Assembly (NCBI GenBank): GCA_037379345.1
Contig: CM074517.1
Span: 4,836,001-4,900,000, forward strand
DNA length: 64,000 nucleotides
Source of the DNA: Perna viridis
Lineage: Eukaryota
Direction of reading: 5' to 3'
The translations under genes were made by a program, and so were the position numbers. Below the pieces are notes generated by a model that was given only the letters and a program-made list of their open reading frames with translations, ran no database searches and was not told the origin of the DNA. Below, one piece after another: positions 1 through 64,000 of this stretch (position 1 is its first letter; each line of letters opens with the position of its first letter).

Positions 1-14570: not shown

Positions 14571-16319
14571 GCACTTATTCCCTGAATGACCCATTGTGCA
14601 GAAAGTTTACTGTCATGACGACACTGTGCAATATGTTCTCTTATGATTTCGCTCCGCCTTAATGTCAATGTTGGTCATTATTGTGTCTTCCTGTCGTCAT
14701 TTGATTCTTAATTAAATTTGAAAAATTGTTATCGTTCTGTTACCGTGGATTTTATTACTTTTGTTGTCGGCCTTCCAGAGCTTACTTGAAGGTGTATTTA
14801 CACTTATTGAAGACCTTTTGGTGATCTATGTAAGTATTTACAATTTTTATAGAGGTTATACGATTGTGCATTTGTTGCTTTTTACCATATATGTTCCCTC
14901 TTCTATCAGAACGAATCTCTGCACAACTAGTCTATAATTAATTGTCAGAACCATTTCCTGTATCATTATTGTGATAGAACAACTGACTGTCTTATTTGTT
15001 CACTGTCAATACGACTCACTGCACAATTAGTTATTTGTCAGAATAACATTACTATATAACTTGTTGTCTGTCAGAACGACTCACTGTGCGATAAGTGTAC
15101 TGTTAGTACAACAGTCTGTACAATTTGTTCTGTCAAAATGACTCACTGAACAATAAGTGTACTATTGAAACAACAGTCTGTACAATTTGTTCTGTCAGAA
15201 CAACTCACTGAACAATAAGTGTACTATTAGAACAACCGTCTGCACAATTTGTTCTGTCAAAAAGACTTACTGAACAATAGATGTACTAAAGAAACACTCG
15301 CAGTACGATCGGTTAACTGTCTGTACAATTAGTTCTATCTGAACGACTCACTGTATAACAAGTGTGCTGTTGGAAAGACGACTTGCAGTATGGTTGGATC
15401 TCTATCAGAATGATTCAATGTAAAATCGACTCTTTGTCATAGTGAATCCATGTACTCCCAATACAACTAATTCTCTGTCAGAACACCTCACTGAACAAAA
15501 ACAAAAACGACTCATTGTAAAATCGATTTCTGTTAGAACGAATCACTAATCAATTACTTCTGCATCAGAACAACACCCTATGCAATTATTTTGTCCGAAC
15601 GACTCACCTGACAGTTAGATCTCTTTCTTGGTACCTAACTGTGCAATACTTCTCTTTTATATTCTCAATGTACGTCTTCTATATAAAGACCAAATTCGAT
15701 CTTCTGTGACAGAGTGCTCTACAATTAATTCACGCTCACAATAGTGGAAACGACTTGAAGCTCCCTGTACAACTTACCTTATATGTGTCTGTAAGGACTC
15801 GACATCGAGTGTATATCATGTCACTCACGACTTTCTTTAAGTATAATGAACTTTTTACAGAGTTTTAAAACTTGGATTCAGGCGGGGGCGTGACGGGCGT
15901 GCGGCTCCCCTAAAATTTGCAAAGCATGGGTTGTCAGGGATAGATTCAGCCGGTTTTAGGTTGAAATTTTAATTTCTGGCTAATTTTACCACAAAATATA
16001 TCTGCATTGCACCCACTCTAGAAGAATATTTCACTTTAGAAAAGGTAGAATAGGAATATACTGTAATCAATAATCGTTCTAAGAGATGTTCTCTTCAATT
16101 ACTTGTTTCGTTTTCATCCATCATATTCCAGCTTTCTTCATTGATAACTTCTTATATCTATTAGCGTTCAAAGTTAAAAGATACAGACTGAAATAGTTAA
16201 CAATTATAAAATTCTTTTAAATGCTAAAACCATTAGCATTTTTAAAACAAATGAGCGAACGATATATTTTAGTTGGTAAAAATGTTTGATTATCATTTTT
16301 GTTTTTTGGTATTTTTCAG

Positions 16320-16534
16320 ATAATCTTTACATGCACAGGACATGCTCTGCTAAACTGAATATTCACATAATGTTAGTTGACGGAGTTTGCCGATCTGAGA
16401 GTTTTGGAAACGGATATTTATGTATGTGTGGAAAACATCTATGCAACGAAGCAAATAGTCTTAAACTTGCCAATACACAAGTGTTTTATCTATCATTCTT
16501 AATGTCAACAATCTGGTTACTACGGCTACGATGA
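16320..16534 (+). CDS. quiver/sleepless-like protein A, coding exon 3 (end of LU domain plus GPI-type tail)
   Basis: tttttcAG acceptor; (D)NLYMHRTCSAK...VCRSESFGNGYLCMCGKHLCN, then a hydrophobic C-terminus. Spliced CDS 76+138+215 = 429 nt (142 aa) with 10 Cys in the domain. Confidence 0.9.
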
Positions 16535-17799
16535 CGTCAGGGCGTTATTCTATCATAATTTATCTATGCAAAATTCCTTCAGGGTGCACGTGTTGCTCAT
16601 ATGTTTTAGACAGTTAGCATATTGAAATCGTTTACCTGCTAAACATATCGAATTGTTCGTTTTTTTTTTATCTCCGTTGATTTGATCAAAGCTTTTTTAG
16701 CCGAATATCTAAGTCGTAAATTATGTTAAATATAGACGTTTCAAATAGCAAACCTGAATATACTACTCAGGAAACTAAAGTTGCAAAAATCAAAACTATA
16801 AAGATATGCACAATATTGGACGAAATTAATGCTTTTTTCCACCATTTGTAATATCGCAGAATAATAAAAATAATTTTGACGTAAATAACAATTTTAGTTC
16901 ATTAGACACTTGAAACCTTTGAAACGTAAGCCGTGCTAAATAATCTTTGCATTTTAGTAGCATATGTCTTTCAATACAAACATGTTATAATGTTTGTTTA
17001 TTCCACTAAGTCAAAAATGACATTTTCATGTTCAACCATCTCACTAAGCAATGGTTGACTATATTACGGAATGTGTCAAATGTCTTTCCACAAATCGTTG
17101 TCCTGTGGTTATTTCCTTCTGAACTCATTAAGTTGGCGATTAATAAAACCCACTCATCTTTCACTATCAAATCGAGCACCTTGTGATTGAGATGATGTAA
17201 CGGGGAAAGTGTTACTAATCAGTGATTGGAGTTGAAAATTAGAGAATGGGCCGTTTTACTGGTCTTCAAAACTCAAATAGGCTATTTTTCAATATCCTTA
17301 GTAAACATTTCTGATTTTAATGGGCCGTTTTTAGCTGAAATGTGATAATGGCGAGTTGCCATCTCTAATCCAAATCGCTGCTTATGACTGTCAAGTTAGG
17401 TGATGTCTTATATTTCTTAGCTTATCTCCATTTTTATCTTAACACAGACGATTATGGATCAGGTTTTTATCATCAGTCCAGCACCTACTTTGTACCCGTA
17501 ATAAAACATAAAACACTATGAGTTGTCGTGCTCACCCGTTATTTATAAATCATTTTGAATTGTTATGTATATCATGTACACCTTGTTATGTTTAGCCTTC
17601 ACTGTACAATTATTGTATACATGTATATATATTGTTCAATTTATGAATAAAAATCACCAAACACAGTAATGATGTAGAATATAAAATTTCTTATCACATA
17701 TCCTCGGCTAGCCTCGGTTGAGTATGCTTGGTAGTAGAGAAAGGTGTTTACGTGATTTGTTTGGTCATCGTGATGGGCTTACGCGATTTTGTTGGTTAT

Positions 17800-18310
17800 C
17801 CAGATTGGGCTTAATTGATTTGATTAATTATCTAAATGGGGCTTAGGTGATTTGATTGGTTATCTATTTGAGTTATCCAGTTGGAGGTTAAGTGATTTGA
17901 TTGGTTATCCAGTTGGAGATTAAGTGATTTGAATGGTTATCCTGATGGAGGTAAAATAAGTTGAAAAGTTACCCGAAAAAAGCTTAAGTATTAGGTTACT
18001 CAGACAGGTGTGAAGGGATTTGATTGGTCACCCGGAAAGAGCTAAAGTGTGTGAGACAAAGATAGTCAAGGACATAAAAAACCGGATGTTTATAAATTTT
18101 ATTGTCTTTTTGAAAGGAGGTTAATTCATGGAATTTGTAATCCACCCTGCGGATTTTGGTTATTCAGGCGGAGGTAAAGTGATTTGATTGGTTATCCAGA
18201 CGGAGGTTAAGTGATTTGATTGGTTATCCAGTTGGAGGTTAAGTGATTTGATTGGTTATCCAGTTGGAGGTTAAGTGATTTGATTTGTTATCCGGATAGG
18301 ACTTAAATGG
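17800..18310. repeat. 32-bp minisatellite
   Basis: gatttgattggttatccagttggaggttaagt. Confidence 0.8.
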
Positions 18311-19509
18311 TTTTATTGTATATCCAGATTTGTTATCACGGGTTTTGCAAGTGGAGTAATGGCGATTTGATTTTTTTACTGAGGCGGGGGTGAAGATATT
18401 CGATGGTAACCCAGGTTTCAGTGTTTACCCGAATAGGACTCATGAGATTGGAATTGTTGCTGTGATAAAATTTAAGTTCATTTGATGGAAGACGGACGAC
18501 GTATATCTCTCTGACTAAACTTCAGATAAGGTCTTTTCATCAGGTCTGTTATACCTTTCCTCGGTTATTTTCGATATTTTATATTTTTGAGCTAAACACT
18601 ACCAGAAACCAACGTTTTAAGGGAACCAAGGTTATAGCGGTAATCAAAAGAATGTAATCCAGGGACAAAGACCAGACATGGAAAACAGAGGAGGAAACCC
18701 AAATTACGGCGTGGGGTAGGGGCCGCTTAAGGCCCCCGGCGGGTCCAGGACAGCGCCCTGGGGACGAAGGCCCACCGGGCCGAAAACGAATTTAAGCTTT
18801 TTCAGTTCATTTTTTCACGATATATTTTGTAATAGTCTTAATGTATATTCACCGTGAACAGAAACATTGTTTATAATATTCGAACTCATCGGTTATTACC
18901 CTCCACGCCAGACAAAATTGCCGCGACCCACGACTGATTAAACACTGATTTGTATCTGGATTTAAAATTCCGTTTTTACTAACCTCGACCAAAAAATGTT
19001 TTTCGATCGGAAATTTCATAGCCGTAAAATACTCAGCGATTGGCGGCTGATTTTACCAGCTGCCGGCTACTATTGAAAACACTGTTTTGATAAGTCATTA
19101 CTAAGGATTATATTTGGAAATGAAAATACTGTTCGTGTCATTCTAAAGTTATACTAACAATACTAAAATACGAAAAATACAACAGGAACATGACGTATCA
19201 ATTGAAGGAACAAATAGGCGGTCAACTGATAAATATCTGTATTAAAGAAGGTGGTATTTTATCATTTTGGAGAGAACAGTGAAAGATATTGATGAAAAAC
19301 CAGGACATGGTAAAATGAAAAGTAAAAAAAAGATAGGATACCCAACGACTTTAACCCTATGTACATTTTAAAGACAACTGCGTATTAACCCAAAAATAAC
19401 TGATTAATTATTGGCAAAAGATAGATAATTCCTATGAATCATAGAAATGGACAATGCCAGAGTCACCAAAAGACAATAGTCAAAGAACTGGTCGAACAAC
19501 ACAAATTGC

Positions 19510-20922
19510 ACGGAAAAACGAATAACAAGAACACCGCCTTACCATTAGAGACACAAACACGGACAAACGAATAAGAAGAACCCCACCTTACCATTATAGA
19601 CACAAACACGGAAAAACGAATAACAAGAACCCCGCCCTATCATTAGAGACACAAACACAGACAAACGAATAAGAAGAACCCCGCCTTACCATTAGAGACA
19701 CAAACACGGACAAACGAATAAGAAGAACCCCGCCTTACCATTAGAGACACAAACACGGAAAAACGAATAACAAGAACCCAGCCTTACCATTAGAGACACA
19801 AACACGGACAAACGAATAACAAGAACCCCGCCTGACCATTAAAGACACAAACACGGAAAAACGAATAAGAAGAACCCCACCTTACCATTAGAGACACAAA
19901 CACGGAAAAACGAATAACAAGAACCCAGCCTTACCATTAGAGACACAAACACGGAAAAACGAATAACAAGAACCCAGCCTGACCATTAGAGACACAACAC
20001 GGAAAAACGAATAACAAGAACCCCGCCCTATCATTAGAGACACAAACACGGACAAACGAATAAGAAGAACCCCGCCTTACCATTAGAGCCACAACACGGA
20101 AAAACGAATAACAAGAACCCCGCCTTACCATTAGAGACACAAACACGGACAAACGAATAACCAGAACCCAGCCTGATCATTAGAGACACAAACACGGACA
20201 AACGAATGACAAGAACCCCGCCTGACCATCAAAGACACAAACACGGAAAAACGAATAAGAAGAACCCCACCTTACCATTAGAGACACAACACGGAAAAAC
20301 GAATAACAAGAACCCAGCCTGACCATTAAAGACACAGACACGGAAAAACGAATAACAAGAACCCAGCCTTTCTATTAAAGACACAACACGGAAAAACGAA
20401 TTACAAGAACCCCGCATTACCATTAGAGACACAAACACGGACAAACGAATAAGAAGAACCCCGCCTTACCATTAAAGACACAACACGGAAAAACGAATAA
20501 CAAGAACCCAACCTTACCATTAGAGACACAAACACGGAAAAACGAATAACAAGAACCCAGCCTGACCATTAGAGACACAACACGGAAAAACGAATAACAA
20601 AACCCCGCTCTATCATTAGAGACACAAACACGGAAAAACGAATAACAAGAACCCAGCCTGACCATTAGAGACACAACACGGAAAAACGAATAACAAAACC
20701 CCGCTCTATCATTAGAGACACAAACACGGACAAACGAATAACAAGAACCCAACCTTACCATTAGAGACACAAACACGGAAAAACGAATAACAAGAACCCC
20801 GCCTGACAATTAGAGACACAAACACTGAAAAACGAATAACAAGAACCCCGCCTGACCATTAGAGACACAACACGGAAAAACGAACGAATAACAAGAACCC
20901 CGCCTGACCATTAGAGACACAA
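19510..20922. repeat. 49-bp minisatellite (~29 copies)
   Basis: acacggaaaaacgaataacaagaaccccgccttaccattagagacacaa. Confidence 0.95.
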
Positions 20923-23900
20923 ACTCCTGATGCTCTAATATAAATAAGATAGTCGAATATTTAACAATGACATGTATAAACCCAGTTTGGTCGATAGGTG
21001 GGTAACACGAGTCCCTTTTTTGATTTGCATCTACTAAGTATTTGAAAAATGTTTGGTCAGAAAAAAATAATTCATTGCATACCCGTTATTTATTAGTTTA
21101 ATATTATTAAATCTCTTTTTTTTTCAAGGGCAAATACTTAATGGATTGATTGATTGATTGATTTCCTCCAAATTTCACATTTCTTCATGAAATTAAACAT
21201 ATTAAGGTATACTTAACAGAAGGATAAAAAAACAAGAGAAAAGATACATATCGTCAATCAGTTACTAGTATATAAACGTAATAATATAAAAAAAAGAACC
21301 AAAAAAGCCTTAGTCTCATTCTTATATAATGCTGCTTAAATTACAATATAGGTCATATTTGAACATCGCGTAGCTTAATCATATACTCCGAAATGTGACA
21401 CAGAAGGAAACTCCGTATATGTCCGACTCCGAGCTTGCAATGCTGGTGTCATGCCTCCAAGTATTGCTATAACCAGATCATCATCGTCTTGGTCGAAGGA
21501 GACTACGGAATTATTCACTGTTTATTATTCTATAAAACATTTCCGTGGATGGAATGGACGGGCTAACATATAATGCTTTAGTAAATCTGGTACATTAGCC
21601 ACTGTATGTGTAAAATTGTTATATAATCATTCTCAGTCTGTTTAAAGAGGGATAACTCTAAAATATTAAAAATTAAAATCAGAAGATTCAAGGAAGTTAC
21701 ATGTTCAATAGTAACTAAAATGGGTATCTGCGATATTTGCTTAGATTTGTTTGCTTTGATCTATGCTTAGATATTCTCAGGTGGATATATGGTTAGATAT
21801 CCTCATATGAATCTATGGTTAGATATCTCGTATGGATCTATGCTTAGATATCCTCATGCTAAACTATGCTTAGATATCCTCATGCAAAACTATGCTTCGA
21901 TATTCGTGTGGATCTATGTTTAATTATATTCTCATAAGTATATAGTTGTGCATAATTATCGCAATTTATAATACACGTCAGAGTCATCGTTTATTATGAG
22001 TGGTACGGAAAATAGGGATATGCCAAACACGGTAGGTGTTCGTTTCCCACAAATCATTGTACATGAACTCGTTTGCGCCTGAAATAAGTATCCGTGATCA
22101 CAGGGGTTTGCTCTGACTATCAAATATGCAGCCCCACTAGTATATTAGTCTATAATAATATACCAGTGGGTCTACATACTTGATAGTGGGAGCGAACCCC
22201 TGTGCAAGAACTACAATAAAGGTCTTCTTTCGTCCATTTCTTTATTGGTTGTTTCTCATTGATATTGTTTTTCGTGTAAATGCTACTCCTAGTATTTGGC
22301 ATTCTTTTTCTTTACGTTGGTCTCACGAGATCTCATGTGTATGTCACAAAATGATACACTGTTCATCAGTACATAGCAGTACAGTTTTTTTGTCTGTTTA
22401 ACTGTGTTTTTAACCTAAATCTAACCTCCCTATCATTTATGACTTATAATGAGGTTAAATATCATATAATGATTACCGGGGCCACCAGTATCAATCAATT
22501 TCTTATCTCCTGACCAACGTTTACAATACTTACTTGCATATGCTCTAGGTATATTGAAATACGTGTACAGATAGACTGGCACATATCAGATACCCTTTGT
22601 GACGCAGTTAAACAATTTAAAAAATGTACAATTGTGGCGCAAATAATATATGTACAAAGAAGTAATTCGTAAACAAAGATCAAATTAATTCAGAACAAAA
22701 TATAAATTTTTAAGAAATTAAAGAAATTTTCTGAATTTTTTTAGTCTCTTTCAAGGGGGATAATTGGCGGGAAAATGTTCTGTTGTAATGTATAAAGATT
22801 TTAGTTTATTTTAACATTGCAAAAAGAGTTTGGTGACCCCAATTTTTGTTTTGAAATATGAAAGAATGTCAGTGACGTTTTCTTTATATAAAGTTACAAG
22901 AAAATTAATCTACCAGTTTTTTAGAATCTGCGAAATATTGAAAATTCCCTAAGGAATCCATATAAAAAATGCAGTAAAATATTGGCTTTAATAAGTCTTG
23001 ATTATCTCTAAGTCAACTTTGGTGGCCTATGTTTTTTTAAATTTTTGAGACAAAACTAGGAAATTTTATTTATTAAAAATATTAGGTATGATCTACCCTA
23101 AATTAAACATATATGTGCCTGAAATATATTTCTATTGCCGATAGCTATTTTAAATATATGTACAAGTGTTTGATGTGATAGGCGATACTTTCCAGAATAA
23201 AATAACAGTCCACAAATATCATACAGAAAGTGATACATATCCTCTCTGTGCCCCTTCAGGATTAACGAGGCTATTAAAAACCCACAAATAGTCACATTAA
23301 TTTCTGATACAGTCACATAACCAGTCTGTATAGTTTGTCATTCCATTGTTGGACTTAGGAGAAAAAAACAATGTAGTGGCACTGTAGGTACGTCATATGA
23401 AGACGAAAAAAAAACAACGTTTGTTCGAAGGGGCTTTCAGCGTGTTGTGTCACCTTTCACATTGACAGAAACGCAATAAGCAATAATAAAGAGTTCTGCA
23501 AAATTTGTTCTCTATATCCTATCTGATTCTAGCATTGATGAGTCTATATTAACGTGCGTAAAACACACTCGTGTTCTTTCTTCCTTGATAGAACTTAACA
23601 GATCACTTATTACTTAACTATTAATGCGAGTAGTTCATCAATAATATAGATCCTGATTCTAATTCACACTGAAGTAGAAAACATTGTTTGTAGTAGAAAG
23701 CATCCGATCGATAATCAAATACATAACGTCATCCTGACTTCTTTTGTATGTATAAGCTGTTAATTGGGAGACCAATGATATTGAACAAGGCACAAATATT
23801 TCAAATATTGAAAGAACACATCAATAAAAGAATGTTAATATATAGCTAGATACACTGTCGTAATGGATTTATTTTCGATATCGATAAAAGGCAAACTTTA

Positions 23901-24199
23901 AGGAAAATAGAAACATACCGGGGGAAATTAACTGTGTCATGTGGGAATTATAATATTACTTTTACAGTCCGGATCATATCCGATATAAATCGCTGCAACT
24001 TATAGATGGAACCATCCGAGGGGTTCACGGTTCAGTTTATTGAACGTAGTAAACGTAGTTAAAGCTAAAAGCAATACACATTTATTGAATCAGTGTATTA
24101 ATGCCAGTGTATCCTAAAGCAACGTAAATGTATGTACCATGGAATTAGTCATCAAATATGGCTTGACTTGATTCTTTGAATTAAGGTGGAGAGAGTGTT

Positions 24200-24248
24200 A
24201 TGTCTTTCAAAATGGGATTATCAATAGTGCTGTGCCAACTTATAACCT
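24200..24248 (+). CDS. quiver/sleepless-like protein B, candidate coding exon 1 (signal peptide)
   Basis: ATG after an in-frame stop gives MSFKMGLSIVLCQLIT+T, then a GTAAGT donor. Phase 1 joins 35301 (T|AT = Tyr). Chosen by phase and signal-peptide character only. Confidence 0.55.
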
Positions 24249-24444
24249 GTAAGTTTAATCAATCATATTGTGTGTATTCGTATTCCCCAACATTTAGAAC
24301 ATTGAGTTGCTGCTGCTGTCTTCAAGGTTGATAGTTGCCTTATAAGTAAAAGATACCTTTCAGTAATTTTCCAAGATAATTGCCAGAAATCAAATTAAGA
24401 TAAGTACTAGTGTTTGTTGATCGATTTTGTTGATCCCTGCACAA

Positions 24445-24740
24445 TTACGTGTATATGTATAGCAAGTGTCGTTTCTCGTACATGTACCTATTACTTACGT
24501 GTATATGTATGGCAAGTTTTGTTTCTCATACAGGTACCTATTACTTACGTGTATATGTATAGCAAGCGTCGTTTCTCATAAAGGTACCTATTACTTACGT
24601 GTATGTGTATAGCAAGTTTTGTTTCTCATACATGTACCTATTACTTACGTGTATATGTATAGCAAGTTTTGTTTCTCATACAGGTACATATTACGTACGT
24701 GTATATGTATAGCAAGTTTTGTTTCTCATAGATGTGTCTA
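24445..24740. repeat. 50-bp minisatellite (6 copies)
   Basis: ttac(t/g)tacgtgtat recurs at 24491, 24541, 24591, 24641 and 24691. Confidence 0.92.
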
Positions 24741-24949
24741 TTCCCGACATTGGAAACAAAGGTTTGCAATTTATACATGACACAACTACTTAAGTGTGCA
24801 TGGTTGAGAGGGAAATGGAACGGGCGGAGAGACAACAATCCTACCAAACTGTAAAAATAGCCTTTGGACTTTCAATGAATGGTGGGAAATCTCTACATAG
24901 CCATGGAAAAAAGGACACATTGTCAAAAAGCGTATTAAACTAAAATTCA

Positions 24950-25470
24950 GTCTGACTGACCAAGATTTATTTACACTGACCATGATTCAACAAGACTTTG
25001 CAGTGTTCAAGAAGACTGATCAGGGTTTAACAAGACTATCCAGTGTTCTATATACGGCAAAGGATTCAACCAGACTAGCAATGATTAAACAAGACTGACC
25101 ATGATTCAACAAGACTAACCAGAATTCAACAAAACTAACCAGGATTAGATAGACTGACCAGAATTCAACAAGACTTACCAGGATTCTAAAGTCTTACATT
25201 GACAAGGATTCAACAAGACTAGCCAGTATTCTGAAGACGGCCCTGGAATCAACAAGGCTAACACGAATTTAACAAGACTGACTAGGATTCAACAAACTAA
25301 CCAGAAATCAACAAGACTAACAAGGATTCTAAAGGCGGCCTAGGATTCTACAAAACTAGCAAGGATTAAACAAAATGACCAGGATTCAAGAAGACTGACT
25401 TGAATTTAATCAGTTTAACCAGGATCCAAAATACTGACCAGGTTTCTATAGTCTGACTAGTATTCTAAGG
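24950..25470. repeat. Degenerate ~21-bp repeat
   Basis: ccaggattcaacaagactgac-like units. Confidence 0.75.
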
Positions 25471-25489
25471 ACTGAAAAGAATTCTTCAA

Positions 25490-26720
25490 AAGTCACATTA
25501 ACAAGAAGTTATTCAGACTGTTTACTGACTATAGTGAGTGGTCAGTCACACTGAAAAGAAGTTATCGCGACTATAGATTGACTAGTACTATAGTACAGTA
25601 ATTAGTCAATCATACTGACGAGCAGTTATTCAGTCTGTAGACTGACTACAATGAATGGTCAGTCATACTGAAAAGAAATTATTCAGTCTGTAGACTGACT
25701 ATGGTGATTGGTCAGTCACACTTATACTTTTCATACTTATTTTGCCAGGATCAAACAAGACTGACTTAGAGTGATTGGTCAGTCATACTGCAAAAAGGTT
25801 ATCCAGATTGTAGACTGACTATAGTGAGTGATCAGTCACACTGATATGAAGTTATCCCGACTGTAGACTGACTATGGTGAGTGGTCATTCACACTGATAT
25901 GATGTTATCCAGACTGTACACTTATCATAGTGAGTGATCGGTCACATTGATATGAAGTTATCCAGTATGTACACTTACTACAGTGATTGATTGGTCACGC
26001 TGATAAGAAGTTATCAAGACTGTTGACTGGCTATAGTGAGTGGCCAGTCACTCTGATAAGAAGTTATCCAGTCTGTAGACTGACTAAAATGAGTGGTCAG
26101 TCACACTGAAAAGAAGTTATCCAGTCTGTAGACTGACTAAAATGAGTGGTCAGTCATACTGAAAAGAAGTTATCCAGTCTGTAGACTGACTATAGTGAGT
26201 GATCAGTGTCACTTGTACTTTTCATACTTATTTGGTCAGGATCAAACAAGACTGACTTATAGTGAGTGGTAAGTCATACTGCAAAAAGGTTATTCAGACT
26301 GTAGACTGACTATAGTGAGTGATCAGACACACTGATATGAAGTTATCCCGACTGTAGACTGACTATGGTGAGTGGTCAGTCACACTGATATGATGTTATC
26401 CACACTGTACACTTACCATAGTGAGTGATCGGTCACACTGATATGAAGTTATCCAGTATGTACACTTACTACAGTGATTGGTCGGTCGCACTGATGAGAA
26501 GTTATCCCGACTGTAGACTGACTATAGTGAGTGGTCAGTCACACTGATAAGAAATTATCCCTAGTGTAGACTGGCTATAGTGAGTGGTCAGTCACACTGG
26601 TATGAAGTTATCCCGACTGTATACTTACTACAGTGATTGGTCGGTCGCACTGAAGAGAGGTTATCAAGACTGTTAACTGACTTTAATGAGTAGTCAGTCA
26701 CACTGATGAGAAGTTATCCG
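25490..26720. repeat. 53-bp minisatellite with a higher-order duplication
   Basis: cagtcacactgataagaagttatccagactgtagactgactatagtgagtggt; the same interrupting spacer occurs at ~25721 and ~26212. Confidence 0.9.
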
Positions 26721-29463
26721 GGCTAAATGCCTCATAAACGTGCTGAGTGGCTAGTCATAAAACTACAAAAAAGCGAATGTAATTGTGGTTGTGATCACTT
26801 GAATTACACATGAAGGTATATAAAAACGAATTGAACAAAAAGAACGCAACATTTTCTACGTCACGTATAACTTTTAGGCTTGGAGATTTGCTTAACTTGT
26901 TTACAAATTGTCTAAATTGATTTAGAGCTGCACTGAAGCTCCTCATACTTTGACCTGTCCGAAATATGGGATTCAATGCCCTATACATTTGAAAATACAA
27001 TAGAGAGTTTTTTTTTTCTCATAGGACGAACAAGAAACAGTCCGCAATCCCGGATCTTTTCTTTAAAGTAACGACGTTAAAATGATGTAATACGTCAGTC
27101 TAAATACGTACATATTAAAATAGACATTTCGGTGCAAGGTATAATGTATATTTTATCGAACTCCAGTGGTTGATCAGTTAAAATATCAATACACAAGCTG
27201 ACGAACCACTGTTGTATTCAAGGAGAATATATTCTGGAGTATACAGAACAAAAATAACTTACAATTGGATTCTCACACATTTATTTGACATCTGCTATCC
27301 TTATTTATATAATTGGATCAATCTCGAGAACTAACATTGTACAGTCGAACATAAAATAAAAATGCCAAAGCTACATATAAAATGATTGATAAACCTTCTC
27401 AGTGGCGGATCCAGAGTTTTAGGTAAGAGGGGAAGGGCAAATAAAATTCTTGACAGGATCACCGGTGAGGATCACGAAACTAGTGTTTTTCATGATTTAA
27501 CACATACATTTTTTCAACAATTTTATTCAGCCCCCCCCCCCCAGATCCGCCACTGCTTCCCGGTGTGTGTGTGTGTGTTTTTGCTACCTCTGCCCCTGCA
27601 ACCCTCCTTTTTTAACTGGATAGGAAGTCCGGACTATGGTTAAGGTTATCATGGTTCAGTGATATTGCAATACTCGTGTTAGATAGCTACATATATATAT
27701 ATACAAGAAAAAACTAGAAAACATTTAGTAATGCTCACTTCTCCATTCGATAACATGCACTGTTTGACTTTGATTAAAATCTTAAATCGGAGATGTACAA
27801 TGAGCATATGCAAATATCAAAGGTTTCATTAATTACGTTTATTCATGTAAGATGGGTCATTGATAAGAGATGGGTACCTCGCGTCGCCATATTCATAAAT
27901 AAAGAAGTCAATGATTTGCTAATGAGAACCCCCAAATCGATTACGATCAAAATCTAAAATAGGAGGTGTACCATGGGAATATTGATAATTTTTTATTGAA
28001 TCCATTCGGTGGTGTAGGAGGGATAAGGGATAATAGATAACTACACCTCTATGTAACGGAAGGAAGAAAGGAGGTACGGGCGGACGGAAGGAATGAAGAA
28101 TAGACATCCCTATTTCTGTATACTTCTACTTTGCAAGCGGGGGTATAAAAAAAATACAATATCACATTAGATTATCACTCGCTGTATTGTAAATATATTT
28201 ATGTTTATTTGTAACCTTAATGTCAGTATTTAACTGCCACTAATTTTGAAAATTGCTTATGACCCGAGTAAAATAATTGCAACATTAAATAGCAACCTCT
28301 TCAATTTGCACTTAACTCACCAAATGCACGTTATGAGCACTAGAGCACCAGAGCACTACTTCCTTAAGCTATGCTATATATCAATGATATAATTATTATT
28401 CATGAATTCGGGAGACGGATTGATATAACTCTAAGTAGCACTCCAGCGAAGAATCATGCAAAATGAGATACATGGTTGGAAACCCTACATATTTTTATTT
28501 TTGATATTTTGTTTAAAATGCTTAGGTAAATAAAAAAAATATGTAGCTTTTCATAGAACCCTTTTTCATGAGAGATAACAATTATATAAAATGCACTGTA
28601 GAATTCAAAATTAAGTAAGGTAACTCTGTCAATGACACTAACAGACAATAGAAACTGTTGAATTTCTTCTAATAGCAGACAGATTGGAATGAATAATTAC
28701 ATAATTCATTATATAGACATATAAAGCTACTTAATAACAAAATAAAAATGTATAGCCTTTTTGGGGTGTATCACATTTTTCAAAACTTGCATGAGTCTTA
28801 CAAAGACTACTGTTTTTAAAAGTTCTGAATCGTGTAATTAATTTGCTAGAAGTTCGTTTTATTCTATTTTTTGACTTGATATTAAAATATACAAATTACT
28901 TAAATATGTTTAAATTAACTACCCCGTGAGACTCCATGATAGGCTTAATAAAAGTTTTGTATTATAATTATAAAAAAATAGGCCAAAACCAGCTTGTTTA
29001 AGATCTTAAGTAATTTGCATATTTTAACATGAAGTAAATATAATTAAATACTAAATACAGCGAGGCAAAAATAATTGTGGGATGGGGTAGAATTTGTGCA
29101 GATTCAAGACTTCATGCATTTTTTTCATTAATGAACAATGGCGTGAAATATTATACTTATTATATACTTCCACCATTGTTTGATTAGCCCTGTGTTCGGT
29201 TTCATAATAAAATCCCAAATTAGGACTTTCCTCAAATATTTCCTCAACTCAAGTTTCGACCAATGAGATCTCTTGAAATTGAAATTTGAGAGACTCAGGA
29301 TTTGAGGAAATTTTAAACTTGAGATTGCTAGGCCTGAACACCAACTGTATGCCTAATTTATTTTTTTTCAGTTCTATATGTGGTGAAGCTTGCACTCTCA
29401 AGTGATGGCATTGATCCTATACTAGGTAAGTGTATATTTATATGGTGAAGCTTGCGCTGTGAA

Positions 29464-29930
29464 GGTACCAGTATCGTATTGCATATCCCTGAGCGGGTGT
29501 ACGTCAAAACATGGATGCCATAAAAATATAGTGCATTTTCTTTTTGCCTCTCTACAAACTAATGTTTTGTCAAAAGACATGAACAATGACTTAAAAAATA
29601 GAGCAAACATCACACTGTAAGATGAAGAACTTTTTTAAAAGAAAATCTAACATAATATCATAAAAATGTTCCACTGAAAAGGTTGGTTTGGTGGGTGCAA
29701 AACGAAAGTGAAAGTAGGGAAAATGGCTATTTATAGTTCAAGACTACTTTTCTGTCCAATCTTCGTGGACTCACCCTATTTTCTTTGCGGGAAATTATTT
29801 TTTCACATGTCCTTAGAAATGCTACATAAGTGAAAGTTTTATTGAATCAATTTACATATTTTTTAAAAAATCCTAAAAATATGCACTTCACTATAGAAGT
29901 CTATGGGAAAATTAATACGATACTGAGACC
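29464..29930 (+). mobile_element. MITE, copy 1 (GG...CC termini, TGAA duplication)
   Basis: 17-bp imperfect TIR ggtaccagtatcgtatt / aatacgatactgagacc; inverted near-identical copy at 39247-39632. Confidence 0.8.
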
Positions 29931-30578
29931 TGAAGTGTTGGTATTGACCCTGTACTAAGTAAGTGTATATAAATATATTTATATTACACCAATTCCCAAG
30001 TTATTCCTTCAGGAAAAAGAACAACTGTGCAAGCCACTCCACTAAGTTTTTTTTTGGTAAGGACATAAATAAAACAAAAATATCCCATAAATGTCATTTA
30101 TTAAAGGACAAAAACTCAAACAGTAAAACTAAGTAACCTATGTACATTAAATTGGAGTGTCACTGTCAGAGATGAGGCAAATAATACAGTTGACACTCCC
30201 TAAAAAGTACACAAAATTCCTTACAACAAAAAAGGTATGTCCTAACATCGATCAACCAAACTAAACTAATTGTACATTTCTATAAGAGGAAATTGGAGGT
30301 AGTAAGGGGAGGAGGTGGGTCATCAACTAAACATAAATCACAAGAAGCTTTCTTTACAAAATTAAAGAGCGAACATGTGATCAATCGTGCTAATTCGATT
30401 GGATGATCTGCATTGGTATGCATAAATTGAATGCAGCTAGTGAGATGGGGCTACATTAGATAACAGATTGAGGGTAAAAAAGGGGTAATTTGGCCACATA
30501 AATCATTTTATCTTCAATAAAATGTTATTAATGGTGAAGTTTGCACTCTCTAGTGTTGATATTTATCCTATATTAGTA

Positions 30579-30700
30579 ATAGTCCGAATTTCCTCTGACC
30601 CTGCAACCCTCCTCTTTTTTATTTGGATATTGAACCCGACATATCAATATCCAAATAAAAAAAGGAGGGTTGCAGGGTCAGAGGAAATAATTCGGACTAT
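30579..30700. repeat. Near-perfect palindrome (collapsed MITE-like)
   Basis: atagtccgaatttcctctgaccctgcaaccctcc..tttggatattga / tcaatatccaaa..ggagggttgcagggtcagagg..ttcggactat; a related half-copy lies at 27587-27637. Confidence 0.85.
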
Positions 30701-30765
30701 TTAAGTAAGTGTATAGTAATGGTGAAGCTTGCACTCTCAAGTGATGGCACTGATCCTATACTAGG

Positions 30766-30780
<15 letters not shown>

Positions 30781-30830
<50 letters not shown>
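30781..30830. repeat. (GT)n microsatellite
   Basis: Visible directly. Confidence 0.95.
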
Positions 30831-30831
<1 letters not shown>

Positions 30832-31896
30832 GGTTGATATACGGTCATTTTCTGAGAAAAGAGTAAGAAGGAGATTTAGTAAATTACTCGGATATGATGT
30901 AAGCAAAGCGTGTTTTTCTCATTTTTTTTTTTTTTGGGGGGGGGGTCTCTTTCACTTAAAACGGTCTGTCATTAATATGATAAACAATGCCTCGAGAATT
31001 TTTGGTATTAATTACGACAAAGAATTGCACGAGAATTGTTCTGATCTCTGATCTAAAATTGTCCTAAAGACTTGTTGTAAGAGTGGCCACAGGGCGTAAC
31101 AAATGACAAATGGAAGTATAGGTACCAAGCGGCTAGTGATCCCAGTGTGTCCAGGGCCCTGGAATAGAGCTAATGGGAATTAAGCATTCTGAAATGCCAT
31201 AAAATGGCTGTTTTATATACATCCAACTTTTCCCGAACCTTTTAAAACCTTAACACACTATATCTTTTGATAAAAACATAAGAAAAGACTCAAGTGCATA
31301 CAAAAGCTGAAGTTGTTTCACTAAAACGTAATTTATAACTATTTGGTAAAAGAAAATGTTGAATTTACTGCGTAGGAACAGTCACTTTTTTGTTACTTCT
31401 GGGACAATTTTTTTTTCCGTTAGTATATATTGGGAGAACCTGACCGGAAATAACCGTAAAGCTCACAACTGCTTCGCGGTGCTCGCTACTATTTTTTTTC
31501 AAATGCTGAATGGTAAAAGTCTATGTCTACGTAATTATAGTTTATTTACTAGTAGTTATCAAATCAGCCATATATGTACATTTCCCCATTGATAATTGTA
31601 AATATAACGAAGGTTAAATAAGCATGATTATCGGTAATTTGTGACATTTTTCTTTGATGTACACAGATCCATAAGGCTTGTTACGGCGTACTGGCCCTGA
31701 TAAAACAAAATAATAATAAAAATAACAAGTCAGTTTAAAACCAGGCATGTGTCACAGTGGAGTTGAATGACGTTGGTTCATCTCGACAACATATATCATG
31801 AAAGTATTCTTTTTCAAGGTCAAGATGTTGACTTTCGTATTATTTAACATACAAAAAAAACCGAAAATAAAATGTTACCTATGAATTACCGAAAAA

Positions 31897-32020
31897 CAGG
31901 ATATTAGGCAACTGGTATTGGATACTGGCTTTCTCGGGGGCATCTCAGGCTCGCTCAATGGGCTCGACTTGAGATACCCGTGATAAAGCTAGTATAAAAA
32001 ACCGATTGCCTAATAATCTG
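31897..32020. repeat. Imperfect palindromic MITE
   Basis: tattaggcaa..tactggcttt..atctcag / ttgagat..aaagctagta..ttgcctaata. Confidence 0.55.
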
Positions 32021-32379
32021 TATAAATTATGATAAATAAGAGAAAAATAGGAAAAGGAACTAAATACAAATGAAATACAGTAATAAAACGAAGGGAGACA
32101 CTTAAATAATCATGTCATGTGTTTGCAAATGGTTGTATATTTTACTCTAAATTGTACAAAATATCCTGAAAAAGTCTAATTATGTTGGTAAAAATTCTGA
32201 GGAAAAACATCGGTCATTACTAAATTTTATTTTAAAAATTTGGCATGGGTTTAGGGAACTATTTGAAATGAATGAGATAATTGAGATCTTCTAGACAAAG
32301 TAGTCATAAAAAATAAAAAAAAAAATAATCGATTAAACAACATTCTTTAAATCCTAACTACTTCTTTTATAGAAAATGT

Positions 32380-33135
32380 TAAATGTCATATTAGTTTTTT
32401 CCTATATCTGAGTTGTTAAATTACTTATCATCCTAGCTGACTTCTCATAATAGTTTTCGTACAATCTTAGTCGTCATATTAGTTTTCGTCCTATCTGAGT
32501 TGGCACATTACTTATCGTCCTATATTAGTTGTCATATCACTTGTTATCTTTCTGAGTTGTCATATAAGTATTTGTTCTGAGTAATCATATTAGTTGTCGT
32601 CCTATCTGAGTTGTCATATTTGTTTTCGTCTATCATAGTTGTCATATTAGGTTTTGTCCTATCTGACTTGGCATATTAGTTGTCGACATATCTGACTTGT
32701 CATATTAGTTTTCGTCCTATCTTAGTTGTCATATTAGTTGTTGTCCGATCTGAGTTGTCATAATAGTCGTCGTCCTATCTTAGTTGTCATATTAGTTGTC
32801 GTCCTTTCTGAGTTGTCATATTATTTTTGGTCCTATCTTAGTTGTCATATTATTTTTGGTCCTATCTTAGTTGTCATATTAGATTTTGTCCTATATCAGT
32901 GTTCGTCTTTTTTGGGTTGTCATATTAGTTGTCGCCCTACTTAAGTTTTTAGTTGTCATCCTTTCTAAGTTGTCATATTACTTATCGTCCTATCTGATAT
33001 AACATATTAGTTGTCCTTTCTGACTTGTCTTAACAGTTGTCGTCCTATCAGATTTTTTAGTTGTCGTCCTATCAGATTTTTTGTTTCATATTAGTTTTGG
33101 TCCTATCTGAGTTGTCATATTAGTTTTTGTCCTAT
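32380..33135. repeat. 29-bp minisatellite
   Basis: ttgtcatattagttgtcgtcctatctgag. Confidence 0.88.
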
Positions 33136-34399
33136 TGTATATATTGTATCTGAAAGGAATCTTGGTAAGCAACGGAAGGGGTCATTCCTAACAATGCCCA
33201 CCTAGTGAAATATATATTCCTCAAGGTACCCAATATTTCCATTTTCTGATTTACATAGAGCAAACTTGCTGGAGGCTGTCATCTTTGTTCTAGAAATTGA
33301 ACCCTTTCTTGGAGATATATCCCTTATACATCAGTATCACTTTGACGCTCGAATATCAGGGGTTATTCAAATGTTCTAATAACTGAAAACGTTTGTATTT
33401 GGATTACCTCCCTTAACCCGGCTTTACCACCTAAAGATACTGCATTCGAAGATTTCAGTTACATAGCTACTAAACCAGCGCAAAACCATACAGTTGAAAC
33501 TTAAACAATAAACCGTCAGACACAATGCCTTAGAGATGTCACAGAAGACCACGCGAATTTCCTGAACACTGTCCAAGCCTGGCCGAACGAATTTGAAAAA
33601 TCGATCAATTGATTAATAGCTGAGATGCTGAGTAATAATTCGATAACTGTAAATATGTGTGTAAACTCAATATTCCATACATTTTGAAATTATACTGACA
33701 AGTAAAGTAGGACGATAGTCATTGACTTCTCGCGCATTTCCGTTTTTAAGTTGCTAATATTGTTAGCGACTTCTTGCACTCGTAATTTCAGTACTTTATA
33801 TTCGCATATGATTTGCATAATTATATATTTATACTCCACGTTATGCCGCAGATCTGTTCCGTGTTAACCGCCATAGCGTTATAGTTCTAGCTTCATACGA
33901 GATGAAAATGTACCTCTTAAATATCATATACGTGTGTTCTACGTGTTATGAGGACCGGAAGTTGGCATGAAAAAAAAAAACGGGTAGCATTGAACATTAC
34001 CCGGTTTCCAAATCAGGCACTGGGGCTATAGGTAATATACATTAACAAGAACCCGATAGCTATGAATATTCATTGGCAGTTGTTTAGTCTGGTTCTTAAT
34101 CTGGTTCCATGGTCATTATCATTAGCGATCCAAAGATCGCTAAATGCACCTTTATAACACATACACATGTCTGTGTGTGTTTTTGCTTGTATTAGAATGG
34201 GAAGTTAAAGTTTAAATGATGAAATGATCGGTTAGGTAGCATTGAATTCATGTAAAATTAGTACCCAGTTTCCAATTTAAACACTGGGGCTCGTTACACT
34301 TGACTATACAGGTCATATATACATTATCATATATATATAGCCATTGCCTGTTGTTTAATCTGTTTCCGGGTAACCAGTTGTTTTGATTGAAAACATTCT

Positions 34400-35200
34400 A
34401 TCATCACGGTTACGAAAGAGTACGCAATCATATCGAAGGAACTAAGATTCTAACGGAAGTCACCCAATTTTAGGGCATATCGCATTCGTGCCATTTCGGA
34501 TGTTGAAAGTAAGCCAAAATCAGTGACAGAGAATATTTGACGATTAGCTTTCGAGAGTCTCGGGCTAATAAGGTCGGGCAGGATGCCTTCCCAAAGTCAA
34601 GATTCTAGAGAACATTTTCTACTTCGGATTCTGTAAATACATATTGACCGATCTCATCTCGATATGATTTGGATGAATTTGAGTCTTCTAATTAGGTTTT
34701 GCAAAATGAAAAAGTTTTTGAATTTGTTTGCTTTGGCAGTTTCGTCGGTGATAGTTTCCATTTTTAACAACTTTAATTGGTATCCTAAATTGACGTTGCC
34801 TGATATGCCAATTGATTTCGTCGATGGATGGATAACTCTTAACTTTCCTATAAGTTGATCTTTGTATCTCTGTTGGACTTTTTGCACAGGTAAAGTTACT
34901 AAATTCCGTATACGCCTAATTTATGTCCAATCGCGTTCATGATTTACTCAATACATGCACGTCGCGCTTTAAAAAAAAGATAGAGTGCGTACGCCTCCTT
35001 TTGTGAATAAGTTTCTTCTGATTTTTCGTTATCCATGTCGAATCTACCTTCCGAAACGTCACCAATATGTTTGATATCGATTCGTCAACCGCACCCAAAA
35101 TGACATCTGAAAACAATGCTGACAATGTCGTCAGACATGAACACGTACGAGTTGCCAATCCGTATTCTAAAATAGTAGTCGGCATTTGTCGTAATCACCT
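34400..35200 (-). mobile_element. Degenerate LINE ORF2 fragment (between endonuclease and RT) in intron 1 of gene B
   Basis: WITKNQKKLIHKRRR, TDETAKANKFKNFF and TESEVENVL-like fragments. Confidence 0.5.
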
Positions 35201-35300
35201 CTATCGTACAACCATATCTAACGTTTAAAGGAACTATGGGTTGGTTTTGGAGAATTTAAGTGGTTTATTGAAAATAATTTCAATTTTTAAACCATTTCAG

Positions 35301-35456
35301 ATGGAAGATCTTCAGATCCTATACAGTGTTATGAATGCATCAGTTATTCTCATATGAACAATTTCTGTGGTGATCCTTTCAACGACAGCCATCCAAACGT
35401 CACCATATCAAAATGTTTTGGAACGTGTGTTAAATGGGTCCGTTCACCCATGCCAG
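35301..35456 (+). CDS. quiver/sleepless-like protein B, coding exon 2
   Basis: catttcAG acceptor; (Y)GRSSDPIQCYECISYSHMNNFCGDPFNDSHPNVTISKCFGTCVKWVRSPMP; GTATGT donor. Absent from the ORF track (too short). Confidence 0.88.
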
Positions 35457-35795
35457 GTATGTTAAAATAGAGTGTGGGTGAGGATTTGTTTATATTTGTT
35501 AATAAAGGGTATGCCATGCAACTTTGTGAACGTTCAACGGTACTTCTATTACGCAGATGTATTTCTATCTCTTATTCGTTACGCCTACTACGCCACTGAA
35601 TGACATTTATTAATGATACTTTATTTTTTATTCCCATTGTGCACACCTATTTTATATTTGTTCCAAATTAATTTGGAGGTTTCACATAGGTACACAAGGG
35701 TACCTATATTCGTTACTTTTTCTACTTATACACAAGAACGATATATTTTTAATCAGAGTTGTCTAGTCCACAACTATTTTTAGCCCAGATGACGA

Positions 35796-36115
35796 GAACA
35801 TGAGCTTCTGTAGAATGGTATTCCATCTAAATTGTTTTTAACCCGTGAAACGTGAACACGAGCTTCTGTAGAATGGTATTCCATCTAAATTGTTTTTAAC
35901 TCGTGAAACGTGAACACGAGCTTCTGTAGAATGGCATTCCATTTAAGTTACTTTTAACCCGTGAAACGTGAACATGAACTTCTGTAGAATGGGTATCCTA
36001 ACCCGTTACTTTTAACCCGTGTAACGTGAACATGAGCTTCTGTAGAGTGGTATTCCATCTAAATTACTTTTAACCCGTGAAACGTGAACATGAGCTTCTG
36101 TAGAATGGTATCCCA
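35796..36115. repeat. 58-bp minisatellite (~5.5 copies) in intron 2 of gene B
   Basis: gaacatgagcttctgtagaatggtattccatctaaatt..ttaacccgtgaaacgt. Confidence 0.92.
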
Positions 36116-36203
36116 ACTCTGTTGTCCATTTTTATTCCATAGAATATGCAGATATCATTATGTTTTATCATTCATTTGTAAAATGATTTTCTTTTGTTTT
36201 TAG

Positions 36204-36403
36204 GTGTATATAGATATCAGAGAACATGTTCACAAAAGCTGAAAATTTTAATGACTATCAATTTAGTGTGTATGGAGGAGTCACGACCTAGTACAGGGAA
36301 AATTTGTTTTTGTAAAAAAGACGGGTGTAACGGAGGAACCAGTCTTTATATCGCCAAAATCTTAACTTTCATTGCACTTGTGTTTTTACATACAATATTA
36401 TGA
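36204..36403 (+). CDS. quiver/sleepless-like protein B, coding exon 3
   Basis: ttttAG acceptor; (G)VYRYQRTCSQK...VCMEESRPSTGKICFCKKDGCN plus hydrophobic tail. Same Cys spacing and intron phases as gene A; total 405 nt (134 aa). Confidence 0.88.
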
Positions 36404-36543
36404 CTTGTTACTTTTGCTCAATTTCACAATGAATTTATATCATGTAGATAACTTTACTTCAATTCCGTAAATATTTTTTAAAACTTTCACCATTTTACCG
36501 ATTTCCATAAGTCTGTTGCCATCTGGATTAAAATCTCTGAAAC

Positions 36544-37511
36544 CTATGGCAACCCAAAATGGACAAAAATGAATATTTTCTAAAATGATTTTTTAATATT
36601 ACAAATTCATTTTCTAATATTACAAATTAGATTTCTTACATCACAAAAAAAAAAACGTTTTAAATATTAAAAAAATCATTTTTAAATATTAAAAATTCAA
36701 TTGAATTTCTAATATTAAAAAACGATTTTTTTAATATAAGAAATTGATTTTCTAATATTTGAAAATGGATTTGATGTATTCAATTACGATTTTTTAATAT
36801 TAAAAAATGTGACTGATTTTGCAATATTGCAAAGTGATATTCTGTTATTACAAATTCAACTTGTAATGTTACAAAATGTGTGATGTTTTATTATATTACT
36901 AAATCAGTAAAATTTGTAATATTAGAAAATGATTTTTTAATAATACAAAATGAATTTATAATATTAAAAAAATGATTTTGTAATATTAAAAAGTATGTTT
37001 TCTAATATTAAATAATGATTTTTCAATATTACAAATTCATTTTCTAATACAACAAATTAGATTTCTAATATCACAAAACACTTTTTTAATATCAGGAAAT
37101 CAAATGAATTTCTAATATTAAAAAACGACTTTTTAATATAAGAAATTGATTTTATGATATTAGAAAATTGATTTGTCGTATTCAATAACGATTTTTTAAA
37201 AATATTAGACAATCATTTTGTAATATAAAAAATGTGACTGATTTTGCAGTATTGCAAAGTGATTTTTTAATATTACAAATTCATTTTCTAATATTACATA
37301 TTCAATTTGTAATATTACAAAATATGTGATGTTTTATAATATTACTAAATCAGGAATTTGTAATATTAGAAAATGAATTTTTAATATTACAAAATGAATT
37401 TCTCATACTAAAAAATATTTTCTAATATTAAAAAAAATGATTTTGTAATATTAAAAAAATATTTTCTAATATTACAAAATGTAGAGTTTTGTCCACTTTG
37501 GCTTGCCATAG
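36544..37511. mobile_element. TIR element filled with AT-rich ~21-bp repeats
   Basis: CTATGGCAACCCAAAATGGACAAAA / TTTTGTCCACTTTGGCTTGCCATAG; AAAC duplication; internal ttttctaatattacaaa units in both orientations. Confidence 0.75.
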
Positions 37512-37548
37512 AAACCACTCATAATTTAGTGACCAGTAATTATACGGA

Positions 37549-38329
37549 CTAGAACACACCCGCGAACTCGCGGGCATTTAGAACGTGGTTGAAAGTATTT
37601 AAATTGTTGTAAGGTGAATGAGAATTCTGGAAAGATATCCGGTACAGTTAAGTATTCAACTACGAGATACAGTTATACTTTCAGTTTCTGATACATTTTC
37701 CAAGCATTTAACATGTACATCCCGATTTTTAACCTTGTAGTTTTACCGAAGTTAACCTCGAACGGTATTTTTTTTTTCATGGCGGAATGTATTTACGAAA
37801 CAAACTTTAGGAAACTGTGTACAAAACGAATTTGTATGTTATCAGTTAGGAATTTAGTGCTGTTTGTAAATATACCAAAAAAATCTGTGTACACTGGACT
37901 TCTAATAGTAATGCAATAACGAGGCAACTACCACGATTAGCACCTCCGGTTGTTCATAAAATCCGGACTCGCTTCGGTAGGCGAAGTTCATCAGTTACGG
38001 TGTACAACCAAATAAAAACGGACTCAGCACCACGGGGCATGTGATGTATAAATGGACCAGTGAGTCCATTTGACATGTGCGAAGGATTCTATAAGGGTCC
38101 GGAGCCCGGCGGACCATGCAAATCTATGTCAAAGTACAAACTCTTGTCTTTCATGCATATGAACCGCCAAAAACTGACTTAGCACCACGGGGCCTGTTAA
38201 CAAAATGGACAGACAAGGACTTTTAAAAAATAAAACGCTCAGCTCATGCAGTCAGTTTGATGAAGTGTCTCAAAAACTATGAGAGGAAGGCAAATAAATA
38301 CGACTTTGCTTCCATATATCAATAAAGGA
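37549..38329 (-). mobile_element. Non-autonomous Helitron-like element
   Basis: Minus-strand 3' end has a cccgcga-gt-tcgcggg hairpin then CTAG|T. Candidate A|TC 5' end at 38329 is less certain. Confidence 0.6.
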
Positions 38330-39246
38330 TAAACAATTTATTGGTGAAGTTGTGCGAAGGTGACTATACACTAGTGTACCAACAGGCTTGCGAAATTTAG
38401 ACATCTAATAATAACTTGCTATTGTTTCGTTATTTTAAGTTATAGCACTTTTTTAACATGGGTACGCATAATCATTTCATGTTTCATTTGCACATAACAT
38501 TTAAGGTCCGTCTGTACAGTTACCCCTTTACATTTTACATTTTCCTCAAACAAATGAAATTCAAAGTGACATGCAACAATGTAATACCCACAAAGTTCTA
38601 ATTCGACTTCTACAGATCTAGCAATGCAGAGAAAGAACATAATTAGGATTATCTTTTTGGCTTTACTATCCACATCGTTTATATTAACAGAACAATGCAC
38701 TTGGTGAATGTGTGGGTGTTAGAACCGTTTAAATTAATACAACTGTTCTGATGAAATGGTTGTTCAAATATTTCCATATTCCATTGTTCAATGCTCCATC
38801 CATTAAAAATTGCTGTTACAGTTACCAGTTTATCTGCATTGGAGATCCCGCGGAGGGAACGACAAAAAATTTGCATCGCAAATTTGACAGTTCTAACATC
38901 GTTGGGAATTTTTCAGACCTTTCTATACGTTTACATATCTTCCCTGTATCAATTAGATCCGATGGAGCAGTGTAGCGAATAGAGTCGTCACATTCTAAGA
39001 CGTTTATATATATAATTATACTTGTTTTTTTTTTAATTTCTACTCAATATACTGTCTTAATTACAATCCTAATATATTTTTTAAATCATTAATCAATTAA
39101 TCCATAATTGTATAACAATTGGAAAAAAATTAAATGTTGCCAATTCTATGACGACGAAGATTGTATCCCCCCTCCCCAAATAACACCCATAGGTTTAAAA
39201 TCTGCTTAATCAAACTTCATATGTAGTTTATACAGACGTGTTTAAT

Positions 39247-39632
39247 GGTCTCAGTATCGTATTAATTTTCCCATAGACTTCTATAGTGAAGTGCATATTT
39301 TTAGGATTTTTTAAACAAAAATATGTAAATAGATTCAATAAAACTTTCACTTATGTAGCATTTCTAAGGACATGTGAAAAAATAATTTCCCGCAAAGAAA
39401 ATAGGGTGAGTCCACGAAGATCGGACAGAAAAGTAGTCTTGAACTATAAATAGCCATTTTCTCTACTTTCACCTTCGTTTTGCACTCATCAAAGCAACCT
39501 TTTCAGTGGAACATTTTTATGTTATTATGTTAGATTTTCTTTTAAAAAAGTTTTTCATCTTACAGTGTAATGTTTGCTCTGTTTTATAAGTCCGTACACC
39601 CGCTCAGGGATATGCAATGCGATACTGGTACC
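39247..39632 (-). mobile_element. MITE, copy 2 (inverted, ~80 bp shorter)
   Basis: Reverse complement of 29464-29930 with an internal deletion. Confidence 0.8.
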
Positions 39633-40659
39633 TATTACATTTCTGCCTCATTAGTGATTAGTGGCCCCTGATAGACTACGATAAACAAGATAGCAAGGAA
39701 AGTAGGCGTATTATATCAGGCAATGTATTTTGATTGCTCATATAGTATAAATGTTAAGACAGATAACTAGGCTTGTTCTAAATATATATCCTTAAGGAGA
39801 AGGGGTATCAAGTCTCGTTTTTGGTCCCAATTCCAAATCTCATTAGTTTTGAAAAGGGATAGTCATCAATTAAAGCACAACAATCACAGCTGCAACATCA
39901 AATTCTTGTTTAGTTGCTTAGCAACGAAATAAATTAAACAACATAACAACAAGCAAAAGTGACATTTAATTACGAGTACACCCGGTGACAGATAAACAAA
40001 AAAGCTTTGTACAAGATAACAACTTGATGAACTCTGACATACTGTTTTAAATGCACGTAATGGTATTGTTTACTCCTTAGCAACCATTTTTATGCACATA
40101 GCAACTATTATACAAAATTTTGAAAATATACTCACAAGATAAAAAGATGAATACATAGTACTATTCAATAAAGATATACAATATTATGATTTAACCACTA
40201 AAAATACATGAGGTTAGAGTTGCCTTTTCTTCCTTCTTTATTTTCAATCAATAGCAATATACACATATACATATACATGTATAGAATTGTACACCTATCT
40301 CTTTTAACATAATTTATTAACAAAATTATTTGTCATGAATTCAGTACTACATTGAAACTCAAATTTCTCATGAAAATATTTTCAAATGAAATACAAATAT
40401 CTTATGACAAATATGACTTTCGATGTTATATTGAAAATCATGTACATGTATTAACAAATATTAGACGTGCTGCTTCTTTAAAATACCATTAAGTAAAACA
40501 CAGGTCAATGATCATCATAATTCCATACACAACAGCATTTATGATAGCCCCATTCAGAACCTAAGCCAATGATTATCAATTCACCATGACACAAAAATAC
40601 AAAACCCTAGTCAGTGCTGGTGATTACGATACCCCTACAAAAACATGGACAGGTAATTA

Positions 40660-41000
40660 CAACTATCCCATACAGTACCTGATTCAGTGATTTTGATAAT
40701 CCCACACAATATCTGAATCAGTGACTATGATAATTCCACACAGTACCTGAATCAGTGATTGTGATAATTCCACACAGTACATGAATCAGTGGCTATGATA
40801 ATCCCACACAATACCTGAATCAGTAACTATAATGATCCCACAGAGTATCTGAATCAGTGACTATGATAATTCCACAAAGAACTTGAATCAGTGATTGTGA
40901 TAATCCCACAGAGTCCCTGAATTGTGAAAACAATAATCCCATATAGCACCTCGATCAGTGATTACAATATAAATCCCATACAATACTTGAATCAGTGATT
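40660..41000. repeat. 34-bp minisatellite
   Basis: gataattccacacagtacctgaatcagtgactat. Confidence 0.85.
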
Positions 41001-41290
41001 ATATTAACCTATTTAGATATTCTAGATGACTGATTTATCGACCATCATAATTGTACCTATATTCGTAATGAACAAACTATACTCAATATTGAATTCACGT
41101 CAATAGATATGTAGAATAAGATGTAAAGGAATTTATTTCTTCGGTTTTGGTCAATAAGTGTTCGGTTGGTTGGTTGATGGAATGCCAAATCAAGAATGAA
41201 GTCGGTGGCATAAAAAAACACACTTAAACCGTAACCGTTATTGTGAAATTAATAGTGAATTTTAGTTTAGTTTAGAACCACGAAAAATCA

Positions 41291-42229
41291 TTATTGGCAA
41301 TTCTGACCGTTTGGAAGAGTTTTGTGGGTCGTACACCAAGTTTTGATTTTGACAAAAACCACGTCTAAAGCCAACCCGTCTTGATTGGTACCATCATTAG
41401 AGAGTTGGGAGTGTTCAAAATAACCACCAACGTCTTCGAAATACCTTCTCAAGTTCTGCAGATTCTGCAGGGAGTCATTGACAAGTTTTTTTGTTCCATT
41501 CCACACTCTATATTCTATGGTCCATATATCTACAACAATTTCATTCGATTTTAAGTCATCTTTAATAGTCTCTAGGATATACATTTCGGCTCCTTCAACG
41601 TCCAATGAGAAGTAATTAATTCGTGTTCTTTTTAGATATTTCATTACAGTCTGCAGTCTAAAACACGGAACTGTAATTGAATGTTTTGTATTCATATTTG
41701 AAAGTACTTTATCGTTCATAAGTTTTGACACTCCACCTACAGCCCCACTTTGAATGAAAGTATGCTGTTTCTGCTCAGATATACAAGCACACAACCTCCA
41801 CACCAAACGCTTTAATTTGTCGATCATGTTACAAAGTTCAGGGTTTGCTTCGATAAGCAATCCAGTCCATCCGTGTTTCCGTTCAAGCCAAAGAGTATTG
41901 GAGAAAGTGATACCGTCAAGAGCACCAATTTCCACGAAAAATCCGTTCTTTACCGGTAATATTTCGTACACAGTTTTATCTTGACCAGCTTGAGAGTATG
42001 TTCTTACAGTTTCATAATCAGTTTTTCTTTGTGGAATTTCTACGATTTTAGTGTACGACTTAATATACGGTTTTAAACCCGAAATTTCGTGCTCTTCCAT
42101 TGTATCTCGTCCTCGCTTTATATGTTCCGTTGAATACAACCTCATTAACAACACCATAAAGCAAACGATCGTCAAGAGTGTTATTGTTAGGGAGACGAGC
42201 GGTCTTCTTGGAAGCAAAGTCAATACCAT
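41291..42229 (-). CDS. Star-like type II membrane protein, FkbM/Methyltransf_21 family
   Basis: 312-aa intact ORF with an N-terminal TM segment. Motifs SQAGQD, FFVEIGALDG, SNTLWLERKHGWTGLLIEANP and INYFSLDVEGAE are characteristic of Drosophila Star-like proteins. An acceptor (ttttacAG) 7 nt before the ATG implies an upstream non-coding exon. Confidence 0.88.
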   Translation of the reverse strand: MVLTLLPRRPLVSLTITLLTIVCFMVLLMRLYSTEHIKRGRDTMEEHEISGLKPYIKSYTKIVEIPQRKTDYETVRTYSQAGQDKTVYEILPVKNGFFVEIGALDGITFSNTLWLERKHGWTGLLIEANPELCNMIDKLKRLVWRLCACISEQKQHTFIQSGAVGGVSKLMNDKVLSNMNTKHSITVPCFRLQTVMKYLKRTRINYFSLDVEGAEMYILETIKDDLKSNEIVVDIWTIEYRVWNGTKKLVNDSLQNLQNLRRYFEDVGGYFEHSQLSNDGTNQDGLALDVVFVKIKTWCTTHKTLPNGQNCQ

Positions 42230-42689
42230 AACTTTTCTGTAAAATTCAATAGAAAAAATAAATCAATTTAGATTTTCTTTTATCAGATTTATTTATATTA
42301 GTATTAATATTTGTTATTTATAACGTTATTACTGTAAGTCGCGTGAGTGGTCTTCAAACCTCCAGAGAATCTAGCTGACTTTGTTCATTCATAATGGGTA
42401 CGTTCGAAATTCGAATAAGTTATTTCTGTAGTAAAAAACATAAACAGAAAAAAATTAAGTAGAATCTTTTATATACTTTTTGGTTTGTTGTCCGAAGTAC
42501 AATGTACTGTGTTACATAGTCTTACATTGTCCATATAATCGTAAAGGTGATAACCGTAACCAGTACGGACATAAAAAAAAATGGAAGGCGCTGTTGCGAG
42601 CCAGTCTGTCGTTATTTTTTTAAATACTACACTTTCATTGATTTGTTTGTAAATTACCATAACCATTAAAAGGATATTGAACAGAAACG

Positions 42690-52927: not shown

Positions 52928-53400
52928 ATGGCAATGTACTGCTTGAAATGCAAGAGGAAGACGGAGACGAATAGTCGCGCCGTGATCACGAGCAATGACG
53001 GACGGCGGCGGCGGAAGGTGGGGACCTGCGCCGAGTGCGGTACGCGGAAGTCGCAATTCATCAAGACGGAGGAGGGCGCCGGACTCATGAATAAGCTGAT
53101 CAATCGGATGCCCGTCGAAATGCATCTGCCTGGGCATAATTTCACCGGTCCGGGGACCAGACTCAGCCAGCGACTCGATGCCGACGTGGTCAAGGCCCAT
53201 CAATCGAGTCGATGCCGCCTATCGCCACGATCTTTGCTATGCCATGCACAAGGATACGGCGCACGCAGTTCGATCTGCGATAAGACGATGCTAGCCTCCC
53301 TCGAAGCCATCCCAATCCCACCGCACGCGAGCGCCTCGAGCGTGGCATCGTCAGACCCATCATCGGCACCAAGGCACGATTTGGGTTGGGCGTGGGAGAG
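52928..53400 (+). pseudogene. Zn-ribbon plus parvovirus-type phospholipase A2 domain (N-terminal part of the integrase unit)
   Basis: YCLKCKRKT..TCAECG; HLPGHNFTGPGT (Ca-binding loop). A shifted frame gives PINRVDAAYRHDLCY (HD dyad), then CDKTML and RERLERGIVRPIIGTKARFGLG. Confidence 0.85.
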
Positions 53401-54331
53401 AAAAAAAGTACGCTGGTCGGACGAGCTAGCCGAAGAGCTGCATAAGCCAGTCCGACGTAAATTTCTGAAGCGTTGCGTGGTGGTAGGTGGGGTGGACGAG
53501 ACCTGGGCTGTCGATTTCGTAGATATGAGCGCCTTCTCCCGCGATAATCGAAGCATCAAGTATCTCTTGAGCATCATCGACATCTTCTCCAAGTACGGCT
53601 GGCTGGTGCCGCTCAAGGATAAGAGAGGCGCCACGGTGCCAGATGCCTTCCAGACCGTCTTCAAGGATCGCACGCTCGAGAAGCTATGGACCGATAAGGG
53701 GACGGAATTTTATAATCGCGAGATGAAGGATCTGCTGAGGAAGCACGACGTCGATCTCTACTCCACAGAGAATGAAGAGAAATCAAGCGTGGTGGAGCGT
53801 TGGAATCGTACCATGAAGGAGAAGATGTTCAAATATTTCTCGGCCAATTCCACGCGCTCTTACCTTCCCGTCCTGGACGATCTCGTCCGCCAGTATAATA
53901 CCACCAAGCATCGACCCATCAAGATGACTCCCACCGCCGCCAGCCAGAAAGAGCACGAGACCAGGGTCTTCTGGGATCTCTACGGAGATCTCCCACCCAT
54001 GGAGCCTTAGCGATTCGACGTGGGAGATAAGGTCCGAATCACCAAGATGGGCACCTTCGAGAAGGGATATACTCCGCGCTGGACGGAGGTCTTTACCATC
54101 GCCCATGCCCTAGCGACGCAGCCACCCATCTATCGCCTCAAAGACTACGACGGTGAGGAGATCCAAGAATCCTTCTACGAGCCCAAGCTCCAGCGCACCG
54201 ATCAGGATATATATCGCATCGAGAAAATCTTGCGTCGGCGCATCCGGGATGGGACGAAGGAAATCCGCGTCAAGTGGAGAGGCTATCCCAAAACCTTTAA
54301 TTTCTTGATCAAAGAGTCCGACTTGCAATGA
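53401..54331 (+). pseudogene. int: Retroviral-like (rve) DDE integrase with C-terminal chromodomain
   Basis: AEELHKPVRRKF, WAVDFVD, IDIFSKY, LWTDKGTEF and VVERWNRT (D,D,E intact). One in-frame TAG at 54008-54010, then FDVGDKVRI..FEKGY and chromo-like YRIEKILRRR..VKWRGYP. Confidence 0.92.
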
Positions 54332-54538
54332 TCCTCAGCAGGCTTTCCGGTCTCGATCAAAGGAAACAAGAAAGTCTTGATTTACGCATGATTCAGCTCG
54401 ACGAAGACCCTTAATGCGTCCAGATCCGCCTGCAGCCGATCGTGAAGGGCTTTGGTGATAGCCCTGGGATGGGATGGGCATCCGCACCCGTCAGAACCTG
54501 CTAAATGCGGGATGGGCATCCGCACCTCTCAGAGCCTG

Positions 54539-57500
54539 CTAAGTGCAGAGGGGTGGTGGGGGACCTCGGTCGCGGGCGATTCCATAGTGTCCGTGGGCGA
54601 GGGTGCTGATGCCGCCCGGGAGGATGTGGCGCTTGTCCTTTTTGGCGGAGAGAGCGATCTTGTTGATCTCCGTGTAGATCTTATGGAAATGGTTCCGGAT
54701 GATATTCATCGGACGGTGAATCTCCTGCTGGGAGTCGAGGCATCGCTTGTAGTCCTCGAAGGCGATGCTGAGCTTGATGACGCCCTTGGTGACTCTCTTC
54801 GCCTTCTTGGTGGTCTCGTCATCCCCTACCTTGAAGGCGTATAGCTTCGCTCGTAGCGCCACGTATTCGGTCATGGTCTTGCCGCCGCACTCGTCCTTGA
54901 ACATCCCGATGATCTTCTTATTCACGCCGGTGGGGATGCCGGAGGGATGCTCGGTGGGGTAGTTGGACGTATCGAATTTTTCCTGTAGCGCGATGTCTTT
55001 GTAGAAGTCGGCGGTCTGGATTTCATAGGCCAAGCTGTCTGTGTCGGAAAAGAGCAGCCGGGCCTTATCGCCGTACGTCTTCCTCACGAATCCGTAGTGG
55101 AAGTCGTACATCAGGAGCTTCGAGATATCCAAGATGCATACTCCTAGGTAGATGGGCTTATCAAGCTTCAGCTCGGTCTTTTTCATTTGGACGGCTACCA
55201 AATTCTCGGTGAAGACGACGCGGCGATCGAAGTTGGGTTTGGCCACGAGCTTCAGGGCCTGCTTCGCGGTGGTGACTAGCATGACGTCGACGCGCTTCCG
55301 GATATTTTCCATCGTTTTGCCGAAGACCGAATTATTCATGAGCTTGAAAAAATCCTTCTCGGAGTCGGTCTTGGCCGCGGCTCGAAGCTTCGTATTCGGC
55401 TCGATATACGACTTGAGCCAGGGGGATTGCCTGAACACTATGATGCGATGGACTTTGACGAGCTTCATGCCCATCGATAAGTAGAGCTTGAGATTTCGAT
55501 AGTGGAGGGCATATTTTTCGCGCTTGCCTAGGTCAGGCACGAGCTGGTTGTGTGCCGCGCCCCGATACTTACCGGTGAGATGGTCGTGGTCCCGGACCTT
55601 ATCCCCATTCAATGCGCCGCCGCAGATGTGGCAGTGTGTGCTTGCTTCTAAGCTCTTCTTATCATCGTCGCTCATCTCCATCGGCTTCTTCTCCCTGCAT
55701 ATCTTGCTGATCGCTCGCACTTCCTCTTCGATGCACTGCCCAAATTTCTTGGCCGCATCCTCCCCGCAGTAGACGACCGATTCCTTGTAGTTGCCGTGGG
55801 CATACTTCACGCGATAGCAGAAACCTGATGACCGGTGCTGCTGATACTGCTTCGTGTAGGACTTGGTCGGGTCGGGCCGGCAGGTATCGATCTTCTCCGT
55901 GAAGCACTCACAGTCCGCGTAGAACGCGAATGGGACTCTCATCTGCTTCTTGTCATTGTGGAAGGCTATGGTGGATCCTTCTTCCGGCATCTCGATCCTG
56001 ATCGCATCCTTCTGGCTGCAATATTCCATCTGGTCGTCGAGAAGGTCCTGTCTGGCGAAGTGGTAAAGGCATCTGCGGCAGAAGAAGAGCCCATGACCAT
56101 GCTCTGAGATTTGTGAGCTCAAAAGGCGTGATAAGCTCCTGATCCAGCAGTAATGCTGCTTGCCTTCGCGGGTCAGGAAGAGGAGATCTACGTGGGAGGG
56201 GCCCGTATTCTTTGATATCCTGAGGGGGTAAATCTGGACATCCTCTTCCTCATCTTCACCCTTCTTTACGCCATCGAAGCCTAAAACGTTGACGTTGATG
56301 TTGGGGTTCTGCCTCTCGAATTTATCCATTGCCTTAAGTGAGACCGGGAAGTCGACGCCTTCGAATTTTAGCTCATCCTTCCATCTCTTGTACTGAGCTA
56401 CGCGGTTTGCTGACTTCTGGTCAACCTCATCGTAGTGTAGGGCTGCCAGCACCGCCCACTGGAAGCAACGATCATCCTCATTTTTCACACTGACGATCGC
56501 CTTCTTTTTCGCGAGTGCCGATGGCGTCGGTATGAAGGAACCCCCCTTGGGCGGCTTGAATTAGTTCAGATGGACTAGCTTATCGAAGCTGCTGAAAGTC
56601 CATCCACTCCCTTCCCGTATGTATCTTGCCATACTTTCCTTGACTTTCTCCATCATTGAGGGGATCTCCAATTCTAGGTCGTCAGATTCCACGATCATTG
56701 CCGTGCGTGATTAGAAGTAGGGGGTGATGTAGGTATTCTCCCCAGTCGCGGGGTTGGTTTTCACCATCTCTGCAAAGAGGACTAAGTGAACCTTCAATCC
56801 CTTCTTTTGAGCGAGCGCGATGATGGCGGTGGTGATGGTTCTCCGACTTACTTTGAGAAATGTGGTCACGTCGTGCGGCTTCACGGGTTCGATGACGACC
56901 GTACCAAATACACCATTCAGAGCTTCCCGCCTATCGGCGACCTTGATCTCATCCTCGAATGAGGCGCTTTTGATGTCCTCTTCCATCAAATGGAGTAGAT
57001 CGTCTCTCTTGAGCTGGGAGTATTTGGTGAGGCCACGATTCTTTGCTAGCGCTTCGAGCTGCTTTTTGCTGAAGACTTCCTGACGGGCAAATTTACGGGT
57101 GGTTTTCTCCTCGATGAGCTTCACCAAGGCCTCCTTGTTCTTCCTACTGACCCCCCTCAGACCCTCATTCTTAGCTATTTGACGAAGGGTCTTCATGGTC
57201 TCTTTTACCACCATCTTACCCTCGACTGGGATGACCTCCTCCTCCTCCTGCTGGCGTGGTTGCCTGCTATGCCTCCAGCAGAGCCATTCCTTCCCAGGCT
57301 TGCTCTTGCAGAACTGCCCCTTCTTTCTCTTGAGTGGGACGCCGCAGGTGGTCTTCTGCTCCCCTGGTTGATGCTCAAATCGCGGCTTGGTTGATTGTGC
57401 ACCGCAATTTTGACACATCTGGGTATGCTCATCCGTCTGCGTCACGTTGGGGTTACCACAGCACTGCCGCTGCCTTTGGGGGTTTGGGGTTGGAGTGGTA

Positions 57501-57679
57501 TTCTCCAAATCTTCTTCATTCTCCAGAAAGAAATCCTGTAAGCGATTCATATTATCACTATTGGATGCCATCCCTTTATTTATTTCAATTTGTGGCACAC
57601 CTCTCTTAAAGGTTTCCTTATCCACATCCCCACTATCCTCAGCTGGGACGACCTGACTTATGCTCTGTACGAAAGCCAT
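54539..57679 (-). pseudogene. polB: Protein-primed family B DNA polymerase polyprotein, with two stops and a large in-frame deletion
   Basis: One reading frame from 57679 to 54539 with stops at 56711-56713 and 56561-56563. Contains GSGW, KNEDDRCF..HYCWI, ExoI YADCE, CHICG..VRDHDHLTGKYRGAAH, KLMNNSVFGK (motif B), FSDTDS (motif C) and KLYAF..KKAK. Confidence 0.93.
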
Positions 57680-57798
57680 AATTCTTGTATTTACCCTATG
57701 CTCAATAGGGATGCCGTCCGTTTGCATTTGGCCGTCGGGGTTGGGGGTTTTATGCAGGATTTCTGCATGTGCGGTAGAATCGGCCTTTTGAAACTACT
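57668..57798 (-). repeat. Right terminal inverted repeat (131 bp)
   Basis: Matches 47040-47170 (5 mismatches); ends ACTACT followed by the TSD GTTTTA. Confidence 0.96.
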
Positions 57799-57866
57799 GT
57801 TTTACTAAAATATTACGATTTAGTTTAAATTTTAATTCTTGTAATACATTTAATCTTTGCATGCAT
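57799..57866 (-). mobile_element. Upstream continuation of the same LINE remnant
   Basis: RLNVLQELKFKLNRNILVKL joins in frame to Y*SYIRPLLEY once the element and one TSD copy are removed. Confidence 0.8.
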
Positions 57867-57899
57867 GATACTTTTGATACTTTTGCTCGGTCGTCGTTA

Positions 57900-58800
57900 A
57901 CTATGACGTAATTTTTTACATCATTTATGGAGCCGACGAAATTGTCTTCGGAATCAGAGACAGAGTCTATCGGAATATGATAGTTCTGACCATGGAAGTG
58001 ACTCGGAAACTAACATAGATAGCAGTGACGATGACGATCAACCGACAGACATCCCTGTTATCAGCAGAATGCCTTGGTTGAGAGTAATGCCACTAGAAGA
58101 TGATGATGAACCTGAACAGTTCACAGAAGTAGGACCAAAGATTTTACCGGAGACACACAGAAAGCCAATTACCTATTTCTTTTAATGATGACTATGGACT
58201 TCCTTAGAAGAATTGTTACAGCAACGAACAGATACGCATTGAACTGAAACTTTATAATATATATAGTTCGCTTTTTTCCGTATTTTACTCTTAAATTTTA
58301 TAAACTTAGAACTACATCATGATATAATCGATGCTGCATTATTGGTGGAAAGTTGGAGAAATAACCGAGACCCAAATAAAGCGTTTCTAGAAGTAGTTTT
58401 CAATACGAATTTGATTAGAAAAGCGTCAGTAAATGAATGTTGGAATAAGATTCATAACAGTCACGAAACGAAATGGTTCAGGAAATGTCTTCAGTCGGAA
58501 TCGCTTTCAATTGGTATTGATTTTTGTTCTTTTCGTTGACAATAACACTTTACCCCAAAAGAATGACGACAATTTTTCATCAGCTGATAAATTTCGATGT
58601 CTTGTAGACCATTTTAATACTCAACCCATGGAACATTTAAACACATGAACACATGCTTGACCCGGAAAGCAGGAGTGTAATGTTGTTCAGATAGATACGG
58701 GATCGGAGGACGGCACAAATCACGAACAATGTGTAAGCACTGTAAGAAAGGTGTTCATAAGGATTGTATCGTCAATCATATGTATGTACCGGAAAGTAAA
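57900..58800 (+). pseudogene. piggyBac (PGBD4-like) transposase remnant
   Basis: Acidic N-terminus, PITYF..DFLRRIVTATNRYA, VFSRNRFQLVL..VDN..KFRCLVDHFN, and Cys-rich C-terminal CKCC..CKHCKKGVHKDC. Most of the catalytic core is missing. Confidence 0.7.
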
Positions 58801-59130
58801 ATAAAACTTTATAGATTAAATATAATTCAATAAAGTGTACATGTTTTATGGAGTCAGTAAAACCATTCCTTCAACAAACATAATAACAAATATTTTCCAA
58901 TGTCAAAATTATACAGGTCATGATGTAGGAAGATAAACTGAATCTAGTTTGAGCTATACAAGGAACGTATCAACACTATACACCATGCATAAAAAGCCAC
59001 TTTGGCTAACCTCTCTAAACATTAAGAAGTAATATAAAAAAACAAAACAAAACAAAACAAGAAAAAACATAAAAAAAACTCTAAACATTGATCATTTTAC
59101 GCAAATCAAAAATAATTTTAAATTTTCCAA

Positions 59131-59657
59131 GCCCCGTGCAGGTCCGGGTGTTAAAAGAATAGGCCTGCAGCAGCGTTAAGCTTGTCGTAAAAGGCGACTA
59201 AATAGTGCTCAAAACCCTAGCCGGGGGCTAGGGCGCTCTGCACACAGAGCAACTGGGATGTGTGCCCCAGGTGGTGGAATGGGGTACCCCTGGCGTGTTA
59301 CATGCTGGGGTTGTCAGGCTATAATACGGAAAACCTGACCGCAAACCATAGTGGTGCACCGTGTTGGGAAAGATGCCACGTTCCTCGCACGTTAAAGAAC
59401 CCTACTGTGGTATTCTACCGGAGTAGCAACCATAGGGCTCCGCCACAGGAGGCTAAATTGCCCAACCATACCCACCTCTCCCTATTTCCAGTGGCAATCA
59501 AAATTTATCGACCCCATTGTCCTTGTATCCAATCCCTTTTTCATTTCATCATCATTTCATGTTCATTTTATCATCGATTTCATGTTCATTGTCTGAATAT
59601 AGCTGAAATACTGCTGCTCGGACGTTAAACCCCACCAAACAAACAAACAAACAAACA
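59131..59657 (+). mobile_element. SINE-like non-autonomous retroelement
   Basis: 11-bp TSD AAATTTTCCAA (59120-59130 and 59658-59668); (AAAC)n tail after gacgttaaac; internal gcacgttaaagaacc motif; no ORF. Confidence 0.8.
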
Positions 59658-61458
59658 AAATTTTCCAATATCAGGACCATAAAAACTGTCGGGTCTCGTG
59701 CATTGGAAGTATAAAAATATTTAATCCTAAGATAGTAAAAAAAAGTTTTACCAAATTTAGGGCCGATAAACATAATGAAAAAGGCATCATAGACGTCCAT
59801 AAACTAAATGGAAATAAACCAGTGGCCCAAAATAGGGGCACTGAACGTAGCAAAACAAAATAGGGTGAGGGTATATTGGCCCATAGCTTGTGTGTTGCAT
59901 CACAGGAGAACAGTCGTGAATACTATATAAGCTAGCTAGTATTCCCCTTTTTTTCATAGCGACATTGCTGAGAAGGGACGTTTATTCTATATGTATTCTA
60001 TATGTGTATAGGGCTATTGTATTCAGGAAAGGACTAAATAAGTATGATTTACTTTTATCTAATCCATTTTGTTTTTGAGCAAATAAAATATGTTTAAACT
60101 TAATCGGGTCGATTGACGTTGTCTTTGACTGCCACAAGGCCGATGAGGCCGATTGACGTGGTCGTTAACTGCCAGTGGGCCGATATGGGCCGATTTACAA
60201 TAGTCGTGTATTTGTTTTTATCTTGATTTCGAAGACATTAATGTTGTTTTATATTTATTTGCCAATGCGTTTTAATTGATTCTTTACTAATTTAATCTTA
60301 TTTAAACGAAATAGTTTTTTGATAGTTAAAAATTCTTCTTTGTAATGAATTTATATACTTTATTCTGCTAAACTTATGTAGAAACATTGGTATACAGATA
60401 ACAAGCATACCCCATCTTTATAGTGATACTTGTGACATTTTTGGGACAACGTCTTGATCAATTTTATTCCATAAAAAAGCTATACATTGCAAAAATTTCA
60501 ATACACATGGCTATTTAAGGGAACGTAGTAGGACGGTTTGTAAGTTATGCGGGAAAGGCTTACACATGAACTGTATGAGCTACCCTGTATTAAGACTGTG
60601 TAGAGCCTTGATTTTCTCGTTTATGTGATGTGATACAATGTTATAAACGTAAATCAAATTTATAGAATTTTATTGTGCATGTACATGTATGTATTAAATC
60701 TAGATTGAATTCCTCTCTTTTTTATGTTTAGCTCGACAAATTAATTGGAACATTAGTTTCGATTTTTAACACGTGTTTGCCCTGTTCTATTAAGTGTTTG
60801 TGTTTGTTTATTCCTCAGTATTTTCGTCCTTCAAGTTCTTTATAGTCCTTTACATCGTGATGTGGTCGTCCTTTTATTTTAGCGTCAAAATATGTTTTGG
60901 AAACTTGACGTCTTCAATGACATGTGCGCTCACTTAAGGAGATAGACCTAGAGTAAGGGACACAACCTTTATAAATCATTGGAACGTTTGTATTTAGCAT
61001 TTAACATCAATGTCATGCAAGCATCAAAGTAATTGGCAAACGTCGTTATTGCGGTCATGAATATAATGATTGAACTACCCCACCCCGTCCAAAATATATA
61101 CCTACAAATAAATATAAATCTAAGCTAAACAATAAACATTAAAAATCAATTACAAAATGAGAAGTTCAGTATCTTCAACGTAAATGAACAAAAAAGCAAA
61201 CGACACTGTCGACAGGAATGGACAAAAAATTATTTTGTTTCTTAGAATTTGTTATAGTTTGGTACATACATACCATTATATTGTTTTAATAAGTTAGAGA
61301 AGATAACAAAGCCAAGCAAATAAAAAAAAAAAAACATTTTGAAATCCTATTTAGCTTATACTACTTGTAGAGTGCACTGATATAGCGAATGTATTTCATA
61401 AGTTTTATTCCTCTCATTCATATATGGTACAAACCCCTGGGCAGAGTTTATCTGATGA

Positions 61459-61646
61459 CTGTAAACGTATTAATTTGCTCTATTTCCGCGATGGACAGAA
61501 AAGCGCAAAAATAGAACCCACGAAATTGTATTTTAACTCTGTATAACGCTGACCATATTACGACACCGCGAAAAACGATACCCGCGAATATGTTCACTTG
61601 ATAGAATCCATAAAATTCCGCAACCGCAAAAATAATACGTTTACAG
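61459..61646. mobile_element. Short MITE
   Basis: ctgtaaacgtatta / taatacgtttacag, with internal cgcgaa repeats. Confidence 0.6.
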
Positions 61647-62329
61647 TAAATATGTAAATTCCGTGATTTAATACAGGCAAATCATTTTGATTCAAGAAAA
61701 AAAGTTTCGACTGGAAAACAGTATATATTTATGTCTGAAACAACTTTTTGTTTTTATAAGGAGAATATGGTTAGTATGTCAAAGGGACAACAACCCCACC
61801 TGGATAAAAAATGTCAGCTCAAGGCCAACCATTATTCTTCAAAGAAGACGGGGACGTAAAACACGTTTTACTTTTTCCTTCCAATTTTCGTATTAGGTTT
61901 ACGAACTTCTTCGTTATGGTTGGTTTAATTCTTCTTAAAAAAATTAGTATACGTCATATTTCACTCTCACAAAATTTAAGCATATAGAGGTTGCAAAACG
62001 ATAATAAATGTACAGGCAAATTTATTTTAAAAAAATACAAGTACTCAAATAGCTCAATACAATCAAAACAAAGCTAGCTCTGCAAATATTTCGTTTATTT
62101 ACTATATACAGTTTTCATATGTTTATGTTCTATTGCATATTATGCCACCTAGACTATCAAATGAAAATTTGTTCGAACATTTCTCCCGAGACCATTTCAA
62201 GCTTGTTGGTATCCATTTGCCATGTTTTCTGAGTGATGTGCTCGGAAAAATGTCATCAAATCATGTCAGATTTAAAGCTCTAAATAATCAATTGTCATAA
62301 GGATATTCTAATATGGCAGTAATACCTAC

Positions 62330-62970
62330 CCGAAGAATGAAGCATTTTAAAGAAATTAGTATAAAATTTCGAGTGATAAGTGATCGAAACTTACTTTAAG
62401 GTTAACTGTGATGCAAAAACCTAAGCAATTATAGGGTTAATCATTTGCTATATGCAGATGACTTAGTCTTAATTTCAAAATCCCTGAAAGGTTTCCAATG
62501 CTGTCTAGGTGCACTATATCGTTTTTGCAATGTCTGGAAACTTGAAACAAACTCTAATAAAACAAAAAAATATGGTTTTCTCAAAGCGTGAAATAGACCC
62601 TAAAACAATGGCACTCTATTTTGGAAACGAAAAATTAGAAATAGTAAAAGAATACAAATACTTTGGAATAATTATAAAAAGCAATAAATCTTTAAGACCA
62701 CTGGACAATACTTAGCAAACAAAGCACGCAAAGCTTTTTATGCTCTAAAATCTTAACTAGCATTAAATGAAATTTTTCATCTAGACTTGTCTGAAACTTT
62801 ATGACAGTATTACTTTACCAATAATCACATATGGGTCAGAAATATGGATAAGTGATTTTCATATCAACCTAGAAAATCTAGACAACCTGCCATTTGAAAA
62901 AGTTCAAAACATGATCCTGAAAATATTCTAGGTGTTCAAAGTAAAGCTTCAAATATAGGTGTTCATACTG
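62330..62970 (+). mobile_element. LINE reverse transcriptase remnant
   Basis: NHLLYADDLVLIS (YADD at 62451-62462), NKTKNMVF, YKYFGI, KARKAFY and PIITYGSEIW, with frameshifts. Confidence 0.8.
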
Positions 62971-62974
62971 TAAT

Positions 62975-63815
62975 GTTTAAGAAAAAGCATCTAGTAACTT
63001 CTCACAACTAGTTCTACACCCGGTGAATCTGTTTTTACCTGAATATATACAGAAACTTTCCATTTTCTATGATTGTTTATAATTTTGCTGATGTTAGATA
63101 TTCTTTTATATTTTTTTTTCTGTAAGCTATTATCGGGGGTCTGGGAAATAATGCACGTGCTTCTTCGTCGTTTTCAAAGAAATTCCAGTGTTTTTTTTCA
63201 TCTTCCTAACTGTTTGAACAATGGATTTAACTGAAGTTAGTAGCTGAAACTAAAGGCAGAGATCTTCTCTTATTTTTAGTTTTATACCCTAATGTATTTT
63301 TTCGAGATTTCTCAAGCGTGTTTAGTATCCATGGATCAATTTCATACAAATTGTAACTCCTTTGGGAATGTTTGTTCTTGAATTATTCTATCTGTGCGTT
63401 GAGGTCATCCCAGTTGCTGCATGTTCTAATGAATCGTGTTACTTCCCCAATTATGAATCCTTTGAAGACAGAGGTTGGGTGGGCGGATGATTTTTCTAAG
63501 TATTGGAAGTTGTCTGGGGGTTTACGATACAATCCAATGTTTTGTTAGCCTTAAATCGTTCTCCTTTATAAACCAGTACATCTAGAAATTGTATTTGTTG
63601 ATCAGATATCTCATGTGTAAATTTTAGGAGAGGATGCACGTTATTTAACTCCAAAGGATGTTGTTTGCTGCCTTTGAATAGTAAAAATGCATCGTCTCTA
63701 TATATACGATAGTAGAGAAATATTCGATGAGTATGGGAATCGTTCTAGTATTTCGGAGATTATTTCAAACATTCTTAGATCAGTCAAACTTGGAGACATT
63801 GGTGAACTCATGAAA
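62975..63815 (-). mobile_element. Penelope-like element RT remnant
   Basis: Minus-strand fragments SPMSPSLTDL, YRDDAFL, HPLLKFTHE, IQFLDV and SSAHP..VFKGFIIGEVTRFIRTCS. Confidence 0.7.
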
Positions 63816-64000
63816 TTGTTCGGTTGGTCACTAAACTTTTAAACCGTTAGTCTTGGGACCTTCACTGTTGATCATAAATGATTTGCAGTATGTAATGCAA
63901 TTCGTGGTTCTTTGTCAAACTTTGATAAGATATTTTACCTTATTTGTATGGTCATTTCTGAATCTTTATTAGGCACTTTTTTGCTGTATATTTTTGTTTA

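Follow-up and report, generated by a model that had tools for sequence, protein, structure and literature searches.

A gene for a zinc ribbon and a parvovirus-type PLA2 phospholipase runs into an integrase frame across a run of seven A's in a 64,000-nt stretch of Perna viridis DNA (contig CM074517.1, positions 4,836,001 to 4,900,000; the window, to which the coordinates below refer). The locus raises the question of how the integrase is made: as a plain fusion to the phospholipase whose frame has been lost in this copy, through a shift of frame on the A-run during expression, or from a start of its own. A sequence-only reading had proposed a polyprotein, possibly made by ribosomal slippage in the manner of Gag/Gag-Pol. 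Comparisons with related loci and proteins indicate that the shift at the A-run is a real and widespread arrangement in a Polinton clade and that the window copy is a decayed instance of it.

The host element and the junction of the window copy

The locus sits inside a 10.8-kb (10,759-bp) Polinton/Maverick with terminal inverted repeats (TIRs) and a 6-bp target-site duplication (TSD). Its features are as follows.

47034-47039, left TSD, 6 bp, identical to the 6-mer at 57799-57804
47040-47170, + strand, left TIR, starting AGTAGT, 131 nt, 96% complementary to 57668-57798
48187-48731, - strand, core-protein-like gene with GxG repeats, in two frames (tblastn of L089 and L090 ORFs)
48736-49500, - strand, probable penton (minor capsid) gene, 38-50% identity to L090 and L089 ORFs
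49518-50760, - strand, double jelly-roll major capsid gene, broken (PF21738 on two fragments; several tblastn frames)
52168-52914, - strand, packaging-ATPase-like gene, broken (split ORFs; 44-49% identity to P-loop ORFs of L090 and L089)
52920-52930, + strand, AT-rich start motif and ATG of the Zn-ribbon/PLA2 gene
52937-53059, + strand, DUF5679 zinc ribbon (PF18930, E=1.8e-9)
53108-53391, + strand, PLA2 domain of parvovirus type with a C-terminal helix ending FGLG; three frame changes interrupt it
53401-53407, + strand, A7 run where PLA2 and integrase join, +1 class in the window copy
53405-54331, + strand, rve integrase lacking an ATG, with a chromodomain at its C-terminus and a premature stop at 54008-54010
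53443-53445, + strand, stop codon that closes the last PLA2 frame and with it the short product
54539-56947, - strand, family-B DNA polymerase gene, broken (34-58% identity to a 1320-aa polymerase-like ORF of L090)
57668-57798, - strand, right TIR, ending ACTACT
57799-57804, right TSD, 6 bp, matching the left copy perfectly

Polintons/Mavericks have TSDs of 6 bp, and the element shows this hallmark together with the (AGT)2 TIR ends, the rve integrase, the family-B polymerase (PolB), the ATPase and the double jelly-roll capsid gene. The (AGT)2 terminal motif is named in a passage of PMC8097293. The polymerase and the ATPase were assigned by tblastn to ORFs of two long viral contigs, L089 and L090, and PF03175 gave no match in the window. 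Pfam gave no match on the probable penton, whose name we assume from its position and the usual gene order. The L090 homologue of the core-protein-like gene has a weak Adeno_PX match below the cut-off; searches for a pX-like C-terminus gave no Adeno_PX match on P0124, P0225 or the L090 PLA2. No adenovirus-type cysteine protease was found in the window, neither as a Peptidase_C5 match among the 70 ORFs scanned nor as a tblastn match with the L090 protease. The C5-like L090 protease matches 20 of 80 related loci, where it adjoins the integrase unit. L089 resembles the window element in yielding no protease match, and a 6-kb contig (L040/L041) carries two inverted copies of a PLA2-integrase-protease unit. 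In the ESM Atlas, a 466-aa cluster with rve and chromodomain aligns by structure to the C5-like protease model, a hint that other elements may have the integrase fused to a protease. For the N-terminal OTU-like domain of adintovirus PolB, for which Starrett 2021 relied on HHpred, no OTU Pfam match was obtained.

Open frames run out of both TIRs with the same starting peptide (47045-47491 on the + strand and 56711-57793 on the - strand), and the left frame, of 148 aa, is positioned like a small ORF near the end of L090. AT-rich motifs of the type TATAAA(T)AAATG stand directly 5' of gene starts at 52920-52930, 51251, 48731 and 57571 in an element of 54% GC. These motifs resemble the late promoters of cytoplasmic DNA viruses, and a link to poxvirus late promoters is a possible lead; the terms 'promoter' and 'TAAATG' do not occur in PMC11296320, consulted for it. 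The start ATAAATG/ATAAAATG is unique within 47000-58000 and belongs to the Zn ribbon, whose ATG is immediately preceded by AA or AAA in 38 of 47 related loci.

Reading of both frames across the junction bore out the earlier description. The last PLA2 piece reads ..FGLGVGEKKSTLVGRASRRAA* and ends at the stop 53443-53445, and the integrase frame reads KKVRWSDELAEELH, passing through the A-run, which is the sole run of six or more A's (A6+) within 52901-54400. The earliest ATG in 53380-53540 lies at 53525, 3' of the first Asp of the rve core, so the integrase has no ATG or ATAAATG of its own before that residue, as had been claimed. Pfam places the rve domain at about 53498-53761 (PF00665, E=3.1e-8) and the chromodomain at about 54212-54301 (PF00385, E=4.7e-6). 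Both PLA2 motifs are present but in different frames; PF08398 matches on the intact relatives P0124, P0133 and P0225 support the parvovirus-type identity of the domain. GxG motifs, of the kind put forward in the sequence-only reading as candidate cleavage sites (GAG|L and GLG|V), recur behind the Zn ribbon and at the end of PLA2, in an element in which no protease gene was found.

The 360-aa ORF at 52928-54010 matches DUF5679 and rve but has no PLA2 Pfam match. As the sequence-only reading had supposed, it is open only through compensating indels: tblastn against seven in-frame relatives placed frame changes near 53186, 53260 and 53311-53320 and at the A-run, and the ORF stays open because these four changes sum to zero. 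It ends at the premature stop 54008-54010, a point absent from the earlier reading, with the chromodomain following downstream in the same frame. The window copy is thus a decayed member of the +1 class, with four frame changes and one stop. Since it carries three frame changes besides the one at the A-run, as well as a stop, this copy alone proves nothing about recoding.

Sister copies differ from the window at 54008-54010, both in their contigs and in six of six RNA reads, and the sister-copy contigs from two runs show junctions in all three phases. Of the 4 and 47 RNA reads found in two runs, only 5, from sister copies, cross the junction; they show no indel or joint row and are too few to judge slippage. 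The reads of both runs, including all 47 of run X22 in 52850-54400, have the first mate on the + strand. If the library is of the common stranded type, the X22 reads would be RNA antisense to the integrase, perhaps read through from the polymerase gene.

Frames and A-runs at the junction of related loci

Related DNA loci were retrieved by the integrase alone. The best 80 of 297 confirmed loci plus L001 were taken, and 77 were scored after one duplicate and three loci with no PLA2 tail (L010, L053 and L079) were left out; the rows of L002, which lacks the integrase N-terminus, and of the duplicates L083, L084 and L041 were dropped. Within this set, which is the best 80 of 297 and consists of non-independent loci, 57 of 77 loci have PLA2 tail and integrase in different frames across the ~40-nt junction. 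In comparison, a frame change inside the ~300-nt PLA2 domain was found in 13 of 60 loci. Further scans of viral contigs gave no additional junction.

The phase of the junction differs between unbroken and broken loci. No other break is visible in 24 loci (15 complete, 9 cut by a contig end), and the junction is -1 in 16 of these, +1 in 4 and in frame in 4. The 53 broken loci divide into 15 -1, 22 +1 and 16 in frame, a different distribution (Fisher p=0.002, with loci that are not independent; p=0.004 after removal of one 31-locus family). When clustered at 80% identity, unbroken members fall into 12 clusters, 10 of which hold -1 junctions; seven are -1 only, one is +1 only, one is in frame only and three are mixed, each with -1. 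Loci in which the neighbouring ATPase is intact too show 7 -1, 2 +1 and 2 in-frame junctions, and the junction is also -1 in the 15.6-kb contig L090, which has long open frames along its whole length. All three phases coexist within single families. The claim that the shift is more than a private decay indel therefore stands for the unbroken relatives, of which 20 of 24 are shifted, although the window copy itself cannot show it.

The A-run is concentrated at the junction. Runs of seven or more A's (A7+) occur there in 19 of the 24 unbroken loci, compared with 6.9 expected for these residues at the same codon usage. The remainder of these genes contains 3 (4 with a wider upstream border) versus 21.2 expected, and A8+ runs number 0 versus 12.8 expected, in a comparison in which the choice of unbroken loci favours genes with no long runs. 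The depletion grows with run length and covers out-of-phase runs as well. A-runs are not depleted in the remaining genes of L089 and L090 (18.9 kb), with 4 A7 runs versus 2.7 expected, a comparison of low power. In 18 of the 20 shifted unbroken loci, the overlap in which both frames are open contains an A6+ run. Two of the 16 -1 loci are exceptions: the integrase frame of L001 opens only behind the runs, and L071 has no A6. Several in-frame loci carry only A2-A5 at the junction (L021, L073 and L080), and several -1 loci have just A6-A7, a length that is short for efficient polymerase slippage.

In 18 of the 20 shifted unbroken loci, the first catalytic Asp has no ATG before it, none of the 20 has a pyrimidine-rich acceptor, and the N-terminal Trp of the integrase is retained in the shifted frame in 19. 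These observations support the earlier proposal that the Zn-ribbon/PLA2 gene and the rve-chromodomain integrase are expressed as one unit from a single start, as far as can be judged from the loci compared.

Protein collections contain both products. A search with the 360-aa ORF, a query biased to fused proteins, returned 120 matches, of which 72 combine the two PLA2 motifs with the start of the integrase in a single chain. In-frame Zn-PLA2-rve(-chromodomain) proteins are many and measure 460-490 aa. Of the 13 proteins in the cluster closest to the window, 6 are fusions, 5 consist of the integrase alone and 2 of PLA2 alone; among the matches listed, fusions make up 10 of 15 in the P0104 cluster, the remainder being fragments, and 6 of 7 in the P0105 cluster. 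Some lineages are simple in-frame fusions whose runs are short, and since in-frame lineages exist, the fusion is an encodable product. A simple fusion throughout, which the protein search first suggested, was reversed by the integrase-anchored DNA set, the query having favoured fusions. The in-frame intact copies that the sequence-only reading had named as evidence against a shift do exist in part, in these 72 matches and in lineages such as the P0104 cluster, but most unbroken loci are shifted.

Stand-alone Zn-PLA2 proteins form large clusters (2359, 1462 and 462 members). Read by eye against DNA-calibrated examples, 14 of the 15 tails listed for the largest cluster are of the -1 type, and likewise 14 of 15 for the second largest. 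In three clusters of the window's clade, the 26 tails among the matches listed comprise 14 -1, 10 +1 and 2 others. A scripted tail classifier was not used, having called 18 right, 9 wrong and 26 uncertain of 53 loci of known phase. A search of 50% representatives returned mostly short stand-alone PLA2 proteins and was not counted, as fusions may cluster with integrases. Two proteins with the source name Mytilus galloprovincialis (P0217 and P0223) join the Zn-PLA2 to the chromodomain with the integrase core missing, perhaps through internal deletion or as an artefact of the gene models. Distant Zn-PLA2 or PLA2 genes on two further contigs (L085:8001-8504 and L086:1069-1356) end after a GxG motif with no integrase behind them, so that the short product also occurs independently.

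Expression of the integrase

Recoding at the A-run, by the polymerase or by the ribosome, is the reading that we favour, with a probability of about two-thirds. Within it, transcriptional slippage of the polymerase, giving much Zn-PLA2 and little Zn-PLA2-integrase, is held tentatively, at somewhat short of even odds. The integrase of most lineages lies out of frame, usually by -1, behind a run of 6-12 A's. By transcriptional slippage, the majority of messages would be translated into the short Zn-PLA2 of about 160-185 aa, the presumed entry protein of the virion, and the minority on which the polymerase had slipped would give the 460-490-aa Zn-PLA2-integrase fusion, which could bring the integrase into the particle.

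The same arrangement could arise with no recoding, if the gene were a plain in-frame fusion in active genomes, with a hypermutable homopolymer whose length changes in DNA, through decay after insertion or phase variation in replication. The in-frame fusions in many clusters, including the P0104 and P0105 clusters and 6 of the 13 proteins closest to the window, are consistent with this, as are the three phases among the sister copies of the window and within single families; -1 is also the first state reached when an in-frame run shrinks by one step. However, the least damaged loci are mostly -1 (16 of 24, and 7 of 11 with an intact ATPase), and a purely harmful run should not persist at one site across lineages while A8+ runs are absent from the rest of the gene. 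The constitutively fused loci also tend to have short runs. We regard a hypermutable run, the main rival to recoding, as a rather unlikely explanation. The integrase might also be made separately, from a non-AUG or re-initiation start, from a promoter of its own in the A-rich junction or from a spliced message. The junction does resemble the A-rich motifs before gene starts, an in-frame ATG lies near it in L008 and in L038/L090, and a near-cognate codon precedes the conserved Leu in 8 of the 20 shifted unbroken loci. Such codons are not conserved, however, nor is a start codon of any other kind; the first conserved ATG is behind the first catalytic Asp, the ATG of L038 has a conserved Trp upstream of it, and the missing acceptors argue against splicing. 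A separately made integrase is improbable.

The choice between ribosome and polymerase turns on the heptamers, the RNA downstream and the phases. A programmed -1 ribosomal frameshift at A_AAA_AAN, or ribosome sliding on AAA codons, would agree with the dominance of the -1 state and with the in-phase X_XXY_YYZ heptamer found in the open overlap of 12 of the 16 unbroken -1 loci, compared with 29 in 9800 codon positions elsewhere; L013 and L019 have a classical A_AAA_AAC with six A's only. However, almost any A7+ run will contain an in-phase heptamer, L036 and L038 have none, and other slippery heptamers are not depleted in these genes (21 versus 24.5 expected). Folding of the downstream RNA, which had been proposed as a check, revealed no conserved 3' structure in 15 loci (mean z of +0.20 and +0.12 in a pseudoknot-free model), whereas canonical -1 shifts have a stimulatory structure 5-9 nt downstream; in the window z was 0.82 over 83 nt and -1.97 over 50 nt. 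In addition, four unbroken loci and the window are +1, and the occurrence of both phases in the window's clade counts in favour of the polymerase. Gag-Pol-type ribosomal slippage as originally put forward is thus not supported, given the +1 phase of the window, the -1 phase of the common state and the lack of a conserved stimulatory structure in the folds made, and ribosomal frameshifting in general seems unlikely. The lack of 3' structure, the length-dependent and out-of-phase depletion of A-runs and the +1 junctions together favour the polymerase over the ribosome.

A broader form of the slippage reading covers a widespread clade of animal Polintons. The ratio of phospholipase to phospholipase-integrase would be set by transcriptional slippage on the conserved A-run, and the fusion would serve to package the integrase, with release at a GxG site in those elements that have access to a viral protease. 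A DNA virus would then have arrived on its own at a solution like Gag/Gag-Pol, and its lineages would alternate between a gated and a constitutive fusion. As a combination of these steps it is possible but somewhat doubtful.

Were transcriptional slippage correct, many integrase annotations regarded as 'broken' or N-truncated would be intact recoded genes, and counts of intact elements would be too low. A group of animal DNA viruses would join the known users of homopolymer slippage, and a route of the integrase into the particle would be provided, as in mavirus. The natural cassette is short, which would make the question testable with a reporter.

Comparison with known systems

Retroviral Gag/Gag-Pol comprises an abundant structural protein and a rarer, C-terminally extended form that bears an rve integrase. 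The arrangement described here would be similar in having a rare long form with an rve integrase. However, no conserved stem-loop was found, +1 and in-frame variants occur, and the carrier is a Zn-PLA2 rather than a capsid precursor.

The closest relatives in gene content are the Alpha adintoviruses and Polintons described in part of Starrett et al. 2021 (PMC8502044), which share the AGTAGT TIR ends, PolB, an rve integrase with a chromodomain, the ATPase, the double jelly-roll capsid and a PLA2 gene with the window element. In that source, the PLA2X of Alpha adintoviruses is treated as a separate gene that ends in a pX-like part, and the single map row found does not show it adjoining the integrase, whereas PLA2 in the window is directly upstream of an ATG-less integrase, fused or shifted. 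The window copy also differs from the adintoviruses of that source in having no protease gene. In the portion of PMC11071296 consulted, -1 shifts were predicted with KnotInFrame in the adintovirus Penton and Hexon-Adenain only; recoding has thus been proposed within the same virus group, but for other genes, and the term 'PLA2' is absent from the main text. Such a junction is unmentioned in the passages of PMC5803895, PMC11296320, PMC3671162, PMC11131425 and PMC8097293 covered here. A PLA2-integrase fusion or shift is undescribed in the open-access literature searched, and the A-run arrangement apparently has no earlier description.

Its proposed elements have separate precedents in the parts of the literature covered. 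Capsids of mavirus contain packaged integrase (PMC6428243), and transcriptional slippage from A9 to A10 yields about 15% dystrophin (PMC12946587). The gating of orfB behind orfA in IS elements and transcriptional slippage on homopolymers are described in PMC1088944 and PMC5009743. As described there, the IS elements are alike in that a recombinase with no start of its own is held low behind an A-run. In comparison, the element described here is an animal DNA virus-like element, and the upstream partner of its integrase is a presumed virion protein.
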